This document shows, in pieces, positions 1 to 64,000 of a stretch of 64,000 bases of DNA; the first letter of the stretch is position 1, and every line of letters begins with the position of its first letter. Location: positions 930,001-994,000 of the forward strand of contig JAYWIR010000037.1 of NCBI GenBank assembly GCA_036172245.1, written 5' to 3'. The notes under the pieces were generated by a model. It did not search any database, was not told the DNA's origin, and saw nothing but the letters and a program-made list of their open reading frames with translations. Source of the stretch: Raillietiella orientalis (Eukaryota). A program made the translations under genes and the position numbers.

Positions 1-1759
1 TCGGTGTTCATCTCTAGAGGATTCCGAACATCTTTGAACTAAACGCCCTGAACTTTTTGAGGATGAGGCGTGCAGCCTCTCTAATCATCGAGAGAAAGAT
101 CAAAATTTAAACCAGAAGTCCCATCTGGAATACCGTCAGACTCAGATGTGTTCTCTGAGTTCTCCCATCTTTTCTAGAAGTCATCACAATCCTCCTCATC
201 GAATCTTATTACTGGATGGTTTCATCTGTTGAGATCTGCATCACCCTTCGAGTCAGTCATACGAGAATGCGTATGCGTTTATTCGAAACATCCCTAGCTA
301 ACCGATGGCTTCTTGCGGCATCTCTGAAAGTGGAGTCCAGGCAAGAAGACAGTTGTCTTGTTCGGTTTGAAGCAAACGACCAAGAGACGAATGTGGACGC
401 ACTCCAGTTGAAGTTCCGGTTCCAGCTAGAAACTCGTCCTGACGTTTGTTTTGAAAGCTTCTGATTGGGACATTTCAAAGGCTGCATGGAAGGGTGGTCA
501 CACGCTTTGCGGACTCTTGCTCACGTCCACGGACATGCACAAGCGAACTGGTCAATTACGCAAGTGTACTCTTAAGGATCATGTAGTAGCTCATCGCTGT
601 TAGCACAGATGAAACACATAGATTCATGATATGCACGCAGAACACAGGTATACACATAAGTGGGATTGGAGTGCATAGGCCACTTAGATCAATACGCACT
701 AAAGTGTGACCGAGGACACATGGTCATGGTATCCAACTTGACGCATCATGTATTACTTTCGCATAATCGTTAATGCAGGACTGGCGAAACCGATATCTAA
801 CACGAGCAACGGAAGAGCAGGATCGATGCAACATTTCCTGTCAAATTCCTTATGAAATCTCCAAATTTTGAGAGAGAAAAAAGCAGCACAGGTTACAGGT
901 GGATTCTGAAACCTCGATATCCTAGTAATTTTTTCCCAACACGCTCGTCATTTTAATGCACTGAAGCTCGAGAGAAGACTAGTTTTGCTTTGAAAAAGAC
1001 AAATATCAACGCCATGTCAAAACATCTGACAGTCAACTTGACGCACCAGTCGCACGTAGCACGGAGATCATTTCACCCGCGCGTGGAAGTAGATCTGCAA
1101 TGCATAAATAGCTATGTAAAAAATGCATGCATCCATTAGTATGGGCTGCTTTCACGCTCGGATCACGGAAAGTGCCATGATTATTATCGCATTGACAGTT
1201 TCCACTGAAGTGTGTACAGTTGCCTGGAGTTTCGACCCTCGACCTGGAGTTTGCCACAGGCACACCTTGCGCCGATCCATCTAAACAAAAACTATCTAAA
1301 AAAAACTAAAACAAAAAATACTCAGAGACCGAAATCGAAGTCATTATAATTGATGGAGTAGAAACTTAAATCCAGCCTTCTGCTGAATTCGTCCCGACGA
1401 GACTGGACACGGAACTAAAATATGAACCTCAAATCGTTCTTTCATCTAAAAAATGCTGCAATCTTGGATCAGGACCGAGTTTTCGGTCATTGTCAGTCAA
1501 CCAAGTCGTTAAAAGCTATTTCTTCGAATCTTAATGAAAGCTTGCAAACAAAGGGCTCCATGCAACTCTGTCTTTAACCCTCCTTCATTGTTCGTGGTGG
1601 TTCTGACAGGTTCTGGCATTTCTGGACTTTTAAAGGTCTCCTTGCTGGCAGGAGAGGGGTGAGGAAAGAAGGGCCCCACGTCGCGAGACACATCTCGGAT
1701 AGAGAGACAGGTTGTGTGTTTTCTGCAACTGCAAATCTACGGTCAGGGAACGAACAATG

Positions 1760-2335
1760 AATTCATCCTGGATTTCCCGTTGCTCCATTTCTCCACAAGG
1801 CAAATGACTCATCCGAGATGACGATGAGCGAGTTAGATGGAGATAGCACAACATCTCTGTCGAGATGGTAACGTTTCCAAGATGGCACTTTTCTTCTTCC
1901 CGCATACCAGGAAGAACCTCCACTGAAAGTCTCCCGGGTAATATCTTTCCATGGGGAAACCGCTTGCATGCGAGTGCTTGTACTTGGGTGCTTCATGGAT
2001 GATCCCTCTGGCACGTCACAGGTAGGTAGACATGTGCGTTGGTGAATGGAAGGCCCTGAAGGTCTGGGAAGTTCTCTGGTCCAAATTTCGTTTCTTCTCA
2101 AGCTGAGCGCAGGACTTTCTCTGGGATGCAGCAAAATAACCGGAGATTTGCAAATCCCTCTCACTTGGATGCGCTTCTCTGCTCGCGGTTTTGTTCCACC
2201 TTGTCCATCCCGTCCGGAAACGCCCACACCATCCTGCAGCGATCTTTTCAAAGTGTTGGTAAAGATCCCTCTCCGTATAGCGGAACACCTCTGCTCAAAG
2301 AAGACGTTGACTTGGACCCTGGCTGCAGACTGCAA
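1760..2335 (-). pseudogene. Degenerate LTR-retrotransposon (Gypsy-like) integrase core relic
   Basis: Across frameshifts and stops, the minus strand reads QHFEKIAAGWCGRF...WTRW, then SQTFRAFHS...STYL*RARGIIH...HSHASGFPMER, then SWKRYHLDRDVVLSPSNS...ESFALWRNG. This follows the motif order of rve integrases (PFE.I..D..GPF / SD.G..F.S / GI.H...P..NG..ER / W...L..V.L..N). The catalytic residues are eroded. Confidence 0.4.
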
Positions 2336-2787
2336 TCCACGCGTTCCCGAAGGCAGAGAGTGATGGAGATGCTGTCGTCAGATCCTGCAGTAAGACCACG
2401 TTCCGAGACTCTCCTTAGATGCTAGGCGTCCACATGAGAAACGGAAAAAAGGGGCGGTGGTACGGCGTGCGTCTCTTCTGACAACGAGACGTAAGCCGCT
2501 TCCAGTTGTTTCGGAAGATTTTTTTGTCCCTCGCTCTTCAAGAGCTCACGAGCAGAAGACGGCTGGACGAAACCGATAGAAAACGAAAAAGAGGAGCCAT
2601 TTCCTTCCGCACCTTATCGCTTGCCGCAGCACTGTCTGCCCTCAGGGCAGACGACGACAGCAGCCAACCGGCGGGCTGGGAGTTCTGCAAAATTGCAAGA
2701 GTCCTCGACAGCTGCAAGACGAGCGGGCTGGTGAATGCCGCCACTCCTCATTTCCGGACGGAGGGACTCCTTCGTTGGGGTGGCATG

Positions 2788-4082
2788 CTCGGTTCATCAC
2801 CCGGTCACGCCAGGACGTTTATCATAAAAAATAAACATACATGTGTAGAGCCATCGACCCTACATTGTATGAAAACGCTCGGAACCTGCCGAGTAACCGG
2901 CACGCAGGCCAGCAAGGTTCGCCTCGGCAGCGATGGGGGAGAGGACAAACAAAAATAAAAAGAAAAGAAAAACAATAAAAGAAAACAAAATTGGGAGGGT
3001 TAGGGAAGGGATTACCGGGAGCCGAAGGGCGTCCTCTGCATCCTTTCCAGGATGCCGGGGAGTTCCATCCGAGTATGCCCCAAATGGTGCCATCCTGCTG
3101 CTGTCCACAGTACACCGAGAGCGAAGCCGATGGCGTCCCTATCGTGCCGTCCTCCTCTCGCGTAGCTCCAGCCTGCCACAATTCCACGTAGGCAGCGGAG
3201 AGCTGTTAGGGATGCGGCAGAAGAAAGGGCATTGCGCACGAAGAGGCGCTTCAACACGTCACCGGGATTGTCCGTCGGGGCACCGAGGGCCGTTGCGTAA
3301 CGCAACCACAGGGGCCGGAGAGCAACACAGTCTACAAGCAGATGCAGGAGAGATTCCCGTTCCCCGCACCTGCCACAGTTGGGGTCCACAGCCTCCCGGG
3401 TCCAGTGAGACCGTTTCACGAGAGACCTCAGTGCAACAGAAGTGCCGACTCCTGCCACTTCAAGGAGAGGGTCCGGCTGTTCTTCAGCTCTGGGGGCCAC
3501 TCGAGCTCTTCCTGTGGGATTCCCAGCAGCTCACCCCAGTGCAATAGTCCTTTCGACGGGACACTTGATATCGCAGCGTCCGTGAGCTGGCCCGTGCTTC
3601 AGTCATCTACTTCCCTCGTCTTCTGACTGATTGCGCAACAGACCTCCCATTTGGCCAGATGATTACTGCCCAGGTGTGCTCCCCAAGGAAGAGCAGTGCC
3701 TCGGCTAGGGAGATTCTTCGCGCCCACGTACACACGTGGTGGGCTGCACGATGATGTCCTGCAGCGAGTGGTTGTTGTAGAAGGAATGCCGCAGTCGCTG
3801 CCGCATCTCCGGGCTCGGTTCGTTGTTCTTGACCCACGTGCGAACGGTTTCCTAAAATCAGACACTACCGTTCGCGGGCCGGCAGAAGATTCAGTTGTTG
3901 GTTTTGGTCAGCTCGTCCACCCTCCGGAGCTCCAGCCCACAGCTGGACACGTTGCGTCTGCGCCGCCGCGCCGGGAAAGAAGACAGTTCCGCGTAGCCGG
4001 TGGCTCGCGTGACCAGGTATCTTGTGGACTGGCACCAGTTCGTGCTCCAAAGCTTTTCCACTAGGGCAAGCGTCCTCCACTG
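2788..4082 (-). mobile_element. 3' fragment of a non-LTR retrotransposon (L1/Tx1-like, zf-RVT CCHC knuckle); left arm of a 1,295-bp inverted repeat
   Basis: Reverse complement of 8016-9310 (paired coordinates sum to 12098). Encodes DPNCGRCGERESLLHLLVDC (C-x2-C-x7-H-x4-C, 3327-3377), followed by a T-rich 3' UTR. Confidence 0.8.
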
Positions 4083-4210
4083 ACTTTTACTCGGGCAGCT
4101 GCGAGGCAGCTCCGTTGGTCATCGGGGCCGAAATTTCGCGTGGAGGATGTGTTCCCCCTCGAGGTGGATGCGCCTGGAGGACAGGCACGCACGCATCCAC
4201 CTACGGAAGC
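4083..4210 (+). repeat. Dispersed repeat, copy 1 (inverted homologue at 9537-9663)
   Basis: Shares AAATTTCGCGTGGAGGATGTG and CCTGGAGGACAGGCACGCACGCATCCACCT with the reverse complement of 9537-9663; roughly 85% identity by eye. Confidence 0.75.
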
Positions 4211-7200
4211 ACACTCCAGCGTCAGGAGGCTGAGGCCTCCGTCGCGAAGCGGAGTCTACAAGCAGCATTGGGGTGCTGTAGCACCTGTTGGACCATCCGG
4301 CTGCTCCGGGAACCGCTTCCCCTCGGCGGCAGATCGCTAAAGATCCCGATATGGGGCTGCAGACCGTCGCATCATGTCTTTCCTCTTCCCCTCCGTCTCA
4401 CGTCTTGAGCATTTTCACTACTCAGAGACGGGATCTTATCTCCTCCTTAGACTGCGGAAAACGACACCCGACAGAGCATCAAACAAAACAGGTGAGCCAC
4501 TTCAGTACTCATCGCCACTCCTCGAGCCCCGCAGGAGCACGCAAAGGACGCTCCAAGCTGGCTCCCGAAATATGCACTGGCCTCCCTGACGGCATGTGCC
4601 TTCCTCGGGGCTCCTGCTAAGAGCTGAACTCACCAGACTCCTAGTTCTGACTTTCCCTCGTCAACCCGCCGAGTCGGACGTTCATGGAGAACAGGGGAGT
4701 CCTGTTTGGGCCTGCGGATCAGAGGGGAGAGCTCAGCTCGATCCCTATGGGAATCGGGCCGGACACTCTGTCCCTCGACCTAGTAGCATCCCATGGGAAT
4801 CTTCCCTCGCCAACACGCTTCATCGAGCATGGTCCCCGCTCCTCACTGCGTCTTCAGCCAGAATCTCCGGCGCGGACTCCTGTTGCCGCTCTTAGATGGA
4901 GGGCGTCACTCTACTTGCAGGGCTGCTACGTAATCGGGATGGAAAAGATTTTGGGATCTCTGCAAAGAGGCTCTGGCGCGCTGCTCCTCTGAACTTCATT
5001 CCTGGAGACGGAGGTGGATCGAGTCTGCGGGGGCTCTCATCAGGACTTTGAGAAGCCGACAACCGCCGTGAGGATTCGGATGCTGCTCCGCTCAAGCCTT
5101 CGCGGTAGAAGACGACTTTTTTTTGAGAGGGGGAGGGGATTTTCCCCCAAAAGTCACAGCGAGTGCCTTTTGGCGTTGAATCTCAGCCAATTCGCTCCCA
5201 GCTGGCCCAGCCATGCCATCGTTGAGCCAGAGCCGCTGATGGACCGCGAGTCGCTCTCAGTCTTTTCGCATCCGCTCGCTGCTCCCAATGTTGGGATTTG
5301 CATTTCTCCTTCAGCCCCGAATCTGGAGTTCCTGCACTTTCTCCTCCTTTTCCTTCTTCTTTCTTTTCTCCTCCTCCTCCTCTTCCCGGTGAAAATGGTG
5401 CGATCTCTACCGGGAGGAACAGCGTTCCAGGATCCGAGCGCAGCAGCGGCCGCCATGGCTGAGTCAGTCAGCTTCCAGCAGCATCCAGTCGTTCTGGCAG
5501 ACAGGGGTCATGAAAATGAAGAAAGCGTTTCCAGGCATTTCGTGATCAAGTTCTTAGTTTGCAGGAAGGAGGCGGGGTTTAGTGGGCTTCTCGAAATTCC
5601 AGGGAATCTACAGCAGAGTGGATCTCCGTAGCTGCTTCACGCCCCCGGGAGCGGGTCATGCCCTGTGTCCGTTCCAAGAATGCCGAAGCGCATGCCGGAG
5701 CGCGCTCCTCTGGTGAGCACTTGCTGACAAACTGTGCGGCTACGAAGCGGGATTGCTGCCCGAGGCAGCGCTGTGTGCTTTCCGGGGAGCCAACGCAAGG
5801 AGCCAGTGAGCTAGGCCTCGGCTCCATCCGTGCCCTCAGCATACATATGCCGTGCAAACACGCGAAACAAAAGAAATCGATTTGCGCACGCACGATGCGC
5901 GAACGGGTGAGATGGTAGCTGTTTACCCGTGCGGGCGGGCTGATTTATTCGTTGCCTCGGTGGTGCGCGGGGTCTCTCCGACGAAAACAGAAGTGTTTTT
6001 CTCTTCAGGATTTCCGCTGGGCGAGCCTTGCGTTTTCTAGCAGACAAAATCGCTGCTACCACGAGCCGCTACTGAAGGATGTTTTTTTCTTTCCTCGGAA
6101 GCAGGAATCGACTCTTCTTCTTCTGCTGCTGCTGCTGTTGCTGCTTATTTGGATTCAGAGTCGCTTGTTGTCATCGTTGTTTCATCTTTTGACCACTTCG
6201 CATTCCTCTTTCGCCGACTGGAGTCCTGGAATTTCTCGCAGACAGACGCACCACATCAGTCAGATGATAACAGTGGCGTAGCATTGGCAAACGCGTCCAA
6301 TAGGGTCCGCAGATCTGGAAGAAACAGGAAAAAAAGGGGGCGAGGAGAGGGAAGGGGGGAAGGAAACAGCAGCAGCCAGCAGTGGATACTGCGGATTAGC
6401 AGCCTGCTACACCCAAGAATCTATTTGAATGATGATTCAGGGGATGGCCTGATTTCCTCTTCCAGCTTTACTGTCATGCAAACGCAGCGTTCTTCGTGGA
6501 GACACAGCGGGCAGTCGGAGTAGGTCCCTTGATAGGAGTTCGTGGAGGAAGAGCCAGTGGACGCAGGTTTGGTATCTGGATAAACCGCGAGCGCATCGCC
6601 AATTTCCTATTGCTTGCTGAGATCTTCCTCTTCCGCTCTGCTGCAGCAAGCGCTTTATCCACAACTCTTCGACACGGAAGTTCGAGACCAGAAGCTCCGA
6701 TTCTCTATAGGAGAATTTCCATGGGAAGAATCTTGGGAGCTCTTCCCAACCCTCCTCCTTCGTCTCGTTTTGTTAGGCTTCCCCTGTCCTCCTCTCCTCC
6801 CTCCTCCTCAATCCCTACGGGCAATGGGGTGGCCCCTTAGCGTGGAGGAGGAGACCCACCTGACCATCACGGATGACCAACTCCCATCTCGCAGTGACCA
6901 TGGTCCGGCCATCCCGAACCATGGTCGCTGCCCACGTGTCTGCGACACGAAGGATCCGTGCAACCCAAAGCTCTCCGTGCTTTTCCCTAACCAAAAGTCA
7001 CCCCGAGCCCTCCTGAAGAGGTTCTTAAAGACCTTGTTGCTTCTCCTGGCACGCAAGGAAATAGGGAGACGGGATGAACAGAATTCATCAGAATGGGATC
7101 CGTGTCGGAACAGTGATCCGCTTGACCGCTCATACCGAAAAGAAAGTCGTTCCCGGATTTCTTCTTGACATGGTCACGTCGACGCCTCCATCCCTAAAGC

Positions 7201-7256
7201 TAGAGCTTCGAGGAAACAATGTGGAAGAACACGTTCGATTTCCCAAGGTGTGGAGG

Positions 7257-8015
7257 ATTTTTATCCAGCCAGTCCAGAACATTTATTTAAAAAATAAAAT
7301 ATGAGTCACAGGAGGACGGCGTTCTCTGAATACAAGGGATGCCAGAGCTAGAGGAAGTCCATTGTGGATGACCACCATCACTCAGGCCTGCTTCTAAAAA
7401 AAGAGGGAATGGAAGAAAGAGACAATAAATAAAGGAAAAAGATACGCAAGGGTAGGAAAAGAAGTCTTCGAATTCAAACGTTCCTTTCTTCCCAGAAGCG
7501 GTTGCGTATGGTGGCGATCTCAGTGATGACTTCTTCTGGCAGATGAGGCCATCTTGCAACCGTCATCATGAAGATGGCGACTGCCATGCTGGTGTCCTCC
7601 TTTCTCTGCGAACGCGGCTCAACACAGTGCGGACTGCCGCCATGGCGCGGATGTCGGATCTCGTTTGGATCACAGCATCCGTCTTCAGCCCGCCTTGCGT
7701 GAAGAAGCGCCGTAGCAAGTCCGAAGCCGGGGGATCCTGCTGCCGAAGGAGCGCCGAAGTATGTCTCCGTCACATGCCTTCAAGGATACGGCAGTCCAAC
7801 AGGAGGTGAGGAACGATCCCATTGCTTCTCACCTTCAACAGCTCAGAAAGGCAAGTCCCCCGGAAACCAGGTGTCAGCGCTGACTGCACTGGAGTCCCCG
7901 GTGCGGAAACAGCAGAAGTCCCGTTTTCACCGTAGCGAGAACAAGGAAGTGTCCGCAGACATGGAAGGGATCGCGAGCTCCTTGAGGGGCACTAGAGCGT
8001 CTGGAGTGGCAGCTC
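7257..8015 (-). mobile_element. Older, diverged 3' fragment of the same LINE family
   Basis: Minus-strand PHLLLDCRILEGM*RRHTSALLRQQDPPASDLLRRFFTQGGL aligns with LHLLVDCVALRPLWLRYATALGAPTDNPGDVLKRLFVRNAL of the repeat arms. Downstream VARWPHL resembles AAGWHHL, and the T-rich 3' terminus is similar. Confidence 0.6.
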
Positions 8016-9310
8016 CAGTGGAGGACGCTTGCCCTAGTGGAGAAGCTTTGGAGCACGAACTGGTGCCAGTCCACAAGATACCTGGTCACGCGAGCCACCG
8101 GCTACGCGGAACTGTCTTCTTTCCCGGCGCGGCGGCGCAGACGCAACGTGTCCAGCTGTGGGCTGGAGCTCCGGAGGGTGGACGAGCTGACCAAAACCAA
8201 CAACTGAATCTTCTGCCGGCCCGCGAACGGTAGTGTCTGATTTTAGGAAACCGTTCGCACGTGGGTCAAGAACAACGAACCGAGCCCGGAGATGCGGCAG
8301 CGACTGCGGCATTCCTTCTACAACAACCACTCGCTGCAGGACATCATCGTGCAGCCCACCACGTGTGTACGTGGGCGCGAAGAACCTCCCTAGCCGAGGC
8401 ACTGCTCTTCCTTGGGGAGCACACCTGGGCAGTAATCATCTGGCCAAATGGGAGGTCTGTTGCGCAATCAGTCAGAAGACGAGGGAAGTAGATGACTGAA
8501 GCACGGGCCAGCTCACGGACGCTGCGATATCAAGTGTCCCGTCGAAAGGACTATTGCACTGGGGTGAGCTGCTGGGAATCCCACAGGAAGAGCTCGAGTG
8601 GCCCCCAGAGCTGAAGAACAGCCGGACCCTCTCCTTGAAGTGGCAGGAGTCGGCACTTCTGTTGCACTGAGGTCTCTCGTGAAACGGTCTCACTGGACCC
8701 GGGAGGCTGTGGACCCCAACTGTGGCAGGTGCGGGGAACGGGAATCTCTCCTGCATCTGCTTGTAGACTGTGTTGCTCTCCGGCCCCTGTGGTTGCGTTA
8801 CGCAACGGCCCTCGGTGCCCCGACGGACAATCCCGGTGACGTGTTGAAGCGCCTCTTCGTGCGCAATGCCCTTTCTTCTGCCGCATCCCTAACAGCTCTC
8901 CGCTGCCTACGTGGAATTGTGGCAGGCTGGAGCTACGCGAGAGGAGGACGGCACGATAGGGACGCCATCGGCTTCGCTCTCGGTGTACTGTGGACAGCAG
9001 CAGGATGGCACCATTTGGGGCATACTCGGATGGAACTCCCCGGCATCCTGGAAAGGATGCAGAGGACGCCCTTCGGCTCCCGGTAATCCCTTCCCTAACC
9101 CTCCCAATTTTGTTTTCTTTTATTGTTTTTCTTTTCTTTTTATTTTTGTTTGTCCTCTCCCCCATCGCTGCCGAGGCGAACCTTGCTGGCCTGCGTGCCG
9201 GTTACTCGGCAGGTTCCGAGCGTTTTCATACAATGTAGGGTCGATGGCTCTACACATGTATGTTTATTTTTTATGATAAACGTCCTGGCGTGACCGGGTG
9301 ATAAACCGAG
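8016..9310 (+). mobile_element. 3' fragment of a non-LTR retrotransposon (L1/Tx1-like, zf-RVT CCHC knuckle); right arm of the inverted repeat
   Basis: LHWGELLGIPQEELEWP..LKWQESALLLH* is followed, after a frameshift, by DPNCGRCGERESLLHLLVDCVALRPLW (8721-8771), the typical zf-RVT pattern. The stop is at 9086, followed by a T-rich tail. In-frame stops are shared with the left arm. Confidence 0.8.
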
Positions 9311-9536
9311 GCTGTGTTGCAAAAAGCTGCAAGAGGAAGGCAGAGGTGGACTGCAGGAGAGGAGGAATGGGGATGGGAAGAGCAAGATGGAGAGGAAGAA
9401 TGAAGAGGGATGGAGAAGACCCATGAGTGAGACCTCTGCACGACGAAACAGGAGGCGGAATCCTGTGGTTTCTGAGCGCTCAAGCCTCACGCCTTCCCGT
9501 GACGGGAGGAGACATGCGACTGCGCGCGGCGGCTTT

Positions 9537-9663
9537 TCCGCAGGTGGATGCGTGCGTGCCTGTCCTCCAGGAGCACCCACCTCGAGGGCAATCACATCCT
9601 CCACGCGAAATTTCAACCCCGATGCCCAACAGAGCTGCCTCGCGGCTGCCAAAGTAAAGGTCA
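9537..9663 (-). repeat. Dispersed repeat, copy 2 (homologue of 4083-4210); probably part of a decayed retroelement
   Basis: Direct by-eye alignment to 4083-4210 in the opposite orientation. Confidence 0.75.
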
Positions 9664-12600
9664 AAGCGGCCGATGAACGCGCACACGGTCACGCAGCAGG
9701 AAGGGTCAAGGGCGCACGCGTCCTCGAGCTCCTCCTTCGCCTCTGGCCGACTACACGCAAGGGTCGAGTGGGGCGCGTTTCGGACGCGCTTCCAGTGCCA
9801 GTTTGGGGACGAACGGCAGTCCGGGTAGTGGGGCGCGGGGCGCAGCTCTTAAAGACGAAGCGGAATGGCGTGGAAGAATCACATGCGATCCGTGGACGAG
9901 AGGGTCTAGTCCGGGAGTGCCCGAGAGAAGGGTATCGCTCCTCGTGCGCCTCTCCCCCAGACAGGGCTTTTGCGGATGGAGGGATTCCTGCCGCAGGTGA
10001 GGAGGAACGAACCCGTGAGCGCGCGCCCCCCTCCCCGGAACAGTCCCTCCTGCTTCCTTGCAGGAGGATTGCTTCTCTTATTCCCAGGCTTGAACGCAAC
10101 GGGTTTTCCTTCCGCTGACCACAAGTTGAGAGCAAGCCCATTGCGTTCTCCCGTTACCGAGCGCGCGCGGTAGGGAGGAGAAATCCCCTGCCGTTCGGGA
10201 ACCACCCGTTTGTTCTTCTTTACGGAGGGAACCCATTCATAATCCAAGACAGGAATGGGCCGATCGGTCGGGAACAGACGGCGGTCCATAACAGCGCGGA
10301 GACATCCGTCTTCCTTTCCGAGAAGAAAGAGGGTACAGGAGTGGCTCCGCTGGAGGAGCAGTTCCTTTTTTCGTCGCCATCCATCGCCGTTTCCGTCTGC
10401 CTTCCGATGGTCAGCCCGGAGGTGCCGCCTCGACCTCTCTTGACTTCCCGCGTGGCGGTTCGTTCCAGGTTCGGCTTCGCGGGATCACTCCGAGATCACC
10501 CTTCGCACATGACCGCTGCGAAGTCTCGGATACCTCGAGGGTAGACCCTTGGCTCGGGACAGGAAGAAGGAGGGCAGAGGAAAGAGGAGGTTGGGGAATT
10601 CGAGGATCCCTCTGCCTCAGCCTGTGCCTTCATCCCAGGAAGCTTTGCTTTCTCTCCATCGAAAGAACCACAGGGGATCCAAGAGATACAGAGGCAAGCT
10701 TAAGCATCGCCCGGCCGGCGAGCGATACTTCTCCTCTGGAGGGCAGCACATCAAGTCGACCAGCCTCGGACCATAATGGGGTTGCTGGCATTCTTGCCTT
10801 GGACCCAGGATATGGACTTTTGCGAAGCTGTTCTCCCAGGAGGACGCTCTCGTGTCCCAGATTGAGCGATGCGGAGCGTACGGGACGGTCGCGGGGCACT
10901 CTGGAAAGACCGGGATGGCTAGAGGCACTCCAGACAGGAGTGCATGTAAGCGTGTTCAGCTGAGGGTCTTCTCCTCAGAGGCGAAGGAGGACGAGGAAGG
11001 GAGGAAAAGGAGGTAATGCGGAGTAGCCGTGGTTACACCCCGTCGGAGCCGCTCCTATCCGACCATGGAGACTGCTTCTAACACCCGAGGATGACGGTGA
11101 GCGCTCCTTCGCCCTTCCGACCCGCACTGCTCCCCGGTCCCCATAAATCAACGACTTTGTACCGCCGATTTCCTGGAAAAGGAAGGAAAGGGAATGCGAG
11201 CTCGTGCGTCCCGCATCTCCCGCAGGAACGCGTGCGCTCGTCTTACGCGACGGCCGGCGATCCCAGTTCGTCTCCTGCACTAAGGACGAAGCAGCCTGGC
11301 TGGGGGACGGCAGGAGCTTCAACCGAGGCCCCACTGCGAGGAAGGGAGATTCAGGGGGAGGGAGTCAATCCGGAAACGGACATGATGGGGCGGACCGGGG
11401 AAATGGGAACCAAGTCGCTCAGCCTGCCTCCACCATCCTCTCCGTCGGAACTTCCCGTCTGCTCGGGGGCGAGTCCAGGCGTAGGAAACAGACACGGCCG
11501 CTCTGGCAGGCGAGCGAGGGGAGTCTCTGTAACCTTCCGCCTGTTCCTGCTGGGTTGCTGGAGATTCCGGGAAGGCTGCAACCTTCCTCCAGACGGCTTT
11601 CCTCCACCACCATTCCCCCTCAGCGCGCACGCCCTCTTCCTGAGATCTTCTGGGCGACCTATGCCTTCTTCCCTCCTCTCACTCTGCCTCCACAGAGTTC
11701 CCGGGAAAGGGGAGAGAGGGGAAATTAGGGAGACCAGACACCATCCTCGCGGCAGTGCGTGTCTCACGTAAGGGTCGAGAAGGGAAATTGGGTGCACGGA
11801 GCCCGCAAGGACATCCTCACTGCCACCAATGGAAGCGGTCGCCAGGAGGTTCCGGAGACACCTTCTCAGGCTCTGCCTGGAACTCAACTTCGAGCCGTCG
11901 GGACACTGCAGCAGAGAAGGAACGGCTAGCAGGAGGAGGAGGGGGTGCATCGGACCATCTCTGCCTTTTGTGAGGGTTGAGAAGGAGCAAAAAGCTGCCT
12001 CCAGGAAGCGGAAGGAGAGAAGAATCTCACCGGTGAGGAGGGGGGGGGGAACTTTTGCTTTGCTCCTGACCCACCGGGACCCAAACTTAATCTCCAAGAC
12101 CAGAGCGGGCTGGAGCATGAGCGGTTTCTCCTCCTTCCCTGCTTCCTCTTCTTCCCTTTGCTCCCTGGTGGTTGCGCGGGGCAAGCGTCTTCCCCTTCCT
12201 CCAACGTGTGCCACTACCGCTGCCGAGCAAGAAAGGCTTTAGCGTGCCGTTTTCCTCCCTGCCTCAGCTTTTCGGTAGTGGGCGCGCGCATGACGTCATC
12301 CTCTCCCCCCGCCCTCTCCACGCTTCGTCCGCCTTCCCGAAGCAACAGGCAGAAAAAGAAGCGATCGCGGAGTGATCCTTCTGGCGGAGGGTCACCATGC
12401 CATCCAGCTGCACCTTTCCCTCTTGACGTTTCTCCAAGGAGAAGGACATGGACAACACTTTTCCCTCTCGCTGCCCAAGCCCGGAGCGAAGCGAGCAAGA
12501 GAGATGGAAAACCGAGGCAACATACGTAAGAAACGGTCTGGTTACTGGTCCTCGATGCGCGAGCGCACGCGCCGAGGTGCCCTCTGAGTGGCGCAGCTGG

Positions 12601-15600
12601 GCTCGGCCGCCGGTCGGCTGGCAGCGCGCGCGCATGAGTTGTAGCCGTCAAAATCACGTGACCTGAGCGCACGGAAATGACCCTCTGCTGTGCGTCGCGC
12701 ATCAAATGGAGACGACACCGTGTCTTCACCCTGGAACCTTCCCTTGCTTCCCTCTGCCTCTTCGAAACAGATACATTGGCGCATCACCCCAGGCATCCGT
12801 CTCTGTTCAGGCGTTGCCCAGGGAGCGCGTGAAAGGAAGATCATGCTCGGGCGAGAGAGAGTGCGGGTGCGAGGGAATATGCCAGCAGGGGTCGGGATGA
12901 GCTGTAGCAGAAGGGGAGCATCTCTGGCCATGAAGAGGTCTCCGCCTCCATGCTCGCCCGCATGAAACTTCCGGAATCTCCCTATCTTTCAGAGGAGGAA
13001 GAGGATGGATGGAGGGGGGTGGAGGAGGAGGGAACAAGCGAGCAAGGAGGATGGGGACGGATGGGATAAGAGGTTCCTGCGCCAGTAGAGCCCGGGCTGA
13101 TTCTTCAGTTTTTTCGCAGATGGCGTTCCTTCGCACTAGTTGCCCTCGTAGAGGAGCACGTCCTCTCCCGGGGGTGTGCTGGCCATGCGGTATCAGGGAG
13201 AAATCATGTGAAGGGAACTGGATGATTCCAAGTTTTTGGACGAGCTTTTCCCGGGATGCTGCCTCCGCGTGCCTCGACCCAAACTCGATGATTCCTGGTG
13301 TCCTCGTTTTCCCCAACAAATGTGAATCCCCTCCTCCCTTTCCTTCAAATTGAAAAAGCACCAAGGAGCAATTGAAAAGGGAATATTCTCGGCTAGGGAG
13401 AGGAGATCCAAATTATTTGGCAATCACCCCAAAGAACAATCAGCAATCGTCTTCGAACTCTCTTGCTGAAAATGCTCCATCTTCCGATCACTGCCTAAGA
13501 GCGGTCGGCCGGTAAAGAGGGAGATGCGAGTTAGAAGATATCTCTTCGAATCTATCATTCGAGAAGAGCTTGGATCCCGCTTTCTTTCACCGTAGACAGA
13601 GGAGAATGGGGAGAATGAAAAGTATCTCCTCCCACGCAGGCTTCGAGTGGTCCGATGGAGTGCTACCGACAGAACGTTGCATGTCGGCAGCTTGGCGTGC
13701 GCGTGCACCATCGGCACGCCTCTTACTATCTCTCTCCCTTTCCTTAGCCGCCCCACCGTGAATTTCTAGATAACTTTTCTCCACCTACCACAGTCCCTCA
13801 CATACCCTCCTTACTCCCAGGGGAACCGAACGTCACACTCTGCCTGCTACTAAGAGCCAACACTACTACCGGCCACATCCCGATCATCATGTTGTCAAAC
13901 ACTCGTCCCAGTCCCGTCCATCCTTGTTGCCATTTTAGAACGAAACATGGCCCCCATATTCTGCCATACTCGCCTCCCCGTAAACAAATAAATAACTACA
14001 ATAATAACCCTCGATCCATTTTCCCTCCACCCTTAGAGACCCTGGCCCATTCTCATCTCTCTCCTACTCCCATCCGTAACCCTTTCCCTAACCTGTCCGG
14101 AGGCTCACAACAGTCACACCCCTCACAGGGAGGAAGCTTCCGCTGGCATGAAAGTGCCAACAAAAACTTCTGCGCTCCTCTTCGGATCTGCTTAAAGAAG
14201 GAGCACCCAGATTGGAGGTCCCCGAGCTGGGGCATCGCAATGGTGGCCACGAGAACCAAACGAGCTGATCTTGGAGCTGCACCGCCGACAAGCATCACAC
14301 CTGGAATGCCAGGCATCGCGGAGCTAAGTCAGCGCCAGCCACGTTCTGCACTCGTTACATTACACTAGCATGAGTGTTTTCCCTTGATAAATCTCCAGCG
14401 GTGGCGGACAAGGATGGGATCTGTGCACGCGGTGCTCATTAGGGAGAGCGCTCTGTTATTCCTTTGCACTGCGAGGTTCCGGTGATCAAGAAAGCCTGGA
14501 CACCACTACCTCTGGCCATGGCCAGAAAATTATGGAGAGCGGAAAGAGACTCTCTTCTTGGATGTGGCTTCGAGAGGTCCGATGGAACCCACTGCATAAG
14601 ACGCCGCGTGTCAGCAGCAGCCGGGGAAGGGGGATGTGGAGAATGGGGTGCGCGCGTGGCTACATAGGGCTTCGAGGAGACACCGTGGCACCGTCCTTGG
14701 CTGCTTTGTTGTGCTACGAAGAGAAGCCTGGGGAGGGGTGGGCTCCTCCCCCACAGGGACCTGCGAGCCGACGATCACATCTTTCTCTACCCGATAGTGG
14801 AGCAAAGTTGGCCCAGCTTCACAATACTCCGGGGGCTAGACTTCAGGAAAGCAGTGTCACACTAGAGGTGAGATTCCGTGCTTTCTCCCGGGCCCCATCC
14901 TCTGACCGGATGCAGCAGAAAGCACGAGGCCTTCCGTACGTGGCCAGTGCTGCAGGATCCATCAGGAAACATCGATGAATTAAGACGTTCCATGTCCTCA
15001 GGAGGGCGTTCCAAAACAGCAACAAGTGGGGGGAGGTTCTTCGTGAGTTTTCCAGCAACTGCTGGACTTGCAGTCTTGAGGGACGAAGGAGCCGCCGAGC
15101 AATCCATCCCAAGCTGCTGGAGCCCGAGGATATCCCACTTTTTGCTTACCTGTCTTTCGCACATGACGAAATGCTTCAGAGCTCTCTTCCAGCTCGGTAG
15201 AAAGGCCTCTGGCAGTCTGCACTTCTCTTCGTCCCGGAAGGTTTCTGACCCCTCCCCCCTCCGATTCGCTCCAGGAAGAAAACACTGAGCAAAGGAGTAT
15301 CCCACGATCCCAACCGGCTCCCTTTGCGTGTTGCCGTCACATGAAAAGTTTTTCGCGTGGCACGAATGATCCTCGTCTCCTCCGTCTCCTCGTTGGTTTC
15401 CCAGGTCCTTATCCACTCGACGGCATCCTCTTCTCGAGACTCGAAAAGGAAGGATCGTCGTTAAGCTCCTCCGGTGAGAAGCTTGACATGTTCTTTCGCT
15501 TCCACCAAGGCCAGATGTTTCGCACCCGACTGATGATCCGTTCGTGGGGCTCCACTTGATGGCTTCCAAGGAACCTTAGAGAGGAGGGAGTGGGGGAGGA

Positions 15601-16500
15601 AATGAGGAAACGCCCAACGGCTGATCAGGAATTTCAAACGCCGAAGTTGCTGCGCACAGGATTAGAGAGGATCACAAAGATGCAAAGTAGCCATCAGATG
15701 CTCTCACAATGTGGGATGAGGTCAGCCATGCATGCTGTCGTCAAACGCTGGATCTCGGAACGGGGAACCTCGAGCTCCTCCTCATTAATGCCCAGCGAAT
15801 TCCTGGACCGGAGCAGCTACCGAAAAAGCAGTCTTTGAATCTTTGAGCGGCCCTCACGTTCGTGCGAGGGGTCTCATTGCTACTAAGGAACGGCGCTTAC
15901 TTTGCTTAGCAACTAGATGGTAACAGAGCTGTACCAATGTTGTCGAGAACCATCAACATGGTCTTAGCCAGAACCAAATGTATCTGTGATCAGTGGACCA
16001 GCATCCAAGGCGCCGATAAATTTTGTACCTATCAGACGGTTCTATAAATTCGCAACATGGACGAGCTGAATGGATGGATAGACACGGGAGGATGGATCCA
16101 CGGACGGGAATCCATTCATGGACATCAGTAACTCGAGCGTTCTCTGAGTGCCCATGGTTCCAGAAAAATGCATAATCAACGCAGCTGTATCTGGACGGTC
16201 GCTCTGTGTCGAGAAACAAATGCAAAGTGTGCCAGTTCATCGAAAGGCGTTTCTCATTCTTCTGGGTCCATTTGGATGTCAGCATTGACGATTGATTACT
16301 GCATCCTCATGAATTGCAGCGTGCATAGGGAAATCCACTTTAGCTCTCCTCCTGTGTTTGCAACCCCTTCTGAATTCCAAAATTAACATGTAGATGATCA
16401 GTTTGTACGCATCTTGTAGCAAAAGCAGAGGTGATGGCAAACGAGTCGAAAAAACGATCCCATTCTGGGAGAACCTGGGATCTTCGGAAGGTCCGCCGGT

Positions 16501-17227
16501 TTGGAGCGGCCGTGTGACTGTGGTCTCCTCGCGTAGCACCTGGCGTTGCAGGTTCGAATCCCAGCCGGGGGAGGATCGGCGCCGAGAAATGGGGATGCAC
16601 CGCGAGTTTCGAGTCTCTTCCACGGGATGACAGTGGCTGGTCTGTAGGCTTTGGGTGCCGCACTGGCGGAAGCAGCCGCAAACCGGATGCCTTCGTTGAG
16701 TCGCCGGGATTGCCTGAAGCTGATCCTCCGGGGTTCGCCTCCGGTTGCGCAAATGGAGTCGTCTCCTCCCTCCTCGAAGGGGTGGTATACACGATGGAGG
16801 GTATACCACCCCTTCGGATACACCATGGAGCTGGTGGATTGATGACATCTCTCCAGAGTATGAAGAAGCGCTCTGCTCTCTCCGGGGAGCGCCCTTCTGA
16901 GAAACTGGGGAGCGTCCCTTCGGAGTTCTCTTCAGATGAGCGCTTCGCTTGCAGGTGCCCTACGGAGAAGAAACGAGGAGTGACCCCTTCCGGAGTTTCT
17001 CCGGAGAGAACAAGGAAGAGGTGGTTTCCTTCGAAGTTCCTTCCCAAGCTCAAGAGGAACGGGAACCAGGGAACCAGGGAGTCTGGAGAACTCACTGGTT
17101 TCATGAGGTGGTCCCTTCGGGGTTGCCCCTCTAACTGGAAGAGTTAAACGCTTCGTCTGGTGGCATGGACAGTGTTAAAGAGATTCATTAGTTCCCTCCC
17201 TCCTCGTAAGGGAGGCGAACGGTTCTT
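16501..17227 (+). mobile_element. tRNA-headed SINE-like element, copy A (near full length)
   Basis: Pol III B-box GGTTCGAATCC at 16551-16561 with a degenerate A-box upstream. The body is homologous to copies at 20054-20650, 24358-24948 and 60985-61641. Ends in GGCGAACGGTTCT. Confidence 0.8.
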
Positions 17228-18689
17228 AACTACTTGGCGAATCCAAAGAAAAAAAAAAAGCTGCAAATCGGGAAGTGAGCTGGGGTGGGAAACAGGTTTC
17301 CACATAGCAAAAATGGGTAGGGCACAGTCACCTTATTTAAAAGGAAAAAAAAGTCATCTGATTGCGGATGTCAAAAAGTGACACATTTCTTTTTCGCCGT
17401 TGCAACCCGAAAGGAGGCACCACAATGAAGACCACAGAATGAGTTTTTTTTTTTTTTTTTTTTTTTTTCCACTAGCAGACGAGCATGAAAGTCGAGATTA
17501 AAACCTGGAGATGGGTCTAAAGATGAAAGCTAATAGAAAAGAAACTACAAGACGTCTCGAAACTATCCTTCCTGCTGAAAACAGAAAAAAAAAAACACTT
17601 TTGGAAGGGACTTTCGATTCGTCAATCCATAAATCGAAGCAAATGAGTGTCCTGAATTAAAGTTCATCATGAAAGTCAGCCATCAGTATTGTTGCCGGAG
17701 AGCAGAGGTCAAACTTTCGATTTTTCAACTGAACCAAAGATTAAACGGCACCAAAATTTAAACATCCGTCTTTTCGTGGGAATGGTGATTCGTGAATGAA
17801 GCACCACCTATCCGACCCTGAAGCCTTCGATCTTCCAAAGTGCAAACCGCTCACTGAGGCGGGTTCAGTCGTGCCTTGCGTGGAGCAGGTCCTCATCTTA
17901 GCAGAGGGACGCAGAGGTTTTTGCGGCCGGATTCTACAATGCATCCTCGCAAAGCGCTGTTCAAAATTCTGGGAACCATCTGCTCACAAACCATGTGCCA
18001 ACAAAATATTCTGGCTTGCACTTTTAGAGGAGACTAGTAGAACTGATGTTGCATCGTGACCGGTCCTCTCCGTCGTCAACAAGAAAACATGGGATCAGGA
18101 AATCACTGCAAGAATGCTCGATCTTTTAATCCGTTGGGTTCAGACTGAACTTGGAGAGGTCCATGCTTTTACGAGTGAACGAGCTAAGCTTGCATCAGTG
18201 CAGGGCATCAGAAAACCGAATCCTCCGGTGCATCGGTGCCACTAGCCTCAATGAATTGAGAGAAGCATGTCACTGAGGAAGCATGGACCTATTCGCATCA
18301 CGTTCCATCTTTGAAAAAGTCCACGTTCTTGAAACGCAAGGAGAGTTGGCACTGGACAAACCTTCAATGGTAATTCTAACCTTGCTACCAAGAGGATAAG
18401 TCTGAAATACTGTTTTTCCCTGGAGGAATTTTGGATGGAGACAAGAGCATTCGCTTTGAAGGAAAACTTTTCCTTCTCCATCATCATAGGATGATGCCAA
18501 AAAAGTTCATGTCACTAGACTCTGAAAGAAGATTCGGATCATGGTTGTTTCGTTAGAGAAGAACTGCTAATGCTTGCTGCAAACACGACAGCAAAGCAAA
18601 GAAGAAAAGATGTCATTAGACAATGTTGGTTGCTGTCTCTGAGATGTGCTGTGGTCCGAATGATCAGATGCTGCAAAAGCAACCAGAAC

Positions 18690-18910
18690 ATTGCCAATAA
18701 TACTTGGTGAAACCTTTTGCGAAAGGACAAAACGAACAAAAAGCAGCAAAGGAAAAGACAGATGGAGACTGCTTCTGACGCTGCTCTCCCATCCTCACTG
18801 TTCGAGGATGTAGGAAAAATAATGCAAGTTAGTGAAGCGGAAAGACAAACCAAACAGAAGTTCTGTCTCCTTTTGAACCGTCTGCGAACAGGTAAACTAC
18901 TAAGTGCAGA
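18690..18910 (+). pseudogene. PIF1-family (Helitron-type) helicase relic
   Basis: LFEDVGKIMQVSEAERQTKQKFCLLLNRLRTGK (about 18798-18896) matches the PIF1 motif L.E..RQ....F..LL.RLR.G. Upstream LPIILGETF sits where the IL.GDF.QL motif is expected. Frames are broken. Confidence 0.45.
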
Positions 18911-20053
18911 TAACTGGAGCACAAATGTGACGGACGGGGAAGGCCGTGTCCGGAGCGAACGCCTCGCTGAGGGTCAGTTTCGTGAGCCCACCAGGAAAGA
19001 GACAGGAGTTGGACCTCATTACAAGATGTGGACGTGGTCCGGCCGAAAGGAGCATCAAATACTCGGGGCGGGCTGTCTTCCCGTGTCTGGAAAGAGATAA
19101 GGGGCGCGCCCACCACGGTGGATCGACGCGCACCTCTCTATGACATCAAGACTTCTCTAAACCTACTACACCCATCCCTTAACCAGGATCGGAAAAAAGG
19201 AACGAAAATCACCTACTCGGTTGACTGCTCATCGTCCCCGACCCTCTCTCGGGCTGGATTCGGAAAAGATTGCGAAGACGGAAAAGTGCGCCGAAGGAGC
19301 ATTCCGCGGTGGGCGTTATCCAGAGAGATGGCCGCACTTCGAGGAGAGACGGAGTCTCGCGCCGACAGTAGGAGCGCACCGAGTTCACGGAACCCTACAG
19401 GGCCTGTAGCCAAGGCGTCCGAATCCAGGCGCCAGAGATAGGAGCAGCAGCGGACGAGACCCGCTCTGCGTGTCGTCCCCGCACGACTTCGAGAGTGAAC
19501 TTCTCCTCAGGTGGAAGCACCAGCACTCCTGCGGCGGAGGAGCGAAGAGTCTTTGAGCTCGCGGACTTTGAGGAACAGAGGAATGAGCTGCAGTGGGAGC
19601 CTCGAGGTTAAAAATGCACTCATTCCCTTCCTGAGCATGCAGGTGCAATTAATCAAGTACCATGAAGACGCGCAGCATCCGCTGCATAGGTGTGTATGAG
19701 AGGTATGGAGGAGGCACGCATTCTGGTGACAAGCAGGTTCTGTGTGCAGCCAGCGAAGTGTGCCTTCTGTCTGCATCCGATGCCCTTGCTCCATCGGGAA
19801 GCATAGCAAAACCTTTAGCTTCTTCCTTCCTCCAACCTCTTTGGAGTAGGCCAAGAAGTCAGTTCTGCGCCTCTGTCTTGCGCCCTCTGCCTTGGTTTGG
19901 GAATCCTTCCACGGCTGCCGTCCCGTGCTTTGAAGATTTTCGGTGGAAGCGGCCATGTTTCCTGGTGGATTGATGGACGATTGGCAAAGTGGCTCTTTCG
20001 CAATCAAAGCTTCCTCGAGGGGTTCCGAAACGACCGTGACCACACGGCTTGCG

Positions 20054-20650
20054 TTGGAGGCCATGTGGCTGCGATGGATCTCCGCGTGTGGTACCAAACG
20101 TTGCGGGCTTGAATCCCCTCCTGGAGCAACGGCACCGATAAAAGGGGGTGCATCGTGAGTTTCGTGTCCTCCCCGTAGAGCGATGCTGGCTGGTCTTGAA
20201 GGCTTTGGGTGTAGAACTGGTGAAAGTCTGATGCCCCCACTGACCAGCCGGGATTGGAAGCTGACCCTCCGAGGTCCTTTCAGGAATCAAGGAGCCGGTT
20301 CACTTCGGGGTTCCCCTCCAGTTGTGCAAATGGAGTAGTCCCCTCCCCCCTCGAAGGAGCACCTTCCATCGGGTACATCATGGACTGGTGGATGTTACCT
20401 CACCAGAAAGTAAAAAAGTACGCTGCTCCCTTCGGGGAGCCACTGAAGGAAGAGCTTTCCAGAAAAATTTGGAAGCGCACCTTCGGGGCTCTCTTCAGAG
20501 GAGCGGTTCCCTTGAAAATCCACTCCGAAGAAAAAATTCAGGAGCGGATCCTCTCGGGCTTCCTTGAGGAGAAGAAACGAGGCGTGGTCCCCTCTGAGGG
20601 GTTCCTCCGTAAAGAATAAAGAAGAGGTTCCCTTTGAAATTTCCTTCGGA
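20054..20650 (+). mobile_element. tRNA-headed SINE-like element, copy B (diverged, 3'-truncated)
   Basis: A-box-like TGGCTGCGATGG and degenerate B-box GGCTTGAATCC. The body is collinear with copy A and shares a ~35-nt insert (about 20271-20305) with copy D. Confidence 0.75.
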
Positions 20651-23600
20651 GACAACTTTTATTTGCTCTGTCTCCCGAGAAGCGAAGAAGCGTACGAAGG
20701 ACCTCCTGCTAATCGCCCAGTGGAGCAATGGAAGGACCTGATTCCCGCTGATGGACCCGTGCTCTCCAGGTCGGGAGGGTGGCCTCAGCCCCCTGACTCT
20801 GGAATGGATGGAAATTCAGCCGCGATGACGAACGATGGCCATCGCAGGCCTCTAGAAGTACTGGAGCACCCCTGGTGCGTTTCGGCACGTCTCGTAGCTA
20901 GCCATGAATCCGGGACGGAAGGACTCGCGTTCTACCTTTTGTGCCCCCGCCCCAAGTTGCGAAGATGCGATCGCCCCCACGAATGCATGGCCACCTTAGA
21001 GAAGGAAAACGGCTGAATAATCCGTTGCTCCGTCAGCCCCGCCAGGCTCCTGGCTAGAAGAACCAGTTGGCACGTGGACGAAGATGAACGCGCTGAGCTC
21101 CGAAGAATGGAACTGTACCCTCGGGTGGTGTAGGAAACGTTGAAGAAGCGGTGTGCTGCGACCCACTGTTGGAGAGTCCTCGGCGAAATCTGCAATCAAT
21201 TCCAGCTTTAAAATCACAGTTCCTATTCTATTATGGTTCTTCCAGTCTATGGCGTCATCAGGCAAGAAGATTTCGTCCATGAATAAAATATGAACTGGAC
21301 TCTTTCTTTGCTGATCATCCCATTTTCTTTTCCAGGAAAGGTTCTGTCCGGTCCAGGAGATGAGACTCATAACCACGAGAAGAAGCGAAAGCGAAACTTC
21401 CGAACGGGAGGAAGGCGGAATGCGTGGGCCTTCAGAGAAGGGCAAGGGAAACTGGTAGGCCTTAGGAGGAGGTTCAACCAAAGTTTGAGGACACCAGCGG
21501 AGCACAGCCTCAGGATGTAAGTCGACCTAGAAGGTGGTGGAGATAACTGATGTGTGAGAACGACTCGTAATGCCAAGACGATTGCTGTAGCTTTCACGAT
21601 GGAGTAGGTCTTGAGGAAAAGAGGAAGGAGAGGAAGATGAAGGCAGTGAAAAAAAAAAAAAAGACGAGTAAAAGCAAATGCACGTCGAGTGGACAGTGAG
21701 AGGGACAGAAGACGCCCAGAGTGCATAGGCGAGCTATTCCTAGAGCCAAAGTCCTTTTAAAAGGACCTCTTTCCTTTCCTCGGTGGAGTGCCAGCTGTTG
21801 CCTTCAACAGAGACCAGACGAGAGGGAAGAGAGAACGACGACGCTCCCTCCCTAATCCCTGATTTCGTCTACGGGTTCCGGCGCAAGCGTCCTCCCACTC
21901 ACGAGTTTGTCTGCTCATCACTGCTTGCGGCCTCTGAGAAACTCGTGCAGGGCTTTCTTCGGAGATGAAACTATCGAGCGAGTCCCTCGCCATGGCCACG
22001 TCTGTTCTCGGGAGCATCTCGAAGTCGCCTCAGTATCTCTGCTTCGCGATTTGTCTCCGGCAACTAGCCTCTGGCTGCTGGATAAACCTGCCGCACGCGC
22101 TGCTGCTCAGAGCGTTCTCTCCCCTCCGCCAGCTCGGAGGATCTCGCCTTCGCGGATCGTGACCTGGATTCAGCCTGAAGCAAGGTTTTGAAAAATCGCG
22201 AGGGTGGGGTGTCTCACCAGAAGCAAACGTGGTTGGATCTTTCCTGAGAATGACGAAGGTCGCGTGTGAAGACGCCCTGGTATGGGAGCAGGTACCGTTA
22301 CTGTCCCTTCCAAGGCTGCAAAAAGGTTGTGGTGCCAGGTGGAGACCCTCGCTCGCTGCAGGAGCGCCTGCTTCTCAACGCACACCAGGAGGATCCTGGT
22401 GTGCGTCGGTCTATGCTGCAGCAATTCCTGGAGTGACTCCGGGCTTTCCGGGACACGGGAAAGCCCTGCGGAGCTGAAGAGGCCACGCAGAAGAATCGGC
22501 GGGAACTCTGGGATCGGATTCGGGCTGCCCATTCTTTCTTGCTGGAATTCCTGGAGGGAAAACGCTTCCAGCTGTTTTCGCAGCTCCTTCAGAGAAAGAC
22601 GTGCCTTCGAAAAGGCACGAGTCCCTCGCGGCAGAGCCAGGTCAGTGTTGCCACTGAGCCCCCGTTTACCAGAAGATTCATGAGCGCTGTCCCCCTTTCT
22701 TTTCCTCGAAAAGAGTAATTGCAACGTCAGCTCCTCAAATTTGCCATTTAAGAGAGGGTCTGGGAACGGGCGTCGTCCCCGAAACCATAAAAAAAAAAAA
22801 GAAAGGAAAACACCCCATCTCCTTGCCTCCCCTTTCAAACAGGGTCGTGGAAACCGGACTTCGAGATTCCGAGAAGATGAAGGCGCGATCTTTTGGGGCG
22901 TTCTCAAGGCAGATCCTTTTAGGATCTCTTTCGTTGCACAAGTCGCGCGTGCGCTTGGGGTATGACACAATAAGGGAGGGGTCACGAGCAGTTGCTTACG
23001 CTGGAAGGTGTTTACAGTTCTTGAACGCTGAAGGGATTGCAGGGGTGGGAAGGAAGGCTGCGGGACGGCGATTCGCAGTCGTCGCGGATGGATGCATGGT
23101 CGAGTAGCCTCGGTCTTATCGGGTTCTGGGACGACTGCGGATCCTATGCGGTTACCTCGCCTCCGGAGGAGAACTTCAGCTGCAGTGGTGATGGCAGTCA
23201 GCCAGGTACCTTTGCGGAACGGCTGCAATCCGCGCGCGGAGCAGAGATGGCTCTACGATGCTGCTGCTGTTGCCCGGGGAGGATGGCAAGTCTCTCTCCG
23301 GCGACCAGACTCCCTCATGTGATTCTCGATCTGCCTTTTCGTGAGCGAGCGTGTGACCCCCCCCCCCCCCCCCGAAGAATGTTTCCACAGAGGCCTGCGT
23401 CCTATGTTTGTGTTCAGTGTCACCACCGGGCGGATCTCTTGTCTTCCTGCTTGACTTTTCCGGATCGCGCGCGCACACTGCCACTCTTCAGGAGGAAGTG
23501 GTTGCAGAACGGACAGATTCCCACGAGTTTCGAGAAAAGGGATTCGGGAAGCTCTCTGGACCAAACTCTTATGCTCCTCCAAAAGAGCGAATCGGATGTT

Positions 23601-24357
23601 TTCCTTTTCCTCCCTTCCTCTCTTCTTTTTCAATCGATCAGCGGACTGAAGTTGGTCTTCTTCTTTCTCTTTGTCCATTGATGGCTTCATACATATGTGG
23701 TGACGCAGACTCTTTTGTTTGCTCCGCCCCAGCCGCGCTCTGAAACGCTTGCTCCTGGAACTCCCTGTAATCCTTGATGTCCTCGCGTTCTGTTCTCTCC
23801 TCGACTCTCCCACAGGCGCTCGAACAATGGCGGGAAACTTCGAATCAGGAATCCAGGGAATTCCACTGGCTACATTGCGCAGAGAGTCTCCTGGGAGGGA
23901 GCGCATGCGCCCTTCGACTTCGAATCCATCTTGCGATTCCGACGCAAAAGACCTGAAGAGCGGAAGCTCGGAAAAAGGAACGGGATGGAAGAGGGGAGGA
24001 AACCTCCGCGCGCTGCGCAGAGGCGAGAATTGAAGATGCAAGGAGAGGGCCTGAAAGCAGAGGTTGCCGAGGTGCAAGAACATCGGGAATCCCGGAGAGA
24101 GCGGCAGAGAGGCGATCTCCTGAAAGGGAAGAGGGCGGGGCTAGAGGAATGCGAGTACATGCGTACCGACTCTCCTCTCGGTACCCCTCGCATGGACGCC
24201 AAAGACGTACTTCATCGACTCCTGCCGATGCGTTTCTCCGCCCACTGCTCGGGAAGCTGCTTCCTGAACACACCGGACATTGAGCTGACCAAGGAGGTGG
24301 TCGATGCGTGTGCTGCTCGATCTTTCCGTTCTCCCGGAGCCGTTTCGTGGCGTATTC

Positions 24358-24948
24358 AAGAACCGTTCGCCCCCCTTACGAGGAGGGAGGGAACTAATGA
24401 ATCTCTTTAACACTGTCCATGCCACCAGACGAAGCGTTTAACTCTTCCAGTTAGAGGGGCAGCCCCGAAGGGACCACCTCATGAAACCAGCGAGTTCTCC
24501 AGACTCCCTGGTTCCCCGGTTCCCGTTCCTCTTGAGCTTGGGAAGGAACTTCGAAGGAAACCACCTCTTTTTTTGTTCTCTCCGGAGGGACCCCCGGCAG
24601 GGGTCACTCCTCGTTTCTTCTCCGTAGGGAACCTGCAAGCGAAGCGCTCATCTGAAGAGAACTCCGAAGGGACGCTCCCCAGTTTCTCAGAAGGACGCTC
24701 CCCGGAGAGAGCAGAGCGCTTCTTCATACTCTGGAGAGATCTCATCAATCCACCAGCTCCATGGTATATCCGAAGGGGTGGTATACCCTCCATCGGGTAT
24801 ACCACCCCTTCGAGGAGGGAGGAGACGACTCCATTTGCGCAACCGGAGGCGAACCCCAGAGGATCAGCTTAAGGCAATCCCGGCGACTCAACGAAGGCAT
24901 CCGGTTTCCGGCTGCTCCTGCCAGTGCCGCACCCGAAGCCTACAGACC
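24358..24948 (-). mobile_element. SINE-like element, copy C (5'-truncated, close relative of copy A)
   Basis: The reverse complement aligns at high identity to 16639-17227, including the 3' terminus; the ORF track shows near-identical translations. Confidence 0.85.
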
Positions 24949-27900
24949 GCGGGCCGCTTCTTGAACGCAGTCCGTCGTCGAACTGTTCCAATCAACGTGC
25001 ACGGTGAGGGCTCCCCTAAACAAATTCAGGGGGAAAGATGCGTTTGCGATGGCATGGTATCCTCCGGTGGCTGGCACAGAGAGAGACGATCTCAGGAACC
25101 GCTCACGGATGTGCAAGCAGGTGATGTCTAGCAAATTTGCTTGAAAAAAAGGTGGTTTGAAACATATGCAGAGCAGACTCTCAGTGACAGGAGTCTTCTG
25201 CTTCGGCATCCACTCTGGAGACTTTGCCAACAAAAAAATCAGGACAGAAGGCCTCTGTTCTCTGCAAGAGGATCTCCAGCGCGGCTCGAGTGTGCCTTGT
25301 AGGGCAAGGAAATCACCGAAGGAACAAATCGTGCTTCAATGGAAGACATCAGAGAGGCACAATGAAGTCCCCTATGAAATCCTCTGCTGATGAAACCTCC
25401 AGAACTCCGCATTCGCCAGAAGGAAGCGCAGGGAAGCAGATTTTTCTACAGCGGCGTTTATCGACACTGCTTAACGCATATTTTACAGCGCTGGATTTTG
25501 CTTTTGGTTGTCAGCATCGCGTGCATCCCCAGCTGTTTAAGGGAAACGTTCATCTTCGAAGGTGAGTCGCAGAATGGAAGCTACAAAAAATGTGTCCGCA
25601 GTGGCATTCTATGCTCCGCGCGTCATCTTTGATGACCGCTCTTGATCTCATCGATCTCTCCTGTTGGTTTCTCTTGCCTCGATGCAAAAATTCTCACCAC
25701 TCATAGAAAGAATCAGGAAATGACGATGATGATTCCAATGGAGCTGGAATTAGCTTCGTGTTCATTTTTTCCATCGGTCTTTCTTGCCAAAGATGTTGCG
25801 AAAATGCTGCTCTTCGACCGTTTCCAGTTTCCTCTTTAATAGCGACAGCTTCTTCTTTTAGATATCTCTTCTTGAAATTCATTTCAGCTGCTCTTTCAAG
25901 ACATTGAAATGATCTCTTTTGCAAGGGTACTCGAGGATACGTCAGCTATCGTTCTCTCAGGATAGGGACAAGAAAAAAGGCTGGGCTAGGAAAGCATGCC
26001 GACAGCGATAGAAATATTTAGCCAGAGGACCTACTGCTCGAAATAAAATGATTCTTGAAAATCCCTCCTATATTCAGGCAGGAATGCTCCTACCTACTAA
26101 TCAGTGTCTTTCTCTTGGGGCTTGTCACGCTCCTCTGAGACCTCAGTCAAATGCCGTGCCACCTTGACAATCCCCTACGCAGCGCAGAGCGGTGCTGCCT
26201 CGGGGCCCAAGCTATCATGATTACGCCATGAGACCATTGCCAAGGATCTCCTTTTCTTCTACGCATGCGCCGCTGCAGCGGGGTCACTCGCTGCCGTGAG
26301 GCCCCGAAACGATAACCTACCACAGAGGCAATCCAGCGTGAAGAGCATGCGGGCAGCTCGTCAATGTTTAAGCACCTTCGCTACCCTCATACTAACGACC
26401 CGAGGCACCTGACAGACAGCTGGCACAAACGACGACGATGTCGTCCACCTCCCTGCTCATGAGTAGTATCCCTCGTGGACTCTTCTGGGATTACGACACT
26501 CTTCGGCAGAGGGTTCCAAGGGAAGAACCGTCTTTTCTCAGAACTTGCCCCTCCATTTTGCTCCGATCCACAGCGTTTCTTGGTTTGCACGCATGTAGGA
26601 CAATCGCCCTCTTCTCCCCCCTACCCTGACTTCCTCTATGCTCTGCAGTTCCCATCTCCTTCGGGTCGCTTTTCTTTCAGCGATTCGTTCCAACTGGGGT
26701 GTCCTCCGGGGTTGTCACGCGCCAATGGGTGAGGCTTGGCTTCCCGAGTGTGTTTGTGAATCCACGAAAAAACGCAGTGATCGCGGATGAAAGGAAGCGC
26801 TCCAGGAGAGACGGACAAGGTCGCTTCCACCATTGTGCCCCTTTTCACCCAGAAGCGAGCCTTTCCTGGAAGGATCCTCACGAACGACTTCAGCAGTGGA
26901 ACTCAGCTTTCCTACCTCCTTTCCAAGTCGACTATCGTCCGTCACCCCCGGCACAGCCCTATGTGCCACGTCCACTGCAGCCGTCGAGAGAAATCCCGAC
27001 TAGTCCTCCGGTCGTTTCGAACCGCGCGGACTGGCGATTGACCGTGCGGTAGAAGCGGTAACAAGCCCAAGCTGGCCCTCCAGGAGGAACAGAACAATAA
27101 AATTTTCGCTGCTGTCATAATACGAGCGTCGTCAAAAAACTATTTTTAGAAGAGTGGCATTCTACGCAGCAGATGACGGCCAGATAAGGAGCCGTGGCTG
27201 CTCTCACGGGCAGAGGCAACCAGGAAGGAAGGCTCAAACCCCAGCGCGCGGAATAGTGGACTGCGCCTCCGGATGGCGGCTGCGGAGCAGGGGACGATAA
27301 ATCCGAGATGCTCAAGAGGCCCGCTGTAAATCATGACTTGCTTGCGCTTGCCATCTGGTCCATATACCGAGGAGCAAAGATCAGGAAGGAAAACTCGGTC
27401 TCCACGTAACGAATCACAACCGGAAACGGCAGTCGGCATCTTAGTGGATGCACATCGACACGGGTATCAGCCGAGAGATCAAGATTGCGACTTCGGTAGA
27501 GGATTTATTGATGGTTTGCAGTTGTCCCTGTGATGATGATGAACGTCTCGCCTTTTCTTTTCTTTTTTCTTTTTTGCGCGTGCTCGTGCGTGTCCTCCCT
27601 TGAAATGGTCTCGGGAGAAATGATGTGCCCCGGACAAATGGGACAGTGCGTTTCGAAAGGCGGACCATTGAATCCAGCGCAGCAAGATGTTGTCGCGGGG
27701 GCACTGCTGCTAGCCTCGGAGCCCTCTCTTCCTTCCGAGCAGCTGATGCCCAGCGTCATGGACGAGAACTTGAAACAGAGGAAGCAGAGGAAGGAGAAGA
27801 CGATCGGGAAAGGGTTGTTTCGTGGGTGGGGACGCGCGCGCCCTTCTCACCTGGGGATCTGCCGTCTCCGGGTTCCCCGGTTCTGTTTTTATCTTCAACT

Positions 27901-30900
27901 TCAGACGGAAGCTGAGGGGGGAAGGGCAGAGTGCCTCAGAAGGAATCACACTCATTGGTCAAGCTTCCGACCCTTACCTTCCTCGCCACTGTTGCCTCCT
28001 TTGCAGGAGAGAAAGGAATGAGAGACGAGAAGAGGAGGGTGGAGAAAGGAAAAGTAGAGCAGGGAAGTGGAGGATGGATATCAAAGAAACGCTCAACTGA
28101 CCCGACACGTTCCATCCAGTGGTCAGGAAAGCCACCAGCGTACGAACTGATCTTCAGGTAAGATTTGAAAGCACTCGGGAAAGCTGTGGAGCGAAGTCGG
28201 TATTTTCAGAGGATAGGATTTCGCGACCCTTGCATCCCGCTCCGAGATTGGTCAAGCCTGCAGGCAAAGGGAACATCCAGAATTCCGTGGCCTGAGGAAT
28301 CAGAAGGGCACTTACTGCTTCCCCTCCCCACGTCTCTGTCTTTCTGGAAGGCTCCAGACCTCTCTCCAGTAGCCCCGGAAATTCGTCGCACTCTCCTATC
28401 CCATTCCCTCTGCCTCTCCCCTTCCCCCTCATAGCAAAGCATGGAGAACAGGAATGACAAGCAGCAGCAATCCGGAGCGTCCCCGATGTCACTACAGGCG
28501 GGATGCATCCATCTGGTCCCTTTGTGAGCGATGACGACCCAGTCGCTAGGAGCCCGGAAGCGCCGGTGCGCTGTCTGCTGCTGCAACACCGCGGAGATGG
28601 ACCAGGAGCGAAGGAGAGGGACGCACCGCCTGGATACCCTCGCTCTCTCCCGAAGGTCCCGTTTCGGAAGGAGTCGGAAGTCCACGCGACCGTAGAAGAA
28701 AACGGGAGATCCGAGACCAGCGCTTCGCCCTTTCCGGAGAGAGACGACCCCATCTCCTCCCTCTCGTGCGCCAGTCTGACAGATGCGGGAGGCCGCTTCT
28801 GCGCCGTCCTCGTCGCTACGGAGGAGTCCTGGACGCGATGATTAATGACTGCCGCTTGTCTTTCCCGAGGGTTGAAAGAGCCTGTCGGTCTCGATGACCC
28901 AGAATTGATGGTCGCCGACGAAGGAAAAGATGCAGCGTACGAGCGAAGGCAGGGCCCCCCCGGCGGAGGAGAGAAGCGCCGTTCCCATCTTCCCGGAGAG
29001 ACCTTCCTGGGCGGTTCCGCCGCCCGTGGAGGTTCCGAGGCTGACTGGAGGGGGAGGGGAGGGCAGCTGCTCCTCCTTTGGGTCGCTTCCCGGCGTCTCC
29101 GAGATGCGATCTCCGTCGGCGCGCTTCCCTCGTGCGGCCCAAATAAACGGAGCTATCAGATGATGGAATTGAGATGAATGGCAAGGTCACCTGGCGGGGA
29201 CCCGAGGTGCAAATTGCTGGCGGCGGCGGGGCAGGGCACTCTGGTCGGAAGGAAGGAGAAGCACGCCTGGTTGGGGGAGGAGGGAAAGTAGGCGAGGAGG
29301 TTCACGCTCTCGGCACCCGCCTAATCCGCCCCGCGAAGCGCCCTCCGAGGTCTCCAGAAACCACGCGCCCCCATCCGAATCCACAGAAGCCGCACCAACG
29401 CCTTTTGTTTCTTTCCCCACCCAGTCCGCCTGAGAGAAGTGGCGCCGTCCTTCGTCCACCGGGACGCGGCAGTCCGACACGCGTGTGCGTGGGCAGACCT
29501 CTCGGGAAAGTCCGTTCCAAGCTTCCGTTGTCCCGGCGCCCTCTTCGGAGTCACCCTTCCAGAGGCCTGACAGAGAGCACAAGGGCTCATGGAACCTTCC
29601 GCCATCGCCGTCGCTTCTGTGCATGCGCGCACGTGCGTAGAGCGTGAGGTGCGGTCCATCGTGGCGCGAAGCGGGCGGGGTGGAAGCTCTTCTGCTAGCA
29701 CCGGTTCATATCGAGCTGACCGTTTCCGGGTTGGTTATGGGACTTAAGAGTCCCGGAGACGACCGGAGGAATAGGAAAACGAAGGGGGTTCGTCGCAACA
29801 AGAGGGAAGTGGGGGAGAGGAGACGGCGATCTCTCGGCGAATCGTTCCAGGCGAGGGTCCCACGAGGAGGAAGCGCCCGCGGCGCGTACGAACAAACAGG
29901 AAAGGTCATTTGCGCTGGCGGTCGGTCTCCGGATCGTCTCGGAGCTGCAGGAGGGGGCAGGCGGCTAGGTGGGGTGGTGGGAGGCACACTCGGGTGCTTC
30001 CCGAGGGCTGCTCTATCCGCAGCTACGAGGACCGAGGATGAAGAGATGGGGCGTTCTGCGCGCGGGTGGGAGGCGTCGGTCGTGTCGGCCTCCGTTCCAC
30101 TGTCGCAGGGGAAGGAGGAGGGCCTGGAAGGACGCTGCGCACGCCTAGCCCTTACGCGCCTCTCGAGTCTCGGGGGCCGTTCGGAGGGCTCGTGGGAATG
30201 GGAGGTGGGGCTGGTCTCCTTGGAGGGAGGCTGGATCTGGTGAGCCCATGAGGGGCGAGGGACAGGGAAGGAGAGAAGAAGATTCTGGTCCATGGCGATG
30301 CGGGAGGTCAGGGCCACACGAGAGAGAGAGCTCGAACCCGCGTGTCCCGTGACTCTCAGCGGAGGAATCTGAACGCATCGAAATGGAGCCGTTCCGGGAA
30401 AACGGGAATTGCGTTCGTGTTCGCGCGCGTCTCTCGAGGGTAGTTGACCACCCTTGCCCCAGGGCACCTCACGCAGCAGAGAGCCAGCCACTGGTCATCC
30501 GAGACCGCTACTGGGCTCCCGTTGCCGAGTCCTGGCCCTTGCTCCAGCGGGCGGATAGGCACGCCGCGTCTCTACGACTCGGGTCCACAGCAGCTAGGGG
30601 CGGGCAGCGACTCGCTCCCGACCTGGTGGGAAGGGAAGCGACCAAGGACGGCGGGCATATGGGTTGGAGGAGAGAGTCAGTTCCGGAGCACGTGACTCCG
30701 GAGGTCCGCTGGGGTGTGGCAAAGGACGGAAAGGGAGGGAGAGGGGACGTGCCCGAAGCTTTTCGGCGGCATTCCCTGGCAACGACTTCGCCGAGGTGCG
30801 AGCGAGGAAACTCCTGCCTTCTGGAGCTCCCTCCCGAAGGGCATCAAGCCAACCTCGAAGTGGGAACGGCAGAGCGGGAGGGGTCCAGGGGATTCGGGAG

Positions 30901-31498
30901 CTCCCGGAGATGGGGCGCCGTGGATCCTCATGCCCGCTCAGGACGTGCACCCTGAGGTGGGTTGGGAGAGGGAAGAGGGATCGACGTCGCAATGTCGGAG
31001 GGTACCAAGGAGATCTGCGTCACTCCGCTTCCCGGTCCGCCGCCGCCGATGGCGTCCTTCGGCCCGGAACGGTACACCGTTGCGGTCCTTCGGCCTGAGG
31101 TAGGGGAAGGGGAAAGAAGCCGCCCTCCTGCCCGTACCGAACCGGACGCATCCGCAGAGCGAGAGTGATCCGGTCTCCCGAGGCAGCAGCGACATCACGA
31201 GGAGTCTGCGAGAAGCGACGGGCGACGGAAGGAGGCGTAATGAGGGCCGCGCATTGTGCTGGTCCGCCTGGAGCCCGGGGCGACGAGCCGGCCCACCGGG
31301 GACTTTCCTGCGGCGGCGCGATGGCCGCTCGCACCGGAAGAGAGCGGGGGTGGCGCTGGTGGGTGGGTGGGAAGAAGGAAGCGGCAGCCGCAAAAAAAAA
31401 AAAAAAAAAAAAAAGAGGAGCAGGAGAGAGGAAAGGAAAGTCCGGTGGGGGATTCTTGCAGGGGCGCGCCCGCCATCGCGTTCCGGCAATCATCACGA

Positions 31499-31930
31499 CC
31501 GTTAACGACCGCTCGAAACAACCGTTTCCCTGGAGAATTAAGATGTCAACGCTTAATTAGCCTCCGTGATCTCCCGCGCTCGGCGAGTCCGAGAGGAGCG
31601 GAGGAACGAAAGGAGGAAAGAAAGGATCGCAGGAAGGAGGGGCGGGAACGGGAAGAACGGGGAGGTGGGAGGCGAGAGAGAAAGACCCGTAATGGTGGCT
31701 GCTCCAGCCCGGAGATGCCCGCGATTGTCCCGAAGATTTACCACGGAGGAGGAGGAGGACGGCGATCCGGCGGGAAGGAAGGCGGGGAGCGCACCGTTAA
31801 GCGCCGGACGGTCCCTGGACGGATTTACGGCGGCTGTAAAATCATTACCGGCCGCCTTGCGCCCGTCCGGAGAGGCTCCTCCCGGGAGGACCGTAAAACC
31901 ATCATGGCCGCGGGGACGCGCGCGTTAATC
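31499..31930. promoter_or_regulatory. Candidate proximal enhancer of the FoxG gene (homeodomain-type site cluster)
   Basis: Short AT-rich words in a GC-rich background: CCGTTAA 31499 and 31794, AATTAAG 31536, TTAATTAG 31553, CGTAATGG 31688, GATTTAC 31735, GATTTACGG 31822, GTAAAATCATTAC 31836, CCGTAAAA 31891, CGTTAATC 31923. Confidence 0.4.
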
Positions 31931-32410
31931 ACTGTCGCCGCTCGGACGGAGGCTCCTCAGGGCGTCGGCGGGTGACCCGTCCGGGGCCGGCGCCGCGGGC
32001 GCATACCCCGGTGTCTCCGCCGCCGCCGCGGAGCAGGCGGCTGAGGCGGCCACTCCGCTCGCCGGCCCCGGAAGCCAGTCCGGGAACCGGCTCGAGGGGG
32101 GGGTTAGGAATCCGGCACGCCCCTCTTCTTTCCCTTCTCATACCCCTCCTCCCCTCTCCCGATGGAGACAACCTCTAGGGAAGCCCTGGGATCTGGGCCC
32201 GGAACTTCCCTCTCTCCCCCCGGAAGAGGGAGTGCGGAGAAGGAGCGGACTGGAATAAGTTCCGGGGAGGGCAGAGCAGGGCGAAGAGGGAGTGGGGGCG
32301 CTTCCCCGCCGACCCCCTTGGAAACGGCGCGCCGCTCCGGGAGAAAGGTCCGGGCTGAGGGGGTGGTGGGTGGAGGTGGGGTGGAAGCGGCGGCGCGTGC
32401 GCGCGCACGC

Positions 32411-34281
<1,871 letters not shown>

Positions 34282-37200
34282 GTGCCGGCTCTCCCTCCCC
34301 GCGTCTTCCCTCCTGCGCCCGCCCCCTTGGAACGAACGAGATAGCGGGGGAGTCGCCGGACCCCGTGCATGCCCTTCCAGCCCCCCTTCTCTTCCCTGCC
34401 GAAGGAGGAACTCCAGAAAGAGTCCACTTGCAGGAGGGAGGACATCCCTTCCTTCCCAGAGGCCAAGACGAGGGCGGTGGCAACCCCGAGGGGCCTCCGT
34501 TGGTGGCGCCGCCGCCACGATTGGGGCGAAAGTGCAAGTGCCCCCTTCCGCTGCAGGGCGACTTTCGCACTCGCCTTCCCCCTCCCCCCCGGACCTCCTC
34601 TTCCTCCGTTCCATATCCTGTCCTCTCGTCCTCAGCCCCTTCGCCCGCCCCATCCGGACACCACGGACAGGCTCCGAACGCCTCCGCGAAGAAGTCTCCA
34701 TGGCAACCTTCCCTCTCCCGAAGAGAATATATATTTATTTTTTACTAAGAGACGAGGATTTCTCTCTCTTGTCTCCTTGGTTACTCCTGCTCCGCGACTC
34801 CTGCCTGCTCCTAGCGGGAGGCGCAGGAAGGGGAAAAGGGAAGGACTGTTCCTCGCTGCTGCGAAAGGACGAATCACTAGCAAATCCTCACCCCGTCCCC
34901 AATCTCTCCGGGCCTGCTAACCCCTCCTACCCATCCTCCATAGGCGGGCGGAGGTTCGAGTCTCGGAGGGAGAGTTCGTTCTCTTGAAGATTGAGGCCGC
35001 TCGGCGCCAGGAAGCGTACCATGTCCGGCCCTCCTCGCAAGACGTCGAGAAGACAGGGAACCCTGGAGGAGATGCACCTTCCTGCTGCTGCCTCTGCTTC
35101 CCCTCATGGAGAGGGGAGATCCCCCTTGCGGCAGGTGACGACGACACGGGTTTTTTTGCTGGCGGGAAGAAGTCTCGGGAGCTTCTCGGGCCCGCTGAGC
35201 TGTCCGGCGGTCGCTTCTCGGGTGATCCGCTGCCTCTGCACTCCAAGTCCCTCCCCTCTTCGTGCACCTCCTTCCCTGGATCACCCCCCGCTTCCCGTGG
35301 GGCAACACTGGCCGCTCACTCTCTTCCCCCCTCCTCCTTGCGGCGGCACGGCGTAGCTGTCCGCAACCGTCTCCGTCCAGGCCCCAAGGGCCTCTCGCTG
35401 GGAGTGCGCGCTGGATGGCTCTTGGGAAAGAAAGGGGGGCAGGCGAGCGGGTTGGACACGCTGCCTCCTCTTTTGGGATCGAGTCAAGGGTGCAGCCGGG
35501 GCGGAGGCAAAGAGTTTTCCCCTGTTCGAGGTCATCCCACGAGTCCCCGGCGCATCCACCCGGGGAGAGCTCCATCCGGAAAATCTGGTCGTTCCCTATC
35601 GCCCCTCCCCCTTCGGAAGAGCCAGGGAAGATAGAGTGAGTTCTCTTGCCTCGGGCATTCCGGGCTCTTGGGGAAGGGGGAAGAGCCAGGAAGAGTTCCT
35701 CCCCTTTCCTGAGTCTGCCGACCCCTTCGGTGACGTGGAGGTTCCTTTCGCCGAGGGGGCGGCGGAGACCAGTTTCTGGGAATCGGATGCTGGATCCTGG
35801 ACCCTGGAGCCCGTCCCCTGCCGCTGCTCACCCGTCTGGTGCGCGAGGTGACTGCACCTACCCTACCCCCCCTCGTCCCCGCGTGCGCGCTCCTGCTACA
35901 CGCGGAAACTCTGAAGCCCACGGCGGCACGATTTATGGATCCGGCGGTTGTTGACGCGACGGCGTGTGGATGCGCCTCCTGGATACGTGGAGCGTGAAGA
36001 GGTCTTTCCCAAGAGAGAGAGTAACGGGAACGGCGAGCCTTCGTGGAGAGGGCAGGAGGAGGAGGCCGACCCGCATGTTGCTGCCGACGGCGAGTCGCGT
36101 TGCATAGCGGCGCGCGAAGGCACAATCTCACAGTGAAAAGCAGCAGGGAAGGGGAAGGGGGGAGGGTCTCGCGGGGAAAGGAAGGAGGAACAGGAGTGGA
36201 CCACTCGCTCTCTTTCTGGTGAGAGGTCACCCTTGGAACGCGAGAGGACGTCCAGATGAAAAAAGAAGGGACGGAGGAAAGCGGGATGAAGGGGGAGATG
36301 GGGGAGCGCGCGGACGAGAGGCTCCTGCTTAGCGCACTCCCCCCGAGCCTTCCTCATGCAGATGACTGATCTGCAGAGCATCTTCCAGCGCCCTCGACCT
36401 GCCGCTGTCCCGTACTTCCCCCCGCTTTGGTAAGCGTGCGGTCTCTTGCTCCTCTTCCTCCTCCCTTCCTCCCCCTCTCTCTTCCTCCTCTTCTCTTCCT
36501 CTTCCTCCTCGTCCTCCCCCTTCCCTTTCCAGATGCCGTTCAAATCTTTGTCCAGCTTGTTTTTCCTGTCTTAATGTACGCCTTAATTGGGAAGGTCGAC
36601 GAAGTGTGAACGAACACATCGGACAAGCGGGCAGATGAGCCGTGATTTTCTCTCCCCCTCCCTCCTCCCCGACGCACTCACGGGATCCTTAGAAGTGTTG
36701 CTGCGTTCCACCCGTGCAAAGCAGGTAGGCGGAAGGAAGCCGCCGGCGAATGGGGAAGGGGGGACAGCAATGGGGACCGGAAAGATGAGAGCGATGGAGA
36801 CCTCCGATCGGCTAGCTGGAGGCGACAGTGGCATTCTGGGATGATCCCGGTCGCCAAATCGAGATTCGCCCGGGGCGGTTCGGTAGATTCAAAGGTTTTT
36901 CCCCGTCTCTTCCGCGAACTCGAGAAGGAGGACCGAAGGCGGGCGATGGGTAGGTCGCGCTGGAGCACTTCCGGGCCGCCGTCCCTTCCCACCCCCGGAA
37001 TGCAGGTCGGCGGCTTCCTCGGCTGCGGCCCCTGCGAGAGGTGCACTCACTGCTAGAGGGCGCACCCCAACCTTGTCGAGGCGGCTTCGCTTGGGGCACG
37101 CGCGACCGGTCTTCCCGTCCCGCAAGCCTGGGGCGAACATTGCGCCGCCGGCGGAAGGCGACCTCGGGCTCAAGTCCGTGTCCCTCTCTTGATGCGCGGA

Positions 37201-40200
37201 GATTGCCTTCTCCTCTGCTCCTTCCGACTAACGCTGGCCGGCATCTGCTTCCCATCTCTCCGGACGGTTGACCTTCAGGGAAAGTCCAGAAGGAGTCAGG
37301 TCTGCTCCCGATCTCCAGCGGTTCCCTCTTGCCCTTCCTGGCGTCGACAGCTTTCAATGAGCCTGGTCCTTACTCGGCTGCGACTTCGTCACCATCCTGT
37401 TTGTTAGCAGTTGTTTCGGCTCTCGGGGGAACGGCAGGCTCTCCCTGATCTCGAGGCTGCGCACCCAGGTTGTCCAAACTGTGACCTTTAGCCCATCCTC
37501 CCTTCCAGTTGCCTCTTCCTTTCTGTTTCACTGCTGACTTCCTTCTCTAGGAAGACCTCCTCCCTACCTTTCAAGAGGGGAGGTCAGACTTCCCTGGGGA
37601 GAGGAATTCGTCTGCACCTCCGTCCTTGTTCCCTAGCAACCGCCTTCCACGGTCTGAGCCTCTGCACGGAGAGGCGTCCGATGGAAATCCGAGCACCCGC
37701 CTGCAACGCAGATGCTCCGGAGCCAGATGTTGTCGGGGGGCAAGCTCCAGAGCATCGGCGAAGAGCCCACGGGCCTCTGCGAGAGGGGCTGCACGCCTTT
37801 CCTGACGAGCACGGGGAGGCGCGTTCGCCTGGAATCCGACCAGAGGGAGGGATGGCCGCCGGTCGACGGCGGTTCCTCGGGGTTGCGGAGGTCGGCTCGC
37901 TTGGGATGACGCCGTTGCCATCCTTTCGCCCTTCCGCGGGCACACCCAGCCCGCAGGAGTTTACCTCGATCGCCGTTCCATGAAGGAGGGGGCACGGCCA
38001 GCAGAGGCGAGCACATGATCCCGGGCGGAGCGCCAGCCAGAGGCGAAAAAAAAAAGTTCTGTCTGCAGGAAGGAGGGAGGGGGAGGGGGGATGGATGGTC
38101 CAGCCACGCGACCCGACGCGTAGCCACGACCAGCCGGACGGCGCGCGTTCAGTGAATTCCGCGGTGACCAATCGGATGAGAGCCTGCGTAGCAGAACATT
38201 TGCATACTTGATGTAGATGCTGTTCCTCTCGAAAACAACGAAGCCCGGGAGGCTGTAATCGCCGTATTTGCTGACAGTGTCTTTTTCGCCCTTCCCCATG
38301 CGAGCCGTAATTTCTTTTTTATTGGGAGCGATCGATACTGGAGGGGAGGCTGCTCGATGATCGATGACGTAACGAACACATCCCGCACGATCCGAAAAAA
38401 ATTCTGTGGAGAGGGATGCTGGCGGTGCAATCCGGTCGAGCAAGCTGGGAGAGAGGCGTCCCCGAGTCAAACGCTCCTCGGGTCGGTCACTCCCGTCCAC
38501 GGGGGCAGCAGAAGCGACGGAATGGGTCGCCGAGGGTGCGGTTCCGAGTGGGAATCCCCCATCCATTTCCCGCGTTCGCTGAGAGCTGCCGCCGCCACCG
38601 ATGATGATCATCGGAAGTGATAATCCCTATAATTAGTTAGGTGATCAAGAGGATTCCTACTAGAGATCCTCGATTTCGTCGGCGCAATCCACCGCAGGAC
38701 ATGGGTAGGGATGGTGTCGCTAATTGATTCCCCTCGTTCTGTCTGTTATCACCCGACGCATCGAAGAAGAGACCTGCATTGCGGGCCTTCCAGGACAAGG
38801 GGGATGGGTATACGGGAATGCTTGCGAATGGAAGGTCAAACCCTGCGAACGTGCGAGACGATGGTGGTGGCTTCAGCGGATGGGGAGAAGGGAAGAACGG
38901 TGAACAGCAGGAAATCCGTTCCGCGGGACGGGCCATCTTGCTCAGGAGAAGACGGCGAGCGCGAGGGGCGGGTTGTCATTCTGGGTGGCTGGCATTCCGT
39001 GAACGTCCCGAACGAAGCCGAGTCGCTGGCGAGATGGAGCTAGGGGGAGGGAGCAGCACGGGCTGCCCCGCAGCAAAATTGGTACCCCTTTTTTTCTCCT
39101 CGGAAATGACAGCGTGGCTAATTTTCTGGAATCGTCCATCACGATGCCAAATAAAGAGCGGCGGGAGGCACGGGAGGCATTTCTCCCTCGTTCTCCATTT
39201 TTCTTCCCACGTTGGGCATTTGCTGCCGAGTGCTACGGGGCACGAGACTCACCTTTCACTCACCCTTTTCACACCCCTCTGCGAATCGGTGGAGAGCAGC
39301 CGTCGCTGCACGGCACAAAGAGGAAAGAAAACGTCTCCCCCTTCGTGTCGACCGTCGGAACTTGGACATCCTCCCGAGAGAGGCGATCCCGAAGACGTTC
39401 TCTTTGGCAGGAAGCACCGACGACGGGAGGAAGCGGCGCCAGAATCAGACTTGGGTCACCTGTGAAAGTGCTGGCGCGAGACGGAGGGAAGACAGCGCGG
39501 CTTCGAAGGGGCAGGATCCGAGACCCGGTGGCGGATGAGGACATCTCGCGCGCCACGCCTGTACTGAAGGGTGAGGGGGTCCCCGTCTTGCTTCGGAGTG
39601 TGCCGACACGCACACACACACGTCGGGAGTTCCTGTTCGGGGACCTTTCTGTCGGGCGGCAGCAGGGAAGGCAGGGATCTTCGCTGCCGCGCGTCGCAAC
39701 GGAGATGGCTTCCCCCGTTTCCGAAGTCGGGCTCGCCTTCGAGCGAGCTCCCTCTGGAGTGCACTGGTGGCTTGATTTGCCAGCTTGCCTTAGGCACGAA
39801 CGATGACCTCACCGGGAGTGACCAGCACTCTACTTGCCGGGTGGTCCACGATCCTTCCTATTAAAGTCCACAAGATTCCGGGCACCTCGAGAACAACTTC
39901 TCGGAGGAACACAGGAGTCAGCTGGACTCGGGGGAGTGGACGAGAGGAATCAGGGTTCCGATCGTGGCCGCTGGCGCCAACGGGAGAGGACCCTCCAAAG
40001 AGAGAAGTGAAATGTCTCCTCGCTTTCTGGGAGAGGCTCCAGCGCCTGTTCTTGCCCTGAAGAAGAAGCCGTCCCCAGACCGGTTTCTGGCTTCCAGAAG
40101 GAAGAGGGAGCGGGATTTTTCCGGGAGTCCGTGAGTCTCCACGTCTTTGCAAGGGAGGTCTCTTCCCATCGATTCTCCGCTTTCCCTTCTGGGAGGAAAG

Positions 40201-40709
40201 AAGTGATCATTAAGATGTCATACCGCGAGACGTCATTCATTCCGCACGGAGAACTAAAGAATGCCGAATTGGACGCGCTCCCAAAAACCGCTCGCCGGGT
40301 CCACCTCCGTCTCCCTGGATCCGCAGGGCAATTAAGAGGACACTGCTGTAGTAAAACTGTTTACCTGTTTCGGCACGCATGTAAATTCATTACGGCAGAT
40401 GATTACTCGCTGGAAGAGTTTTGGTCTTGCAGGAACAAAGTGTTCCAACAAGAAACCAGGTGGTCAGATACTTCGTTGCCGTGGATTTACGGTTTGAGCG
40501 AGGAGCTCTCCAGAGCCATATATCAAGATGGAGCGTTTCCCGTGATCATCGTCCATGATTAGCCTGCTGAAGACTCTGTTTGCAGAAAAAGGGCTACTTG
40601 TTATCTTTTTTTAGTATGGGAAACGCCGTTCCTGGCCTCTCCCCTCGCCATTTTGGTTTTCCTTTTGATCGTTTCAGGCTAATTAAAAACGAGAGGGAAG
40701 AAGGAACGC

Positions 40710-40810
40710 AAAAAAATTAAAAAAAAAAAAATTAAAAAAAAAAAAAAAAAGGAAAGGAAAGAAAAGAAAAGAAAAGAAAAGAAAAAAAAGATACACATAC
40801 ACACACATAC
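40710..40810. repeat. Compound simple repeat: poly(A), (GAAAA)n and CA-rich
   Basis: Directly visible. Confidence 0.9.
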
Positions 40811-43289
40811 ATGCTCGCACACAAAAAGGCAGACAGACAGGCACACATGCACGCATACACCACGTGCACGATTATCAGCTGATAATTAATGCTCGCAATA
40901 CCTGAGGAACATTCGACTTGATCAGTTTGCATTGCTGCAGCTCACGGAACGGAACTTAACAGCTAATGAAGGATGTAAGAGCCTCGTTACTGGGCAACAC
41001 GCGACGGCTGATGCAGCGACGAGTATAAATTTATGACCATGAAGGCCGTGCATGCCGGTGATCCGGCGCAAGAAGCCGAAATTAATTTTGCAGAATCGAT
41101 GCGCCACGTGACTCCACCATCGTGAACAAACAGGCAATCCTCCTCGCGGCTCCTATCGATCATCTTCCCGTTTCAAGCAGAGGCGCGCACACAAACGGTT
41201 GCTTGTGTCCTGGGTGAGTAGACCCCGCAGACAAGAAGATGGGGAATGGATCGGCTTGAACGTTTCCCTCTAGGAACTGGGAGGAGGTCAGAGAGTCGAC
41301 GCCGCCGCAAGTGGTTTGCTCCCGTCCGGTGTCCCCTCCCCTTCCTCTCTTGCTAATCCTTGCTCCTGCGTGTGGTTCGGCTTAGTACGGTGGTGACACA
41401 CTGTCAGGCGGTGCGGGAGTCAGGGAGAATGACATGGGAAAGTCTTTCGGGTGACAAAGGGAATCCGCGATCAAAGCTGGTGGTGCAGCGGCTCGCAAAC
41501 AACCAACCGTCCTCCCACTTTGAGAGCGACCTTGAATCCCCGCTAGCAACGCAGGGATTTTTAACCATGCGGCAATGAAAATAAAACAACGGCAAGGAAA
41601 ACAGTGGGAAGAGGGAACAACAATGAGGAACAAAGATGGCGAGAAACGGTGAGGAGAAACAACAGCAAGAAGGCACAATGGGGGGAGAGTTTTCAACTAG
41701 CAATAATCGCGCCTCTCTTTCGTTCAGCGGCGGCGATACTGCCCGTGAGCAAGGTTAGGGAGAGGGGGGAGCACAGTTGTGTACTGTCCTCAGTTGCTGC
41801 GCGACGAAGTCATCATCCCCCAATGACGAGCGAGGAGCGTTTGAGAAAGCGGTGCGCGCGCGCGTGCGGCGTGCGTGCTTGCGTGCACGGCGCGCCTGGG
41901 GAGAGGGAGACGGACTCGCAAGTTCTCGGGAGACCTGCACGGAAGGGAAGAGAGGAAAAGGGGATGGCGACCGTCCAGCCACAGGTGACGTCACTTCCTG
42001 CATTCACGTTCCAGATTCCCTCCGCTCCCTTCCTTTAAAACTCAAGGGACCTATCTGGCTCGAGCTCAGGAGGAGACGGATCCCGGAATTCCGCGCCTAG
42101 GAAGGACACCTCCTCCTAGTGGCAGTGGTTGGAGAATCGGGGGGTTACGTGAGTGGACACGAGTAGCACATCCGGTCACGCGGAAAGCCGAAAGATCCCC
42201 TTCTCTCTCCCCTTCCCCACCCTCTCCATCCCCTCTTTCATCCGATCGACAGACGACGAAGAAGGAAGTCGGACATGCGGGAGGGGAAGGGGGGGGGCTG
42301 AGAGGAAGAGCGAGGAGAAGAAAGAAAGAAGAAGGATATGTTAATTCTTCCACTTTCCCTCGCAAGAAAAGCAAGCAATTACGACCTGTTAGGAGGCCAA
42401 CCGTAAATCTCGTCGGTGCTGCCGTATACCTGCTACAGCAGGATGAGAAAAAGGGAAGAAGACATCTTTATGGCCGCCTTCTTTGTCAGAGGCACTGAAC
42501 ACGCTACCGGAAGGCATTCCCGACAGGCTCGATTCTCAGCCTCATCGCCATATCTCTGCATGTATTTTTTTCCCTTCTTTTTCGGCATCTTCCCTCTTCC
42601 TCCTTTTCTTCGTCCTCCCCTCCTTCCTCTCCCTTCCCCTGTCGCCAGGTGATTGATGCTGATTTACGAAGCTGATGGAAGCGGAGAAGATCTTCTTTCA
42701 GCTCCTTTGGTTCCCACGCTTTCTGGAAACCTCCCGATGATGATTTTAGGATTCCGTCTGACGTCCAGCTCTCCTACAGGTAGCACCGCCTTCTCCGGGA
42801 CGCCCTGGGCAAGCGAAAATCAGAAACGTTCCCAGCACGCCGAAAAGAGAGGGATAGGAGCATTCCCGCGACTTCCTCAGCCGGAAACTTCTGGGAGGGA
42901 ACGAAGGAACTCTTTCCAGGAAGAAAAGCCTCCACTCAGTAGGGACATGAGCATCCCCCGGGTTCATCCCTGCCGCAGGCACACCTCTTACTGCTGGCAC
43001 TTTTCCCCTCGTCCGGGGAGCCTCCGTAAAAGAAAGGAAGTCAGGAACGCGCCCCTGGAGGCTTGCAGCTGCAACTTTCGTATGGGATGACAGCACGATA
43101 CGAGGGAGAAATGGAAGGAAGGGAGGACTTCCTTCCGTATCCTCTTCTTTTCTGCCTCTCTTCCTCTCCTCCTTCTTGCATCCCCTCCTACTCCTCATAC
43201 TCTTTTCATACGAGAGTAGACTCCTTGCTGTTCCCTCCTTCTCGGTGTGGGGTGTACGAAGGAGAGGGAAGGGAACGAAAAGTTAAAAG

Positions 43290-43560
43290 CAGCTTCCAGC
43301 TACCAGGAGGGGATCTCAAGGGAATTTTGCGAAAGCGGTTACTGGCTGCAGCTCCGGAGAGACTTGTCCTGGTTGGTCGGCCGCATGGTGCCCTTCCCTT
43401 CTCTCCCTTCTCGTCATGTCTTCATCTCCTCTGCTCCCCTGGATCGTCCTTTCTTGCGGACAGGCGCGTGAACGAGCAGTCGAGCTTCAGGGACCGCATC
43501 TCTCCCGCCCGACGTCTGGCATGGGCGAAGTATAGAAGAGGCATGGCCACGTCCCCTAGT
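43290..43560 (+). pseudogene. Possible LINE APE-endonuclease relic
   Basis: FQLPGGDLKGIL resembles GGDFN.IL, followed by FLAD...FRDRISPARRLAW resembling L.D.FR...P....FTW. Weak and eroded. Confidence 0.25.
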
Positions 43561-45437
43561 GGTGGAAGCACCAGCAGGGAGACTGGGCGGTCATGTGATA
43601 GCGGCCGATGCCGTGAGCAGGAGGCTCCTGGACCGAAGAGGAATCTTGGACTGGCCACCCTTCTGTCCCCCTGCTCCTTCAGCGTGCCTGACTTTCCATG
43701 TCGAAGTACCTGGAGGTTGAATGAAAGAACCCCAAGCGAGGGAGAGCCAGACCTTCCGGTTCTCCGAGAGGTCAGGGAAATGAATCTCCATTTCGATTAT
43801 TCGTCCCCAATTCCCGTCTCCCAGATAGGTTGGTCGGGTTGGGCCTGCCGGAGCTCCTGAGGTGCCTCTGAAACTTCAGCATGTGTCAAAGAGCGCATCT
43901 TCGTCGACTCCAGCGAGATACGTCCGGGAACACGATCTGACTGCGAGGAGGAAGGGAGGCAGCTGAAAGCGAGGGCAGCAGACCCTCTGCATCGGTCAAT
44001 GCCCAGCAGAACCTGCAGCGATGAGGAAGGCGGCTCCTCGATGCCTCCCGGATCCTCCCCTCCCCTCCCCAAACATGATAGAGACAGGGAAAAGCCGGGT
44101 CATGGGGGCGTCGCCATGCCCAGGCAAGAAATGACCATTGCGCATTTCGGCGGAGGCTACCGCCTTCCTTCGAGTCCCGACCCCTAAGGAGGAGAAGGAT
44201 TGAGGAGGAGGAAGAGAAAAGGAAAAGTTACGGAGATGCGTGTTGCTCTCGTAAGGGGAAAGCGAGGATGCCACACGGGGAGAGAAGCTTCTCCTCTCTT
44301 CCTTCCTCCCATTGCTCTTTCTACAGGACTCCCTCCTAAAAGTCTCACCGCGAATCCTCGGAAAGGGAAGATCAGCACGTCCACCCTTCTCCTAAGGACA
44401 GGGAGTGGTAGCTGTGCTCCCGCTGCCTTTATCGGCCTCGCAACGACAAAAAGTCGTCAGGAGAGGTCAGGATAGATCTTCTCTCCCCCTTCCATGCTCT
44501 TCTCCTTCCGAAGGAGGGAGCCCCGGAGGAGCCACTGGAGGAGCCTAACTTGCCTCCTTCGGGAGAGCAGCTGCCCTCGCGGCCCGGAAAATCGCGCTTA
44601 CGGAAAAGGGATACTCCAGACAAGGACATTCTTCTCCGGGAAGTGATCGCTGACCTTACCACGCCCACTCTGCTTCCTTCTCAGCCGGGGGCTTAGTGCG
44701 AGACAGGAAAAAGCAGACAGCAGCCTGGCAGAAGGGCGGAGCGTGGCGCCCGTCGCGGGAGGTAGGATCTTCCCGGCTTTCTTCCCAGGAAAGAAAACGG
44801 AAGCGGTAGACATCCCTTAGCTACCCATCCCCACTCCTTGCCCCGTCTTGCTCCCGGAGAGGCCATCCTCTTCGTTATGGGAGGAACGCCGTCTGCTAAA
44901 CAAGAAAGCGACGGGGGGAAGTCAGCGGACGCCCGCACCCTCCAGAAAGAGGGAGGCAGATGGAGGGAAGCTCTTCTAGGAAGGGCCCACTCCCTCTTCC
45001 CTCCTTTCCTTCCCAGGTGCAATCCCCAAACCCTCCCCCCATCAAAGGTCCCCCATGACGACGTCAATTCGAAGGCTCTGGGCAGGCTCTCCTGTACACC
45101 TCATCCGCCCTATTCCTACACAGTCTGCTCCTTCTTCCCCTTTTCCTCCGGCCAGGAACCGAGGAGGACATGAGGCGCCTATGGTTGCCTTTTCTTGCTT
45201 CCCTGGACTCATCACAGGCTCGGTCGGGAAGGCGGCAGAAGACAGGGACGCCGGTTCGGCCTTCCTCCTGCTTTCCTGGGCCTCAACGAACCCGAGATGC
45301 AGCTTCCTCGGGATGCATCGTCGGTGCTCCAGGAAACCGGCAGGAGGAAAGGAGACTCAGAAGGACCTCTTCTCAGCTCGATGGGGAACCATGACTCTGG
45401 AACTTGTGAGAGCTGGCAGTTCGTCCTATATCCAACA

Positions 45438-45629
45438 TCCTCTTTCTCTCTTCCTTCTCCTCTCCTTTCTTTCTCCCCTCCTTTCCTTCTCCTCCTTCCC
45501 TCTTCCTCCTTTCCTCCTCTTTCTCTTCCCTTCTTCTTCTTCCTCCTTCCTTCCTCTTACTCTTCTTTCCTTCTTCCTCCATCCCCCTCTCCCCTTTCCT
45601 CTTCGTCCTCTCCTTCTTCTCCTCTTCCT
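45438..45629. repeat. Polypyrimidine/polypurine tract
   Basis: 192 nt of C/T with only three purines (45559, 45581, 45605). Confidence 0.9.
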
Positions 45630-46871
45630 GCACCAAGGGATGCCTGGGTGATACCTGGCGCTCTCCGGAGCCATCATCGATTCCCGCCTTTGGCCGCCGG
45701 ACGATCATGACTTCGGACTCTTGTATCCACTCATGGTCACGTGATCCGCGGATACCGGACGAACGCCCTCTCTGACGGCCCGTTCTCTCCTGCAGCCCTC
45801 GCTTACGCCCACGCCTCTATCCCCCCCTCATCACGTCCTGGGGATGAGCTCTCAGCACCGGGCGGTGGCTCTGGCTGGACAGCGCAGCTGCTTCTCCCTC
45901 CTTCTTCCGGGAGGAGGGCTCGCAAGCAGTCTTCTTCTAGGTTGGGCTACCTCTTGGCTTTTTGTCTTGCAGCATCGGCAGCAGCGGTCCCTGGTCATCG
46001 CTTCGTGGGAAGAGGGCACTCTTTCCTCCTCCTCCTCTCCCTGTCTGAGTCAATCGTGTGCAACTTTTCCACACGAAGTTTTCCTCTGGAGGGGAGGTGG
46101 GCGGGTGGGATGGAGGGGGGGAGGTGTGGCGATTGCTGCAGCGTTCCTGGAGCTCCAGGTCCCTGGTTTTGAAGTCGCCGCCGCCGAAGACAACAACGGC
46201 GTCGCCAGGCTCCATCTTGGGTGCAATCAAAACAAGAGAATTTATTCTCTGTTGTGCTGGAAGACTGTTGCGGCGCCCGGCCGCCTCCCCTCCCCCGCAT
46301 GGACCGTTCCCGGAAGCCCTGATTTACGGCGACCGTAAAGGGCACCGGGAAAAAACATAAATCTGACCGCGCGGTTTCCGAGAGACGCTGCGCCGGCGCC
46401 GCCGCACTCCTTTCTCGGGAGGGCAGTCGGCCGGCGGGGAGAAGGGGCCGCGCGCGTGCGCGCGTAGCGTCCCTTCCTCTTCTCTTCCGTCCATTCCTTC
46501 CTTCCTTCCTTCCTTCCCCGCCTCACCCCTCGCTCCCCCTCTCTCTCCTCCCTCTCGGATTTATTAGCTATAAATAGCCATTCGTATTCCATGGCCACCG
46601 CTTTGTCCGCGCGTTTCCGTGGAGACAGAGCCGAGCTCCTTGGGAAGAAAGGAGCAGGGGGGGAGGGGAGGTAGGCGACGCTCCCAGCTGCCCCGCGCCC
46701 GCAGCTGAACCCGTAGGCAACTCCTGCGCTTTCCCGACAGACCTCCGCACCGGAGACTGCCCCACCCTCGGCGGCCGTCCACTCTTCCTGGAGGAAGGAG
46801 ACTTCCTCTGGGACACAGATCTCTTCCAGGAGGCCGTTAGCAGCCTCCGGGCGCCGGGAGAAGAGCGCCAA

Positions 46872-46889
46872 GCGCGCGCGCGCGCGCGC
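46872..46889. repeat. (GC)9 dinucleotide run
   Basis: Directly visible. Confidence 0.9.
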
Positions 46890-49800
46890 TCGGAGGCTCA
46901 AAATGAGCAGCTCGCGGCTCCGCCCGGAGGAGCCGCGCGGAGGAGCGCGCGGGAAGCATAAAGACATCACCGCAAACATTCCCGTCCGCCCGGCTCGCCT
47001 GGAGACCGACCCGACGCTGAAAGCCCAATCATCGCCTCCATTATGCCGGCTCAATCGACAGAAAACCATTTATCTTGGGGGAAGATCTTTTCTTTCGCCT
47101 CCCTTATCTGCGTCCTCGGCGGCGGCGGCGCTCGGCTCGCTTTCGCCTTGCCTCCCATTCCGGGGGACGCGCACAAAGCGGGGACGGGGCTCCCCCCAGG
47201 TGAGGACCCCGTGATGGGGCGGAGAAAACTCGCCTCGGTGTCCCGCTACGCTTACAAGTTGCCAACGAAACGCAGCTTGCAAACACGGTCGCATGACAAC
47301 GCGCGCAGCGCGCGAGGACAAAGGCCGGACGGAAGCCCGCCGCCGCCGCCGCCGCCACCTCCTTGGTGAGCGCACCCGTCGCGGGGACAGGGAGAGAGAG
47401 GTCCGAGGCGGAGGTTCCGCGCGTGTGCGCTCCTGGAGGAACGAACGGGCGGGCGGGCGGGCGCGGAGGGAGAGAGTAGCGGTGTCTTCACCGCGCGAGA
47501 CGGCCGCTGGGCGATTAGCCGGCTTGTCGCCGTCCCTCGCGCGCTGGCGGTCAACTCGAGCGGAAGAAGTAAGGAAGCCAAACATCAACTTTCCCCTCCT
47601 CCGCCGTCCGCCCACTCGTCGCCGAGACTACGAAGGAAAAGACGCGTGCGCGACCTGATCCCGGAGATGGTGGGTTAAGGTCGCGCACTTTCTCTCCCGC
47701 CTCCGTTCCGGGGCCAGGCACGGATGCTCCAGAAGGACAGGGAGGGGGGCAGGGGGAAGGAGCAGACATTCACCCTCGACTGTCCGGGGGCCGCAAGCCC
47801 AGTCGCGCTCTGAACTGGAGGGCGCGCCTACTCCAGTCTTTCTCCTTCTCTCTTTTTTTTTCTCCTCCTTCCCCTCTTCCTCCAGCCTTCCCCCTCCCTG
47901 GCTACTCCATCTCTTCCTCATTCCTTCCACCTCTTGCACCAGGGAGAGCCCAGCTAACCCCTGGCGTTCTCCTCCTTCTGACAATCCGGGAGATCGAGCG
48001 CTCGACTCGAGGGCGCTGCCGCTGTTACCTGATGCCCCACATCCCTGCGCGCACGCTGTAGCAGCTGCGCACCTCTGTGTTGGGAGAGAGGGGTAGAAAT
48101 GCAAATTTTCACACATCCGTAGTATGATCCCACTCCATCAGTGCACGTAGCAGTACCCACTCCCCCTATTCGGTCAGTTTGCCCCACTTTACAGGAAGCT
48201 GAATGGAACACCTTCCAGAGCCTTAAAAATCGGGAAGAATGCGCCGCTCCTTGCTCACCGAAGAATCCCGCCCGCCGCATCTGAAATCAGCCCGCCTGGA
48301 TCCTTTTCGGTGACGACGCTCTGTAGCTCGCAGGGAAAAGGTGCCTCCTTGCTAGAAGAGAAGGATGAATATGAGTACGGAGCCAGGTCAGAAGGGAGTC
48401 AAAAACCAACCAAGGAGGAAAGCAGATGGTTCCATCGGCGTTCTCTTGGGTCAGCGCGAAACGGCGATCGCTCCAGAGAGCTGCCCTCCCTGCTCGGGAA
48501 CGCCTCCACTCGGAAGGGAGCGAACTCTGAACAGAAACTATCTCGAGCGGGAATCTGCCCCTCTCTCTTTTTGGCTCTTTTTTTTTCCTAGACAGCGGTT
48601 CTTAAGGTGCCGCAATTAAGGCCTCTCTTTCTCCCCTTGGGAGGAAGAAAGTCACGTGATTTTATTTCCGCCATATTTTATCCAGCGGAATCGAATTTTC
48701 CTCAGGTGCTTCCTCACTCGTCCAGCGCGAGGCGGAGACCTTCGAGACAAGAGAGAGGAAGAAAAGAAAGCAAAAAAGGGAACACGGAACTTCCGCAGAA
48801 CACGAGACGCGATGTGGAGCAAGTCGCTGCGCGGGAATCACCAGCCTCCTTGCAGAACCGGGGATCCCATAACGGGGGTCACCATGGCAAGCGACGAAGT
48901 GCGGCAGTTGCTGCAGCGACGACGGAATTCCGAAAGCAAAGGTGCTCTCGCCTGGGAGCAGGAACTTCCCGGGTGTTCCCCAGTGGCACCTCGGGTTCTT
49001 CGCGAGGAGGGAAATCCTCATCGTCTCCCAGACATCCGACCAAGAGAAAGGAGATCATTTCAGTGATTTCGGGAAAACGCCAGACGACGAGGATCCCCCA
49101 CCAGGGATGGTAAGGCATCCGACTCGAAGCGAGAACTCTTCGTGTCTCGCGACGGCCTTATGGATGAGTGGAAGGAAGCCACTGCTCCCATCTACCGGGT
49201 AGTCTTCCGGAGGTCTCTTGAACCGTGACGAAGAAGTTCGATGGCTGTCGCCAAAGTTTTGAAGGCCTCTGCCGAGTGCGGCTGCGATGCTGGAAATCTG
49301 CTGGCAAGCGCTGATGGATCTCCTGATCTCCTCCAATGCGACTCCCACTAGGATCACCTCAGATGAAAACCACGGAAGATGGACGCGATCTTCCAGCTGA
49401 TGAACAATGACGCCTGGGCCAGGTTTCCTCGATCGAGGCTTCGTTCAAAGGTGCCATCCATCTGCGCGCTTCAGGATGAAGATGTAGACCCGGAAGTGGG
49501 TGGCATTCCTGAAGTTCGGTCTGCAGTCCCGTGCCCTTCGAGGAACCTCCCCATATTTTTGGGGATTTGGGGATCAAAGGTGCTATAGCAGAGGTGGGCT
49601 ATAGCAGCAGCACTGCCCGTCTGGACAAGATCGGGAGATAACCCAACGTGCGTTACACTGCGTCCTCTTTGTCGGGCGTCTGCTTCTAGAGTGCTTTCTC
49701 TCCGAGGGGGACTCGCCCGTGTTAGCTCAGAGTCACTGCCGGCTGAGGAGACATCCCAACCGAAGATTCACGTCAACCCATTTGCATATTTATTGAGTCC

Positions 49801-50199
49801 TGCTCCACAATTACTCCTTCTGCTTGTAATCGGGATGAAAACTTCATTATTATTTATGGGTACTATGGAAACACGAAGATGGCGTCCACCTCTTCGAGCA
49901 AATAGGATCCAAAGGGATAATTAGCATCCGCGTTCTTTTCTTGAGTTCCATCGTGCGTAGCAACGAATTGTTTATAGCTTCCTTTCGACCAGGAACGAGC
50001 GAAAGAAGAAGAAGAAAAAAAGAAGCTCTTTTTTTTAATAAAAAAAAACGAGGATCAATTTTGATAGACACAACATATGATAGAAAACAAACATTTTCAT
50101 CCGGACTGGGTTTCCCTAGAAGCTAGTTTCGGCTAACTCAGGGGCCGTAAAGATTCGCGGAAAAATAGGAAAGAAGGACGGAGCGAAGTGGACGCGAAA

Positions 50200-50900
50200 A
50201 AACAGTCGGAGAAATCGCAGACATTTTGATCAGGAGGCGTTTAGGCAAGCCGCTCCATAGTACCGTTGGGCGGAGGGGAAGACTGAGAGCGAACCCTTCG
50301 ATCCCCTCACGCTCGAGCTGAAAGAACAGCATCTGAAGCGCAGAAGGATGCCTCTCCACTTTCTTCACGCTCCTCGACACCGGTTGTGAAGCACCGATGG
50401 ATCTCCTCTCCATCGTCTCTTCCTCACTGAGGATCTCTTTGAATGGGGAAAGTGTGCAAACGGAAGAATTTTCCTCGGAGCTTCCGGTTGGCATCTGTCG
50501 ACAGCTGGGAGTCGAATCGAAAGAAGCCTCTAGAATTGGGGACGTGGAGTCCTTGGAAAAAGTAGCAAAAGGGGGCTGGGGTTCGCGAAACACTGGCACT
50601 TTCAAATTACAAAACGCCTCCGAAAGGGGTTGGCAGCAGACAGGAAGACTTTCGAGCATCCGGCACACCACCTTTGAGAGACCTTCAGTCTGGTCCGCTG
50701 CTTATTTTGAAGGGCAGGTTGCGCAAACCGAAGGGAAAGGATTGTCCCTCGAAGGGGTCTCCGAAAGAGTCCCAAGGGTAGGCGACGGAGGATCAAAAGG
50801 GATAGTAGGAGCGCGCCAAGCAGACGCTTTCCGAGAAGGCTGCGCCGCCGCGTGCCTTTCAAGAAATTCGCTGCGTGGCGCGCTTCCTGCATTGGTGCCG
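50200..50900 (-). pseudogene. Degenerate LINE reverse-transcriptase relic
   Basis: The minus strand gives LGALLLSL...RGTILSL..., then DQTEGLSKVVCRMLESLP...EAF, then ILEASFDS. This matches the order of L1-type RT N-terminal motifs (GTI.L..K / D.K.L.K....RL...LP / LD.EKAFDS). Confidence 0.35.
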
Positions 50901-50956
50901 CAGTCCGACCTGTCTTCAGGATTCTCGTTCTAGCGGTCCGCGCTGTCCTCTTCGCC

Positions 50957-51014
50957 CTCCACGTTGTTCCCACTTGTTGCCTGGACCGAGGCAACAAGTG
51001 AGAACAACGTGGAG
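50957..51014. other. 58-nt near-perfect hairpin (26-bp stem, 6-nt loop)
   Basis: CTCCACGTTGTTCCCACTTGTTGCCT-ggaccg-AGGCAACAAGTGAGAACAACGTGGAG, with one mismatch that becomes a U-G wobble on the minus strand. Confidence 0.85.
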
Positions 51015-54000
51015 CTCCTGTCCATGAACTGAATCAAGGAAGAAATATTTGTTGGCTGAATAAAGTTCAAGCCAGGAGACGTCCCACGCTCATGATTCGT
51101 GCCAGTCACAAGACAATGCCATGTTTTCTAAATAGGGGAAGAGAGAGAGGGAGAGAAAAACAAGCTGGAAAACGGGAAGCTCTTTTTAGGAGCAAAATAT
51201 TGATTTGCCAAGAGTTACTGATGAGAAATCGTACCGACGAAGAATTCGGTAGTGCGCCTCGCACAAAACAAGAAGAACTGTATGGAAATCAGCATGGATT
51301 CCTGGCTTTGAGCACCCCTTCAAGAGCCGCTGTCGCCAGGGTCTCCTCCGATCGAGTTCCAAGTCCGGAAAGGGTGAACTTGCATTCCTTTCTGGCAAGC
51401 CCATAAGCAAGGAACAAAGAAATATTTCGTTTGGTGCTTGCCTTTAGTGAAATTTCATTTGGAACAGCATTAGCAGCAGCAGCAACAACAACAACAAACC
51501 AAATGTTAGCCAACAGGAGTGTACAAACACAGAAGCAACCAGTAAAATTGAGATGCAATCTCTCCAGCCAACTACTTCAGCTGTCCCAATGTCCAAAGGG
51601 GCGGATCCAGTAAGCTAAATGCACCAGAAGTAAAGGACGGAGACCCGGAATGGAAACACTCGCCGTTTCTTAGCCTCCATAGATGCTGTGGAAGATCCAG
51701 GGAAGTTGAGGGAAGACTTCAGGAAACGAGTTCGACTGAAATGTGTGATCCTCGGGACGCGAGTACAGTGGTCGGAAAACGGCGCCATGGATCTATCAGG
51801 AAGCGAGCGAAAGAGCACTAGGAGGCGTTTTAGGATGGAATGATAAGCCTCTAGACTGGTAGCATCATACACCAGCAAGGGTCATTGAGGTTCCTGGAGA
51901 AAAAGGGGTAGCCGGAAGATATGGAGAACGTGAGTTCGCCATCTGAGATGCTCACCCACAAGGGCGGATGGAGGGAAACTCGTCTCAGCGTCGAGAAAAA
52001 GGCTTCAGATTCTAGAAGAATCGTGGTCACTTCTCGGTTTCGTGAATTTTTCGGATCCTCGGAGTGAAGTTCAAAAAGCTCTGCTGCACTAGATTACTGA
52101 TTCTGAGCATCCTGTTTTCGAGGAATTCTCGCTGGCTGATCAAGGCTGTGCTGGTGGAGAGAGTAGACGTCAGCACACAGCGCCTGACAGACGCGGATGT
52201 GCTTCCCTGCCTGCACATCAAGGAGGAGGGGGGCAGGGTGGGTGGGAAGAGAGAGAGAGAGAGAGAGGGAAAAGCAATCCATCTGCCGATGAAAGAAACT
52301 CACGTTAGCGCAAGCATCGAGATCTGACGACAAGCAGGAAATCGATCGTGGCTCTGGGACAATGAGAGCGGGGAGTCTGACAACAAGCATGGGCCGAGAA
52401 GACCATTGTGAGCGAGGGGAGGAGGGAGGGGAAGTGGGAGTGTCTGTCTATCAGCAGTGCGAATTCTCAGCAACGGGCAATCTGTCCCGGACTGCAAAAC
52501 CAATAGTGGAAGCTAAGAACTCCGGAGAATCAAAAGGGTTCGCCGCAAAAGCATCATTCCGCCGCCGCGGCATCCGCGGATATAACTCCCCTGGGAATCT
52601 GACAGGGAAAACTTTTGACCTTTGACAAAAAGAGGAAAAAAAAAAAAAAAAACACATCAAACGGGAATAGGGATGGTCAAAATTGAAAGGAGAATTTCTT
52701 TCTTTTCGCAAGGCGCTACCTGATGGAAAAGTCGAAGAGCAAGATGGATGGTGGTCGCTGCTAGATAGAAGATTCTCAAATCAGTCTCAGATTCGAAAAG
52801 AGCATACTTCATATTTCTTTTTGACCTAGTGAGGTCATTCGAGGCAGATGGGAAGGCGCCGAGGAGACAGTCTTTGATCTGCGTTGGCTTCTGAATTCTG
52901 TTGCATTTTTTTCTTTTTCTTTTTTATTCCTCCTCTTTCCCGGAATACAGTATCTCGACCATCCCGAGTAAACTTCCCATCATGATCCTGGCATAACTGC
53001 CTGGCTCAGGAGCGAGTTCCGTTTTCTTGTCAACCGCTTGACCATCCCACTGCACGTCCTCCCCCTTGAAAGAGGGATGCTTGGCTCCATCCGGAGCCAC
53101 CTCGAATCTCCTTGCATTCCCTCCACCTCACATGCCAGCTTGGCTCCCCTTTCTTCATCTCAGAGGCTTCCTCCCTATTCGAAGCCTTCCTCTTCCCGGT
53201 CAGCGCACTTGGTCAGCGGAAACAAAAGCGGTCTGCAATCCAACGCGTGCATGCAGTCCGCTGTCAGCCCACCTCCATCCAGTCCGCTATTCTTCTTCCC
53301 GAATGCTTCTTACCTGGCGCTGCTACTCGACTGTTCGCAGAATCTAACGACCTTGAAGAGCAAATGAAAAAGACAGCACTGCGCGAAGAAACCCACACGA
53401 CAGGCGTCAGAAGCTGCCTCCTAGGAAAGAAGGGGGGGGGGAGTGCTCCAGGCAGACAAGAGATGGAAGGACAGCAAAGCAGCTTCGGAGTTCCGCTCCC
53501 GCTTTTAGGACATTCCGCAAACAGGAAGAATGGAATGGCAAGGAGATGCAGTCTGAAAAAGTAGCTACAAGTAGTAGAAAGGGTGAGGGAGGGAAGGAGA
53601 AGCTGTTTTGTGAAGCTTAGATGAATGAAATGCCCGAAATACCTGAGAGAAGATGTGAGTCTGGACAAAGGTTGGTTAATGGGAGATGGAGAACTGCAAC
53701 ATCCCCACTTCTCAAGAAACAAGAATGAGGTTATTGCACGTCCAGCAGAGCTGGAATTGTCCTTTCCGTCAGGGAAGATCACGGGACATGACGTGCACTT
53801 GCTAGGACAGGGGGAATCAGGGAGCTGATTCGAGTTTTCCTTCCAGTTTAGTGAGAGGAAACTGAGGCAGAACCAGGAAACCAGGAATAGAGAAGGATAT
53901 ACTGGGAGATTTCCCATGGAAAATCGCATATTCACTGGATGATGACATTGCATACAGACTCCTATATAACGATGTGGAAAATTCGGGTAAACTGAGAACA

Positions 54001-57000
54001 TGGCGCAGGCTGGCCTAGCTCCTAAGAGCGATGTCGGTGCCTCTCTACATCTCGAGTACCAAAAACCAGCATTAAATGCACTGGTTTCCCAGAATCCCAC
54101 GCAAAAATCGGAAAGGATTCTCTTGAATCGTCGGAAACGTGAACATTGGAAGAACTTGCACACTGTGAGAAGTGCCGAATGCTCTCAAATGGAGCCAGAG
54201 CAGCTTCCTGAGGGACTGACTGCTTCTTGAGCAGCTACCTCACATAACTTTGCCTCATGCAAACCGAGAGCTCAAAGTGCAGCTCCGTAATTAAAGCGAA
54301 ATACGAAGGATGAAGCTTCTTTTATTGCTCCGTACTGTAGAGGGCACTTTGTCAAGTTCATCGAGACACGGCGTCTAGGCGTCAACAGGTCCATTTTAGC
54401 ACCCCCCCTCCTCTTTTATCTCTGTAGATTTCGGTACTCCCTGATAGGGTTTCCTGGCTCACTGATCAGAGCATAGACCAAGATAGTCATAAATAAGATC
54501 TTTCTACCCTTTCTTCGTCTCGTTTTGGTCCCTCTTCAACAGTTTCCAGTGAGCTCTCTGGAACATCTACTCGTGACCTAAGAGTGAGCTCCTCTATTTG
54601 TGGCCAACTGATCTTTTTCTTCTAGAGTGTGCGCGTACTGCAAGGAGCTTTCTCATCAAAGGACCCAGGTCACCTCCCGAGAGATCTAGATGACTGGCAA
54701 TTGCCACAAATAGGATGTTTATAGCTTTCGGAGATATTTTATTTGCAGAGACGTTTCGAAGGACTGCTCAAGATGCGAGCCCGATGCCGTCCTCGCCAGA
54801 AAATCTTAAAGAGGTGTCGAAGGAAGAGAAACAACACTTAGCAACTTCTGCCTCTGGCATCAAAAGCAAAGAGGATGACGATGACCTCAAGTATCCAACA
54901 TCATGATTGGTAGACTCTAGTCATAATGTCGAATCAGAGGAATGGATGCCTTGTTCTGGTACTGGAAGGATGAAGGTCGATAGCAGGCGTCGACAGAAAA
55001 TCGTGACAGGAAGAACACAGCATGCATCAAAGATGTGGGCAAGACGGGATTTGTTAGTAATCCTTTTTTCAGCTAAATGTGTTGCAGAATATTCCGGAGG
55101 GGACGGAGTGGTATCTCAAGAACTCGTTGCAATCAAACCAAAAAGGAACGTAATAATTAGTGTATTCTATTTATAAACCACAGATTAAGCATCTTGAAAG
55201 GGAAACAGTTCAACTGAGTGAGGTGTTCCAATATAGGAGACAACTATAGAAATCATCCCATGCTAACCTTGGCAAGAAGAGTGGTTCCTGAAAACAAAAT
55301 GAAGACACGAAAGCATTAGTGTAAACAGGTCAGTTCTTCGGGAACAGAAGAAAAAAATCAGTTATATCTGGAATCTTTCTGAACAGCTTTGAGAATTTTC
55401 AGGAACTTTTCACCAGGTGCAGTGCATCCAACTTGCTGCATAGCTGGTGGAGCACCTTGGTGAACAGCAAGATAACCTTTATGGAGACATTCGATTCCGG
55501 GAGCAAACAGATGCTATAGAAGACCAACACGTGGTTCAGTTATTAAAACGTCAAGCAAAGGCTTCTCAAATTTGTATCCGCACCTTGATTTCTTGAACAA
55601 GCTTGAATGCGATTTTCTCCAAGTACTTAGCTACTTACGTTGCCTTTGGCTGTGCTATACTTAGTTACCATCAGGTAGAAGTAAAATTTGGGTATGATTC
55701 TTCTCGAATAACAAGAAGGATTGTATTTTTCTGTGCTCTATTTTTTAATGGAGACATTAAGCATTGTGTCAACCAAAGGCAGATTACACCTACATTAACG
55801 ATTACTTACAAATCCCACTGAGGACGCGAAAGGGACTGCTGAATTGCATCTAAAACCATCATCATTAGTACCCCATGGATAATACATTTTTGATATCAAA
55901 TTCTCAGAACAACTCCAAATACAACTGATCCAAACTGTTTTCACAAATTCTGTTTACACCGCCGCATTAGCATGTTAATATCGACACATGTGTAATGTGT
56001 TGCTCAATCCGAGCTAGATTCCCCACAGGATTTACGTTATATTTTGTATGCCATCTGTTTTTTTTTTTTTTTTTTTTTATGCACACATTCCATTTTCAAA
56101 ATTTCATCGGTTTATTAAGCTATTTACGTCGGCAGCACTGCTAACCACGTTGTGTTTATTGCTGTATGTATTCCTTATTATGCTGTCTGATACCGCGAGC
56201 GCGATGAATCGATGATGCCTATTCTGATGTAAATGCGTGTCTTTTCCGGATAGGCACGCATTTGCATTTATCTCGAAAAACGCAATTATTTGTTTGCAAA
56301 GAAGCATTGCAGAGAAATTTCTTGATTCTCTCTGCCAAAAGACTCAGCAGGTCAAAGACTCAGCACGTTATGTTGCGCGAGTTCAATTCCATCTGCTTAG
56401 GTACGTACATTTCTTGCACGCCTAGCAGTGGATAGGCAACTGTCCTTCCGCTGCCGCAAGCTTGCTGCCTGAGTACCTTGGTACGTAGTTGTACAGGGCA
56501 GTTCCCTTCTAGGGGAGCAGCGGAATCTAACGGCAGCGAAACTTCGGATGCCACCAGCAGAGCAAGGTGTTTTCCCTGACCGGTAAACTGGTAGAGGCAG
56601 GATCCCCATCCCGCAGGATGCTCTCGATGTACTCTAGGGACATCCTGGAAACCTAAAACGTCGCGAGCATCTTCTGAAAGTTTGCGAAAGTTATTGTATC
56701 TCATCGGGATGATGCGCTTGAAATGCCGAATGATCTGAAATCCGTGGAGGATGCTGAAATTCCTCTGAAGGAACTTTTGTTTTCGAAAACCCCATTGCGT
56801 AACGGATGCATGACGTCAACTTTATTATCAATTAATCAACGATCCGAGATTAAAAGAAAATGATGTTATCATCGTATTTTCCAGATTTACACTCACAACA
56901 ACGTAGATTTACGAGTGAAACATATTTCACCATTTTGTTTTCCTCGGGTTGTGCTCCCGGGACATAAACTCATCAGAATGTAGCATTCGATCAACAACAG

Positions 57001-60000
57001 GCTGCATATGCTGCATCTCCAGATGAAGGGAGAGCCAGGAAACAATGCAGTTTGAAAACATGATGATACAGCTCATTTTGAGAGTGTGTTTGTTTGTCTT
57101 GGCGAATAAGTGCATGTGTTTGCCAAAGTCAAATCCGCACAAAATATTGGGAAATTTGTTTTTCGAAAGCATCACCAGAAGCCAACTTTAGTATTCAATT
57201 AATGAATAGATTTCCTTTGTTCTTATTGTGTGTTTGTTTGTTTTGTTTTCGCTACTGTCAAACTCCTCCATCTTTGAAAAAGTATCATCTCTCTCACACA
57301 CACACAGGCACACACACACGCACGGCCCCCCGCCTCCGAAAAAAAGTGCCCGCTGACCAGTATCTGGAAAGCAAGGAGTGACGAAAGACCTTTTCTCATT
57401 AACTGTTCTTAAGGTTGTCCCTGATCCACCTTTTCTAGTGGACATCCTCACGGCAGAAGGACAGTTCGCGAGTAAATTTCTATACGAAGAAACTAGCGAA
57501 AGGCCATAAATGGTTCGTGAGGAGTTTCCATGGCGATAAAAATTTAATGCACCACTTTGTGAATCTCGTGAGAGGGAGAGAGAGAGAAAGAGAGAAAAAT
57601 AAATTCACGTTTTACATGACCATTGACAACCAAATTAATACATTTGCATAAATGTAGTACACACGTACGCGCGCGTGTTTCAATGTTGAGATACGCGTGA
57701 CTATTGGAAGCCCGTGATGAGATGGAACGTTATTCAAGCGCACAATAACCATAATTTAAAAGAAGGTAAAATACATGCAGCTTGGTTTCTATTACCATTT
57801 GGCAATGTATAGCTCGTTTATTGCATCATTTTTATTTGATTAGATTTATGGGTTCATTAAATCTTCCAGCCATAAAATTATGTTGTGACCGAATACATTA
57901 AGGGCAGAGAAAGTATCTGCTTGAATGAAAGCGAAAGTTTCCCCTCCCCTATAAACACCGGGTTGATGAGGCATCGTCTCTTAATTGAAATTCAGCATTC
58001 GTGGAAAACTTTTGTGTCTGAGTAATCCAAGACGATTTCCAAAAGTCAAATTTCCCGAAGCCATGACCGGGTGCTAAAATTTCCCTGACTTGGCGACACA
58101 CGACCCTTGTGCTTTTCGTACATTACTCTGCGAGAAACGCCTCCTGTGATATACACAGTAACTCTGCATACACGTTGCCGGATAGAATGAATGACAAGAA
58201 TCGGCGATCTCTTTGGAAAACGGTCATTTGAAAGTCCGACGTTTCGTTCCAGATTTACTTGAATTTCAAAAACCTCCTCTGCCTTCCGGATCCACAGGCA
58301 TTCCATAGTCGGGAAAGGAAGAGAAAAATCTAAAACCCGAAACCAGGAGTTCAGTGCAAAGCAGCGAATCTGAATCTGATTCCATCAACTGGAAGACATT
58401 TTGAGACTTCGTGCTTGTCCTTGTCTTGAAAACAATTTATCCGTTGATCGCTGCAAAGGGGAACTGATTCATGGAACTCGGGAATAGTAAATACAGGACT
58501 GCGTGCGATTTTGGTGCAAATAAAAGAGGAAAGGAAATGGAAAGTTTTCACAAAGCAAATAGGCAGACTGATTGATGATATTTAGTGACGCTTTATCCTA
58601 AATGCACACTGCATCTATGTAGAAAATATTTACAAGCTTTGCAATTAATCTACAGTAGTTCGGAGCATAGGAAACAGCTGAAGTGAGCACCTGCGTACGC
58701 CTTGAAAAAAAAAAAAAAAAAACATGCCATTCAGAAAACAGACTGCACGTTAATTCTTCTCAAGGCATCGATATGTGTACATACTTCCATTTGCTTAGAT
58801 ACATACACTCGTAAGTGCATATACCTTTGGGGCAAATGAGCCCATAATAGCCATGTGTGCTTTGCCGCGCATGGGACGAGCGATCCACAATTTGTTACAA
58901 TCACGACAAAGACTGCATCCTCTCGAGATGCACCTATAAATGTGTGACATTCAAGGTACGCAGAAAAGTACATCTCAGAAACGCGCTTGGAAGTGTCTTT
59001 CCTAAATACCACACACTTCCGAGCGTGTGACGAGGTCAGCGTTTCCATTTTTATGTGGTGGCTGGAGACGTTACCAATGCCTATGTTTTATTTGTGGGCT
59101 AGAAGGGGGTCAAGCAGGTCTGCTGATAGCATGGATCGAGTCTTCCAGAAAGCTTCGCTCTTCCACGAATTAGCGATCAAGTCGGAAACCTCAAGAGCGG
59201 CGAACGCACCGGAGCACGCGGCACTCCAAGCAATTCAGCCTTCCAGCAGGGCTTCAACCCAATACCCTCGAGTGATCCGTGGACGCTTTGTGACTCCAAT
59301 TTTGTAGCCTTAGGACTGCTCTGCCTAGGCGTTTCAAGGAGGAGCAAATTAATTAGCCACGTGAAACAGTGAAGGAAAAATCGAATCTCCAGGATCTTCA
59401 ATCCGAAGATTTGGATGGGATGCAGATTGAAGACTAGAATTCCACTCTTCGAGTAGGAAGAAAGTGTCCTTTACGTTACGTTTCTTCACGCCTGAATTTC
59501 AGGGTGATGAGGAATACGAACGAGGGACGTGCCCAGATGGAATCACCCCGCTCCATCAGAAAACTGAGAAAAAGCACCGAATTGCGTGAACCGAAATTCG
59601 GAATTCACCTCCGATCCCAAACGTGCATTCGGAAGTTAAGGATTGGGAATCCGGAGCACAAGGCACGCTGGTATCGAAAAGAGCAAGGGGAAAAATAGGT
59701 CCACTGGGCAAGTGCTGAATAAATTAGGACTGTGGAAACTGATTGCTGACGGAAGACGAGAAGCCAAGTTGCCTTTCGAATTTGGCAACCCAAAGTCAGT
59801 TCCAAACAGAAAAAGCTTCGCTGTCCTCTTTCTTCGTGTTTCTTTCCTGCAGCTTCGGCACGGGGACATTCACGGTAGCCAAAGAAGAAGAAAAAAAATC
59901 AGTGAGAAAAAAATAAAATACAATAAACAAAAAGAACACATTAAGAAGATGGGTAAAGATGTGAAACCTCCGTGGATTTTGCTAAATGACTTTCTCAGAA

Positions 60001-60984
60001 TAAAAAAAAGAACTGAAGATTCGAAGCGCTCTTCTCCCCATGGCGCTTGCGACCGGGACAGGCAGCAGACACAGGCATGGACACCGGTCGTGTTGAGGGC
60101 ATGCTGGAGTTTGGTTTCCAGGGTCTAAAGTCACAAGCATCGCAAGCGCGGATAAAATCCCAGTTCCGAATTCGATTTCCGCACCCATGACCACACTTTC
60201 TCGAGAAAAGAAGTCGTAACTGAAACAAATCACAATGGGCTCTCTTCGCTCTCCGTATCCACATCAGGGAAGCACGTCAAGGATACGCCTTTTGAGAAGT
60301 CGACTCAAGAGAGAAGGCAAGTCTTGAATAGAAAGAAAAAAAGAGACGAGAATTTCCTGCTTCTCGCTTAGGAAGGGAGATAACTGTTGCTGCTGCTGTT
60401 GCTCTCGATTCTAGCAAGAGAAGTTCCAAAGAGAACAATAAAGATTGCGAAGAAACTCACAGTGAGCTAGCAGGTGTCGGCTAATCTCGCCTTCCACGAG
60501 CTCTTTCTTTCTTGGATCCGTTTGCAATAGATCCTTAATCGTAATTTTGATTTCGCTTCCATTCTTCAGCTTCTGGTATTCAAATTACGTGTTTCTCTTG
60601 CACGCTGCCCTTCACCTTGCTCTTCCTTTGCTCCATCCGTCTGTTAGCTGAACTCTGGATCCGTCCATTCATTCATCAGCTGATCTCGCCAGGCTGAAAG
60701 GAGAGGAGAACTGCTGGCTTTGCAGAATTCTGCCGCCTGCGCCGGAGCCACACACCAGCATGTGTTAATAGTTGCAGTATGAAGCCACTCATCCTCAGCA
60801 TGTCTTCCTCTAGATCGTGAGAGCATAAACTTCACATTCTACTCCACTGCCTCTTGCCTGAATCAGGAGAACAAAATACTCGGAAACTTCTTCCATTCCG
60901 GAGGAAACCTGAAGACTGTCTAGGAGGTTCTTACATCCCTACTTCGATGCCGACTGTGCTCCTTCGAGGTTCGCTAATTGCTGC

Positions 60985-61641
60985 AGAACCGTTCGCCTAC
61001 TTAGGAGAGACTCACAGAGTTCTTTAACACAGTGCACACCACTTCAGGGTGCGTGTCACTGTTCAGATTTTAGGGGGCAACCCCGGAGGGACCACCTTAT
61101 GAATCCAGGAAAGCTCGGGAATAAGAAGTCCGTTTCTTTTGCGCTTGGGAAGAAACTCCGAAGGGAACCTCTTCCTTATCCTCACAGGACGGTCCCTTGG
61201 GGGGGTCACTCCTCGTTTCTTTTCCAAAGGGAAGCGCTCCTCTGAAGAGAACCCCAAAGGGAGATCCTAATTTCTCCGAAGGACGCTCCCCGAAGGGAGT
61301 GGCGCTCTTCTGACACTCTGGAGAGGCGACTCCTGTGGGGAGGACATCAACCATCTCCATGGTACACTCTGTTTCGCAGCCGGAGGAGGACTCCGAAGTG
61401 AACCAGCTCTTTGATTCCTGGAAGGGTCCCGGATGCTCGACTTCCAATCCCGGACAGTAAACGGGAACATCTAGATTTTACCAGTACCGCACCCGAAGCC
61501 CGTGGGTCAACTAGCGTCGTCCTGCGTGGAGGACCCGAAACCCACGACGCACCGCCCATTTCTCGGCGTCGATTTTCCACGTGGGGATTCGAACCCGCAG
61601 CGCTTTATCACATCGGAGACTGTGGGCAACACGGCAACCAA
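60985..61641 (-). mobile_element. tRNA-headed SINE-like element, copy D (diverged, near full length)
   Basis: B-box at 61585-61595 (GGTTCGAATCC on the minus strand), body collinear with copies A-C, same 3' terminus GGCGAACGGTTCT (60985-60997). Confidence 0.8.
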
Positions 61642-64000
61642 CGCGGCCCAACACCTTTGAGGAGCTGTTCAAGACAAAACAACAATGTTGAGGAGGAACT
61701 GCTGCAGGTAATTTTCCGCAAGGTTCGTTGGAAGTCAGCTGAAGGCTTTCAGCAACAACAATCCGTGTGACGGATCAGGAACAGGAATCAAAGCTCAGTC
61801 TTGGTCACCTGAGAAGTCCCTCTTTTCTGGGAGGTGCTCTCCCAGGTTGTTTTCTCTTTAGGAACCAAGGATGACGGCAGCCAGATCTAAAGTGCCTAAG
61901 AGATCCAAAGGCGAGAGCACTGTTTCTGAGCTCTTCTACTTCAGCTTCGAAAGTTTCCATCCGTGGGAGTCTCGGACACAATGCAGACGGATTTGCCCAT
62001 GGACTCGGAGCCACGTTGCAGCTACCGGTCAGCCAAAACAAGCTTCCGAAGAACCATTGCTTCTGAAGAACCTATGCTTCCTTGCAGAAGTACACAGCAG
62101 GAAGCAGTAAATCTTTCGAAGTCCAGCAGCTATCGTTTTTTCCTCTGTAAAGAGAGAGGGAGAGAGCTCTTTCCCTCCCTGGGATCTGTTTCGAAACTCC
62201 CGTTCGATGGGTTCGCCGTTCCCGCGTGGGGAAGGACTCTTTGCTGGTTTTCCGAATGGATTCTAGTCTCCGCGTCTGGAGCTCAGCCCGATTTCGATTG
62301 AACACGATGTTCGCGAACGTGACCACAGCGGCAACAGAGAGGAAAAATGCCGACCTTTCGACCTGGAAGAGTGTCTCCACGGTCTTTCCCGAGTGAAGAA
62401 AGCCCCCAGCATATTGATCACTCATTCGCTTGAGGACGTGTCCGCTGCCGCCATCAGCAAAGGAGGGCAAAACCTTTCCAGGTCGCCCACGAAGCAAGCG
62501 GTTAACAAAGTGAGTGTTGCCAGCAAGAAGCAGGTGAGCATTCGAAAGGTTTCCACTGCGAAGACATACCTCCGGACCAAACAGGGAATGTGCATACGAA
62601 AGAAACATAGGTAACCGGGTTCCCGGCCCTTCCGAAGAGGGTAAGCCACCTTATGCTTCCTCCTCCCTCTTCTACCGAATATTCCCTTTCAGGTGCTCCT
62701 TCCTTCTTGCCGTGATCCAAACGGAACGACCCACCTCCCCTCTTCTCTTCGCAGCCGTGCACGTCAGGGCGCGTGTTGGTGAACGGGGAAGGACCGAGTG
62801 GCTCCGAGAGAGGTGGAGTCCGCTCCTGGCGGCGAGCTAGCGATCCAGAAGGTTCATTCCAGGATTTCGCGGCCTTCGAAAGCAGCATTCGCCTGCCCCT
62901 ATCTGCAGCTCAATCTCGGACTGCTATCTTTCCAATTAAAAGCGTGAGTGCGATCGAAAAGAGATCTCTTTTCGCATCAAATTTGGCGGTCGGCCGCACT
63001 CTCCCTCGACGCCCGGATCCGCACCGCCGGCTACGACGAAGGAGCGCTACTGCGCGGGACTGCCCGTGGCGTTTGCGGTGTCGCCGCCTCTCAGTGCCAG
63101 GCGTTCCCCTGAGCTGACTTTCCCCCCTGTTCCGGTCCGGGGAGTGGCCTCCCCTCTGGAGACAAATCTCTTCCGAGCAGCACCTTGCGGCTCCGGCGAG
63201 CCGCTCCCGCAATGGCGCCCACCGGCTCCGAGTTCCCCTCTCTAGCTCGGAGGCGAGAGCGATGGTAGTTGGGTGTGGGAGGGATGGAAACGGAGCCAGG
63301 GGCCTGTCCACTCGCGACGTCTCGAGTTCCAAGCCCATTCCCAAACGTCTTCCGTGCCAGTGGACTTCCGCGTTGACGCCGCCGTCCGTCCATGCTGACC
63401 AAGGACCGAATTCCGAATCATCTCCGATCCAGGAGATGGTCCTACCAGCTGCCCACACACGATCAATTTCTTCAATAATGAAATCGCGCTGATGGCGCAA
63501 ACAATGGAACCTAATTGGAGTAAAGAATTCTGTGGAGGATGGAGCGAATATGTGCCCTGCGGCAGTATTTGATATTTTCTTTTCTAAGAGTGAACTCTTC
63601 AAGTGGAGAGACACCCTTGAAGACCACACATAAATCTGCAAGGAGAGTAAAGCGTATCTGTCCAGAAAGAAAAAGAGAGAGGGGAAAAAAACAGAATTCG
63701 AGTTTAACACTGAGAGCGTCGACGCTCTTCAGGCTAGAGCGGCGTCGCCAGGTTTTTCGTGGGCATGGATACGTGCGCCAACCCGAGCTGGGATAGGTTG
63801 ATTGCTTTACTGTAACGCAGTGCCTTTTATTTATTCAGTGCTTGGGACAAACACCCGGATGTATATATATTTTTATCTGGACTCTTTCTGCCGCTCGGGG
63901 AAAATCCTGACATTCACGCACACCCGAGGGGCAAATCACTGAAGCCTTCCCGATTCCTAATAAGCGCCTCTCATGCGTTCGTGAAGATCCCTGGAGGTCT

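Follow-up and report, generated by a model that had tools for sequence, protein, structure and literature searches.

A long, tRNA-headed repeat family, probably of SINE type, whose body carries a degenerate array of CTTCGG-containing units

Results

The locus and its surroundings

The DNA analysed here, referred to as the window, is a stretch of 64 kb, and is animal DNA of an arthropod-like kind. The whole window is GC-rich, with observed/expected ratios of 0.87 for CpG and 0.47 for TpA, the former value indicating little sign of methylation-driven CpG loss in the window.

An intronless open reading frame encoding a FoxG/sloppy-paired-like forkhead protein is found at 32650–34281 (+). It runs for 543 codons from stop to stop and matches the Pfam Forkhead family with an E-value of 3e-39. 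The predicted protein has long acidic tracts and a His run, and the two Atlas clusters closest to it are of slp2-like type, mostly from arthropods.

Two 1295-bp copies of the 3′ fragment of an L1/Tx1-like LINE are present in inverted orientation, at 2788–4082 (−) and 8016–9310 (+). They are 99.8% identical, share a 5′ break and also the ~30 nt that follow an A-rich signal, and have different flanks; the fragment gives a weak match to zf-RVT (E 0.024), below the cut-off. The pair represents a recent local duplication, a targeted insertion or an assembly artefact. A further inverted pair of 128 bp, 89% identical, is located at 4081–4208 and 9536–9663. Its first member adjoins the 5′ break of the first LINE copy, and its second lies 226 bp beyond the 3′ end of the second LINE copy. 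Finally, a 3′-truncated fragment of U4 snRNA is found at 41677–41756 (−) (Rfam 52.6 bits, E 7e-9), with pyrimidine-rich sequence after it, and is either a pseudogene or a retroelement's U4 head.

Four copies of one element

The window also contains four copies, here called A to D, of an element of less than 1 kb (Table 1). The copies are dispersed and non-tandem, are 597–759 nt long, lie on both strands and together make up 4% of the window. Their presence at these places had been claimed in a preliminary description of this DNA, and is borne out by self-BLAST and by a profile built from the four copies, which give the bounds listed in Table 1 for B, C and D, and 16501–17227 (+) for A. Copy A probably extends past 17227 to an A-rich tail, and is listed with it. 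No fifth copy was found in the 64-kb window using nhmmer, the next match having an E-value of 0.21, and an exact 26-nt family motif retrieved no stretches from metagenome contigs.

Table 1 Positions in the window of the four copies and of features within them
Feature	Position	Strand	Remarks
Copy A	16501..17259	+	Most complete; tRNA-like head, body, unit array, 3′ end, A-rich tail
B box of A	16551..16561	+	Perfect GGTTCGAATCC; A box ~35 nt upstream degenerate
Inverted duplication of A	16775..16816	+	Near-perfect, 16-bp arms; in A and C only
Unit array of A	16871..17140	+	Degenerate, quasi-tandem, ~40-nt units (some ~28–30 nt); carries most CTTCGG-like words
Shared hairpin in A	16875..16890	+	Common to all four copies; loop TCCG in A and C, TTCG in B and D
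13-mer near 3′ end	17214..17226	+	Identical in A, C and D
A-rich tail	17245..17259	+	Copy A; not seen in C or D
Copy B	20054..20650	+	Head with worn B box, B/D block, clearest unit array; 3′ part missing
B box of B	20106–20116	+	Worn, two changes
Hairpin in B	20425..20440	+	UUCG-capped 6-bp stem; site of the shared hairpin
Copy C	24352..24948	−	5′-truncated, headless, 3′ end present; 95.6% identical to A
Inverted duplication of C	24771–24812		Counterpart of that in A
Copy D	60985..61641	−	Head with perfect B box, B/D block, ~60-nt internal gap, unit array, 3′ end
Hairpin in D	61286..61299	−	UUCG-capped 5-bp stem; orthologous to the hairpin in B
B box of D	61585–61595	−	Perfect

The copies are not equally complete. 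The start of copy C, at 24948, corresponds to a point about 140 nt inside the element, and copy B is without the 3′ ~150 nt. Apart from the pair A–C, the copies have diverged considerably, with identities of 67% for A–B, 67% for A–D and 64% for B–D. As A and C are the sole close pair, the four copies amount to three independent lineages. The copies had been proposed to fall into two subfamilies, with B and D sharing an insert. The shared block is there (36 columns, at about 20274–20309 in B, and not present in A or C), but at 64% identity B and D do not form a tight subfamily.

Head, promoter and ends

The preliminary description called the element tRNA-headed. This holds for A, B and D, each of which has a tRNA-like head, but not for C, which starts downstream of it. 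A profile built from 38 phage tRNAs has as its two best matches in the window the B boxes of A (E 0.0037) and D (E 0.041); the worn B box of B is unmatched by it. Against this panel, which consists of phage tRNAs only, the best tRNA identity over at least 60 nt is 59% for A, 61% for B and 60% for D, compared with a null mean of 57% and a null maximum of 64%, and with the criterion used by SINEBase for tRNA origin, namely at least 60% tRNA identity over at least 60 nt. The scores of the head–tRNA alignments are in the top 1.5–2.5% of 200 random stretches. The head may resemble tRNA-His, which in the phage panel ranks second, for B only. Searches for tRNA genes over the copies returned none, whether by ARAGORN (0 genes) or by Rfam, and BLAST of the heads against phages gave matches to the T arm only, with E-values of 0.7–9. 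SINEBase takes Pol III boxes as an indication and not as proof (PMC3531059).

A run of four T residues on the sense strand is absent from all four copies, where 1.3–1.9 would be expected in each; of 546 GC-matched stretches of the window, 14% are also without one. This absence fits Pol III read-through. Runs of four A residues occur five times each in B and D and not at all in A, and because A thus lacks both kinds of run, and because the copies are not independent, the T-run test is weakened.

Similarity at the 3′ end falls off quickly, in that beyond the 13-mer A and D agree at 12 of the next 25 positions. No convincing target-site duplication is seen at any of the four copies. The candidate at D is an 8-mer located 69 nt upstream, and about 10% of random flank pairs share an 8-mer. 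Terminal inverted repeats were not found either, the longest shared terminal inverted word being 4–6 nt. Within copy A, an 18-nt direct repeat (16765–16781 and 17195–17212) links the middle of the copy to its 3′ hairpin; it is also found in C, and is absent from the 3′ end of D. There is in addition a 10-nt inverted match between body and 3′ end, at positions 233–242 and 711–720 of copy A (16733–16742 and 17211–17220), which has one G–U pair in C and is broken in D. When the tail was compared with the 3′ UTR of the local LINE, the result was p 0.04 (uncorrected) for A, 0.28 for C and 0.64 for D, and no match exceeding chance was established. A resemblance of the LINE 3′ end to the SINE head was also considered and rejected, as it reaches the top 4–5% of tiles only.

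By eye, a stretch 35–45 nt past the B box matches part of the V domain of V-SINEs at 17 of 21 columns in B and at 18 of 23 in D. Membership of this superfamily was rejected, the V core being absent at up to three mismatches and profile tests in both directions being not significant. The test set for V consisted of 122 loci with the V-core motif, with 38 in a down-sampled panel. Among 150 random stretches, 97% equalled or exceeded the best local score of A against the 38-locus panel, 7% that of B and 29% that of D, and a profile of the region after the B box gave no match at E≤1 against the 122 loci. A profile of the heads of A, B and D, searched against the head region of the same loci, gave 24 matches at E≤1, against 0 on the reversed loci. 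Metagenome contigs yield at least 121 loci with the V-core motif, and a viral contig one more, which together fall into 19 sequence clusters; such collections commonly contain host animal SINE DNA.

The hexamer CTTCGG and the internal array

The sense strand of the element is rich in the hexamer CTTCGG, which occurs 3 times in A, 4 in B, 4 in C and 5 in D. The preliminary description had listed these sites and had put the chance expectation at less than one per copy. All 16 of its coordinates are exact, and the enrichment is confirmed by shuffling, with mean counts of 0.43 (A), 0.26 (B), 0.40 (C) and 0.31 (D); out of 1000 shuffles of each copy, the observed count was reached by 12 for A and by 0 for B, C and D. 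A background of 122.8 kb contains 54 sites, or 0.31 per 700 nt, so that the copies are about ten times higher. The hexamer is also strand-specific, with 16 sites on the sense strand and 1 on the antisense strand across the four copies.

A count of hexamers is not a count of hairpins, however, and internal duplication inflates any word in the repeated unit. The copies do contain such a unit. The units of the array listed in Table 1 start with a CCCTTCGG-like word, have a blocky distribution of purines and pyrimidines, and are worn. Copy B shows them most clearly, with three units in succession starting at 20505, 20547 and 20589. With permissive settings, TRF missed the ~40-nt array. Lags of 50–52, 67–69, 80–82 and 118–122 stand out for repeated 5-mers (z 4.9–7.6, the 99th percentile of the null maximum being 5.4), and a lag of 40–41 is not among the top 12. 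A unit profile made from five segments of B gave 28 matches at E≤3.6, of which 6 are in B, 14 in the ~2 kb of A, C and D, and 8 in the other ~61 kb. When each orthologous group of units was left out of the training, 10 of 16 units were recovered at scores met by at most 5 outside sites; of the remainder, 4 were weak (one of them on the wrong strand) and 2 were missed. The units had been delimited by eye, a procedure that favours such an outcome. Because the hexamer is part of the ~40-nt duplicated unit, internal duplication accounts for most of the excess of CTTCGG. It does not account for all of it, and the hexamers at 24933 in C and 61493 in D precede the array.

Hairpins

On the preliminary description the element is packed with tetraloop hairpins, a view that the stems at the hexamers do not sustain. 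At 11 of the 16 CTTCGG sites the contiguous stem is 1 bp, that is, the closing C–G pair alone. A stem of at least 3 bp is found at 4 of 16 sites, against 9 of 54 in the background, and one of at least 5 bp at 2 of 16, against 0 of 54. In local partition-function folding, the UUCG loop exceeds P 0.5 at 4 of 16 sites when the flanks are 15 nt long (background 5/54) and at 3 of 16 when they are 30 nt long (background 2/54). The excess of loop closure over background is modest, and it speaks for the proposal that the hexamers cap hairpins. At some sites, such as 16918 in A and 61158 in D, local folding prefers a shifted register with a CUUC loop, and when the copies are folded at full length P is no higher than 0.12 for any CTTCGG site.

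The inverted duplication, present in A and C only, probably arose by template switching. The hexamer at 16812 in A is located in its 3′ arm, outside any loop. The duplications of the two copies differ at one position, in the loop region.

Copies A, B and D were folded whole and compared with 20 shuffles each, giving z-scores of −2.6, −2.4 and −0.66, respectively. Folding in 150-nt windows gave z-scores below −2 for one window of 8 in A, that with the inverted duplication, for 2 of 6 in B (−3.6 and −3.3) and for 0 of 7 in D, the minimum for 40 background stretches being −2.4. The array region of B is thus well folded, but D does not share this.

Conservation of the fold

Of nine orthologous sites, none keeps CTTCGG in all four copies. 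The stems cited in the preliminary description as staying paired despite substitution, one each from B, A and D, do exist as hairpins; the three are, however, a single orthologous site, with a TCCG loop in A and C. Among the 6 pairs of this shared hairpin there are no two-sided changes, one G–C pair has become G–U, and one pair is broken in D. Over the whole alignment, a two-sided change is seen in 21 of 149 predicted pairs, and the covariation term contributes −0.88 of −87.4 kcal/mol. When the alignment of A, B and D was divided into 17 windows of 120 columns, one beat column shuffles (z −3.1), this being the window that contains the shared hairpin, and two more reached p 0.025.

In these four copies and three lineages, covariation thus lends the preliminary description no support, with 0 of 6 compensatory changes in the shared hairpin and a covariation term of −0.88 of −87.4 kcal/mol. 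Its larger claim, that structural selection maintains an elaborate RNA fold with UUCG tetraloops, is likewise unsupported, given the absence of conserved sites (0/9) and of compensatory change and the single window in 17 that beats shuffles. Three independent lineages give little power, and there may be weak selection on local hairpins. Since dead copies decay neutrally, such tests of conservation are weak against selection confined to master copies.

Coding capacity and structured RNAs

A stop-free frame of 209 codons spans most of copy A. It is not kept in B, C or D, and no Pfam family was found in the three open reading frames over A, so that a coding origin was rejected. The element is on these grounds non-autonomous. 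No Pfam family was found in the open reading frames tested beside the copies.

The preliminary description had also suggested derivation from a cellular structured RNA. None but tRNA was found, and Rfam gave no match above chance over the copies, either in a search of the whole window or with A and D searched separately. Self-cleaving RNAs were considered and rejected. Seven CUGANGA or UUGANGA words occur, none of them with all three hammerhead stems longer than 2 bp, and no Rfam ribozyme was found. All four copies have a CUGAAGA word on their antisense strand, and its site is orthologous among them, but stem II does not form there. A descriptor for the HDV-like fold, a nested double pseudoknot, had 0 matches in the 8 strands.

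Discussion

Comparison with known elements

The rodent B2 SINE is much shorter than the element described here. Length also sets this element apart from the listed tRNA-derived SINEs, with which it shares a tRNA-like head with a B box, a non-coding body, dispersed copies of less than 1 kb and, in one copy, an A-rich tail. SINEBase in 2013 contained 175 families of 75–662 nt, with a mean of 253 nt, and the combination of a tRNA head, a body whose origin is unknown, and a tail was the commonest architecture, found in 41% of the 175 (PMC3531059). Compared with the range of 75–662 nt, the present element has ~730 nt without its tail; its head is at the 60% identity limit, and target-site duplications are not visible. 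Among the defining features of SINEs for which the copies gave a clear outcome, none is contradicted. The preliminary description had presented it as a mobile, non-coding element, long for a SINE and transcribed by Pol III, and this is upheld by the B boxes, the absence of T4 runs, the lack of a kept frame and the length of ~730 nt, transcription by Pol III being probable on the sequence.

A parallel in layout is given by the quasi-oligomeric CHRS SINEs, whose body consists of a tandem degenerate motif, with a number of units that varies between copies (PMC3531059). This is a likeness of layout only, and the unit there is of ~20 nt, against ~40 nt here, in a different host group (PMC3531059). 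The V-SINE superfamily, including Empe and Thedo of insects, has a tRNA head followed by the V domain, part of which the eye picks out here (PMC5804259, PMC4824008); the difference is that the V core is missing here at up to three mismatches. In crocodilians, SINEU elements are thought to be mobilised by LINEs of the Tx1 clade (Tx1-Mar), which bears comparison with the L1/Tx1-like fragment in this window; SINEU has heads from U1/U2 snRNA and a preferred target, whereas no shared target or tail is seen here (PMC4494074). Rodent B2 RNA is also tRNA-derived, and its fold has a reported function that includes self-cleavage (PMC13172522); for the element here covariation does not support a comparable fold. 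Judged by title or by the start of the abstract, no paper found in literature searches on SINEs with UUCG, or on tRNA-derived SINEs with internal tandem repeats in arthropods, describes such a family, which is probably undescribed.

Origin of the element and of its array

[quoted passage not shown] Pol III transcription, retrotransposition and the identity of the partner LINE are inferred from the anatomy of the copies together with the established biology of SINEs. Pol III would transcribe a master copy from the internal promoter formed by the A and B boxes, and, the body being without a T4 terminator, the transcript would be read to its end. A LINE reverse transcriptase, most likely that of an L1/Tx1-type element, would then use target-primed reverse transcription to copy the transcript, 3′ end first, into new sites, where an early stop would leave a 5′-truncated copy such as C. 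The body would have expanded by tandem duplication of a ~40-nt unit containing CCCTTCGG, and the units would subsequently have decayed, some of them still folding as small hairpins, in the UUCG or the shifted CUUC register, as an inherited feature.

Alternatively, the hairpin array may itself be the object of selection, with a fold that stabilises the long Pol III transcript or binds the proteins of the partner LINE multivalently, and with units amplified and kept for that fold. This would accommodate the roughly tenfold and strand-specific (16 against 1) excess of CTTCGG, a loop closure above background (4/16 against 5/54, and 3/16 against 2/54), the folding of the array region of B at z −3.6 and −3.3, and the persistence of one hairpin across copies of 64–67% identity, in the only alignment window at z −3.1. 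We consider it unlikely, since CTTCGG is kept in all copies at 0 of 9 orthologous sites and since none of the 6 pairs of the persistent hairpin shows a two-sided change, D has lost one of these pairs, and the loop is altered in A and C. The covariation term (−0.88 of −87.4 kcal/mol) is a further argument against it, as are the failure of D to fold better than shuffles (z −0.66, with 0 of 7 local windows below −2) and of any CTTCGG site to exceed P 0.12 in full-length folding. A more ambitious proposal would make of the element a SINE lineage that exceeds in length every family of SINEBase 2013, the length of its body having been selected for RNA structure and having grown by amplification of a hairpin module, which would stabilise the ~730-nt Pol III transcript or offer L1/Tx1 proteins a multivalent handle; the remains of a V domain might follow the head. 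This, too, we regard as unlikely.

A different kind of origin would be from a LINE directly, as an internally deleted derivative or a detached 5′ UTR. A tRNA-headed promoter built of tandem monomers would then be fused to a LINE 3′ end, and the units would represent either those monomers or repeats of ORF1 in decay. LINEs of the Tx1 clade whose heads come from U1/U2 have been published (PMC4494074), copy A has its 209-codon stop-free frame over most of its length, and its tail aligns weakly with the local LINE 3′ UTR (p 0.04). The frame is not kept in B, C and D and has no Pfam match, the tail alignment does not extend to C (p 0.28) or to D (p 0.64), and the tested open reading frames beside the copies contain no Pfam family, all of which makes such an origin very improbable. 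Still less probable is a non-autonomous DNA element, either a MITE or a Helentron-associated HINE, that has captured the head of a tRNA or SINE. Elements of these types often contain internal tandem repeats. The units of the present array and the want of a target-site duplication would agree with this, as would the hairpin near the 3′ end of A and C and the 10-nt inverted match between positions 233–242 and 711–720 of A; but the terminal inverted word is only 4–6 nt, D does not keep the 10-nt pairing, and the A-tail, the 5′-truncated copy and the avoidance of T4 runs fit retroposition better.

A LINE-dependent retroposon family with an array produced by duplication, the reading preferred here, would add one long and probably undescribed SINE family to a repeat library. 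Should the array turn out to be selected, it would offer a testable answer to the question of what the bodies of SINEs are for, and would show how a Pol III retroposon can exceed 700 nt.
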